NCBI RefSeq assembly: GCF_964204865.1
Contig: NC_135259.1
Span: 11,098,001 to 11,162,000 of the forward strand
Length of the DNA: 64,000 nucleotides
Direction: 5' to 3'
Source: Styela clava
Taxonomy: Eukaryota
Shown here: positions 1 through 64,000 of the stretch, one piece after another
How the letters are laid out: each line of letters opens with the position of its first letter
Numbering within the stretch: position 1 is the first letter of the stretch
Translations under genes and position numbers: made by a program
Notes under the pieces: model-generated
Told to the model about the DNA's origin: nothing
What the model saw: the letters and a program-made list of their open reading frames with translations, nothing else
Databases searched by the model: none

Positions 1-617
1 TTTCGATGAGAGGTACGACGTTCGAAACAATAGATTTCCGAGTTATTGTCCTTTTTCGTGAATCGAAGGATAGCATTCTAATGGTAATAGAATGGACATG
101 TTGGCCAAAATGGCAGTGCTGAGATTTTTTGATACGGGATCATAATGAAAATTTGTCAAGAAATTTACTACTTACTTTATCTGAATCATCTATTTCATTT
201 GCGTCGGCGCGTAAGTGTGAATCAATATCGATGAAGTTATAGTCTTGTGATAATCTGGTTAATATTACAGTATTAGGTATAACAGTATAAGGAAAAGTGA
301 AGTCAGTTTGTACTTATTGCTTCATAAAACATGTACGACGAAGCAGTGTTTTTGTTTATGTTAATTAGGTTCTAGTATTATCACTGAATTCATCAAATGT
401 AGTACGTACCGGCAAACAAGGGCGCATCTTGCGAATATTGGATCTCTCTGCGTATTCCTGTATTCAGTAATTTTACAAGTAATATTTGTAATATAAGAAA
501 TACGAGATAACCCTAAAACTTACTTTTTCTTTAAAATAATTTAATTCAATTTTTAAGTATATAACCTATGCATAATACAATTACAAAGATTATTGTGAAA
601 ATAATTGGAGTCTAACC

Positions 618-3600
618 ATGGATTATATTCAAGCTACTTTGTTTCTGTTGTTACTAAATACAGTTGCAGGGAGACAAGTTTCTAATTCTTGTGACTGGAA
701 AAAGAGGTGAGATACAGTTTTTATACAAGTCCTAATTTTAAAACGCGTACACGTTTTCTTCCGTGTGATCTGAACGTCTCATTGCTTTAATTAAAGTCGT
801 TTCACATTCTGACATTGTATTTTTGCATATTTCAGCGGACTTATTCATAGTAAAGCCTCAAGGGAAGTTGAAGAAGTGCAGTTAAAGTAAGTATCGTTTC
901 CTAGATTTCAATTTTTGCACTAATTTGAGCATTTTCAACGATTGTTAAAGGTTATTTAAAAAATTTGTCTGTTTAACATGGCCGTGACCAAACCAATGAA
1001 GATTAATATACATTTATCGAGAAGTACATACGAATGATGCTCGTGAATTTTATGTTGTCTATATATTCTCGTAGTAATTTTTGCTATAAAATTTTTCCTG
1101 TTAACGGACAATAAAAAAATATTTTTATATAACTTACATACTGTGTTTCGAAATAGTTTAGCAACAGTTATATCTTATTCGAATATGAAATACTTCATTA
1201 GATCATGTTCATTGTTATTCTCACTATGCCATATTTTTAGTGTGTATATGTAAAAGCGTGTGAAAATAGGCTAACTAAGCCGCCAATATGTAACGGAATT
1301 TGCCAATTTGCTGTTGCGGGTCATTTCCGCGCTAATAGGTCTAACAACGCATGGGAATAGAAAAAATGATTTGATGTTTTGTCTTTTGGATATGTAGTAC
1401 ATCCCTATATAAATTGCTTCTGAATCAGGCCTGACCATGCCCTAAATATGAGTAGGAAGAAATTCAAAGCTTTTATCCTACAACAATTCATGTTTGATGT
1501 GGTGTTAATTTGGGCGTCAACATTTTCACGTCTTTTCATCGGAAATATACCTATTCAATATTCCCATAAGAGACTTGTGGTCGATACCAGTAAATTTTCC
1601 ACGGGGATAAGTTAGCTCTGGTCAATTCCTTTGGTACCAAAATCGATATATAACGGTTATTCGATATTTTATACTGATCTGTGCCAAAATCGTGGGAAAC
1701 TAGGTTAGAATGATATAAAATTATCGAACAAATAAACGCTTAATTAATTTGTCGATGGTTATCAAATTAGGAAGAAGGGTAGTCGACTTCATCTTCATTT
1801 CTATTTTGTATTGTAACAAAGTAGTTTTGTGGATTTTCGGTCTGAAAAATTTATTTGGATTTTAAAACAATTCAGTGCTTCAGCAAAGTAAGTTTTGGCT
1901 ATCTTTTGTGCTTTTTCAGCGGCAAATCTCAACTCATTAGACCAGATTGCTTTCAATGTAGCTAGCGCGCTATAGCGTTTATCCATGTAGCAGCCATCTT
2001 AATGGAAGGAATATAAGCGGTTTTTGTCTACCTAGATATTATTTACTGGGCTGTATGTTTCTGTTTGACTTCTTACACTTAAACAAACAAATTTGGTTTA
2101 CTTTTCGGTTACTCGTGTAGCTCGCGTGGGTATTAGCTGCTCATTCGAAAGTAGGTTATAGCATTTAGTGAGACTTCCAAATAGACGTCGCTGAAAATTG
2201 CAAATTGTGCAATGATGCCACCAGTATGATATGATTGAAATATACATCGTGGTCTCCTTACCTGATATTGCCTACTTTGTCTGCGTTTCTCATTAAGGGA
2301 ATTCAATATCTGCAGATATCTTGTGCATATATTAGGGAAGGATATCTTCAGAGAGTTTTGAATAGCCGTTGTAGTCATACGAAATGTTTTGTTAATGTCC
2401 CGTCAATATAACGATATATGACGAATTTTAAAATTGTTTATCCTGGTAGGAGTCGAAAAGCGGTTCGTTTTTCGAATCTTTTTAAAAATTTGGAAGCAAG
2501 AAAATTTTCATCAACTAATGTCCATCACGAATTGCTTTAATTCTTGGTATTAACCACTCAAAGACTCAAATGTAAACACTCGAGGCCGTATATATGAATT
2601 TTATAATGCCCAAGACACATATGTCCCGCTGTTATATACCACACAGACTCTAGCATTTGTACGGCATAGCTCCAAAAGCTATTCATTTAAACTTCTTAAT
2701 GTCGCCTCCATGCCAATATACCTGTAAATAATGATAAAACTATATTAAAATACAAATGCTGTTTTTCATAAACAGCCATAATCACATGATGGAATCACTG
2801 AAACGTGTTACCATAGTTTAAAATGGTCGATTTTTGATAATATTATGTTCACACATAGAACAGTATTACCGCTGAAAGCAAATAGAGGATTAATATTTTT
2901 AAAGTACGGTGAAAAATCATCTTAGATGTAGAGATTGTATTAGATCATATATAATCCCTAGATCATTTCTTCGTTGAAAACATTCAACTTAGCAATAATT
3001 GGGACAATTTAATTGCTAAAATCCATTTAAAATGATACTTCAAGAACTATCGGAAATGAAAAACTTATTATGTGTTTATCGCGTAACGTGGTAGAATTTT
3101 CGTATAATTGCCCTCTAATTCACTGGAATATCAAAGCCTTTATCATGGATTGCCCACGAATGAAACATTCCTGAATGATGCGACTCACTGTTGATTTATG
3201 CTCGTTCGATTGTATATAATCAATAAAATGGAATTATTGTAAAAATGGACCTTATTGTGAATTGGAAATAAAAACGTCGAACATCATAGCCCAGGGCAAA
3301 TTCGTTATGATCTTTTATCGGCAGATTGTAAATGATAGTAAACATTCTGTACAACACGTAATGATAAATTTCTTCTGGCTTTCACATGGTAATAAATAAA
3401 CAACAAGTTTTTCATTTAGCGCATTTATTTACACATTTGCTCATTTTTTTTATAATGCCCAAAGAATACATCTAAAATGCTAACTTTAATAATTCCAAAA
3501 TGATAAATCAGTACCAGGCCTCGTTTTGTAGGAGAATCTGATTCATGTCGAATTACCACTACCATTCCTCTTAGTAACTCAAGGAGTCTTATGACTCGTG

Positions 3601-6600
3601 TTCTATATGAGTGCTGTATTCGTGTATATTGTGCACATCTAATCGAAATTAGTCATGAAATATGTTAAAACTTTGTTCGCCAGCGTATTTTCTTCACACC
3701 CACAAATAATTGTCTCACAAAAAGTACTGCGAAATGCTTAGTTATCGTATATAAAATACTAATATACTTTCATTTGTTTACTTCATATTGATTATGGTGT
3801 ATCGCATCATTCAATACAGACGTATCTTGACTTAGAGTTTCTCGAATTGTCGCCTAACCGGAAGAAAATCTATTTACAATATAGGATGCCGTGAAAATCG
3901 CGTACACGTATGGCTAACTGAGATTGTTTGACGAATGGCAGTACTCGTTAACAGATGTAGTTGTCTCAGTCCTAACCATGTTATATTTCACTTCTAATCT
4001 GACACCAATCGCCAGTCCAGCCAATATTCGAGTTTGTTCAATCATGACCACTTATAAAATTATGACTCATACTGGTTATCCGGAAAACTCATTGGATCGT
4101 GTAAAACACAACTAGAATATATAGACCGTGAAGTGAATGAGTTCAATATATTTGTTTCGCCCACTGTGAGTATCAAGTACTACGAGGTAGTGCAAACCGA
4201 CCTACTCTAAGTCGTCATTTCATTTTGTTTGTACCCTTAGCATTAGTAGATGTCGTTTGAAATAACTATTTTGTTCTGAATGCGACGGGACATTGGGAAA
4301 ACAACCCAACCAATTTTAAAATGATGTTAAAAAAGCGGACAAAGATGCTGGTCTTATTTTTTATCGATTTTTGTGCCCCAATACTTCTAATTCGTTAATT
4401 CAGCACGAGACTTTAGGATGAAAGAAAATATTTAACAAATTGATTATACACTTTCAATGTATATATCCATGGCTAGTTGTATATATCTGAGTATTTATTG
4501 TCAAATACTTGCTCTATTTAAATACACAGGTGTATATTTTTAATAGAATACATCGGTACAATTATGAAAACGTGGAAAACAAAAATGTAACAATGTAAAT
4601 TCTTCAGATGAATTATTGAGATCGTGAAGTATAATTGCCTTAAACCGCATCCTCGATATAATTAAAAATTATTTTCCTCCCAATTTTGAAGATAATAATT
4701 AAATACGATAAGAAATTCACTAAATATAATTAATATTACGTCTATACTAAATATTCTTGACATACGCGAATGCCGAATCTGTTTACCGGAATTTGACATT
4801 GACCAAAATTTCGATGTCGGACTTGAAAAGCGAGTTTGAGGTTCTGTTCTGTTACGTGTCATATCAGAACTATCTTAGTAAATTGACACATATTTCAAAA
4901 GTTGTGTATTGACGTATTTTTCAATGTTCATTAGAATGGTTTCGAACCTGGTATTTTTATTGAATATAAACGAAGCAATATAGTATGTCACTGTCTATAT
5001 TTCAAAACATGATAGATTACTTTTATATTCGTGTGCCTAATATTAGCTTGACACCGCATTGTGGCAGCCATAATTTGTTTCGAGATAGCATATTTTTTGC
5101 ATTCTGATATTCCCACAAATTAGTTTGAACACCCAGTGAAGTTTCCCAGAAAGTTATAAAGGAGTTGTGGGAAAATTTTCTTTTAAACTTTCAAACTTCA
5201 TACAAATTTTAAAGTTCCTCCCTTTAATACTAAAGTTCGCATAGTTAGTAAAAACTTGTATTATATATAACTTGTATTGCTAGCTTTCAAGCTAAGCTAA
5301 CTTTTTTGTTGTATAACGAAGATGGTCATAAAAGGACCATACAACGTTGAATCCTAGAATTTATATTACAGCATTATTTAAACTTGGAGTTGATGCTGTA
5401 GTTACCAACAACATAGGTCGATATGAATATTCAAACTAAGCCCTAATTGATGGTAGTAAAGCACCAAAAGCATATTATCTCATACGTTACAGATTTTGAG
5501 CAATTTTTTTTATAATGCAGAAGATTATAGTATGAAGAGCTATAATTTACAACTTTTTCTCATCCTCTCATATTTTGCATAAATTATTAAATTTATATAT
5601 CTTGTTTAACGCTGTACTCGCTGCAAAGCACCTTTCAATTATCTTACACTTTTCACATTTGTTTTTTGCTTCCAAGTTCTTGAAACACAACGAACCACTG
5701 TTGAACAATAAGATGTAAAATTTAGCGCACGTTTAGCGAGAGTTGCAATGCATATTTACTTTGAGGAAATAAAGCCATCCAAGGCTGCGTAAAGTGCTGT
5801 AATTACATGTATAGTTCAATGGGGTAATAGGTTTTGCACGCCGTTGTTCCACTGGCTAAAAAGGGGTCAGATTACAGGTCGGGTGTAACCAACCGTCGGT
5901 GTTGTGAAACCCCGCCCGACTTCCTCGATGTCTAGTAGAGGAGATTGTGGCAAACTTGAATCGTTGATTATGCGCCCGTACACGATTAGTGATTTTATTT
6001 TCTATAGTTTTTTCGAAAAGTAGTTTTTAATTAATATAAAACATCTTCCAAAAATAAGTTTGCAATATCATTAGAACAAAATTCATTTTAATTTTATTTA
6101 TTTTAATTTTACAGATACATATATTGTTTAATTTTGAAATAATCGAATAATATAACAAACATTTAATTTTTTAATATTAAAAACTAGTTAATAATTCTTT
6201 GTCTATTATACCAATACTTTCTTTCTATTTGTCAAAAAAAAAATCATTTATAGAATTTCACAAAGAAGGATTAATACGGGTTTATCCTTATACTTCATCA
6301 TTACACCTTTAGTTCAATCGGCATTGTTACAATAATCTCTAAACCTGTATTTTTTTGCGCTACAGGAATATGTGGACAATAGTGGGATATTATGTGACCA
6401 GTAACTGTGATTCATGTCTTTGTCCACGTCATTGTTTTCAAGAATTCTGATATATCATAAGGCTGTGATCTGCCTGTAAATTTCACTGGTTGGCATGCGC
6501 AGAAAATCCCCACACCTGTGGAAAATATACTTGTCGTAAAAACCACAGATCGTATTTAAATATGCCATTTATAGTGAACTGACGGAAACTCTCGAGTGTT

Positions 6601-9600
6601 TTCATGCCTTCAGATATCAACACCTGTACCCATCTTTTTACCCAATCACATGATCTTTCAATGTTTTTCGTCGTACGCTATACGTTTTTATTGGCAAGCG
6701 AATGCCCTATTTTATTTCGTTTGTTAGGAATTTATATTCTACACTTTCGCTCGCCTCAACCGGCTCTTGCTAAGTTTTGCGAGTTAAGTTTTGCAAGTAT
6801 TCTATTGCTAACACGCTTATTTGTAGCTGATGGTTCGATTTTCTGCTTGAAAAATTCTCAAATTCGAAAGTAACATTTTAATAAAACAGTTTTCATAATA
6901 AAGGTTAATTTACAGACCATGTCTTAAGTTACCACAGTCTAAGATATAAATCGAGGATAATAGAAAAATGAAAAAAATTCAGAACCCCATACAAAACCCA
7001 TTATTCAACATTATTATTTCTTTAAATTTATGTGTTGTGTTCAAATTGAAAACGGGGGTTTAAGGTAATTGATGGCTTTCTTACTTTCGCACATAGGTGA
7101 GATAATAAGTCTGTAAAATCTTTTCAATTGTGACTGATGATTTTTAAGTTAAGAAGGCGTAAAATATCAGTGTTCACATTGTATCACGACATCAACAATG
7201 AATCATCTTGTGCTGGATTTTTTTTTCAGTCAAATATATATCTTCACTACTTTGCCAACAATGGTTAAGGTCACGCCATATAATTGTTTGTGCATATTCA
7301 AAGAAACACTCCGAATTTAATGGTTTATGATGATATTGCGCATGGAATTTGAACTGTATTGACCAAACCATAAATAATTATTTTTTTTTGCTACTGTTAA
7401 ATTTGCCATAACCCGTGTATTTTGCAAAGTATATAAGACAATACTATTTGAATACATTTTAGACCAAAATTTAAACTTAAAAAACTCATTTGTGTTAAAT
7501 ATTTCATCGAACAACACCAAACATAATATTTTGAATGTCCTATTGACGATTGGTGTACAAGAGTTAAAAGTCATAATGTTGTTCGTTGGACTAAAACCTT
7601 CTTCCAAAAATTTGGTATAGTTCAATGACTTTGGAATCAGTCTGTATCCTATAAATAAATGGTATGAAAATTTGAAATATTATTAAGTGTGGTCTTTTTT
7701 TTTTGTTTCAACGGGAACACTGATTGGGGAAAGAATGCATAACAATGGAGTCCATTTATGGTTGTTGGCGAAATCCTCGACGTCTGGTTTTCCGTTGTGG
7801 GTTATGAGATTTATACGAAAACACACCTTAGTGAACACCACGCTTCAACGATCACGTAATAACACACAGGAAATTATAACGTTCGTTGTTACTATTGTCC
7901 AACTTTTAATGGTTTTACTAATATTGTGTCTGAGTAGTATAATATCATCCATTGGCATAATACAATAATAAAAATTTCAACCTAATCAGGTTTTAAATTA
8001 ATTCATAGATAGTATCAAGTAACTCAGTCCCACTTAGAAACGTTCTGAAATATCAAGCGCATACTCGCCAAAGTAGCGTTTGAAAATAGATACAAAAACG
8101 AACATCGTTTACATCTTATTTCAGTAAAGCTTTCTTTTAACGTTTTTTTAGTATTTCAAGAGATAAGAGGTTACAAACGAAATTCTTTTAGCTTCACTAA
8201 ACTTCAAATTCGAGTATTGCGATTTTAATTAAATTTCTCTATTTTGTTATTCAACTATAATCAAAACCGAATCCAATTTTAAATGAAAATAGCATAGTGG
8301 TCCCATATCCTCACAGAACTCGATAAAACCATGTATATAGATAGCGTATTTTTGTTGGAAATTTAACAGCAGGGAACACAATATTAAATTGTACCTGAGG
8401 GTAATAGTATACCTGAGTCGTGCGCGGTGCGTCCCGCTTGCCAGCTGCCCGTTTGTTGACATAGAATCGCCTTATCCCGATTCAAATCCTCCACAGAAAT
8501 GGTTATTTTTTGTAAAGTGTGTTGTCAATAAAAAAATATTGCTTTGGTGATGCATTTTATAAGCAAATCATACTTGATCAATAGTATGTGCGATATTATC
8601 AACGACTGCATTGAGCGACGAGAAACGTATAATGATTCATTCATTTATCTTGTCATTTTGAGTTAATTATTCATTAAAAGGATTTAAAATAATTTCAAGT
8701 AATATTGCATTTGTTCTAGATCTTAAAATGGATTATTTCTAACAAGAAATATGAATTCAAATTGTCATAGTGTGTGATGCAGAATTTTCTTGGTATCTTA
8801 GCATTCGATGAAGTCCTGCTGTAAAATATAATACGATTAAGCTGTATTAATGTTTCGGTCTGTTTGCATCAGAAAGTACAGTCGAAAAGAAAATTTCACT
8901 TGCTGATATTTGTGAAGCTGAAGCATTTCAGTTCACAGTTTAGTGATTTGATGGGATATCATAAGGGTATTCACGCCAGTCAAGCACCCTCGACAGTATT
9001 GGAGTGATAGACCTTTTGTGGTGTATATTATTATGAAACGAAAATACTCCCGCGATAGATAGTCAAGCTCGAAATTAACACTATTGTTTAGATTTTTTGT
9101 GTAGTTTAGGCTTGATTATATATCATAAAATTTAAAAATTTCGCCGTTGTGACTTTTCCCGAAATGCTGATTCAAAGTGGGTTTTGAGCCGATCAAAAGC
9201 GCCATTTGTAAGCAAAATCCTACTTGATTACGCACCAGGGTTTTATTTTAACGACGGTCTTCACGTGCTTAAGATAGTAAATTTATTTACCATGAACAGT
9301 CGAATTCATTCTCCTTAGAATATAGATTTTGATCGGAGTATGTGGAAAGCTTTAAATGGATCGACGTAATGAAAAAATGACGATTTGAAAATGTGAAAAC
9401 TGGATACAAACAAGTATTCATCTTTTCAATTTGTCTATAAAATAACAATGTCGTTAAATACCTTAGGAAGATAAACAAAATTAATAAGGATAGTACCAGA
9501 AATCCAGTTTTTGAAGCCATATATTTTGTTGTTCTCTTTACACTCTCTTGCTCAATATATACGAAATGTCTCAAACACCAAATTTCCTTTATTTATGTAA

Positions 9601-12600
9601 CCGGATATCAGTGTTCTCTATCAGCAGCTGGCGAGCGGTGTTTTAAATTTCGCTCAATGCCTTGATTGAACAATCTTTTTTATTGTTTGCGGTGTCGTTT
9701 ACATGAAATAACATTCCATTTATAAAAGGACTGTATACTTATAGTTTTGTTAACATAAAATGATTTTGATATATGTCTTTATTCTGTATTTTCAGATATC
9801 ACCCTTTAGATATCTTATATAACACGAAAACTTTCTACGTACCTAATTTGTGTTCCAATTTCCTCGTGGCAGAAATAATCTATGCTTCATTGATTTCGTT
9901 ACAACCCATCGACAAACCATTATTTACGTTTCCTGGATCGCGGTTTTGCGTGGTTGCCACTTTCAACAAATATAGTACAACTTCTATTTATAATAATAAA
10001 ACCCTTTTTCAAACATATACAAATATATATATGAAAACTTCATCTTACCTTTTACTTGGATTTTTTTTCAGTTTATTAAATACAAAATCCTTACTTCGCT
10101 GGGCCATCAAACAGAGTTAAAGCAAGAATTCTGCTGTAGTGTCTGGCATGTGTTATGATCATAATCGAAATTTTGGTTTATGATAACCTATGTCAAGATA
10201 TGAAGCGCTTTTATTTAAAGTTGATCGTGTATTTGTATTATTTCTGATGTATTATATCGTGTGGTTGCTTGGAATGCTAGAACGCTAGATAACTTATATA
10301 CAGAAGCACCTTGGATCTCACGCCATAAATATGCAATGCTGTATTTGACTTTTGAGGTAATAATCGTGACATTGTGCGTGGTGTTTCGAATTACTCATCT
10401 TTCTTAAATAAATAAAGTAACTTGCCTTTTAAAATATCACATGTATAACTAGTTATGCGTCATTTACAAGTTGCATGCATGGTTGAAATATTTCTTTAAT
10501 CGTGCGATCCTTTTTCTCGTGCAAAAGAGAACTCGCTGCTTAAAAGGGGTCAAATAAAATGTCAAGACTTGTAACGCGACTCGTGCGAACACCGGCTGTC
10601 TTACGTCTTAGATGGGGATATGTGAAATGAATGTTACAAACTGAAGCACAAATACTTCCTTGGTGCTGAGTATTTGCCGTGTCATTATGTGAATACTACG
10701 CTGTGATTATTATATTTTGCAATATACCAGTAAAGCGTTCTAATCTGGTTTTCCGACCTGCCGCAAGAGAACAAACTGGTTTGGATCTCCATTTTGATTT
10801 ACCAGTTACATTTAACTCATACGAAGATGTAAATCAGTTACATAGTTACTTCTGTTACTTACAGTTGCGAATCTGGGAATCTGGAATGGATCTACCCCAC
10901 TACTGCTCTACATATACAGTTCCAGTATCCACATAGCACAACTGATTTCACTGCTTGTTTTCTTCCGAACGTTGACTTCAGTGGTGCAAGTTTGATACAT
11001 CAAGGACAGAGACCCCCTCCAGGAGACAGCATATTTGGCCAACCAACTGGCCTTCACGTTATATATGGCGACCCAGAAGATAAGAATAAAGTACCGGAAA
11101 ACACAGAACATGATATTCGGTAAATATCGTGAAAAGCATTTTTATTTGCGCAATTTTGAACACAACTTTGATTGGTGTGTGCCTAATATTTCTTCTCAAT
11201 CCACATGACACGAATCATTTTTTTATTACTCTCGATGCTAAACTGATACAAATATTTTCAATTTCGTGTGTGTGTGAACTAGAATTTGTTGGGAAAGAAT
11301 AATTGTTGTTGAATTGACCTGACAACACTGTTGAACCAAACACAGAACGGGTCACTTTATATTTTTATAGTTAGTTTATGTGCCGACTGCTTACTACTGC
11401 TGATTACCTTCAATGACCAAAAAACGAAACAAATTAGGTATACAAATGGTATTGTCTTTTTTGAGCTTGGTATATTCGTTTGTAGTGAGATCGCGTGTGT
11501 CAATTCAACTTATGGAAAATTGAAGATGTTACTTATGGCGACAACAACAAGATCAGATATAAGTCGGAAGGTTGCATCTTTTAAATATGAGCTCTACCCC
11601 ATAAGCTACCACAACGATCGACCAAATCATAAGAAACACAGAAAAGGGACGGTCAACGAAAGAAGAATGCTATTTAGTGGGAAAATACAAGGTAAGATGA
11701 AAATCACCCATCCATAAAACTTGGTGTATGGATTTTTCCAAGACTACTTCATAAAACGAGTTTTGCTCAGTTCTCAGTATTTGCTGATAATGCGTGTTTT
11801 AAGGTTTTGTATGGGCGGCCTTGGTCTTCTCTTCAACCCAATTATAAATTTTCGTTTGCGTAAAATGAAACTTCTCTTTTATTTGTTCAGATTGTCGTCC
11901 ATGCTCTAACGAGGAACTTCTTCATTTATATTGCTCTGCGGATTTTGGTATGTATCACTTTGTACAAATGATTGATTGTTAATTTTCAAAGACCATCTCA
12001 TAATTATCGGAAGCAATGCATTGAGTAGAAAATCTAACAACTTTTGTATTTATTCATTGTAGCAAAATACAGCGCATAATGCTGTCCCCATAAAGCTTGC
12101 GAATGTATTATAATGAAATATCTAACAAATTACAAACTCAGTGGTGTAGCAGAAATAGTCGAAATACAACCTACGTCTATGTTAGATAGATGTCTTAAAC
12201 ATTTCTTCCGTATTTAGCTCGATTTCGAATAAAATTTATACGCAAAATGATGAATATGGCATTTCCGAGTTTTATTTTACAGCTTCTTGCTTAATTTTCA
12301 GTTGCAAGAGGACAAGTTGTTTCGGTATCAAACGAAGAAAACCACCGTTGGACCAATCTCGAGTTTCTTTCAAATCATGTGATCAAAGAGACACCATCTG
12401 ATTGGTCGCCATTCCTCTCTCCTCTTCGGGTACCAGGATTGAACATCTCTCGCATCACCAGTAAAACTAACGGACTCGATGATTTGCTATATGGTGTTTT
12501 TCGCGTCCCCGCTCAGTGCGGGTTCCGGCCACCCCAAAAAGATCACGATCATACCGTAAAAGAATATGTTATAATGGGAAACTACAACTTCGGAGGTGGA

Positions 12601-12738
12601 TGGGTGGAGTGCTTCCCAACTTACAATTATTTACTGTCTATTGTTAAAGACTTTTTTGAGGCCAACCGATTTTCTAGGAAACATCACCATCCGAATAATT
12701 GTAACTTTGACGACTTACTAAAGATTGCCTCCCCATAA
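618..12738 (+). CDS. METRNL: Meteorin / meteorin-like (METRN/METRNL family) secreted protein, 6 coding exons, 364 aa
   Basis: Exons 618-706, 836-886, 10865-11119, 11486-11691, 11891-11947, 12302-12738, all with GT-AG introns and compatible phases (1095 nt in total). Translation: signal peptide MDYIQATLFLLLLNTVAG, then SCDWKKSGLIHSKASREVEEVQLNCESGNLEWIYPTTAL (cf. METRNL CSWKGSGLTHEAHRKEVEQVYLRCAAGAVEWMYPTGAL), DISRKVASFKYEL, DCRPCSNEELLHLYCSADFVARG, QCGFRP, GNYNFGGGWVECFP. Ten Cys in the mature chain, as in the family. Probably co-orthologous to METRN and METRNL. Confidence 0.93.
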
Positions 12739-13435
12739 CACAATCAGACAAGATGTCAAATATGTTAGTGAGGTAGCCAGCACGCAGTTTCTCTGAAGTC
12801 TGATGTGTTGAAGGTATGCAAGGAACTAATTGTTACTGAATAGATGTATATTCAAAAGGCAATCGTACGGAACGGTGTTATTGTCAATGACGTGAAAGGT
12901 ACCGCGTTCATGAAGCTTTAGCCATGCGTCGCTTGTCTCCACGCAGCGGTGGATAAATCAACGTTAATGGAAAATATGGCCAAAACAAACCATTGCGCCA
13001 CTGTAAGTAAATCTTCCATTAAAGTATATCAATGATAGTGGTTGATGAGCTATTTCAGCCAGAGTGTGTTCATTGGAAGGATTATCGAATATTAATTGTT
13101 GCATATAAATGGCGAAATATTTCATATTACATGCCGTAATATAAAGTTGTTTAGTTCTATATATTTTGTGAAATGTTGATAATTCAAATCTAACAATTCA
13201 CAAGATAAGTTTATTTGAATTCATTTTTTAATTAATGTTTTTTTTTTAATATATTTTATGTTTATCGAAATTTTGTCTCTTCAAACATGCAATGCTTTTA
13301 TGTTTAGGAATTTTTGGTGAAGCAATTTCAGAATCCCCGATTCAATTTTTAAACAATAATCGTTTTGCGAGGAAAACAGGTGTCTCACGTTTTCATGATT
13401 ACGCATTCTAAATTTTTTTGAGGACCACTGTGTAA

Positions 13436-13465
13436 AATAATAAAATACAAACAATGTCAAATAAA
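13436..13465 (+). terminator. Candidate polyadenylation signals of the meteorin-like gene
   Basis: Two AATAAA hexamers (~13439, ~13460) about 700 nt after the stop, followed by a T-rich tract. AATAAA is common in AT-rich DNA. Confidence 0.35.
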
Positions 13466-13809
13466 ATTTTTTTTATTTCAATTTCAACATTACGTTGAGG
13501 ATGGTTTTTGTTAGTATAATAACACACTTTTTAATATTAAAGGGATTTCTGAACCTACATGTATATGGTGCATTTAGTATTATATACTTTTGGCAACGGA
13601 TAAATAATAAATAGCACCCAATACTAGTAAGCTGTGCTTCAAGTTTCAATTGAAACTTTTATTTCCATGAATATGCATTTCAATTTTCCGGGATTGGTTT
13701 CATTTCCTAAAATTTAAGACAAACTCAACGAGCATTAAGTTGACTAAGTATTCTCAATAGGCAAATAAAGATGGCTTGTCTAAGCAAAAATTATTGTCAT
13801 CTGAAGTTG

Positions 13810-13930
13810 AAAATGGGGCCGGCGTTGAAAGTTTTTGTCGAAGTCAGAGTTGGAGCCGAAGCCGTTTTTTGAATGAATCGTAATTTGGAATCGAAGTCGG
13901 GCGTAAGTTTTCCCCAACTCCGCAGCCCTT
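13810..13930. mobile_element. Degenerate terminus of a non-autonomous DNA transposon (hAT-like)
   Basis: Decayed GGAGTCG-like subterminal repeats (gaagtcagag, ggagccgaag, gaagtcgg) ending in caactccgcagccct, resembling hAT-type ends. Other end not found. Confidence 0.35.
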
Positions 13931-16900
13931 TTCATATGTCGGATGAGACGTAAAGACGGGCCAAGGATGATAATAACAATCTTTTAGCCAAAATATATCT
14001 AATTGTGCAAGTTTTTTTATTACTATTTTTGTATTGTTTTTATTATTATTATTGTATGTTCCATTTTTTTCAAATACATGAAAAATGTATACCTATGTTT
14101 TTCTCATTGGTGTCAACTGAGCTTTAGTAAAATTGATATGTCCTACCATAAACAGCAGTGCAAATTGGCACCCCGACTTGGTGGGTATAGGTTTCCGTGT
14201 TTCGAGTCTTGTTTATCTCCCAGCAACCTTCTGATGCTCTAATTCAAAGTCACAATCACAAATCTCAAAACAAGCAGATGCTTCTTTTAATCAACATAAA
14301 AGTGGATAGATATGATTCATGTCATTACCTGAAAGCCTTGTGATGCCTAATTTATTAGCTGTTTCAGTATTTTGAAATCCAAAATTACTAAAGGGTTGCT
14401 AATAGTATCAGCATGGCCTCTTTCGAGTTATTGCTACAACAATCTAGCGAGTAATCTATCTTTTTTAAAACGAAACTGAGCGCCTGTTGAGTCCATCTTC
14501 CGTTTTTATGAAGAAAATCCGAAGAAATGTATGAAATTATTTTACGTTACGTACGTTTTCTCAAAACCCGGGGCGAAAGTTTCACTCCCGAAGTCTTCAC
14601 TGTGGCGCAATAATGAGTCACTGTAAACGAGGAAGTAAGATAATAGAGATAGAACATAATTTGTCTAGGATTGTTAAGATAATAGAGAAATATAAATGAC
14701 CAAGCGTGCGAGCTACAATTTGGTTGCTCTTCATAATTAGTCTTGAATTTTCCGTCTTCTGAATCCAATCACTTTCTGCAGTTTTCCAATATCTATATTA
14801 TTAAAACGAAATTGTTAGTATACTTAGATCTTTTGTTAAAAAATCAATTTATTGAGAACGGTTGGCCTGTTGACCAACCAGGAGTGATCCTGAGCAAAGG
14901 TGCAATGCACATTGCGTCACAGTTTTGAATGCGGTTTTGTTGACATCAGAATAAGTAAGATTGCATTACTTGTTCCCTCAAATTTAAAATAAAGCTATGT
15001 GGTAGACTGTGGTTACACGTGAATACTGCGATTACTATAACGTCTAAATATATATATATAAATAAATTAAGTATTCCATGTTATCTGAAACTGAATAAGC
15101 AGTTTCAGTATTCATTATTGATTGAAGGCCAAATTACGAATAATTTACATGATACTTTGTGGAAATAGTATCCATACCTACAAACATTCATGGAGACGTG
15201 TTAGATTAACTTGAAAAAAGAATAAGCAAACATTTATTTCAACCGGGCTCTTATTGATGACTGAAATGTCTTACCAACTCGAATCATTTCATTAAACATT
15301 GAGGTGTCATTGGAAATTCCTTTATGGAAATATATGCTGTGCCCCTTTCCCGTCCTAATCATGTGCATATTTTTCTTACTGGTTAATCCAGCCCTGATCA
15401 CTCATCTTCAGTTTTAACAAGACCCTAATTACCTGCTTGATATACCCAGACTTATAAACTTTTTATGGCTAAGCTATATAAAGTGAACTATAGGGTGTTA
15501 TCGTGTATATTTCATTTATTATTGAAAATGTGGATGTCTATGTTCTTCATGAATATCATGAAATTCATATAATACATAATAAAAGAACATTGAGTACTAA
15601 ATACTCTAATAATAAATCAGAAACAGAATAAAAAATAAATACCATCAGATATTTGGCAAGTAATCGCATATGTTGGCAAAAATCAGGAGCAACAAAGTAT
15701 AAGCAGAAACAATTTTGTGACAATTATATGTACGTTTGCTATTGTATCTGTCAGTACCTGTTGAGGATTCAATAGTCGCGAAAAGCAATCAATTATTTTG
15801 GCGCTTCAAATTAAAGTGTCAAAATTTGCATGTCCTCATATCGTTTTCAAAATAAGATAGGGTCTATATGCTGATATTCTACAGAGTAGCGTTATTTGTC
15901 AACATATGGCACCATCAGCTGAATAGATATAGTAGCCGTACAGTATATATTGAGTATACTCTCAGACGGCCCTGCTATGCAATGATTTTTTTATTATTAA
16001 ATTTGAACTTGAGTACGTACATATATTGCCCTATTTTTTCAGTGTGCTGACTATTTCAAAATAAATGACATCAAACTGTTATTTCTCCACGCATCAAGAT
16101 ACTCATAGATGCAGAAACAAGTATTATAAAAACAGATGGAAAATTGTTGGTTACAAAATCGTGATCATGTATCGCGGTCGTACAAATTTTTTTTTTTATT
16201 ATACGCTGATTTTGTGCGTTGTTGGCTCTTTTCCGTTTACTACAAGTAAAATAGGAGAAAACGAAGAAAGCGAATTGATCAAAACTAAAGATATATATTT
16301 TTTTAAACAATTTGGATACTTTTGAATACCGGCCACGGCGAAATTACAAATACAAAATGAAATTTTGACAACAGAACGAACATTTGGTTTTACAATGAAA
16401 ATACGGACGTCTGACTAGTTATGTGTTAGAGTGATTGATATCAATGTTGATAAACAATATGTCTTTGGTGTGGGTGATCACTTCATCGCCACCACTAACC
16501 TGTCTACCGACGATCTATTTTAAACTATCTCATATCTGTGCACGATGTGATCTCGAATTGACTCGTACGAAGAAGTTTTATTCAGATGAGCATTTCATAA
16601 ACTGGCGAATAAGGTGCTGTAACAACTGAAGACTTTCCTTCAGATGAACTTGGATTGGTCTAATAGACAAAAGTAATCACCATGTAATTTGATCTGGTAA
16701 GATGCATGCTTATTCACATTCAGATTTATATGTAATAATCAAGCAAAGGTTGCAGCAAATGTTTTATTTTGGAAATAATCAAGTTCTCGCCGATTTATAA
16801 TGTCATTCCTTAGCCTCCGGATAAATAATAAAATCTGTAGGTATTATAAGAAGTTGGATGACTTCGTGTTTTATTTGCATCGAGGCCGAGGTACGAAATT

Positions 16901-18186
16901 TTTGAGTAATTGAAAATTTCATTTTGTTGCCACGGACTCAAATACTTCCCAAACGTTCGGATAGCATTCGTATCACACGAAATGTAAAAAAAAGACAACG
17001 CATTGAACCCTTGAATAAATTTTCATAATGTTTGAACATGTATCATTTGATTGAAATAGTAATTTCAAACGGAAAAACTACTGTTTGGAATTGAAACGAA
17101 GTGCAGGAGGACGGGGAGAGATGAAGATATTCGGATTTGGTAAATATTGAATTATCAAGCACAAACCTGTTGGTGTAATTAGAAATGCGACCATTCCGTC
17201 AAGTTATAAAATCAACGTCTCGTCTTCATCATTGTAGTGATTACTTTTGAAAATATTTTCATCGTAAAGAGAATTTCAAAATTGTTTTAAAGTTGCTTCA
17301 TTTCGTCTCATATTCCTAAACTCTAATTAAAAAAAAGATTATCGTTTTTTTGTATCAATAATTATATTGTTGTTATAGATGCATTAAAAGTTTGTAACAT
17401 ACATATTTCGTAACAAAAAAAAAAATTCGTAACTCATTCGTAGTATACATTATTATACCATGTTCCTATTTTAGGTTTTATGTATAATTTGCAAAACCAT
17501 ACAATTTTTCCAGTTATACAGACGGACTATTTTTTCAAACCATTCGTAAATAACAAATTTATCACTTGCATTGTCGTCTTCCGCTATTTTTCCAGTAAAT
17601 TGACTGATATTTGTCAAGATATCTAAAAATGTGGTGAATCAAGGTAAAAATGCCGCATAAATTCTCGACCCTCCGTTGGTATAATTTTTGATTTATATAT
17701 ATTTGTTAGTTTTTATCATCATAGGTTTCGTTAAAATATTTTTCAATTTAATACAATCTTAGATAAATACCTAACTTTCAAAATTGAAGCCGTCCTAATT
17801 TTCATTTCGGATGAGACCGCTTTAAACAATGCCCTCCAAATTTGACGTGCAAACGTAGTAAAGCCTATGTTATAACCACACGCATAAATATCATAACACT
17901 TACTTTTTTTTTCGGAGGTAGAGTCTCCATTCCATTGGTTAAAAGAAATTCGCTTAATAATGTAATAACGGTCTTTTGTGTCATCTTGTATTACACTTCC
18001 TATTTTTGAGGTTTGCTCATTATCAAAGTCATTGCTGTTACAGCCAGGCTTGAAAATTTGTTTGCATGAAGAGGTGCCTGAGATGTTGCACCATTACCCT
18101 ATCACTGTTTGGTTGTTTATATGGAAATGAACAAGGATGTTGTCACTCATTGAATCTTCGGTACAATACAATACTTAAGTACAACA

Positions 18187-18570
18187 ATGACAACGTTTCA
18201 GAGGCCAAGGTGCGTCCAGGGATTCTTCTTGAATGTAAGACAACAATGGTCATGTTTTTCAGAAAACAATGATAAGGGGCCTAATCGAAGTTTCAGGATG
18301 TCTGCAGAGACCTATTTCATAGCAGCAGCACATCTTCTCGTCACCACGATTTCAAACAATCGCGATAGTACCGGTCGTATAGAATTTTGTCGAAAACTTC
18401 AGGTATGTGTGAAAAGAGGTCGCGATGTTGAATCTTTTATCACTCTTAGCGAAGTGATAAAGATAAATAGTGACTTCATGCGACACATGCAATGTTATTC
18501 TACTGGGCGAGCTTTAGTAAATTCTGTCGCAGAGTTAACGTCCGTAATGTACGATAAACACAAAGTCTAG
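18187..18570 (+). CDS. Orphan ORF of unknown status (127 codons; 90 aa from ATG 18298)
   Basis: Long open frame for this base composition; ATG 18298 sits 1 nt after a tttcag acceptor-like site. No family recognised. Confidence 0.22.
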   Translation: MTTFQRPRCVQGFFLNVRQQWSCFSENNDKGPNRSFRMSAETYFIAAAHLLVTTISNNRDSTGRIEFCRKLQVCVKRGRDVESFITLSEVIKINSDFMRHMQCYSTGRALVNSVAELTSVMYDKHKV

Positions 18571-18862
18571 TCATCAGCAATTGTATAGTCGGCCTGTATT
18601 TCTCTGAAGAAATCAGTTAAATATTAAGAAACCAGGTTAATGTTAAAACATTGTCATGACCCTTACTTTTTATTTGAACGAGAAATTTGCTGCAAACCAG
18701 ACATTTATATGATCAAAATTGGCATGGAGCAAATGTCAACTGAATTCTGCATTCTATAATTTATGTTTTGTAATCACGTGTCAGTGACTGATTGTGATGG
18801 TGCATGGTTAACCTGAAATAACCGTAATGATTTTTCTTTATTTTCTCATCAAAATGTTGATA

Positions 18863-19311
18863 ATTATTACTTATCAATCTTGATCAATAAGTATGTTGAT
18901 AGGTATTTGTCTGTTCGTTACTTATCGATTTTAACCGGTAAGTATGTTGATAGGTATTTGTCTGTCTGTCTGTTTGTTAGATGCACGCGATATCTTACGA
19001 AAGCGAGATTGGATCTGCTGCAGATTCATTCATCATATCTCGTACCAGAAGCCTATTGATTTTGGGCGAATTATGTCGTATAATTAGCGAGCTATCAATT
19101 AATTAGTGATTGTACACAAGATGTCACTACGGAGTAAGAGCGATGTTTAGGAGGATCCCCTAACTTTCGATCGATAAGTCTTCAGTCTCTGACCGATATT
19201 CTCGTCTGTTTGTTTGTCTGTTAGATACACGCGATATCTCACGAAATCAAGGTTGAATCTGCTCCAAATTTTGCATGTGCTCTCATCATATCTCGGACCA
19301 AAAGCCTATTG
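18863..19311 (+). mobile_element. Head-to-tail array (partial + full + partial) of a Helentron/DINE-1-like non-autonomous element
   Basis: Units start tacttatcgat...taagtatgttgataggtatttgtctg, contain (TCTG)n and a 3' atcgataagt subterminal inverted repeat. Same family as 19698-19978 and 56646-56702. Confidence 0.7.
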
Positions 19312-19697
19312 GCTAAAGCACTTTTTTTATTGCTAATATTTCTAAACGTGTATTGTAGAGAAAATGCTGTATTTTTTACCCGATGTCTTATATCTCTGAA
19401 AATAGATCTTTCATGTTTGATCAGTCTCTATCTTTGGGCACTTTTCGACTATCTGTCTTTTTTCCTATTTCCACAAATTTTCTAAATAAGGAATACTCAT
19501 TTGGTACTGAAAATGAATGATGTTAGAGTTATCGAACACAACAGGCTGGTCTTATCCACTGTGAGGCCCTATGGGTACAGGTAAATTATTATGAGAACAA
19601 TGACGAAGTGCTATGGCCGCATAGTTGGTAGTTACCTAAGACCGTTACCCTGTGACACTACGTATAGACCTATGGATCGTTAGGCAAACTCTAGTTT

Positions 19698-19978
19698 ATT
19701 ACTTATCGATCTTTAGATCGGTAAGTATGTTGATAGGTATTTGTCTGTCTGTCTGTTAGATGCACACGATATCTCACGAAGGCGGGGTTTAATCTGCTCA
19801 AATTTTGCATGTGCATTCGTCATATCTCGGACCAGAATATTGATTTTGGATGAATTATGTCGTATAATTAACGAGTTATTAATTAATAGTGATGGGACAC
19901 GTGGTGTCACTATAGAGTCATGAATCGAAACCGGAGTTTCGATCGATAAGTCTTCGGTCCCCGACCGATATTCTCGTT
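19698..19978 (+). mobile_element. Helentron/DINE-1-like (HINE) element, full copy
   Basis: 5' subTIR acttatcgatc (19701) with adjacent near-palindrome, (TCTG)n microsatellite, 3' subTIR gatcgataagt (19941-19951), 3' hairpin TCGGTC-ccc-GACCGA (19954-19968), T-rich flanks, no TSD seen. Confidence 0.75.
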
Positions 19979-22579
19979 TCGTTGTTGTTGAGATAATTGT
20001 TGCTTTTCTACGCATTCAACGCTCTTTCAGTTCATAAAATAAAATCGACCTTTCTATGCTTCACAAATTGATCAGATGCTCCGATACCAAGCACACGACT
20101 TCACGTGCATGACTGTATATGCAAGTCTTCGAATGGGTGTTTATGTATTTTTTTGGCTTTATGCCTACATTACGTCGTCATCATCGTATACCGTTATCAT
20201 AACACGTTGACGTTTAGGAATGATTTGAAATTTTCAATTTCCAGCACAATCTGCATTTCTAACACAAACTCTAACTGGATAATACTTACTAATTTATTTA
20301 TTTTGAGCGTTGGTGGGGGCTTTGTACAGAAGATCACAGATTCTATCACAAGAGTGTACTTTGCACGAAGCACTTCGTATCATATGAGCTATTAAGATTT
20401 TGGTCCACTCATTCTAGTATATGAAACACCGAAGTCAACAGACGTGACTTTAGATACCATTTTAAATACTTCGGCACGTTCATATTTGATAATGATAGAT
20501 CAGTTATATGACCACCAGCTGTAGTTCAGTTTAGTGATTTTTACAAGTGTGGTATGGTCCACGTGGTATATATTTGTTAGCACGAAACCCAAACTCATTT
20601 ACTGGGTGACAGTAAACCCTTTGTAGATCATACCTCTACATTTACAAATAAAAACAAAATTTGTCATGATAAGAATTTTCTTGGCAAAAGCAAAGTGAGA
20701 AGGCGAACAGTTGTACTGTTAGTCGCTGTAAAAATAACATGGAACAAAATTGCTTTTATGAATTAGTCTTTGCATCAATCTGAGAAGAGTGATTGCATCA
20801 TGACACATTGACGTGGGTCAAAAATCGTCGACAAAAACTCATCAATAGAAATTATGTATACGATATATAAAATGCACTGAAAACACACGAAGCACCAGAT
20901 GAGTAAACGATACGATTCAATAAATCTTGACCATTCGATAGAACTTGCGTTTTATAGTGTTAAAATGTTATTAAAAATTACGTTTTGTATAGACTACATA
21001 ATTCACGACAGAAATATTACGAGAAAATCACAAAAATCTGAACGCTAGTAGGCTATATTCTCTGCAACTCATATTTGTAAACATGGTAATGTTATGAGAA
21101 CATTCGAAATGTTTGCAAAACATATAACGTTTTCGTCTTACCTCTTGTTCATGTATTTTTATAAATATATATATATATATAAATATTAGTTTTTCCGAGA
21201 GTTCATTTTTGTGATTTGTATATATTTAGAGTGGCCAATGTTTACATTAGTAGTCATGGAAATTGGAATCGTTCTCAAATTTATATCGTTTTTTTTTCAT
21301 ATTATGTGGGCAAGCTGAAAATAAAGTTAAAAGACAGCTAAAATAGCATCATATAAAGCGTTCAAGTAGTGTTCATATTAGCGAGATGCATTCATTGAAT
21401 GATATCAACGAATAACGCACATATTGCAAATGTGAACAAGAATAACTCTAGCTTCCATAAACAAAAGTTATGAAAAGCTGATATGTAGAATATAAAATAC
21501 TCGACAGGACCAACTATTATCTTACAGATACTTATACATTAAAAAGGTAAAATGCTTATAATTGCCCTATTGCCATCATACTGAAAAGTCTAACATGAAA
21601 TGATTACAAACGTAATGCTGATTAATCGTAAATGGGTCGTAGAACATGAATAACTAATTTTAACAGTTCCCCAAAATATTCAAAATAAGTAAGTAACATG
21701 TATAAAAATATGGACAAAAATGTTTGATTTTAAAACGGAATATCTTTTTCGTCACCGTTATACAGTTTTTCAACAACAGTCCGTAAGAAATGAACTTTGT
21801 GGTTGTAAAAAAAAAAAAAAACTTATCCTCGATTTATGATGGACAGCAATGTGATTAGTTTATCAAATCATCATTCGGCAAACTCTTCAAAAAAGAAGTT
21901 AAGTATTTTCCGAAATTCAGTTTGTATCGGTAACTGTTCAACATGTGAGATTTAAGATGACTTAGTCGGAAAATTGTTCTGAATATATAGCATTTAATCG
22001 GGCAAATAAATAAGCATAATTCGAGGCTAAGTTTAAGTTCCTCAACTCCCTACGACGGATGTAATGAACGCCGTACTATACAGAACAGGCAATATATTAT
22101 AGTCAATTACGATGTTATGCTTGTAGTATATTAAAAAAAAGTTGCAAAATATAGGTAATAAACGAGAATACTTTATTATTCGTTACAAATTGAACAATTA
22201 TGTCATTCATAAATATCGATTTCAATTCTGTACAGAATACTTGGTTTTGAGTAAATAACTGATAAGCATAAACGGTTCTGATCTAATCTTGCGTTGTGAC
22301 AAGATTCAAAAGTGACCGTTAGTTGGGGTAATAGAGCATATTGTTTGAATTCCTTATGACAAAAACATCCATATCGATATTGAGTCATAAGTTCACTAAG
22401 TATTGAGATGGGTCGTTTGGAATATCAAATATCTAGTCATTTTATCCGATGAAATCACATTAAGATTCTGCGTGAATAGCATCCAAATCTCGAGCATATG
22501 CTTTTACTTCATTTTTGTAACTTTACTGCTTCCACAACTATTAACAGTAGGTAGATTTATTATCCAAGTTCAAGTTGTT

Positions 22580-22850
22580 CGTGGAAGCGAAAGCGAACCA
22601 ATTGGCAAAGTTAGTTAGATTCCCGGATGTGCTGCGCATCGCGCATTAACGGAATTTCAACTTCTATTCTGGTACAGGTTGCGACCCGCAACAAAAAACA
22701 AGCGGACACACCGCACATACAAACATAGCTCACGTATACGGCGTCTAGACGGAGCGACGCTGACGTCACGGACCAATGGTTGTTCGTTTGTTCCGGCGGG
22801 GATCGCTCTTGCCTAAAATATAATTTTCCGATCAAACTTGCCAACGCAAT
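22580..22850. promoter_or_regulatory. CpG-rich promoter/enhancer-like island downstream of the CBF-beta stop
   Basis: Local GC/CpG enrichment with perfect CRE TGACGTCA (22761-22768), CCAAT (22773) and GGCGGG (22795) within 40 nt. Confidence 0.35.
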
Positions 22851-23682
22851 ATAGCCTGTTTACTAAGCATAACACATCGTTATTTCACGCTCGATTCTGT
22901 GTAATTGATTAAAAACACAGGCGCCCTCAACTAAAGTTTTGGTTTTTACAAAAGCGCGAGCGTACTTCGAATTTTTTAAACAGGGCTTGTAGAATGGGTC
23001 TATGTCAAGTTAGGAATACGATGAGCGTAATGAAGTACCGTCGAATATGGCGACTTGGTTTTTGTTCTTATTGATTTACATTCGACACACGCGACTTTGT
23101 TCGTCGATTATAAAGCAGTAACTTTTTGAAACTCACTTTGCCACACGTGATTGCCACGTGGGATCTTTCAACCACACAAATGACTTATCTTGAAATACCT
23201 TGAACCCTCCAGATAAAGCCAAATTATTTTTTGTAAACCTTGTACATGCTCACGGTATATAGTTTAATTAAATTGCGATGAATTTTTGAGTTGTTCGAGG
23301 TCTGCTATCAAAAGTGTCCCTTCTTGATATAGGATACGTTGTTTTTGTGTGGTGTGCGATTTATAATTTACGAAATCAATGCCACCTTGTCACGAGTCGT
23401 AGTTCTAGATATAGTCGTAGTCCCGATATACCTATCATGCCCTTGTATCTGAATTTAGTCATTGTAAATGTCGGTAAGCAGAGTAAATGATAAATATTGA
23501 GTTACGTTATCGTGCCTTGGAAACTTTATCGAATAAAGATCCTCGTATACCTAAATTGACAAACGGTTTGATGATACGCATTATCCTATTTAAAAACAAA
23601 AACATATATAAAGAAAAGAAATAAGAAGCATAAAACAGGTTTTGTTTTTGGTCATCCTGCTAATGACATTGTCCGATTCCTG

Positions 23683-26600
23683 CTAGTGGAGACGTGGACG
23701 TTTTTCAAGCTGTCCTCCTCCGCTTCCACCCGACGAGGGATGCTTGTGATTCTGAAATTAATATATCAATGAAGTGAATATATGATTTATTACTAGCATT
23801 AAGGTATTTTGGAGATCACACATAACATCACATATATATATCATGCGGCATCTTTTTTTCTCAAAAATATACACTATACAAAGTCCTCTACGCTCGCTTA
23901 AGGATCAAGTGCGGTATCTACAGAAAAGCAGGTTCCCGAGATCGACGAAGCATTACGGGCGGGACGTACAAAAGTTGGATCTTATGTAATGCTCATTTCG
24001 AAATAATATTGAAAAAAATGGGGAAAAACTCACTTGGTTTTTATGACTTTGTGAAATCTTATGTAACTGAGAAGCGGAATTTTGTGACGAGTTTGCCATA
24101 TGAGACGCTTCAACCTAAGAAAAGATGGTTAAGCTTTTTTTGAATATGGATAGTTTCGAAGAAGGTTTTGTTTCATACGTAATTAGGTACCAGCATATTG
24201 AAGCTGTTGAAAATCATTAGTTTTTCAGAGAAAATTGGAAAATTCTTTTAGTTCTTGTAGTTTTGGATTAGAGTTGTACTCATTGGTGTATAATGAAACA
24301 GAATATATGTCATCATGCGTAAAATACGAACATCCTTCCATTGACAATATCATTTACCATTGCACGTTCTTCGTCATATTCGATACAGCCCATCCCTTCC
24401 AGCCTATGCAAATGTAACCATCCTTTCCACAGTACGCACACGCCATTCAAAATAAACGGTGCTTTTAGAAATACCTGAAAATTACACATATGTCACTTAA
24501 TATGAAGGAACTGATACAATAAAAAGAGTGGTATTGAATTGTGCGACTGAGCAACAGATTGGAAATTTAGCCTAGACATGGACATTTTTATATACAGTTA
24601 TTACGCGCCTCCACGTGGTATAACTTTTTCAATCGTTCAACGACATAAACGATTAATACTATATAGTTGGTTGTATTAATAAACTAAGGCAACGGATTAA
24701 AAATTTCTGATTCTATGGGCGTTCAGTCCATGAAAGAGCGCGCTTGCAATAGGTGCTATATTCGTATTTATTACATAGATTCCGCGCAAAAATCCTATCG
24801 AATAACAAATGTAAATCATTATCATGTACGCAATCAAAATAGGCACGAATCATATGGTTGAGAAAACAATGATATGGGTGAATGAACCTTCCCATTACTC
24901 TCCACCAATGGTAATCGTATTATAGGAAACCTGCATGAAGATGTGTCTTTTTCGCCAAAAGTTAGGAAAAATGAGATGATGCTGGGCCAAATTAAGTTCG
25001 AACAGTAAATTTCAATTGTGGATACTAGCAATCTGGTACAGTTACGAAACATTGCCGTCATCTTTTATTATTTTATTTCATTATAGTCAACTCAGAATCA
25101 AATTACCTCAAATTTTATAACAAGCCGTAAAAGGCAAACCGTGTTTTTGTTTTTCCACTTCTTAATCGTTATCCGATTAAAAATAGAATAATACCATAAC
25201 AAAAACTTAGATTGTTTTTTTCACAATATTTCCTACGGTATTCAATCTATGCAAACAAACATATAAACGTCATTGTCTGGCACCGAGTGATATTTTGATT
25301 AAACTACGTGTCTGTTTATGCATTGTCTATTTTCTTATAATTTTTTGAAAATATAATTAGCACATTCATAATTACATCTATTACATGATTGGCTTAAATC
25401 CTTGCAAGTATGATATTTTAAAATCCGTTTTATTTCCACCTTGTTAAAATGCGCTTGATCACACGACTGGTGGTATCATATACTGCATTCTACGTTCATA
25501 AACATGCGTCCAGTTCACGGTTATGGAATATATTTGAAAAGGTGTAAAACTGGAACGAAGTATTTTATTTGTAGACAAAACAAATCGTGCGGCAAATCAA
25601 AACAACAAATTCTCTCCCAAGATTTATGTTTTCCCGCCCAGTGCACAGTTCAAATTACGACGTCCGTCAGCTTTTAAAATTCCTATGTTTAAACGGGTTC
25701 TTGACTATAACTGAAATAATGTTGACGATACCATTAATGTTAATTGATTGGAACAAAGTTGTTCTTTACATTATGAGATAACAATGAAACACTTAATCGA
25801 GAATAGATTTACATTACGTGGCTCACGTCTGATTGTTCTGTATGTTAAGTCTCCATCAAACATGTAGAGACTAATACGGAAGTCATAGAAACATATAACG
25901 ACGCAGTAACGATTTCAACTACTTCCACAATAATCACTTTCCTATGACGCGTTAATTGAACCCATAACGATCCAGTAATGACATCATCAAGTTCAAGGTC
26001 CAGAGTTTTATATCAGATATTCGTGTGACGTCAATTCAAACAGGCCAGCACAAATATACTTACACTGAAAATTGTGTGCATTGTACAAGTTGCACATTAT
26101 TTGAGCTCACGTAGATCCAGGCGATAAGTCTACCAACCAAGCTATATTTATTGTTATTTCAGTTACTGTGATGTAATAAAGTGATTCAATGTATAAACGA
26201 ATCGAGTAGCAAACGCCCATAAAACATTACAAGCGTGTGCGCAGGTATACATAAAAGATTTGGGTAGAAGACAGAATTGCTGATGACATTCCTTTAAGCT
26301 GAATTATTTAAAGTGAAACATAACTAGACATCATTAAAATATATTGCAACTACCAACATTACTGAAGCGTAAAAAACATTTTTGACCAAGATAACTTTGG
26401 GAAAAACGTAAATAAGTACAAACAAACGAGTTTATCAATTTAAGGTTACAAATTATATCTATTCAACACACATATAGAATTGAAACAAAAAAATAAAACT
26501 ATAATAGTTTCTACATAACTTGACGATTCAGTCACGAGACACGTACGTTAGTAAAATGATATTTTAAATTCCATATATTCGTTACCTTTCCTGGTTCTCG

Positions 26601-29600
26601 TTCAAAATTGACATATTCTTTCGGTGGATTCATATTTTGTGTGTTTTCAGTATTCCATGGGAAAAATTGTAAAGTCAAGTTCGTACCTGTGCTGACAAAT
26701 GCCTAGAAAGAAGGAATAAACGATATTCATTCAAATACATATTTTGAAGGCGAAGTATTTTATGTTTTTGAAATTCTATCAACACAAGTAATGCATGCAA
26801 AAATATATGCATTTATTTACATACAGTTTAAGCATATGCATAAATGAACATCCAGTGTCCACACCAAAACCATTTGTATTTCAATGGAACTATAGTGGAT
26901 CATCCTACTTTTTTTGCTCAAAGAGAAGAAAATAATAAAATGAATGCCACTTGTCCGATATTTATGTGGCATTTGCGGTTGTCACTTGGCATTGTTGCCA
27001 AACCGCCATTGTCAAGCAACCCAATACCACGTATCCAATTCTTTGACCCCAATGCCAATTGAAATTGCGTATCTTTATGTGGTTTCTCCTGTGTCATATT
27101 GCGGAAAAGCCAATTACACATGTTGTATAGGATAATAGGGAAAGATAAGATTAAGAAATGGTAAGATAATTTAATTAAAATTTGGTATCGAATAAATTTG
27201 ATGATAGTCAATAAGATAAAACGGAATTAAAGCTAACTAAACTTGTTTAGGTCCAAGCACATATTAGAATCACGAACCCGGATATTTCTATTTAAAGTTG
27301 AGATAACCCAAATTATATAACATACAGCATGCTTGCTTGTTTATAAACTTGTTTACAAGCCAAACCCTACCAAAAAAATGAAAATTTATGGACCATGCAG
27401 CAATAATAAAATGAATAGACTTTTTTGTGCAAATTGTATTCACACTGTAATGCGAGCTTAAAGCGATGTATCCTATAGCTAATCCTTATGTGATTAATGT
27501 AATTTGGTTCATACATTGAATATCTTACTGATATTTCAAAACGCACTATCTTATGATTTAAAAGAACCCGTACCCATTATTATATAATGGGTATGGAATC
27601 ACCACCAAGATTGGATAACGTTTTTGAGTCATATCGTAATGCATCACAGGTGTTCTTCCCCTATTCCTGATACTGGCAATAAAATTCTAAACAAACTCTC
27701 AAGATCAGGAAACGTGACTAGAAAACAAGATCAACCCAAGGTGAACTTTGGAATTAGACACCTGTTTATTTGCTATGTCAGATTCAAGGATGGAAATGTG
27801 CGTGTATTAATCAGTTGTATCTAAAATATATATGTCTAAATATCTATATTTTGACCCAATGTTGTATTATGCATATTCAAAGGAAATATAACAGCCAGGA
27901 CCTTATGCCATTATAAGCTTAGGGCAGTAAAAAATGAAAATGTTATATTTGGAGTGAAATCGACAATAATAGATAGAACAAAAGACATCAATGGTGCCAA
28001 CTGCCAAACAATGCCTACAGTCAACATCAAACGGTATGGAATTAGCCCAAATTAATACATGCAGCCAGCGGCCAAATGAAGTGAATAAATTATTCAATTC
28101 GCTTTCATAAAATATCCGCAAAAAATGAAGCATTGATTCGATTCCGAAAATAGTATGATAAATAGACCAAAAACCAGCAGTTAGGCTAAATTAAAAAATA
28201 AAATAAGTCAAAACAGTTTTCAATACAATAAAGCCTTAATGTTCGTGCTGTACGTCCTATAAAAGTAGTAGATATTGCTTCTTTTTGTAGCACAAATTCA
28301 CCGTAAATGTTTGCGAAAAAAGAGATATGCTACTCTCACAAACAAGATTTGGATAATTTTGATCCAACGAAAATTTGGAAAAAGTTATTGTTTATATTTT
28401 ATTTTGAATGACTAAATAAAAAAAAAAACATGTGGTTACCTGCTACGCGAGATCGAAAAGATTTTGAAGATGGAAAATGTTTTTTGCAGTAATTAAATTT
28501 GCGCTTTCTGCTTGCAGCCTTGAAGCTCAGATTTGGCTGCAAGCTTAAAAGCGTTTAGCGGAGCGACAGATGGTAATGTTTGGAAGCCTATTTACAAAAC
28601 TAGTACTTTACAATATAGTTTGTTTCAAAGTATTCAAGTTCAAGTTGAATTGCATATAAGTGAGTGTTCTTTTCTTGCATTTCGACGCTGCACAATTAAA
28701 CCGCTGCCTTCAAAAACGAATAAACTCAGCAAATCGCGCCATGAATAATTGAGAGCGGAGAAGTTCAATGCTCTTCCGTCCAGAAAATTTCAATTTTCTG
28801 CAGCCTTATTCTAAATCTAAGCCCGTAAGGCGGTTAGGAATTAATTTAATACTAATTCACAAACTAGCACGGTCCATGTAAAAGAGGAATTGGCAAGCTT
28901 GTTTATCTACAAGTCATGATTGGTATATGTAGTTAATCTGTAGGGAGTTGGAAATACTCGAGGGAGGGTAAAAGCGGTAAACAACGTGTGGTTTACCACC
29001 AGACCTCCAAAATTAAATTGCCACCGAGTGAAATTTGGCCATACATGAAGTATTGTCGAACTGAATATCAAGATCCTGAAGTGTCTGTCATTTGAAAGTA
29101 TAATACCGCGGCTGAGATGTAATAGGCTTAATTTAGATTCGAACCACGGAATCTATTAGAATCGACTTTCCAAAATCACGTCTATTCTATGTAAGTTAGT
29201 TTTATTCTATTCAAATTCGAAATGAAATAGTTTTCCAGTAAGATACGCAACAGCCGAGTCTATCCACAGTATCCACAATTTGATATTTGAAAAAAAAATT
29301 TCGAATCTAACCGACGACAAGAAAAGCTTCTAAAAAATTCGAAGATATTTTTGTTTAATTTTGATCGATAAAATTGCAGAAGTTAGTAATCATTGCGTTT
29401 ATCAGGAACATATTTAACCAAGAAAACGTCAATAACAAACAAGACTGTTGTCCATTATTCACCCGATATACAATCAATAAATAAATACCCAGATTTTATA
29501 GTAACAGAGAGGTAAAAATCTAATGCGTTTATCGCTATGTTTAATTACAAAGTTGGAAACTTGCGTATAGTAACACTTTAGTTTCATCGGCTAATAATTT

Positions 29601-32600
29601 GCTGCTTTGTATTTTGAGGTCTATAAAATCTTTTAGTATTTACATAAGTATATCAAATTTCACTATTCATCAGGTAAGTGTAAAGAAAATTGAATTCACA
29701 TTTACACCAAAACATGTGAGCGGCTTGTAAATATAACATTGAAAACGAAAAAAAAACCGTGACTGTGTTTGCAGACGAACGGTAATAGCCGCATATGGCA
29801 TTCGAAGCGAGAATGAATAGGTGAAAATGAGATAAAAATGGGATCAAGTTCCCTAGAGACCTTCCCAACTGTTTTAGAGAAAAAGCCAAGTTCATTATTT
29901 CTGTGAGATCAGATTTAGTCGAATAGTGATACGACCATCCAAGTGTGAACCGATAAGTACAATCATGACATACAGTTAATGGAAGGTTAAACCTAAACTG
30001 CCATATGGTGAGTATATGCCAGAATAAACCACAAAAGTAATGTGGACGACATTTGTGTATAAAAATATCATTTGTTGGTTTATCATTTTAAATCAAGATA
30101 TATATAATATGTTATGCTAAAAATATAATAAGCAATTTTTACACATTGTAGGATGCACCAGTTCATAGACTTTTGTGCTATTTTGAGAACTGCTAACTAA
30201 ATGAGAAATAGCATTCCTAGTGAAGTTCTATTAAAATGAAATGATACTTGATGGTTTTTACAACCAATTCTATACAAGTCATACAAAAACAACTACACGC
30301 TGATGATACAATTAAGCAGTGACCGCGTGATAACAATCTTTTTATCGAAACAATGCCAAATTGTGAGGGGTGAAGAGAGATTATCACAGCTAACGTTCTT
30401 ATGATAGAATAGCATAAAACAGAACCAACAGTTTTGCTTTGAATAAAAAAGATGAAGGTTACGATTCTTGACATTGATCACAAGTCGAAAATAATTTGAA
30501 GATTGTCATTTGTGTGGGATTTGGATGAATCGCAAAAGGTGCCTGATAATTCAAAGATATAAGGATGGAATTCAGTTTGTCGACACGGAGAGTCCAGAGA
30601 ACTCTCGTAACTAATGGTCCAAGCGATTTCGATTTTCCAGTACTTAAAGATGGAAGTACTCGCGAAAAAGCTATTACTTATAAATATTTTTAACTCACTT
30701 CGAGTCCTATGAGATGTCATATTTTGACGCCAATCTTTTATTTATTCATGGGAACACCGTTTTCAATCCGTCAAGCGTGACCGACTACGTCACGACTGTC
30801 CGTGGTTTTGATTTTGCGAATTCACTGCTCATTCACATTTTCGTATGAGTTGCACAGGCTACCGGTACTGTGGTTAGTTATTGAACCACCGTGTCGGAAT
30901 ATTCAGTTGAGCCTCCCATCCTTGCCTTGCTAATGACCTCAAACCAGGATTAGCCGCGAGTTAGGAAATGAAAAAAAAAAAACAGTATGTAACCGACAGC
31001 CACAAAATACAGATATGATTAATTGTGTGGTTCCAACTGTGGATGAGATCGCTCCTGTAATACCTTTGCTTGTATATAATTCCGATTTTCCAACGCAATA
31101 AATTACAGTACATACGCCCCTTTTCAAGCTGGCTGTTCCGTCCTTGCAGGCGAATTATTTTCAGGGAAGCTGGAGTGAAATCTAGTATGTAATATCAGAC
31201 TGGACAGTGGCCTTATGTACTGTACAATCACAAGCCGCACGTCGTACTTGTAATGCAGACAACATACCTACGAAAACTAATTTTTTTACCTCATCTATGA
31301 TTTTATGGAACTTACGATTTCGGCCCTTCCTGACTGACAACTATTTTGAAATCTCAGTTGACGTTCTTCGGCTCCTCTATCTCTGTATCCAGTGTATTTT
31401 ATCTGTGAACAAAATAAATCAAGTAGGCCTATTGTTAGAGAAATTGATATTAAGATAACATTTATAAAAAAAAAAGGGTACTGCACCAACTTTTTTTTGT
31501 GACACCTTTTTCCTATCTGTAGAAAAAATATTAGTATTGTGCTGAAATTAAAAATGTAGCATACAACTAGATTATGTTTTAATATCAGCTGAAACTCTGA
31601 TCGTTTGGACTAAATATACAGCCTTCATATCATCTTACGATAATAAATTTTCATATTAAACTATATTTTTTTCTAAATTTCAAACTCGGGTGCTTCGACC
31701 AATACTCAGTTGCAAAACTGCTTCCATATACATATGCATAGGAGGAAAAGACTTTACCCCGTTGACTGTAAAGGTCATTGAGACTGCCACAATTAGTAAA
31801 TTATTTTGTTCAAATCTTAAATTATTTTCATTTAGTGGGATATAAAAACAGCTACACGAAATTTCCTAGAAAAAACTCTGTGTTCCTGATTTTGTTCACA
31901 TTTCTTTATTGAAATCGAGAATTATAGTATTTTCGAGGCAGATCTAATGTCTACATAATGATGCTGTCTGCAGTGTGTTTAATTCCTAACCCAAAGATTA
32001 TTACTCCGGCACTTGTTTAGGGAAGACAATTATATATTTATGTTGAATGTGATCAATTTTATTTGGACACTTATTGCTAATTCAGGAAATAAAAATATTT
32101 TCTGTCCACTTAATTGGTTACTAATGAAGTTTTCCTCCACGTCTGGCTCATTTAGTACGTTTTGATGTAATTCAGTTATTTTTGAACACACGATAATATT
32201 TTAATTGAGACAGAAATATGTCAAATAGACATTCCACAAGTGAAGGTAATCAAAGAAAAGGTCACAAAATTCTAACAAACACATTCCACATTGATACTCA
32301 AAAATAAGGAAAAAGAAGTAACATGTCCTTAATGAGAAAAAAATCTCAAGATTTTTATTGAACATTTGGACAGAAATAATACAAATATTTAAGTTCAAAA
32401 CACATAAAGGATTGGATAAAACGTATGCATTGAATCGCAATCCATGAATGCGAAAGTAAGTTTTGCACAAAATCGACAACTTAGGTTTAGACTGGATGAG
32501 ATAATGATACACGTTGAAAATTTGCGGTCAGAAACGACAACGTGATGTACCGTAGTGACCTGGATTATCTATGTCTAAGTCCATGTTTTACCGTTTGATT

Positions 32601-34868
32601 ATAAACCACCCAATTAACTGTCTTGATCAAATATGATTTTTAAAATAATTTTCCTCATAAAAAGTTGTCTATTAAATAAATTTGAATTACAGTGAATCGT
32701 TAAATATGATGAAATTTCGTACCCGTCGATTTTGAATACAAATTTTCAACAATGCATTTTGTTTGTAAACCGATTGTATTTAAAAAAAAAGCCAAATATT
32801 TTGCAACAAATGACCTCCTATCACAATTACCCAAATCGGATATCTAAGACACAGTGTTTTGCTTATGTTACAGCATATAAATTACATACGGACTGATTTT
32901 GTGGTTACTATTTGATCTCGAGACTATATAGGTTTCGAACCCAAGATTTCAAGTAGCCAAAATACCTTTATAAATGGTACACATAAAAGCAATATTCAGT
33001 AATGCTAAATTGACGTTTCCCAATTTCGAAGTATGTATTTTAATTTTTATAATGTTCTTTAACGCAGGCAGTATTAGGAAAATCCACATTTACGAACAAG
33101 TCTGCTCTACTAAACGCCTCGGGCACAAACCTTTGTTGTGTACTGTATGTCATTAATACACCTACGCGATAAATGAGTAATATTGTTACACACGTTATAA
33201 ATATTCTTATCAAAACGTACAAAAGTACAGGCAAATCATGAAAGTTTATAATTGCTCAATTTTGGATTATGACGATCGACTTATCTGAAAACTGGAAATG
33301 CTGAAATATCATGCAGCTGAAGGTTTTATTTGTTTCAAAACAGGATCAGGAACGACCAGCTTTGTTCGCTAAAATATGGGAGCCCTTAATTTCAAAAATT
33401 TATAGTAAGAAAATAGAATAATAGAAATAGAAAATAAAAGTATGGTTGATGTACTCTTGGGATTAGAATAAGCAATAATTTCAATTTTTTTCCCTGAACT
33501 TGGAATCGAACTACGGTATCAAAGTTTTCTCATTTGCTAACAAAATCAAAAAACGTTTTTTAATGATTGTACCAATTCATAATCATTCTACATAAAAATA
33601 TAGAGTTGTTGATTGTCTTCTTCGGTCTCAATTTACGTCTTTATTCGAAACATATTGGATATCCTTTGGAAAGTTGTGTGACTTGCCTATCTGCAGTATA
33701 ACTATGACAAGCCGATGTAGTTCTCATCATAGTGAATAAAAATCTTTATAAATGGCTGCCATTAAAGAGATAGAAAAGGGAATATGTTATGTTTTTTTGC
33801 AAAATATATTGAAAGTAGTTTCTGCCAGTACTATATTGGTAAATATTATATTCAGCAAATCCCGGTCAATAAAAACGGCAACAAAAATTTCAAGTTGCTG
33901 TTAGTTATTCGCATTATTGTATATACATGTTTATTTTTTTTTTAAATCGGTGCATTACGAACAATAATTTTTTTTAGCAGAAATGTAATTAAGTTTGAAT
34001 ACAAAATTGACTGGGTAGTGGGTACACTATATTTTATGATGTGTATGCGTTTATATATTATTGTGTTTTTACATCTCCTCGGCACAAAAATACTTATATA
34101 TATAAAATGAAATATAGCTCATATTTTTGGAATGATCGGAATCATCTGAAGTAGGCCTATATAGTTTATTTGCTTATTCCACTGTACTCTCAAGAAAAAA
34201 TGAATACGGATCAAATATTTTATACTTGTGATATTGGCCAATACTTCCCAAACATAAGTGCAAGACCATAAACAAGGAAAAGTTAACTTTGATAATTTTA
34301 TGTTAGGTAACATTAGATTATAAAGAAATTTAATTCAAATATTTTGTACAATAGTGAAAAATTTAGAAGACATTTGCCTTGGTCCGCAATTAAATACAGT
34401 TAAAATCAAAAATTGACTTCAAAATATTCTGGCTCACATCATTTTGTATAGATGATAGATTCACATGTTTCATCAAACTTTCTCTACTGTTGTTTTTTCG
34501 ATGACTTCCGTATTTGACTTGGAATTAGCCTTACTAAACAATGTCCCCGATTTAGTAAGTCTGGAGTACTTCAAGTTCCAAGTCAATATAGACTAAAATC
34601 TATGGGACAACGCGCCAGTCAATTTTAAAAACCTATAATACCTATCTTTCAAATTTCCATGTCCTTTTTTGAAGTAAGTTCTCGTGGTCATGCCATCAGA
34701 AAATTTCATACAAGTCGGAGTGAAAACTTATTTTATATGACTGAGTATTTAATAAAACATAAATAAGCAATTTTGAAAATCAAATCTTACCTCAGCTTCT
34801 CTACTTAGACGACGGAAAAGCTCATTGGACTCAAATATAGCTTTTTGGTCCGCAACGACACGAGGCAT
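23683..34868 (-). CDS. CBFB: Core-binding factor subunit beta (CBF-beta/PEBP2B, RUNX partner), 6 coding exons, 182 aa
   Basis: Exons in transcript order: 34868-34791 MPRVVADQKAIFESNELFRRLSREAE; 31402-31316 IKYTGYRDRGAEERQLRFQNSCQSGRAEI; 26702-26586 AFVSTGTNLTLQFFPW...YVNFEREPGK; 24474-24358 VFLKAPFILNGVCVLWKGWLHLHRLEGMGCIEYDEERAM; 24114-24034 VEASHMANSSQNSASQLHKISQSHKNQ; 23751-23683 NHKHPSSGGSGGGQLEKRPRLH*. All introns phase 0, GT-AG. Coding lengths 78/87/117/117 match the vertebrate gene. Exons 5-6 are less certain because they are not conserved. Confidence 0.95.
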
Positions 34869-36039
34869 TTTTAGCAACATCACCGCATGTCACCTATCGT
34901 GTCGAGGAAGCAGTTTTCGTTTCACATCTACCGCTGTATTTCCACAGTGGTTTCAAGTTTCCTCTTGTAATTTTAAATGAAATATGTTAAATTGAATCAC
35001 TAGACAGGCCTGGAGTGGAAGGCCTATCTGACATATTTAATCTGTTAAATCGAGAATGAAATATTGGTATTTTCATTGCAGGTTATGTTTTGAGTTTATG
35101 CACTATGCTGATAGGATGATTACCACCCAATTGTGATTGTCCAGATTTTCAACTATCTGAATATGCTGTGCTCTACTGAATCTTTCTTAGCTACGTCTCA
35201 CAACAGGATAATTCAAAAAGTGCCAAATTACTAATTAGGAGTCTTTGATTCTTTACTTTCTAAAAATTTCTTTCACGCTTACTACTTAACTGGAACAACA
35301 GCTTTACCGTAATCGAAACTATATTTTGATATAAATGGAAGGTTTGTGATTGAAGCATTATTAGCTATTACAAAATAAGAATATTATGATTAGCTCCGAT
35401 TATTCCCTCAGTTTGTTTCGGTGACTTGCGAACTCGCCTCGTCCATAAACAAAATGGCCGCTGACTGACCAATATGACCGACGCGCATTCAAAGCGGCTA
35501 ATCTGAAGCTGTACTAAAACGAAATTGCCATGGATCACAACTGCCACTTGAGCATAATATATTTCTAGTTACGTGTATTTATATATATATACTGTATATA
35601 AAACTTCACAAACGATTTAAACATTTATAGGAAAAAAGTCGCATAAAAAGCAGTACGAGTAGGGTGTATATCACGTGTTTGTGACTACACGTTTTCTGAT
35701 TATCAGCAGCGTTAAAAATAGTGCTTCATTTTGAAGTACAAAAACCAGCCTCGAGCAAAGCCCGAAGCTAAGCATATACCACGGTTCAATACTGCGTATT
35801 GCCACTCAGCGCATTAATACTGGCTGTTAATGCAAAAATAGGATTGCTTGGTTGATTTTGCTTCCACAGATTCAATTGTACACTCACGACGTTCCAGCAG
35901 TCAAGTTACAAAATAAAACTTCCTAACTCATCAACTAGTTGGTTACTATCTGTGTACGTTCAGTACTAAATCGCATTTTATTTCGATTAAAAAGCACAAC
36001 CACAAAACAAGGTTTTATTCTGTACATTTCACAACTCCA

Positions 36040-36620
36040 CATTTACAAGCCGAACCGCCACAACATTATTATTCGGGGCGAGGGCGGTTTGCCGCGTGCT
36101 TCACAGACCGAATATAATGACGCTAAACTTGACGATGATGGCTTGTCTCACCGCAAAGAAAATAGCGGCGACGGTACTGAATAACCACAGCCAACCTCTC
36201 CGAGGTCAAACATCTTCGGGCTATTCATGTCTCGTTGTCGAGAGCTTTCGTATAGTCAACGACGATTAATAAACGAGTGAAGATAAAAAGCAATCATTTA
36301 TAATATCGCACAATGTGAGATATTGAACTTAATCGTCACTCTCGAAAAGTCTTACACCATAGCTATCTATAAAAACCAAACTACTCAACCATATCTGATT
36401 TATCGCAGGTAAACTTGACCAAATTATCACCCATGAAAATTCTGATGGAATTCGACAATTCAACATACTGAGGGGTTTATCAGACGTATTCAACTACGGC
36501 TATGCATTATATATTTAACGTAGGCGTTCACGCGTGACGTCGAGAATACACAGGCCTCGGAAAGCCTGCTACTTTCGCGAACAAATTCCGTCGGCTCGCT
36601 TACGCGGTCGGTGGTCCTTT
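36040..36620 (-). promoter_or_regulatory. CpG-rich region upstream of CBF-beta, candidate promoter / 5' non-coding exon
   Basis: CpG-dense patches at ~36050-36250 and ~36520-36615, CRE-like tgacgt (36535), GC-box-like gggcgg, and a minus-strand donor-like gtaagc at 36603; 1.2-1.7 kb upstream of the ATG. Confidence 0.35.
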
Positions 36621-37991
36621 TACAAGATTGTGTAAAATTTACCGGCAAAAAAATTTACTACTAATCAGGTCAGTGAATGCAATATGCTTCTGGCAGTATC
36701 TACCTTTCAAACTTTCTGTGTAGTAATTTCATATAGTTCATAATTGCACGTTGAACAACTTCTTGACAGAAGGCAAAGTTAAATACAGCTTGCGATTTTA
36801 CAATGAATAAACATTTAAGGCAAATTACAGCTGAAATCAAACTTTGAAAATATAATTATTATATTATATTTTAATAAATTTGGTATTCATCATTGACGTA
36901 CTACAGTGACACCCTTCATACGTGACAGATTAGTTTGAAAGGAAACGGAAACGTTAGCGACTAAAATTTGATTTAGGACTAAACGTTAGAATTTATTTTA
37001 ATCAAATATTTCTGCTGTGAATCTAGAAATAAAATTATTACCAAAAAAATACAACTTAAATGAATAATAAACACAAACTAATACATAAAATACATCTGAA
37101 ATTTATGTTGCATTCTCATACATTAAAAGAAACTAAATACAACATTAGATTTAGGAAGTATGATAGTAAAAATTACGGAGGGTTTGTGACAGCTAGCGGA
37201 TGAAGTTTATTTCTTTGATATTGACTACTTATTTTATTAGGCGTATGGTTACTAACCAGGGACATCTGAAAATTTTTCTTATTTTCATCGGAGTGTGATA
37301 ATTTTGACTTTGACTTTACTTTGCGTTTCGACTCAAGATTACAAAAAGTCAGACTCGAACTTTGGGGTGACATAATTTTGAGTCGGAATTTAACTTTAAA
37401 TGTTTTTGAAAATTAGTCGATCTGCAAACTCAAAACTTCACGTTCATCTACGGTAATTTTTACTACCAAAAAATGGAACATACTCAACTGAAGTCAAACA
37501 GATATAATTTAAAGACATATTCATTGACAAACTTTAAAGCTGATTTTAGTTTTTTTTAGCTTTTAGTATAATTTGTTTCGAATAAAAGCTGTCATTTTGT
37601 CCGAAAAAAGTTTCTTCGGGTGCATCTGTGATATATATATATATATACATATATATTTTTATACATATACTGCTTTGTTAACCGGCATAAACACGTCTAA
37701 TTGCAAAAATCTTATAATATTTAACATGAACTAAAAAAATAATAAGGGCTCAATGATCCCGAAAATGTCCATAAAAAATTGCATCATGATTTAAATGTAA
37801 CATTTGGTAAAATGAGATTCAACTTCCAGTTTTGTTATTTTTCCTGTATAATTCGGCGTCGTAACCGTCCGTGACCACGTAGACGGGTCGATTATTTATG
37901 GTTGAACACAGCATCCAGCAGTTCTTTTGATTGACATGTTTAATAACAACTGATGATTCACCGACACACGTGCTTTCAAATGAATTACTAT

Positions 37992-38927
37992 TTATTCCTT
38001 AAAGATGAATGGAAATATTATTTGCTTCCAGTCAGGAAATGATAGTATGCCCATTATAAAATTAACATATAAACTAGATCCCATGACCTGCGTGAGTGTC
38101 CAGGAATCGTTCAGAACTGATTTAGCCATCACTACAGATGCTATTGTATCCGTTACAAAACAGAAAGTTGCTGTAATAAGAGATCGGTACAACACCGGTA
38201 ACAAGTTATCGGCAGCTTCTCCAACATTGGATCGATGTTTGTACAAAGGATATATAAAAAGAAACAACAAAGTAGCTTGCGTTATGATGGAAGACGTACC
38301 AACAGCAATCCAAGTACCCGAACTGGGCAACAACGATTCCACTATTGCACATCCGAGATTTGTCATTCCAATTCGATAACTGATGATGAAAGCCGTTGAG
38401 TTCAGAATTTCTGTAACTATTATAAAAACCAGAGCCAGCGAGCTAACAAATCTCAACAGAGCTGTTGTGAGATGTTGCATTGCTGGATTCGTATATAAGA
38501 GTCTTTGTCGCAACCATAGGACGGTGTAACTTAATCCCAAAAAAGTCACACTCATTACTGATTTAAAATACTTTGTTGCTGCACAGTATTTGACGATAAA
38601 TTTCTCCACAATAAATTTTTCGAAGGTATTTGCAAGCCAAAAAATTAAAAACGCAATGCACATCAGGAAGCGAACGATTTTCATCCATTTTCCAATTTTC
38701 TTTCCAGTGCTTTGATTTTGTTCAGCATTTCCAACTTTGCGTGTTTTAACGAAATCAATAGTGAGCAGAATCACAACATAAATAACCGAGAGCAAATAAA
38801 ACGAAGTAATTATTATATTTCCGTACCACTTCCAATCATGCATCCAATGGGAAGTTTCCCCAATGGAATCTGTTATATTCGATGAATTATTTGCTGATGA
38901 AGATACGTTGATATGCAATTCGGTCAT
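37992..38927 (-). CDS. Intronless orphan seven-transmembrane (GPCR-like) protein, 311 aa
   Basis: Longest ORF in the window. N-terminus has N-glycosylation sequons (NVS, NNS, NSS, NIT) and no signal peptide. Seven hydrophobic segments. Cys at the top of TM3 (KYCAA) and in ECL2 (LGCAI). Motifs LWLRQRLLY, LFIYPL, FPDWKQIIFPF. Acceptor-like ttgttccag at ~39036 in the 5' leader. Confidence 0.88.
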   Translation of the reverse strand: MTELHINVSSSANNSSNITDSIGETSHWMHDWKWYGNIIITSFYLLSVIYVVILLTIDFVKTRKVGNAEQNQSTGKKIGKWMKIVRFLMCIAFLIFWLANTFEKFIVEKFIVKYCAATKYFKSVMSVTFLGLSYTVLWLRQRLLYTNPAMQHLTTALLRFVSSLALVFIIVTEILNSTAFIISYRIGMTNLGCAIVESLLPSSGTWIAVGTSSIITQATLLFLFIYPLYKHRSNVGEAADNLLPVLYRSLITATFCFVTDTIASVVMAKSVLNDSWTLTQVMGSSLYVNFIMGILSFPDWKQIIFPFIFKE

Positions 38928-39679
38928 TTTGATGAAGGAGATTATAATACGATGTAAGTATAAACTAGAACTACAGATTCGGTTTGTTTCAAATGATCTA
39001 TAAAAAAGGATTTTTGGTCACTATACTGAATTTACCTGGAACAAAGTTTAGGATGTGTGTCATGCTTTCGGAAGAAAGTGATAAATGAAATATGGAATGC
39101 TTTATTTAATAGCGGCCGTTGTGTCAATGCCACTGGAATCTCTTTTACATTTGTCTTATCGAGTCAGATGATGGACTAATGCAGGGCTTTTCAAATTTAG
39201 TTTTCATGTACGAATTGCAAATTTTAAAAGTAAAATTTAACCCTCCACTGTCTATTCCGATGCGCTGTGAAGATTATACTAAAGGCGTGTCGCTAGGATT
39301 AGCAGTAATTTGCAGAAAGAGATTACGTACTGAAGACTTTACCATTACAACAATGGTGCAATCTGCTAAGACTTTTCATGAAATATAGACTATTGCCAGA
39401 CCTACCCATTTAAGATCTAAAGCATAAGTGAACTGCATCATCCATTAAAATAAATACTATTGTTTATTGTAGTAAGTGGAAATGAAAGTTGAAGACATAT
39501 CATCGGTATGATATGTCACTGTATGATGAATATATAGATGTAACACTGATATATTGCTTTATGAAACTTTTCGAATAGGCCTTAGCATAAATAGCTCTAT
39601 ATTCCGTTAAGATAAATTCGCTAAAACATACGCATGTGCATATGGACCTGAGGCCTTATGGGATTATAGACAACATTTC

Positions 39680-39893
39680 GGTACTCCCGTAGTACGTGTA
39701 CCAGGTTAGGGTTGGGCCATTATTTTATTCCGGTTTTCTTTATTTTAGTTCTATTACGAGTTAGGGGACTGTCTGTGTTGGCCAAGTAAATAGACCCTCT
39801 GTCCATAGTAGTCAGTCCCTGTACACAACTTGATGTGAAGTAGGCGAACAAAATTAGTTACCTCCATATTGGTACACATACTTATGGAACGCA
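39680..39893. mobile_element. Non-autonomous TIR element (MITE), same family as 60984-61206
   Basis: Begins ggtactcccgtagtacgtgtacc and ends ggtacacatacttatggaacgc (inverted termini). Contains ggttagggtt and the ttttagttctattacgagtt core shared, in inverted orientation, with the 61 kb copy. Confidence 0.7.
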
Positions 39894-41432
39894 CAATATT
39901 CAGTGGAACATTTCTGGTCAACCGTAACTATCTTGTCCTTTCCCAGCAATCCATCATATCGGTGATGTGCTATTAACAATACTGATACCAAGTTCCTTGT
40001 AAAAGCTGCGAAAGTGGGCCTGCCTGGTGGAAACGTAGATTTCACGATATGTTAATTGATTCATGTATAATAAACCATTCTTTCATATTACAATGTAATT
40101 TATCATCAATATCTATGTTAATAAGCACTGGAACAGCAATATGCACATCTCTAAAATAACAATAGTTTTAATTACCCTAATCAAAGTATTCTGTCATATG
40201 TTTTACATGACGAACGTTCAATTTGTAAATCGTTAATAACGTGTTTGCCAACAATGATTTTTAAATGGCAGTCGTGCTAAAATTAGCATGAATTTGCATC
40301 TTCATTTGAAAGAACGTACTTGAACTTTGAAATGTAAAAATTGTGGATTTCATTTATTTGGCAAAACGTTGATCTAGGAAAATATTTAACAATTTCAAAT
40401 CGTAAGCTTGGTAAAACCTACAACCCATCCTTCGACTCTGCTCAGTTTACATAAAGTGTGTTCATATATCTAGATTAGGATAATATAATCCCAATTATAT
40501 CGGTAAATCCGGCAGGGAGGTGAAATTTAAAATTGCTTTTGAATGCCACTCCGAACGTGCACATCTGGCAGGTGGTGTCAACAAACAGAATTTGTTTTTC
40601 CTTTTTCGATATATTTAAATTTTTAAACTTTTGTTTTAGAATTGCTCGAAAGTTTTACATGTACTAGATAGATATTGTCACTTCTTTTTATGTTGGTACG
40701 AAAAAAAAAATAATTTATAGTATTTTCTTGACTTGCCGAAAGCATTTAACACCAAAACGATTTGGGAGAAAATTTCATTAAGAACTTCGATGTGATGCAA
40801 TCTAATTCGTTTTTTTCAACAATGATATCTGAAAACATAGTTTGAGATGAATTGAAACATTTAATTTGAATGTTGCCTGCATGGTGAAAAAATTATGCAG
40901 CTTTATTTACTACAGGCAATGATTATTTTCAAAGGTATTGTTGAGCCAACAGCCACTTCGATCGCGCAAAATTGATTATATTCCCTTTTTTCGAACTACT
41001 GCCAACAGAGCAATTAAACTTAAAACTCATGTTTATCGCCGATTGCAGTGGAAAGATATCTTTACTGAGATACGATTGTTGACCAAGGGTTAATAAATAA
41101 TATTCTAATTTGAAATGATATTGGATTAAATTTTCGACTGAGTTTAGCAAAAAAAATTGAATCGGCGTTCTTTCTAATTTTGGAAATGAATCTGTGGCCA
41201 TTTGAGGAGTTATCCAAGGAATGCTTCAGCAAATAAAAATCACTCACTGCTCTGCCTACTCGATGGCGCCATTTAGTATGGTAGATTATGAAAAAAGCAC
41301 TGCGAAAATCGATTTTAATGCTTTTCATGTGAATGGGTCATCGAAATTAAAAGGTCTAAGAGTTTGCTAAACTTGCAATTGTTACGTAATTTTTCACATT
41401 TAACTGACGAGACGATGTTTTAAAAATATATA

Positions 41433-42085
41433 TATAATTGAAATTGAAACACCAACTTTTGTAATAATGAATAGTTTTGGATATTTGATCAATTATAATA
41501 CTGTTATAGTTTTGGATATTTGATCAATTATAATACTGTTATATTTTTGATTCCATATCGTACTAAATAACGAAGACATTTCCTAAGATAAATACACATA
41601 AATTACGAAGGGTTATGTGAATAGTGTTGTGAATTATATACAATAGAATATGAAAAAGGAGCCTTTAATTTGATAACATTTGCATAGTTGGAATGTTCCA
41701 AGAAGTGTTTAAGGAAGTTTTGACATTACTCAAAGCATTATCTAATGATTTAACATAAAAGTATGTAATTATAAAATACGGATCTAAACTATAATTAAAT
41801 GAGAACAACAGCTTTAGTAATAATGAATAGTGAACATTTGATCTATAACAGTACTGCTATATTTTTTGATTTTATATCACACTAAATAACATTTTCCAAG
41901 ATAAATACACAAGAATTAAGAAGGGTTATGTGAATAAGGTGTGAAATAATATAATAGGATAAGAGGATATAGGATTTAAATATGATAACATTTGCATAGT
42001 TGTAATGTTCCAAAAGTAGTGTTTAGGCAAGTTTTGATATTACTCATTATATACTGATTTATTTATAAAAGTGTCTGTATAGATA
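41433..42085. repeat. Imperfect tandem duplication (~300-350 bp units) with an internal exact 35-bp duplication
   Basis: Shared blocks gtaataatgaatag, aagataaatacac, gaagggttatgtgaata and tgataacatttgcatagttg occur in both halves. atagttttggatatttgatcaattataatactgtt occurs twice (41471-41540). Confidence 0.85.
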
Positions 42086-42128
42086 ATACAGTCCTTTTTT
42101 TTTACCTAAAATAATGTTAGACAGCTCT

Positions 42129-45100
42129 CTACTTCTTTATACTTGTCTTATTTTGTGGCGAATAAGCAAAATCTTGCGATTTATTGTATTTAATTTTCCA
42201 TTTCAGTAACGCCACCCATTCCTCCATGTCTTCTTCACATTCTGCACTGAAGTTCCAGTTTCTGCCTTCTGCCTCTAGTGCGAAACAATGGTTCTTGCCT
42301 GAATGTAATAATCTAGGTCAGGTTGGCTAGCAATTGTTACTAAACGGTTAACATATTATATTTTCATCATAAAAAAGTAGGATATGAGTCTTAGATTTTT
42401 TCAATATCTGCAATATCAATGATGAAATCAAGCTGTTGTTTTCTTCACACAAGTCTGTAGACGAAATTAGGTTAATTTCAAATGTGTATACCACTATGTG
42501 TTTCCGCCTGAAATAGGGCCCAAAGTGACAAAGGTCTATTACGACAACCACATCATCACATATTGTGAAAACACTCAAATGATGCAACGCAAATTTATCA
42601 AGGCATTTATTTATCTGCACATATATATAGGCCTAACCATTATGTTTCATTTGTCAGACATTGCCGGATTTCTAGAAACTACGCACAAGTTAGTCGATTG
42701 ATATCAACAGATGCGATAGATGCGGCACGCCCTATTGATGCTAAGTTTTTCGGGCCTGTAACGCTGAGACGTTTTATACACCACAATGATCTGCAATAAC
42801 TTTTTGGTCGAAACTTCAAAAAGTGGAAAGTCTTGCGAACGTTTCAAACCGTTTTGAACAGAATTAATACAGTTCGAGATCTCTAAAATAAACATTTGTG
42901 ATTCTTAATAGGTGAATTTATTTCGATTTTCCATAAAAACGCCATAAACAAGGGAGCAACAAGAGAAAGATTCGGAAGGGAGACAAAACAAAGGTGACGT
43001 ACGAATCAAGCGTTCTTTCACCAACGCACAAAAACTATACCACACAACGCACACAGATAATTCCCGCCAGTCGAACTTCAATCCTGTGATATATACATAT
43101 ACGTGAGCAGTGGAAATAAAGTGATTAACGTGGACATGTATTAGAACAGGCATTTTAAATATTACATAGTCATCAAACCAAACTAAAATATTACGCAAGT
43201 ATAGTGTACACAATTACGCAAAACCCAAACACACAGCAAAATTAGTACGAATTCAAAACAAACAGATACTCTGAACAGTCGATTAGTTATTATGGCATAA
43301 TAATAATTGACGTTCTGTATAATTTACGCGTCCATATAAGTCGAAACATATTGTACGAGTTAGGGATCAGCCTAGTCATATACTCGTGTTCGTCGAACCT
43401 TCCTGGTCGAACCTTAGGTGACTTTTGCTTTTACGGTCAAGTACCTCTTTAAAAACAAATCTCTATCGATGTTCTTTTCTATCCAATTGAGATCTATACT
43501 ATGACTGTAAGTTGTAACTACACTTTACACTACGCAGTGTTCCTTTTTGAGCATTGCAAATATTATAGTAGCTAAGCTGACAAAGAAATCTGATACGAAT
43601 ATGCCGATTACCTTTTATTTTTATTTCCGTGCACTTCGAACATTTTTTTAAATCAATTACATTGATTGGTGTTTCTGAATTAATTTCTTCAAAATAGCTG
43701 AGTTTATTTTTAATGCAGACAAACCACCGATATTTCCAATTCTTCACAAAACCACCCTAAATGAAAATAATAAAACTAAAATGGCAAGTTAATATTCAAA
43801 TTGAGCACTCACTCCCAAATAACTACTCAAAAAATAATTCTACGCAAGTTCACACCCTCGTATCTATTCAAAAAACTCTATGGATTAGGATTATACCATG
43901 TTAAATCTAACTCAATTTAATAATATCTTGGTACAAGAAGTTGCACTAACAATTTTCTTACTAATCAGTGGCATTTTCCATATAAAAGATTCATAGGAAG
44001 CAGTTGTGCAAAACAAATACTGAACGGACTACACAGTGGGATACATTCATATGATATTCTCAAATGATGAAAAATTGCTTTCACAACAACAACAACAATA
44101 TTGTTAGAAAGAAATGCACGGAATTTTATGATTTGAACTTACTTCCTTTAGTGTTCGTGAGTTGGCAAAACCTTTTTGTTACTCGTATATATATTATTTC
44201 AAATGATTGCAGCAAATACGAAACAAATTAAACGGCGCTTCTATAGTATGTGCACCAAGATGACGCACAACCTGAATCCTAACTGGGTACAGATACTATG
44301 TTCATGTTGTGTGCCATCTTGGAGCACATACTTCTGGAGGTTCAATTAAACTTACCGGTATATATCTAGTAATTGAGAATAAAAATTGAAAACATTCTCT
44401 ATAACTTGGTTTGAATTGATAAAATAAATAACTAGTATATATACGCCAAGATATGATCTTACTTCCTTAAACAAATATCCTGCTTTGGTGGCAAGAGGTA
44501 TGCCTTTCATTCTCGAATTCAAAGTGTCAACAGTTTCTTCTACTAATTCGGTTGACTGGAACCGAATCTCGTCATACCTGTGCAAAATAAAATAGATATA
44601 AAATGAGAAGCCATGCTTGTACAATTGCAAATTTTTGATTTCCGCTAATGCTTGGAGCTTGAATTCGCGTGGACAGCGAAAGTTGTGTAACCAGTGGCCT
44701 GCCTAGAAAGGGGCAGCCTCCCCGGGCGGCGCGTTGTAGGGGGCAGCAGAGCCAAGCTGTAGAGTTGGCGTTATTACACATGTTTTTCTCGATGTGTTTT
44801 TATTTAATTAAAAGCTGACATTATGTGTTCAGTCTTGTGTGACTGTGTTGATGGTGAGTCAACAATGGATGTTTCTCTGACCCTTTTCCCCAGAAAAGTT
44901 TTTCCTACATTTTACAATTGTAACAATTTTGATGGTCATTTCAAAGGCGGTTTTGCGAGTTAGTGCCTCAAATTGGTTTAATGTTATATGTTTCAAGCAA
45001 TCATTTTAATTCAAAATATTCAACCCTGTTATTAAAAGTACCAGTAGAAAAGTTTAGCCTAATTCTATTCTATCACGGCTATTTCTAAACTAATTTTTGA

Positions 45101-47234
45101 TTACTACAATTAAACTATATAGGAAGACAATCATTGAGTTATTTGATTCGTACTGAAATTTCCGAGAAATAACCAAAAAGTAACAAATAACATGCGAAAA
45201 CGGGGTAATGTTCACAACCATTCCCCAAAATCTGTCTGAGTGGCTGCTTAAACGTCTACTGGTACGTCGCTTTTCCGAATTGGAAAGAGAAATTTGAGAG
45301 AAAAAGAGAAGAGAAGAGAAGAGAAAAAGATTTTTTTGTTTCATTGGTTGAGCTTGGCTGGGATGTTTTTTCAACTTCGTGCATTGCATATTACTCACAA
45401 TCGGCTACTCAATTGATAGTTGCGAACGATTATTCTCAAAGTCATTCAGATAAAAACATATTCGAGGTCTTCGTTGTCAAAGTAGCGCCTGACAAGTTTA
45501 TCTTCGATTAGCATCGAAAAGAAATTCGAAAGAGACTGTCGTTTAGACATTTGTTGACAGCAAAGTAGCGATTCGACATAGAAATAAGTGACTTTCTTTT
45601 TGTTAATAAATGAGTTCGATCTTATACATGTGAGTTTGTTGTTCAGTTTGATGATTTATTTAAAAAAAAAACGTTTCTATCTTACTTGACCCTAATTATA
45701 TTTATTCTCATGTAACGACATCTATAATCTGTCTATGCTCTTAACTATTTTGAAGTTAGGTATAAGGGGGATCATTATCAGAAACTCGTCCAGAGCAGCA
45801 GATAAGTTGGCATGCCCCTGTTTGTGACCCAACGCTATCACAGTGAACTCACTAACAAAAAGAAAGTTATTTGAGAAAACAGGATTTGAAAAATAAAGTT
45901 ACGTTTCAGGTTCTTCCATGATTGCTGGATAAGGATATTTTAAAGTCATCTCTGGTCCACGTATATAATGTGGTCCCATGTTAGCAGAACGACATCTCAA
46001 GACCGGTTGGTTTGCAAAGTGTCTCATCAGGCTTTCGAGTGAAATGAATTCCGATCTCCCAAAGTAGTAAACGTCATTATCAAAAACCTAGCAAACAGAG
46101 GATTATTACAAATTGCAAATCATCTATCGGAGTGTATGTATATATATATATTTAGGTGACCGTACATTTGAACCCACGTACATTTGAACACATGCGTATA
46201 TCCGCGGGTTCAATCTATATGCGGGTGCTAAAACCCATGGTTTAGGGTGAGTATGAGTTCAAATATCCGTAAAACAAATAAAAATTCATAAGTGCGATAG
46301 TATGCAGGTGCAATTGTCATGGGTTCAAATGTACGTGGGTTCAAATGTAATGGAACCATATATTTAATATTGATTGCCTATTTTAGTACAGGGTGCATTA
46401 ACACCTCGAGGATTCGATTTTTATAATTGTATCAAAAAATCCCCAAATTTACATTCAGATAATCTGACGACATTTTGTAAATGGTGTCAAAATACAGAAG
46501 GCAAACTTAACAAGGTATGAATGCTACTGGGATCATCCATTGCTTACAATGCACAGAAAATGAGTCGCCAAAACTGGGGGCCTAAATATATTCTTGAGTC
46601 GCCTAATTTTTTTATAAAAGCTGCTATTTTAACTTGCTGATTTGATGTTTTAGTTGAATTTAGATTTGGTATTATAATTTGCTCAGTAATTGTATATGTG
46701 GGAGGTATCGCAGCATATACACTTGGCGGCATCTATATTGCATAAGTGAACCCACGCAACGTTTTTAAAAACTAGCTGATGGCAAACAAACGCAACTTTA
46801 CCACTTTCGTAGTTTCTGGGAAATGAATGTAAAAATGATCGGTTTATATTAATCATTAGTAGTGGGTTTAGTGTGTGAGCATATATTTGGGTCGCTAGTT
46901 TTTACAAAATTAATTTTTTTAAAAATTTGAGTCGCTCAAAAAAGGTAGGGAACCGCTGTTTTAGTACAATTTACGTTTGATAGTCTAACATGCCATAAGT
47001 TGATCTTGCTATATTCAGAAATTAAATCATAGAACATACAAGTGGAAAGTGCTTCACTTCGTCTTTTCCTCGTACACTGACGCAAAATTTTTTCCCAAAT
47101 TCGGTTGAATCTCTTACAAGAAAACTCCCTTCTTCTCCGTTTTCCATCAATAGAACTTCTGTTAGGTGTCTCGACAAGTTGCCATGGAAGAATGGCACTT
47201 GACTAATAATCGCATTGCTTGGGGCTCCTGCCAT
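42129..47234 (-). CDS. DAPP1: DAPP1/Bam32-like dual adaptor for phosphotyrosine and 3-phosphoinositides (SH2 + PH), 5 coding exons, 269 aa
   Basis: Exons 47234-47040 (FFHGNLSRH...GSFLVRDS...SVRGKDEVKHF), 46087-45903 (HFANQPV...LKYPYPAIMEEPE), 44577-44463 (TYDEI...LATKAGYLFKE), 43756-43612 (GGFVKNWKYRWF...VIDLKKCS), 42298-42129 (HCFAL...EEWVALLKWKI...*). GT-AG introns, phases 0,2,0,1 consistent. An in-frame TAA lies just upstream of ATG 47234. Motifs match human DAPP1 along its length. Confidence 0.92.
44234..44343. mobile_element. Short (110 bp) hairpin MITE with 8-bp TSD
   Basis: Inverted arms agtatgtgcaccaagatgacgcacaac / gttgtgtgccatcttggagcacatact, flanked by direct repeat aattaaac (44226-44233 and 44344-44351). 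Termini related to the 39.7 kb and 61 kb elements. Confidence 0.8.
45330..45820 (-). mobile_element. Fossil 5' end of a hAT (Charlie/Buster-type) transposon
   Basis: Minus-strand terminus caggggcatgccaactt at 45820. Decayed frames MSKRQSLSNFF (ATG 45550), RRYFDNEDLEYVFI and SNMQCTKLKKHP resemble the N-terminal/BED-finger region of Charlie/ZBED5-type transposases. Confidence 0.55.
46155..46357. mobile_element. MITE with 9-bp TSD (Mutator/MULE-like), copy 1
   Basis: Termini ggtgaccgtacatttgaaccc...gggttcaaatgtaatggaacc with tandem tacatttgaaccc subrepeats. Perfect TSD atatattta (46146-46154 / 46358-46366). Confidence 0.9.
46389..46958. mobile_element. Non-autonomous hAT element with 8-bp TSD
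   Basis: Starts cagggtg and ends aaggtagggaaccgctg (typical hAT/Charlie end). Perfect TSD ttttagta (46381-46388 / 46959-46966). Confidence 0.75.
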
Positions 47235-48840
47235 ATTGTTGCATTATCCGAGTATTCCTATTATCCTGTCTATGTAAATACATACATACCATATAAAAAC
47301 TAGAAATAAATTAAGAGTGTTTATCCATGTATGTGGGGGCCAATCAGCGAACTATTGCATTTCATCCAATTGTTTTGGGTTAGTATGGAGGATACAACGG
47401 ATATTAATACACAACACTCTAAAATGTACAGCGAATAAACGCTGGAAGCTAATATCCAAATCTTCTTACCCTTCGAAAAACTGACATCGATTATTTTAAT
47501 CAACTCATTGTAGAACTTTTGCTTCATCCAAAGCATAATACAGTGTAACTATTCGTACTTGTTGAATAACTACTAACTACCTAACTTTTCGAGAGGCGAG
47601 CGAACGGTCTTAGACCTAATGGGAAATATTTCTCTATGTTGACTCGCAGAAATCTGGGCCATTCCACATGTCATATAGTCATAAACACATCATAATAATT
47701 ATGTAAACTTCTATATAAAATGGTAGGTTTCTCCGTCCGGTAGGATATTAAACATCATATTCTGTGCCTATCGTTATTACTACATTGTGACCTAAATACA
47801 TTTCTTTTTCGGATGTTTTAATCTTTGTTTTGAGTATAATTGAGCCTCAGAAGTTTCACTATATATCTTCATTCTCATTTACATTATAACATATAAAACC
47901 TTATCGCTTCTGACGCAGTATATACCTATTGAATCATTTATCAATGATGCAACATAAAGTACAGTTTAGAATTTCCCAGTTGAACAATAGTGGGATTTCT
48001 GCTCTGTAATGGATCGGATATGATCAGCATGAGTGATAAATAGCATTTCAGGCAAAATACTGTATTGTTCATTTGCCACTGCATAATACATATATACTAC
48101 CTTTATGCGAGCTCTGTTAAACCAAACTAGCTCCATATATATATCATTATGCAGTGGGAATTATTGTGGAGGGCATTTGAATGACTAGGTACGTTAAGCT
48201 ATCTGTGTCGGCCATTGCCATCGGTTTCCGGCCATTTCATAACACTGAATACATTTTTAAAATTCACAAACTTGCATTACTATCGATTCATTTCAATCAA
48301 GTGAACATAATCCCATAACTAAGTGTATAATTGCAATTTCCTGATGAATGAGCTTAATAGAAGCACCAGATTACGGGAAATTAAAAAAGAGTTTTGCACT
48401 GCTCTCAAACACTGAACTAAAGCAATCTCAATAATGCAGTTTGCGCAAGCAATTAAGCATGAAAACGAAAGTATAAAGAACCATGACTGAATTCTCTGCT
48501 AGGTATATTTAGCTTCGGTAATCGTAATAAGGCTGATGTCCATGCAATAAAGTCAACACGGACAGGTCGTTGGTCCAATACTCCAAAGATTAATTGCAAT
48601 GTGTTAATGATTACATCCAAATCAGCACGACGCAGGATAATTGTTTGTCAAGAGACCACTCAATGTTGGTGAGCAAATACGTTATAAAACCGCATGAAAA
48701 CATACATTGAAGCAGACCAAGTAGAACATAGTTTTTAAATGATGTATGCCTGCTCTATAGTTTCGGTAAAAGTCATCCATTTTATTTGATATTGAATCAG
48801 AATTTTAAGTCAAATAGACTAAGACTTACTAATTTATGTT

Positions 48841-48890
48841 TACAGGGTGACCCAAAAGTAGGTGGTGGCCCAAAAGTAGGTATACAGTTA
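48841..48890 (+). mobile_element. Tc1/mariner-like terminal fragment
   Basis: TA + cagggtgacccaaaagtagg with an internal duplication of cccaaaagtaggt, resembling mariner-type TIRs. Partner end not found. Confidence 0.35.
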
Positions 48891-49423
48891 TTAAATTATT
48901 TTATATGCTTTGAAGCTACTTGCAGTTCACTTCATGTTACTTGTTGAGACAGGCAAATGTAAAATTAACGGCGTCTACTGAAACAGTAACGAGAATGCTT
49001 GTCTTATGAATTCGCACAGAACAAAGATGCAAAAAATATTACTTTTCAGAATTTTTGATTGCGTTTTATTGCGACCAATTTCGGGAAATCCAGCAGTCTT
49101 GCAGCCAGCAGCCATTTTCTATCTTTTCCCCAGTTGATAACCAATTTCCTCCGTCTTTTCTACTTCAAAACCTTTTCAATACTGATTGAGAAAACGGATT
49201 AGAACTGATTTTAGCCTGACAGCATTGTTTTATGAACATTTACACACGAAGCAAGCTTATTTATTCGTGAGTAAATATAACCGGTAATATGACATTGTAG
49301 TCACAACAGTAAAGTATATTGGAAACAAATTGACCCATCAGGCAACAGTACTGAAAATCGAAGAACATGAGAACGTCAGATAAAATTTTGCCATAATGCC
49401 CATAAAGGATAGATTTCTTGGTC

Positions 49424-49610
49424 GGTTCCATTACATTTGAACCCACGTACATTTGAACCCATGACAATTGCACCTGCATACTATTGCACCTATGGAATTT
49501 TTTTTGTTTCACGGATAGTTAAACCTATACTAACCCTAACCCATGGGTTTTAGCACCCGCATATAGATTGAACCCGTGGATATACGCATGGGTTCAAATG
49601 TACGGTCACC
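49424..49610. mobile_element. MITE with 9-bp TSD (Mutator/MULE-like), copy 2, inverted relative to 46155-46357
   Basis: Near reverse complement of copy 1. Perfect TSD ttcttggtc (49415-49423 / 49611-49619). Confidence 0.9.
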
Positions 49611-52359
49611 TTCTTGGTCAGATGTAGCTAGCTTTAATCGCCCGTGTCGTCATTTACCAAGGGAAGTGGGATAATCGAAGATATTTTATTACTTTCGGAT
49701 TTTTGTCCTATAGAACTCGATTTAAACTGATTTGATAGCGACACGACAAAAATATTAAAGTCAGTTTCGTGGAAGTTACGTCGTTTATTTTCTTAACTAG
49801 TTTATTCGCGGTTCCTCGTATATTGTAGTCGAATTATTGTACATCTGTTATTTTATTACTCTTCAATTGATTTACTCTTACTGTTTATTTGTACAATATT
49901 TCATGCACGACGAAAATACATATCTGAATCTATGTTGTTTTTGTTGCAAATTTCAGTTTCCGAGTGTCATGACAGATTGAGAATCTTAGCGTCTTATTTC
50001 TACGCGTTTTCATTATACCAATGGACGCTAATACTTTTATTTACAGATTATTTACAGATAAAAAGCAATAGCATAAACTTCATGTAAAAAAAATCAGTTT
50101 AATATTATTATAAGTATCGAAATAAGTTTCATTAAATTCAACTAAATTAAAATATACAACAACAGCATTCTTATTGCAGTTCATGAAAGCAATTCGTGTT
50201 TTTTAGATTACAAACTAGCGATATATATGCAAGATAAATATGATTCAATGATTTGAAAAAAAAATATGTTCATAAAGCAACACACAGTCCACTTTTATTA
50301 TATAGTATTAATATCTATGAATAAATATTTTATATAAGTTTTTATAAGTTCTGATATTTCGTGTGACATTACAGTATTATTCTTATTCACCTAAATTTTG
50401 GTGTTTCGGTGGGAGTGGTTGGTGCGCAATTTGAAAATAACGAAAGTAGCCTCATGTAGTGAAAGCAGAGTCCAACTGCACTACAATTATCTACAACATG
50501 TCATCCAAATTCAGTCAGATCTAGATTTACTTCGTGATTTCACAGTAAGTTAGCGAGCTGTATTTAAAAACTGACCTTCTAGCATAGAAATTTTTTTGCG
50601 CTGAAGCACATTTTAATCATGTTTAGTCACTAAATAAAATTCTGTATTTCGACAAGTGTTGGTTCCATATAAGAAAATGTATTTATATTGTGGTAATGAG
50701 AAATAAAATGCATATGAACGCTCGCATTTATTGGGCCATGGTGCGGTCAGTCAGCCTTCTGAATTGTCCTCTATGACTATCTGATTATCTTATCTAATTT
50801 TACCTAAGTTAACTATAGAGTTTTACTTAACACCGTGTTCTGTCTGCTAAGTAGATCTGGACCAATAACTCATCAGCAAACTAATTTCTTTTGAAAGTCA
50901 TGGACTAGAATAGTAAACAGCTACAAAACTTAGATCAGGATACGTACTGAAATAAGTAACTATCAATCCTTGTAACAATATAACAATAAGAGTTTAGCCG
51001 ATTCCATCAAAGTTTCAAGTCGCATAAAGGATCCGGCAAGAGTTCGAAAGAGTCGGAAAGATTTTGAATTGATAACAAGATCGTTTTAAAGGAATGAAAG
51101 GAACAGACCAAAATCAGACAATGTAATTTTTATTTTAACTTTTTACGGTAAGCAGTCAAACATATTTCGATTAGACGACTGAAAATGTAATAATGCAATA
51201 CGCTTTACATTAGTTTATTTATTTTTAAACATACTTTTTAGATGAGTACTTGGAACAAATTTAAACACATGCTCGTATCACATTTTAATAGTAAAATGAG
51301 TAAATAAGACCACACACTGAACATTTCGCGCTGTAAATTGTTTGTCGGATTAGTTTTATTTATTCTGCTAATCTAAGGTGATACTGACATTTGAATGATG
51401 ACTCTGGTTCTCTGGTAACAAACTAAAAGTTTCATACGAATGAGTTATTGGAGTTGAGACATGGAGAAGCTATATTTTGTTTGGTACATTCTGTTCGTTT
51501 TGGTGCAGCCTACAAGTAATACCACAAGGATGCATTGCTATACTCCGAATAGCTAGGTTCCTAATTCCTCACAATAGGGCCATGGTAGAGGTCAATTCAA
51601 AATACAAAACATTTAATCAATAGCAAAGCGTATGACAAATAAAATGTAATTAACGTCACACTTGAAAATAGATTTAGCATTGGCTGAATAATCATAACAT
51701 AATTGTACTGAATATAGTCACACACGCTTTTTTCGTCTATTCTTATTTATGTTACTATGTTCACCCGTTACGCCGAAGTGCGACTGTATGGAATTGTTTC
51801 AGCGCGATTTTCAAGTCATTCCTTTGTTCTTTTGTATATTATTGTATTAATTTCCCACACTTGTTTGGACAGATTGAGGACACAAAGAAAATAACACTTG
51901 GGACGCTTAAAAATTAGGGTCTCTTTGAAATCCACCTTATAAAGTTTCAACTAAAGGTGAAGATTACAATTGCCTTACGCTGATCATAATATTCTTTTTG
52001 GTTTCACCAAGTTTTGTTAATCTGTCGCAGAATTTAAATTAAAACATGCTCATGAAAAGTACTAGTGTATGGGTGTATTATGCAAGAACGAGTACATCAA
52101 ATATATGATCAACGGTCATGACTCAGATACTATCAAAAATTGTTTTATTTTTTGTTTGTTCACTCGAGTGATGAGCGCTATCTTCAAAGATTCCCAAACT
52201 TTCAAGATCGCGCCCCCTTCTAATATACTAACATTTTTTCGGCGACTCCTGTTCACGTTTAAAAGACTAAACAATTCGAAATATGCATTTTTGATAATTT
52301 ATTGATACTGTTAATTCTTAAATTTTAGTGTATCTTCTCTAGAATAAAACATAAATTAT

Positions 52360-52610
52360 TCAGCGTGATGGGGGCGAGTGCTATTTGCTGCACAGCAAGT
52401 CCATCTGTGGCTGAATGTTTGTCGATGCAGACTTCAGTGCAGTTTCCGTGTTGTTAATGCTTGAACGGAATTTTGTTTTGATCGCCTTCAACGTTATAAA
52501 AGCAGACTCGCATAAATACGTCAAGACGAAGGACACAGGAAGGAGTACAGTTATTGCTAAATCAGATAATGTTGGAAATTCTATTCAAACACTAAGCCAA
52601 AAAGTGTAAA
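52360..52610 (-). mobile_element. Fossil hAT (Charlie/Buster) transposase C-terminal dimerisation domain
   Basis: Minus frame reads YTFWLSV*IEFPTLSDLAITVLLPVSFVLTYLCESAFITLKAIKTKFRSSINNTETALKSASTNIQPQMDLLCSK*HSPPSR*. This matches the FW...EYP.L...A...LLPF.TTYLCE.GFS.L..IKTK.R signature; two internal stops. Confidence 0.85.
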
Positions 52611-52716
52611 GCTTTTTCTATAAAATTCGAGCCGCTAATTAAAATCAGAAGACGATCAGCAAATTTTCAAAACATGGCGGCCAAAATATATTATAATATG
52701 GTATTTCATATTGGAA

Positions 52717-53340
52717 CAGCACTGTAGTCTTTACGTCCCATTGTCGAAGGCCCAAATTGCTGCAAAGATTGGCGGAAACTGGTACTTGCTTGGACACGAT
52801 TTACAAAAGGCACGAACGCGGTCGAACTAGACAACGAAGCAATCGATTCAACATTTTCCCACCATTGTTGAGACACCACACAAACTCATGACAGTTTATG
52901 AGGAGCTGCACGATGTTACACATCGCACTATAGCGGAATTGAACAAAGCCACTCATCCTACGTGCAACACCTTCTCAAACTATATGCACTCAACGCAAAC
53001 TGATTGGAGCACACGTGAGCAATTTATCATCACATGCAAAGCGTACAAAATGTGCCAGTTACTTATGCATCAAATACAACCATGTTTTCCTCGGACAAGA
53101 AATCTTTTTCTTCATATCTGGGACAATACCAGGTAATACGAGACAGTCAATAATACTATATACGACACAAACCGCATCGTGATACCTTCGAACCGATTTT
53201 GACAAACCTGTTTTCGGCACATCAAAGAACATCTGTAATATATGCAAGGGAAAGACGTTCATATTACTTGCCTGGCACTACAAACCGAAAAGTCGTCACG
53301 GTGACCGCTCTGCTAGCAAGAGACAAACTCCCAGCCGAAC
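52717..53340 (+). mobile_element. Fossil Ty3/Gypsy LTR-retrotransposon pol fragment (RNase H-like to integrase zinc-binding region)
   Basis: Decayed frames PNCCKDWRKLVLAWTRFT (RT-RNaseH-like), DTNRIVIPS and LFSAHQRTSVIYARERRSYYLPG (cf. RIVIP...LHSAHQG...RAR.SVYWPG). Frameshifted and deleted. Confidence 0.7.
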
Positions 53341-54894
53341 GAAACGGCCACTTGCTGAGGCAATACAATCAATATGAAAGAGAAATGCCAGTACTCTACC
53401 TCCTCCCCCATTACGTTGAAATGCTGCTTTTTAATTAAATTGCAACGTGTCTCAAATTTATTTCTGGTTTTAGCGTGTCATCTTCAAAAAAGATTGGAAA
53501 CACTGTTAACCCAAAACGAAGACTGCCAATTACCACGCATTTCCTTCATTTCAGTTATTTGTTCGTGAATCGACTTTGCATAGCATGGGTGTTGTTTGGG
53601 AATGACAGACTCTTACTCTAAAAGCAAGATCAAATTATGTTGAGGATCACAATATCTCTTCCATTGTTGCATGGAAGGGTCTGTCATATCCAGCCTAACA
53701 AAACGTCACTGTTACAGTGGAATTTGGTATTTGTCCCAGGTGATATATTACCTGAAGATTTAATCTTCAATCAGTTTTTCTGTTTATCTTTTTTGCATCT
53801 CTACGGCTATGAGAGATGAAATATTTCAATATCTACACCGCATCAGTACATATGAAGATAAACATTGCTTTGGTGTCGTTAATGCTGATGGACAAAGAGA
53901 CCCACGGCCATTTATAGCTACGACAAAACGTGTTGAAGTGATTTATTTGGGCCTATAATTTAATTTAAAACAATAATGGAACTGGATACCCGCTATCACC
54001 TTTCGAATATCTATTACCGACTTAAACCGTTGAAGCGTAAATATATATATATATACTACTACGGTTGAAGTACTTGCTCATTATGAAGTTTGGGTTTTTC
54101 GTATTGTCTATACATACAGTAGTGGAAGCAAGATTTCGAGTCATGTCATTTTGCAAAAATGTGCGAAATGTAAGATGTTTTCAAGACTAACATAACTCCA
54201 GACCACTCTCAGTCAAGCGGCGAATCTAGATATAGCAAATACTGACCGAGGTGAATCAACGCCAAGGTGGTCGTATTCTAGAGCAGTGTGTGGAATACAT
54301 AGTAGCTAAATGTTAACGATAGCACTCAATTCACACCGGGTGGAGACATTTCCGTTGAGGGTCTCCCAGTAGACGTGATGTATATTTGACCGCCACATTT
54401 TTGTATCTTTGCGAATCAGAATTGGATTGGACATAAAGGTCGTTTGTTCTAGAAAAAAGTTGATATGTTGTTGACAAAGAACTTTTATTTACATACAAGG
54501 TGAGACGACTGTTTTTATTTATTTGGTAAAAGATATCACGATTTTTCGCAAAATGAACAATAAGGTATATTAGTTTGATCCAGCAGAAGCGTGATGGTTA
54601 ACGTGATAAACTTTGTTTTCCTCATATGCAGTTTATAATTTCCGAACTAAGATGTAGTTTTATATTTAGAACACGTATGGCGCTATGGAGCCGATTATCT
54701 TGTTAGTGCAAAAATATCACATGGAATTAGAGCATTTTTGTGATATTTTCTTTCTACTTTACTTTTAATTAGTTTTTGGTGAGTCAATCTCACGTAGTCT
54801 ACGTTCACATCTATAGACATTCACAATAATAGGCATTTGCACTAAGGGTACAGTAGTTTCAAACATTTTCGTGTGTCAATGCTCATGCGTGCTA

Positions 54895-55050
54895 ATGTCA
54901 GTTTGTGAAAATGTCTATCGGAGTAGATGGATATGGATGCAAGTATTCATGATCAAAAATGCCCGTGGGTGTAAATGTATAGCTCGTAATATCCGTGGGT
55001 AGGAAAGTCTGTATGTCCTCGGTGTAGTTTACGGGCGAAATGGACGTAAT
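54895..55050. repeat. Degenerate short-period subrepeat tract, probably a MITE remnant
   Basis: Recurrent ccgtgggt / aaatgt motifs, which explain the repetitive minus-strand ORF 54898-55086. Confidence 0.35.
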
Positions 55051-56645
55051 ATCAAAGATAGTTTTACATTTATCGACAGTCAACAATCGCCTCTATCAAT
55101 TTTGGCCTATAAAAGTGTGTTCACGTGCAATCCCATGGATTGTAGGAATCTAGTTTGGAGATATGCCGATGCCACGATGTTTCGCCTTGCAGAGAAGCAT
55201 GGCGTACTGTAGGTTTTACAGACGTTCTCAAGATTTCAACTATCGTCGCACCATAACAGCACTCTCTCTACACAAATAAATGAAACGAGCAACCTGATCA
55301 TAGTGCATGGTGTTGAGATGATGATGAGCTTAGTGATCTCCAACGATCTTTAATATTTAGAGACCTTTTCTCCGATTTCTGAAGCATTGGAAATGACAGA
55401 ATCTATCAGGTTCTAATTCATGATTTAATATATTTATATAGGGCTGAACTAAAATGACTCCTCACCTCAAGCCTAACTATTGACTGGAAATCTTTGCGCT
55501 TCTGACATAATGGATTCCAGCAAGTTGTGAGACAATCGTTATTAATACATCACAATTGAACCAAATTTTCATGGCCTTTCCCAATAGTAACAAAAAACAA
55601 ATTATGTTTGCAATAATTCTAACCTTTCAAAATGCGTTATCCCTCACTCGCCCTTTCGCACAGACAGAATATTTTGAAGTTTTCTATGTCGAAACCCTAA
55701 AAACACGTTGGAAATTTTAATAGAAGAAGTTTTTTTCGAAGAATTTCGCAGTTTAATAAAATAAGAAAGATTCTAAAGAGCTAATATTTTCTAATCGCGA
55801 TATATTTCTGCTAAACGGAGAAGCAGTAAACCACTAAAACATTGCTTATTACCCACAATATTTGAATGCTGCTTACTAAAGTCCAAGCCTAAGTCAGCAA
55901 CTTCTTGTAGGAGCATTGCTATATTTTCAAACACTCAATTACAGATACCAACTTGCATGTTTCTGGGTGAATGCGAGCAAATATAGCTTAAAAAGTTATA
56001 TGGGATATTCCAATGTGAATAAATAGATGTAAATTACGACATGGTATTACATTCCCTTGTCTGATTTGAACTCCTATTGGTTAGTTTTCGCTGTGACTAA
56101 TAGTATAAATATGTATATGATTTTTTTTTTAAATCTCACAGAATTTATATAGTTCAGTATCGGTGAAGTATATTCGTTTGGTAAAAAAAGCATATGGAGT
56201 CACTCAACTAAAATTAAAAATTGTAGTACAAAGGGAATATAAAAGAGCCCACGGTTCTATATAATCACATTTAATATAAAAAACTAGCTTAGGCCTAGTT
56301 TGTTTTTGAAGTATGTGCAAGATATGTAATAAAATAACGCTACTACGCCGTGTAGAAGTGTGTGTCCAGTATTGTACACACAGTTGGGTTTTCTCTTTAA
56401 CAATTAAAATTTGTGATCCATTACTGGAAATAATGAATACCTTTTAAGGGAGAACAATTTGCACCGATTAATTTCTCGATGTGGCCATTCGAAATGGTAA
56501 GAAGTTTTTCAGCATTTTTTTTAGCCATAGCCATAACTGAATTCTTGTCACAACCGAAGAATTAAAATAAAAAATTCACATCGCCTGTATTAGCATGACC
56601 CTCGAATTTCTGAGGAATTGTCTATTACAAATTGACCATCAAACC

Positions 56646-56702
56646 ACAGACAAACAGACAAATACCTATCAACATACTTACCGATTAAAATCGATAAGTA
56701 AC
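56646..56702 (-). mobile_element. 5' fragment of the Helentron/DINE-like family
   Basis: acagacaaacagacaaatacctatcaacatacttaccgattaaaatcgataagtaa is a near reverse complement of the 5' end of the 18.9 kb and 19.7 kb elements. Confidence 0.8.
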
Positions 56703-59700
56703 AATATAAACCTCATGTAATTTTGAATTTCAAGCTCCCGGACACAATATCTTTTTATTGTCACACAATATCCTCCTTAGAAAGCCCCTGTAGGGAATTT
56801 AAAGATTACAGGCTTTGTAAGCATTGCATAAAAATTCGCAGGTTTTGGGTGGTAACATTCTACAGTTTAAAGACAAATTGTTATTCATCACCTTAAGAAG
56901 GTTGCCAACATGCCAACGCTTTCGATTAGGACTGGCACAAAAAAATGACATACCATCTATTTTTTGTAATTTAACTTTGTATTTGACAAACGACATTTCA
57001 TTTCATTTTCATAGTTTTAAATTAAAAGTTGGACATATATTAACAGCTAAACTCTGGCAGTTTAAAAAAGCATTTAATTGGGAAACAACATTCTTACAAT
57101 AGCACATATCTGACATTTGCTTCGTTATGCAGTGTCTATCTGCGGTATTTTAACATTTTATATAGCATGTTTTTGAATTTAATCTCGTATAACATTGAAA
57201 TCATACGACATAGATTTGATTGCCATGTAAAAATACAATGCTCTGATGCCTCAAAATTATTTCTCTAGATTACTTGATGTGTGAAGTAAACCGCAGAGCA
57301 TCAATTATTAGCAATTATGCCAATTTTCACAAGCCTATGTTTAACTTGCGGTGAAATGATGTAGAAAAAATTTAATTTTATCCAATAATAATAACTTTTA
57401 TTTGGGGTTACTAAGATCGTAAAATAGATACTTTATTAATTGACAATGGAAAACAATTATCCTTTTCGTACCTTTGAAATTTTCGTTACCTTTTTTGTAT
57501 GGAATCGCTATTTTTAAATAAGTCCTTTACATTTTGTCATTCTTATCTTCTTTCAAAAATTTTAAATGAAGCTTTTGAGTCATAAACATTCTATTTGAAA
57601 CGTGATTGAAAATGGAAATAATTCAAACCACAACGCATTTTAATTGTCCGTAATAGCTTCCTACTAACCTTTTCACAAACATCTAATCTCTTCATAATCT
57701 ATAGTTTGTTACAGATTATTAAAAATTGACACCAGGCGAACGTGAAAATATTTTATACAGTGCACGATTTTAGGTTATAGCAAATACTCATTAGAACAAA
57801 CCTATCCTACGCCATCAAGAAGATATTTGTTTCAAAAAAATTAGTTAAATTCAAAATCTTGATCAGGTTTGCTTCGGGTAAAGGTGTATATTCGCAGCCG
57901 ATGGGAATTTTGTATTTGCGTGGCGACTACTAGAAAAAGGTTTGAATCAGAAGTTGACAATATCTAGGTATCTGTGAAATAAATGCATCATTGAATCGTT
58001 CTTTTTGTTACCGTAACTCTCCCGTGTTCTTGTATTGTCGTTGTTCTCCAATACGCCATGTTAAATATGATGGGGATTTTACTGATTTTTTTATTAGTGT
58101 TTTCTACAATGCACAATGTTAAGTATATGTGAATAAAAACTGCCATTTTATATCTAATAATAGAAACATCCAGGTGCTCTAATTACCGGTGCCCGTTGAC
58201 ATTTTATATATAATATTCCATGAAATCGTAGGTTTGAATTCCACGAAAATGTTGAACACGAAATCTCTTTGTCTGTGTAAATTTAGCTTCAATATTGTGG
58301 TCAATTTCTTTTCGAGGCTTTCTAATAATATATACATGGGTTTTGGAAACCCCGAAGTATCTTTTATATATCGGAAATGAATAGCATTTATTTCTGAAAG
58401 ATCTATTTAGTGTCTTCGCGAGACATACAATACACCACAATTAAAGGATCAAAACACTGGGGAAATGATAAGAAAATAATATGTGGGAGATTTTAATTTT
58501 ATTTCTATAAATTGATAAAATAAATTGATTTTATTTATATAAAACTATAATTTTGATCACACAGGTGGCAATTTAATGATTTTGTAAATGAATTTTCATC
58601 TTTTTTTGTTCAAAAACTTCGTTTTACAAATGTCTCTGAGTAGGCAAATTACGGAGTTTGTTAAAACTTGTTTCCTACAACAGAATATATGACAAAAATT
58701 GCACAGAGTGTCTTAACGTGCACCTACATAGTATATTTATGATCATGCTTTCCAAATGCCCTGTAGGCCGTGTGCACAAATGCATTGAGTGTTTTAAGTT
58801 ATATAATTACGAGTAGATTCGTCATAGCCCTGATTCAAAACATAATAAAAATGCAAGACGATGACAGCGTACTTTCGCAATACGCACGCGAATCTTATGA
58901 AAAAACAGATGAATTAAAGTATAGCTAACTTAACTAATAGTAAAACTAATGGGCGAATAGTTTAAGTTAGTCGAGATTATTGAATTCATGCTGATTTACA
59001 AACATAACGTTTACTTTACGTGCTAAAGATACTAAGATTGTATATGCTCATTGACAGTGTTAAACTTTTGACCGCATCGAAATTCGTGGGCACGGACGTC
59101 TAATTGTTTAATTAAATTTATCTTATAAACGACATTGAAAATAACACCTGAGTATTTCCAGACTCCAAAGTTGATATTTACATTCAAACTTATCTGAATA
59201 CATTGTAATTTGGACTTCTGAATTAAAAAATTTATTTCTAGTGTTCTCGATTTTAAAGTTATTTTCAATACAATTGTTTGAAACGATCACGAGTAATCAT
59301 GCAATGGAAATATCATATTTTTTTTGAAGAATAAAAGTAAAATAAATACTGAAACACTCGTAAGGTCATTAAAAATTGTCAATGACTTCGATGAACGTTC
59401 AATGGTTCAAACTTTCACACGCCATTTTTAGAAAACTTTATGAGAGATAATTAAGAGCACGCGAATTCCTGATTTTAAATTCGACACAACACTATTGTAA
59501 TTACTCAATGTTTTTTATGGCGTGAAAGTGATTCACACAAAATATCGTAATTTAGTTATAACAACCAAAAATTAGATTTAATTTGAATATCGACGGTGGA
59601 TCAGAAATACAATTTCGGGAACACTTAATTACAGACCATTTAATAAATAATTTTCAAATGATCAGCCAAGTGTTTGTCATAGAAGAGAAGAGCAGCTTAG

Positions 59701-59841
59701 GGACTATCTATCTATGATACATACATAAAAGAAACCTTTCCTAATGAAACAATAATGCCCCGATTGTTAAAATTCTTACGTCGAATAGCTGATCCTATTA
59801 GTCAATTTTCTGAACACATGGAAAGTGGATGTTCGTTTGCA

Positions 59842-62212
59842 ATGCATTGTCCAAGGCAACTTCTTCGAAGAAAGTTAACGTTAATCACGATTGCAGTTTG
59901 GTGTTTTCTGATATTGAGTATTGAAGGTGAGAAAATTTGTTATTCTCTGGGACACTGTATATGCACTGACATTAAAGTGTGGAGATATCGCGGATTGTTA
60001 TTAACTTACTTACGATGTGTTACGTGATGTAGGTGTAGCGCGGTACAAATGTTTCATATTTACTTCTACCTTCGAGGAAATTACATGAGTGCCTAGTTTA
60101 CAATTTAGTTCAGGACATATGCAACAAGTGTGAAACTGATATTTTGCTATATCGAAATTTACGGTTGAATTAAGACATTTTGATTCGATTTTTTTTGCAA
60201 ATGCCCCAGGTTTTCAGTTGTGCAACACTATTCCATGCTGTATGCTTGTCACCTATCGAACTATTTTCTCAATCGGTATTGGCTTCAGTATATTAGCAAA
60301 ATAGGTCGTTTATCTGCATAAAACACATATTATATCACAACATTTCGAACGTCAAATTAAGCTAATATAAATAGATACTAACAGTTTTTTTTAAACGAAG
60401 TTTTAAGTATGTGAATGATACATTGAACTTGTTAGGTGATAAAATCAAACCGTTTTCTGAATTTTATAGATTTTTCATTGTATTGCTGTTACGACATCTG
60501 AACATTTTATTCAAACTTTTATTTTTGTTTGGTTGTGCTGTCCCTCGAAAACGCTTTAGGGGGTTACTGAAGTAACAAGATTGAATATGTACGATATACT
60601 CATTGCTTAATAAAATTCATATATATATAGCCTATATTATTACTATTGGACTTTAGGTGACCGGAGTATTAAATTTGGGGTTCTTATATGAAAGTTTCTC
60701 CAAGTACGGGGACATTAAACTCTTTTAAATTATGTGCATTGTTAAATAATTCCTATTTATTTCGTAGGGTGTCACAGTAAAGGTAAAGAAAAGCATCCAA
60801 TAGTTGCACGAATGCTAATTCGAGTTTCTTTTGTCACTGTCGACGTGGACGAGACCGACGATAAAACGTTACATATAGACGCGTGTGCAGATAGAGCAGT
60901 AAGTATTTTTACAAATTTTATTGCATTTTTGAACCACATGTTCATTTAACAAAAATAAATTAATCACATCAACAAGACGTTTTGGTGCTCCCGAAGATGG
61001 CGGACACCGGGACGTACTATGTGTACCGGGTTAGGGTTAGGCCATAATTTCAGGTACAAATACAACGGGAGTCACTTGGCTAGTCCCCGAACTCGTAATA
61101 GAACTAAAATAGAAAAAATTGGAACAAAATTATGGCCTAACTCTAACCTGGTACATATACTACGTTTCGGTGTCTGCCATCTTGGTTCGCATACTTTGGG
61201 AGTAACGACTTTTTTTGCATATTCCCAGTTGCTTATTGCAGTAATTCGAGAGTCTTAGCGTACACCAACACAAATAAAATATTAGATACGTTCCGAAAGG
61301 CTGCAGGAAACGTTACAAAAATACATTTTTGCATTTCTCACTTCAGTTTCGCATGACCCTTATATCATTTAGAATAGTTAGTTTCACTCGTGCACCCTCG
61401 CATTATAAGTATTGAGATCTATTAGAGTGACACCATTAAAGAACATGTATTTGGTTACGCAGAAACCCAATCGATAGTACATGGCGAATTTTATTTTAAT
61501 TCTACAAATAGTGGTATCGGTATATAGCGGAAACTCCTTAGTAACAAATCTACTTTGTCAAATATTTTTTTTTGCGCAGTCATACGCGAATTATTTTATT
61601 TTGATGTCAATATTTAAATCTGCGCATGACACTTAATAAGGTATTCCTATGATAAATCGATCTCCGAGACAGTGTTTTCCTAAAATTATGCCATTTTATG
61701 GATTTCCTTCAGTGAATGAATACCTAAATGTTATACCACATTCTTTCTTTATTTGTAAATATTATTTAATTCATTGACAGGTATATGGATATAGATCATC
61801 CTTAAAGACATATTTCCTTTCTAATACGTCACTTATGAAAGTATTAGAGGATGGTGAAGACGAAAACTTTTTGACAATGTTGAGAAAACTTCATAGATTA
61901 TGGATATGTGACAAATTTTATACGATATGTAAAAAGTTCACGGTGAGTAGTAAGAGTTTGAATTCATATATATTCTCAAAAAAAAGGCTCTGCATGTACA
62001 AGAATGAACTTTCTGTCGATGCGAAATGTGTAATTAATAAACGAAACGAAAAGCAGTAATTAGGAACAATCAGATGTGTTTCATTTTTCGGATAGCTTCA
62101 AATCGTGGTTTGCTTAAAAAATTTCTCTTCGAAAATCTTATTGTTTCTATTTCAGTGGTGCATTTATTGCAAACATATTCCGGAACTCAGAGCGGTGGGA
62201 TTGTGCAGATAA
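59842..62212 (+). CDS. Uncharacterised small secreted Cys-containing protein, 4 exons, 144 aa (173 aa if ATG 59755 is used); helical-cytokine-like by inference
   Basis: Exons 59842-59926 (MHCPRQLLRRKLTLITIAVWCFLILSIE G|gtgaga), 60768-60898 (tag|..CHSKGKEKHPIVARMLIRVSFVTVDVDETDDKTLHIDACADRA|gtaagt), 61781-61942 (cag|VYGYRSSLKTYFLSNTSLMKVLEDGEDENFLTMLRKLHRLWICDKFYTICKKFT|gtgagt), 62156-62212 (cag|WCIYCKHIPELRAVGLCR*). Strong canonical splice sites, phases 1,0,0. Exon 2 is open only in the required frame. N-terminus is signal-peptide-like. Confidence 0.75.
60984..61206. mobile_element. MITE with nested inverted repeats and probable 8-bp TSD, in intron 2 of the secreted-protein gene
   Basis: Termini ggtgctcccgaag / ctttgggagtaac; inner arms aagatggcggacacc / ggtgtctgccatctt and ggttagggttaggccataat / attatggcctaactctaacc; flanks gacgtttt / gacttttt. 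Confidence 0.8.
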
Positions 62213-63359
62213 CAAGACTTGGAAGTGATAATAATCACTGACATATTTTGACAAAAACGTCGAGATCGCTTACGATATTCCAAATCTGGAACCCAAAGTC
62301 AACGAGAGTTAAAGCGTAAATCATCAACCTAACACAACACTTCAAAATTATTTCCTCTTGACAGAAAGCTTGATTGAAAATGTGAATTGTTTTTTCATTA
62401 TCAACCGAATGATGTAAGGAATTTGAACCAGTACTTTTTGAATGTTGAACCTATTTGACATAAACCGATGTGAAGTAGAAATTCCAAGCGTACTTGAGCA
62501 AGAAAACTCAAACGTACTCGATCAATTACTTGGGTTTCTCTTGAAATATCTATGTAATCATTTCAGTTGGTTACATAAATACGAATTTAATACGTGACTT
62601 ACGATAGCCAATTATGACTACTGAGTTTATTATGCGGATCAACGTGTTTTGTAATTCATTTGAGACAATGATAAAGCATTTATTTTTTCACATTTCTGCG
62701 AGATTCATAAGTATAGCCGCTGGTCGGCAACACGTCTTTTATTTATGACGCATTTTTATCAATTTATCTTTATGATTATATTTAATCGATTTTGTTAATA
62801 TAAAAACACATTGTAATTGTTTATCTTTTCATTAAATCGAAACGTTCCGTTCCAGCAACTTCTCAAATTGACGCAAATGTCAAAGACATCACTGCGGTTT
62901 TAAGCTGGAAGTCGGAAAATTATTGATATGAATTGAACTTTTATAAGTTCATCATTATTACGCCATTTAATTATGGCAGCAAAAATTTCGTCCGGAGATT
63001 CGGGGAACATACGTAGTAGGTAGCAACTCCAGACAACTAGCTATAATCTGCTGACATTTTTGGTAATTAGATATACTTATTTTACAGCAGGGTAATTTTG
63101 GAATTTTACTTGCCACCCGTTAGTTGAGGTTATTTTTAACGATCGTATATTCTAAAAGAAGACAAAAAGGACTATATCTGAGGAGATGACATATTAAATT
63201 AACTGCTATATTTTTCAAAAAAATCACGCATATCCTCAAATGTTGCTATATATTAGAGCGAGTTAGTTGGAGGTACCAGGTATTAGCTATTGCACGGTAG
63301 GAAAACCTATTTTATCATAGATTTACCGACACAGTTTGAGGACTACCTACGGCCATTGA

Positions 63360-63710
63360 AACGAGATAGCAATGCTCAAATATATGAACACGAAAGCCAA
63401 AACAAAATGGTATCAAATCTATTACAGTACCGGTAGTCTGATCACCCGATCACCGAGATGTGATCACGGAACCACGGCACCCAATTTTTAATGACGTCAT
63501 CACACAAAACTTTGAAGTGAAAACGAATCTCATAGAGCCCACATCCATTTTTAAATAAACTGAAAACCTTATTTAATTGCCTTCTAGAGTCAACAAACTT
63601 CAACCACTGGAAATTTTATTGGTCCAGTAGTTGAAGATAATAGCACAAAAATAAAAAAAATTTCACAACGTAATAACAAAACGTGCTATAGGCCCACTTC
63701 GTTTCCAATA
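63360..63710. mobile_element. Probable second Helentron/DINE-like non-autonomous family
   Basis: Terminal mini-hairpin agcaatgct, degenerate subterminal inverted pair tgaacacga / tcgtttcca, internal gatcac repeats, no TSD seen. Single copy in the window. Confidence 0.35.
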
Positions 63711-64000
63711 AAAGAACATAAGGAATAGTGTTCGTTCACTGCAGTTCTTCGCGATACAAGCATATGGTATAGTTTACTATGACGGCAGCTTGCTTGATTT
63801 CCAAAAAACATCGTTAATATAAGCACTAAATGCCTACACGAACCATGGCCATATGACATTCAATCATTAACAATTGTTTTTAGTCGTTTACAACATTCAG
63901 AATAATGCCTAACATTTTGTAGTTATTTTACCATAAAAAGGCAATAATATAGTGGCGGCTCTGTACTTCAGTCAAGAATATCGAATTCCGACACTTTGTT

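What the first reader, a model, noticed from the sequence alone, without database searches (positions are those of the whole stretch)
59842..62212. Orphan secreted 4-exon gene with the architecture of a four-helix-bundle cytokine
Seen: a spliced gene that the ORF track shows only in fragments. It has a signal-peptide exon ending in a phase-1 intron, then two phase-0 introns, giving a ~110-115 aa mature chain. The chain has four amphipathic segments (HPIVARMLIRVSFVTV; CADRAVYGYRSSLKTYFL; EDENFLTMLRKLHRLW; DKFYTICKKFTWCIYCKHI), a long acidic loop after the first, one sequon (NTS), and 6 Cys if cleavage follows CHS. Five ATTTA pentamers lie at 62585-62784 (weak evidence in AT-rich DNA). Known: class I helical cytokines keep phase-0 introns (with a phase-1 first intron in IL-6, GH and PRL), diverge too fast for BLAST, and tunicates have JAK/STAT and gp130-like receptors with poorly known ligands. 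Inference: this may be an invertebrate-chordate helical cytokine. TLHIDAC..RA loosely recalls IL-15 TLYT...C..TAM, and NFLTMLRKLHRLW recalls IL-4 helix C (LIRFLKRLDRNLW); both resemblances are by eye only.
Basis: partly seen in the sequence, partly recalled or inferred. Interest (0 to 1): 0.8.

Follow-up and report, generated by a model that had tools for sequence, protein, structure and literature searches.

The report
Orphan secreted sea-squirt protein gene
This is a real, spliced, already-annotated sea-squirt (Styela clava) gene for a small secreted cysteine-containing protein with one hidden sister gene and no other detectable relatives; nothing I could test shows that it is a cytokine.

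Summary
The gene model is right. Junctions 60898/61781 and 61942/62156 appear as GT..AG skips in contigs of likely-RNA runs from two studies and are absent from a DNA run. All three junctions match RefSeq XP_039261933, "uncharacterized protein LOC120338068 [Styela clava]", 173 aa.

I found an unannotated paralogue on contig C1. It has the same four exons, the same phases (1/0/0), Gly-Cys-His-[ST]-Lys after the signal peptide, and five conserved Cys.

Nothing else matches: Pfam, PDB sequences, a 5.8-billion-cluster word search, and a 1.84-billion-protein HMMER search with the exon-3 profile.

AlphaFold2 failed twice (pLDDT 34.7), so the fold is undetermined.

The ATTTA cluster is real and is the densest in the window. 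Only its first pentamer lies in RNA-covered sequence.

Verdict: an ordinary taxon-restricted secreted protein. The cytokine reading is unsupported (about 5%).

The parts
59755..59926 (+). Exon 1 coding part as in RefSeq (first ATG 59755). Encodes a basic n-region, the hydrophobic core LTLITIAVWCFLILSI, and the first base of Gly58. Ends in a phase-1 donor AAG|GTGAGA.
   Evidence: The sequence of P0001 = XP_039261933. Contigs X2 59686-59885 and X4 59717-59905.
60768..60898 (+). Exon 2. Completes Gly58, then CHSKGKEKH..., the hydrophobic beta-branched stretch IVARMLIRVSFVTV, the acidic DVDETDD, and TLHIDAC(97)ADRA. Phase-0 donor GCA|GTAAGT.
   Evidence: X1 contig 60766-60898 is joined to 61781. 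Aligns with exon 2 of the C1 paralogue.
61781..61942 (+). Exon 3 (residues 102-155). Contains the NTS sequon, the acidic turn EDGEDEN, the strongly amphipathic helix NFLTMLRKLHRLW, and C144-x6-C151.
   Evidence: Joints 60898/61781 (X1, X4) and 61942/62156 (X1). Paralogue match.
62156..62212 (+). Exon 4 coding part: WC(157)IYC(160)KHIPELRAVGLC(172)R, with stop codon at 62210-62212.
62213..62850 (+). Probable 3' UTR. RNA-type contigs cover 62161-62627. Five ATTTA lie at 62585-62784. The first poly(A)-signal-like hexamer, ATTAAA, is at 62831.
59927..60767 (+). Intron 1 (841 nt). The single-copy stretch 60015-60347 is covered by contigs of two likely-RNA runs (X1, X2). This is unexplained.
60899..61780 (+). 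Intron 2 (882 nt). Contains a very high-copy MITE-like inverted repeat: arms 60994-61050 and 61127-61183, 88% complementary.
61943..62155 (+). Intron 3 (213 nt), GT..AG.

Best explanation
LOC120338068 of Styela clava is an expressed four-exon gene. With an unannotated sister gene on contig C1, it forms a small, fast-diverging, apparently Styela-restricted family of secreted proteins.

Shown:
- The splicing.
- The public 173-aa product.
- The paralogue with identical exon phases.
- The absence of detectable relatives.

Inferred:
- The N-terminal hydrophobic segment acts as a cleavable ER signal peptide, cut after Gly58 at the exon-1/2 boundary (IEG|CH here, VTG|CH in the paralogue).
- This releases a ~115-aa, ~13.5-kDa, mildly basic chain that begins Cys-His.
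- The chain is held by disulfides among a conserved framework (C59, C97, C144-x6-C151-x5-C157).
- The Cys count is odd in both genes (7 and 5), so one Cys may be free or may link two chains.
- The C-terminal half is helical. The N-terminal half may contain strands.
- The protein most likely acts outside the cell as a soluble ligand or defence-type effector.
- If the ATTTA-rich stretch belongs to the mRNA, the message may be short-lived or inducible.

The target and the fold are unknown.
For: - Splicing: GT..AG joints 60898/61781 (X1, X4; two studies) and 61942/62156 (X1), absent from DNA run X9.
- Identity with XP_039261933.2 'uncharacterized protein LOC120338068 [Styela clava]'.
- Paralogue at C1:10336211-10338642. 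It has a signal-peptide exon ending in a phase-1 G. Exon 2 starts CHTKTK..SKGKEPH and ends ..KTIKLDFCMEDA|GTAAGT. Exon 3 ends ..W-E-C-x6-C-SRFK|GT. Exon 4 is KCIYQNNKGKRNK*. Pairwise E-values are 5e-9 for exon 3 and 0.012 for exon 2.
- The paralogue's hydrophobic core is only ~12 residues, which is typical of a cleaved signal peptide.
- No relatives elsewhere.
- Allelic differences F7Y, T45P and D124E between the two RefSeq versions, and V84E, T87I, D124E plus three synonymous changes in run X1. The reading frame stays intact in every allele seen.
- ATTTA cluster.
Against: - No signal-peptide predictor was available. Cleavage is inferred from the -3/-1 rule and from conservation in the paralogue.
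- If translation starts at 59755 (first long-ORF ATG, A at -3), the hydrophobic segment sits 40 residues in and could act as an anchor.
- The paralogue has no RNA evidence and no database record.
- Junction 1 was not seen directly in the contigs.
- The runs are only guessed to be RNA.
- Fold, disulfide pairing, secretion and function are all untested.
Confidence: 0.6

Rival explanations
1. It is a divergent class I (short-chain) four-helix-bundle cytokine of a tunicate, a ligand for a gp130-like or CLF-3-like receptor that signals through JAK/STAT.
For: - It is small, secreted and predicted mainly helical in low-confidence models.
- It has four exons with two phase-0 introns.
- It has an ATTTA-dense putative 3' UTR.
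- It evolves fast and has no detectable homologues.
- Ciona has a GP130-like and a CLF-3-like receptor without known ligands (PMC1963337).
- A STAT DNA-binding domain is encoded in this genome.
Against: - No Pfam cytokine family at E<=10 and no PDB sequence hit.
- AlphaFold2 gave pLDDT 34.7 twice.
- Segment A has strand-type periodicity and composition.
- The conserved Cys framework matches no tested cytokine.
- A structure-based screen of the S. clava RefSeq proteome for the interferon (class II) fold found no secreted hit (bioRxiv 10.64898/2026.05.30.728932). That screen does not cover class I.
- The gene-structure features are not specific.
Confidence: 0.05
2. It is a type II membrane protein. 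Translation starts at 59755, as in RefSeq, and the 16-residue hydrophobic segment (residues 41-56) is an uncleaved signal anchor. A 40-residue basic cytoplasmic tail stays inside and the ~115-aa Cys-containing domain is displayed on the cell surface.
For: - Contigs of likely-RNA runs include 59686-59905, so ATG 59755 is in the transcript. It has A at -3 and no in-frame stop before 59842.
- RefSeq models 173 aa.
- Positive charges (RRK) precede the hydrophobic segment.
Against: - A 16-residue core is short for an anchor.
- A good -3/-1 site (I-E-G|C) follows it.
- The paralogue has only a ~12-residue core and the same G|CH junction.
- Run X2 also covers introns and flanks, so its upstream contig may be pre-mRNA or DNA.
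Confidence: 0.15
3. It is a cationic host-defence (antimicrobial-type) effector family rather than a signalling ligand.
For: - The paralogue is strongly Lys-rich: K+R 13 against D+E 7 in exon 2, and 16 against 4 in exon 3.
- The window gene has pI 8.7 and a strongly amphipathic basic helix.
- Earlier notes place glycine-rich AMP-like genes about 13 kb beyond the window's end (unchecked by me).
Against: - The window gene has an acidic stretch and only a mild net charge.
- No similarity to any known AMP family.
- No expression or induction data.
Confidence: 0.12
4. It is a young, weakly expressed taxon-restricted gene with little or no function, or one on its way to loss.
For: - Low contig depths (2-8) in all runs.
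- No homologues outside the genome.
- About half of the observed allelic changes are non-synonymous.
Against: - An old paralogue (about 30% identity) keeps an intact frame, intact splice sites and five conserved Cys.
- The frame is intact in three alleles.
Confidence: 0.08

Closest known systems
RefSeq LOC120338068 / XP_039261933 (Styela clava, uncharacterized protein)
   Same: Identical product and all three splice junctions. It is the same gene.
   Different: RefSeq gives no family or function.
Short-chain class I helical cytokines (IL-2/IL-4/IL-15/IL-21 type)
   Same: Small secreted chain of about 115 aa, a four-exon gene, some amphipathic helix, and ATTTA-rich downstream sequence.
   Different: - No profile or sequence match.
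- No C-D crossover loop.
- The first segment is strand-like.
- The first intron is phase 1.
- The conserved Cys pattern is different.
- The fold could not be predicted.
Unannotated paralogue on contig C1 (C1:10336211-10338642) of the same genome
   Same: - Four exons with phases 1/0/0.
- A signal peptide ending ..G|CH[ST]K.
- A Cys four residues before the end of exon 2.
- W-x-C-x6-C-x5-C(IY) across exons 3 and 4.
   Different: - About 30% identity.
- Much more lysine-rich.
- 13 residues longer in exon 2.
- A short C-terminus ending in GKR-NK, without the last two Cys.
- No RNA or database evidence.
Other orphan four-exon secreted Cys peptides of S. clava noted by this scan (s1-815916)
   Same: The same kind of object: a small, spliced, secreted, helical Cys-containing orphan with one old sister gene, already listed as an unnamed protein.
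   Different: It lies at a different locus. I found no sequence link, and I did not check that note.

Membership tests
Class I short-chain helical cytokines | Four-helix up-up-down-down bundle | tested here: inconclusive
   AlphaFold2 gave mean pLDDT 34.7 and pTM 0.22-0.25, both with the single sequence and with the allele plus paralogue fragments. No fold search was run, because low-confidence models give meaningless matches.
Class I short-chain helical cytokines | Long A-B and C-D crossover loops | tested here: not met
A candidate A-B loop of about 14-20 residues exists.
Class I short-chain helical cytokines | Profile or sequence similarity to IL-2/4/15/21, IL-6, GH or similar families | tested here: not met
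   The Pfam scan at E<=10 lists only DUF6756 (E 0.12) for the full protein. Single exons give Toddler (E 0.085) and DUF7505 (E 0.029), all far below their cut-offs. PDB phmmer at E<=10 gives 0 hits.
Class I short-chain helical cytokines | Four amphipathic helices of 15 or more residues | tested here: inconclusive
   Hydrophobic moments: residues 127-141 are strong (0.6-0.9) and 143-153 moderate. Residues 66-80 have a larger strand-type than helix-type moment. Residues 100-115 are weak. These methods are crude.
Class I short-chain helical cytokines | Binds a class I cytokine receptor and activates JAK/STAT | not testable with these tools
   STAT_bind is encoded in the genome. The IL6Ra-bind profile found nothing in the exon-wise search, and its controls were silent, so that result is uninformative.
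Secreted proteins (classical ER route) | N-terminal signal peptide with a -3/-1 cleavage site | tested here: inconclusive
   A 16-residue hydrophobic core is followed by I-E-G|C. The paralogue has a 12-residue core followed by V-T-G|C. No SignalP-type tool was available, and the upstream ATGs lengthen the n-region.
Saposin-like proteins | Six-Cys pattern and SapB profile | tested here: not met
   No SapB hit in Pfam. The conserved Cys number five, and their spacing is x37, x46, x6, x5.
RefSeq gene LOC120338068 | Identical protein sequence encoded by the window's exons | tested here: met
   P0001 contains the translations of all four exons in order and is named.

The most novel reading that the evidence does not exclude
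The two genes are the first recognised tunicate class I helical cytokines, or another new family of secreted ligands for an orphan receptor such as the GP130-like or CLF-3-like receptor. They would have diverged beyond sequence detection, with a non-canonical helix arrangement that current predictors cannot model.
Probability: 0.05. Interest if true: 0.85.

Novelty: already known. Interest (0 to 1): 0.25.

Why it matters
If it were a helical cytokine, it would supply a missing ligand for the few class I receptors of tunicates and help date the origin of vertebrate cytokine networks. As it stands, it is one more taxon-restricted secreted protein of Styela clava, already present in RefSeq as an unnamed protein. 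The modest new points are:
- An unannotated paralogue, which defines a conserved five-Cys framework and a conserved G|CH cleavage junction.
- The ambiguity of the start codon.
- An unusually ATTTA-dense downstream stretch.

Tried and rejected
- Pfam on single exons and on the full public protein: only sub-threshold noise.
- PDB sequence search at E<=10: nothing.
- Word search with the exon-3 open frame, and with the full public protein: only the protein itself.
- HMMER search of 1.84 billion representatives with the two-sequence exon-3 profile: the protein itself, plus P0002 (E 1.2e-5). P0002 is a 233-aa tandem-repeat protein (NLPTLLQKFPD...SRQWTCQLYYKSFQT). It resembles the dispersed repeat ORF that gave about 15 identical weak hits in the genome. 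I reject it as a relative.
- AlphaFold2 twice, both unusable, so I ran no Foldseek or VIA search.
- MAFFT misplaced the short paralogue fragments in alignments A3 and A4. Only A6 was acceptable.
- The IL6Ra-bind family search of the genome was uninformative.
- Mitochondrial bipartite presequence: residues 1-12 of the 173-aa form are a basic amphipathic helix (muH 0.9) followed by a hydrophobic segment. I rejected this as unlikely because the paralogue has no such N-terminus.
Exons were searched one by one. The only full-length sequence used was the public database record P0001/P0003, referred to by id.

Full report
**Observation**

Exon 1 runs from an ATG at 59842 to 59926. Exon 2 is 60768-60898, exon 3 is 61781-61942, and exon 4 is 62156-62212, ending in TAA.

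The donors are AAG|GTGAGA, GCA|GTAAGT and ACG|GTGAGT. The acceptors are pyrimidine-rich ..TAG|..CAG| and ..CAG|. The intron phases are 1, 0 and 0.

I laid contigs of three likely-RNA runs from three studies and one DNA run on 58500-64000.
- The skip 60898/61781 (GT..AG) is present in X1 and X4.
- The skip 61942/62156 is present in X1.
- Neither skip is in the DNA run X9.
- X4 covers only exon-like pieces: 59717-59905, exon 3, and 62161-62446.

Junction 59926/60768 was not among the joints listed. An X1 contig has 65 unplaced nt 5' of exon 2. It does continue with 'AG' before exon 2, as exon 1 would.

The runs' RNA nature is the tool's guess. The splice-shaped skips that are absent from DNA support it.

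**Public record**

An HMMER search of 1.84 billion representative proteins with an exon-3 profile returned one true hit, P0001 (173 aa, E 1.6e-28).

It is XP_039261933.2/.1, "uncharacterized protein LOC120338068 [Styela clava]". This also fixes the species.

A third in-frame ATG lies at 59819. Contigs reach back to 59686 and 59717, so the true start is open.

The older RefSeq version differs by F7Y, T45P and D124E. Two of these (F7Y, D124E) correspond to variants seen in the runs (59774 and 61852).

**A hidden sister gene**

A six-frame search of the species' own genome with exon 3 gave one weak hit on contig C1 (E 0.13). Reading that locus showed the same gene plan:
- A signal-peptide exon, MFGSNNLQLLVAFLLFTTSYVT, ending in a phase-1 G (CAG|GTAGGT).
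- An exon starting CHTKTKDSKGKEPH and ending KTIKLDFCMEDA|GTAAGT.
- A 53-codon exon ending RTWECRKYRSSCSRFK|GT.
- A last exon, KCIYQNNKGKRNK*.

The pairwise E-values are 5e-9 for exon 3 and 0.012 for exon 2.

The conserved features are G|CH[ST]K at the exon 1/2 boundary, SKGKE.H, KT[LI]..D.C, and W-x-C-x6-C-x5-C-I-Y. That makes five conserved Cys.

The sister gene is very Lys-rich. It has no database record; the profile search would have found one. It has no RNA evidence, because the reads tool's single call was already spent.

Profile searches of the genome found no third member.

**What it encodes**

The hydrophobic core LTLITIAVWCFLILSI (16 residues) is preceded by RRK and followed by I-E-G|C. 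The sister gene has a 12-residue core followed by V-T-G|C.

I infer a cleaved signal peptide and a mature chain that starts at Cys59. That chain is 115 aa, about 13.5 kDa, pI 8.7, with 7 Cys.

Both genes have an odd Cys count, so a free Cys or an inter-chain Cys is possible. This is inference only.

**Cytokine hypothesis**

No sequence evidence supports it.
- Pfam at E<=10 gives only noise.
- PDB sequences give nothing.
- Word searches give only the protein itself.

AlphaFold2 gave mean pLDDT 34.7 twice: once with the single sequence, and once with an alignment of the second allele and the sister gene's exon-2 and exon-3 fragments. The fold therefore cannot be stated, and I ran no fold search.

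Simple periodicity analysis gave the following:
- NFLTMLRKLHRLW is a strongly amphipathic helix, and DKFYTICKKF is moderately so.
- IVARMLIRVSFVTVDVD has a larger strand-type than helix-type moment and is rich in beta-branched residues.
- TLHIDAC in the window gene and TIKLDFC in the sister gene share an alternating pattern.

The break is at most W142-C144 in the second model. A canonical up-up-down-down bundle needs a long C-D crossover, so this arrangement argues against one. These are weak arguments, not a refutation.

From the literature:
- Ciona has only a GP130-like and a CLF-3-like class I receptor (PMC1963337).
- A structure-based screen of the S. clava RefSeq proteome for the interferon fold found no secreted hit (bioRxiv 10.64898/2026.05.30.728932). 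That screen does not address class I cytokines.
- STAT is encoded in this genome.

**3' region**

Five ATTTA lie within 62585-62784. This is the only 200-nt stretch of the window with 5 or more; the mean is 0.8, and 8e-5 of windows reach 5.

RNA-type contigs end at 62627. The first ATTAAA is at 62831. Inclusion of four of the five pentamers in the mRNA is therefore likely but not shown.

The sister gene has four ATTTA spread over 900 nt, with no cluster.

**Verdict**

This is a real gene, already annotated as an unnamed protein. It belongs to a two-gene, apparently lineage-restricted family of small secreted Cys-containing proteins.

I put about 0.6 on the secreted soluble protein reading, 0.15 on a type II anchored form, and about 0.05 on a helical cytokine.

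Exons were searched separately, and the full-length sequence was used only as the public record P0001/P0003, by id.

Noticed in passing
window 60994-61183 (intron 2); also L002 about 870-975: A MITE-like element with 57-nt inverted arms (88% complementary). Its contig depth is several thousand times the single-copy level in the DNA run. A related element lies in the corresponding intron of the C1 paralogue.
   Followed up: partly
window 60015-60347 (intron 1): A single-copy intronic stretch is covered by contigs of two likely-RNA runs from different studies, at depths similar to the exons. It could be a retained intron, an alternative 5' exon or a separate transcript.
   Followed up: no
window 63284-63651: A second repeated element downstream of the gene. 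DNA depth is up to about 1,190 against about 14, and there are many internal-deletion joints in the DNA run.
   Followed up: no
window 37992-38927 (-): An intronless 311-aa ORF with several hydrophobic segments, possibly a multi-pass membrane or receptor-like protein. It has no Pfam hit at E<=1.
   Followed up: partly
G000:C1:10336211-10338642 (L007 2212-4643): An unannotated, apparently intact four-exon paralogue of LOC120338068. It encodes a very lysine-rich secreted protein ending in ..NKGKRNK, where GKR is a possible amidation/dibasic processing site.
   Followed up: partly
many loci, e.g. G000:C13:205740-205817, C4:3411803-3411880: A dispersed repeat ORF (motif ..SRQWTCQLYYKSFQT..) gives identical weak hits to the exon-3 profile. 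It corresponds to the tandem-repeat protein P0002 and is not related to the gene.
   Followed up: partly
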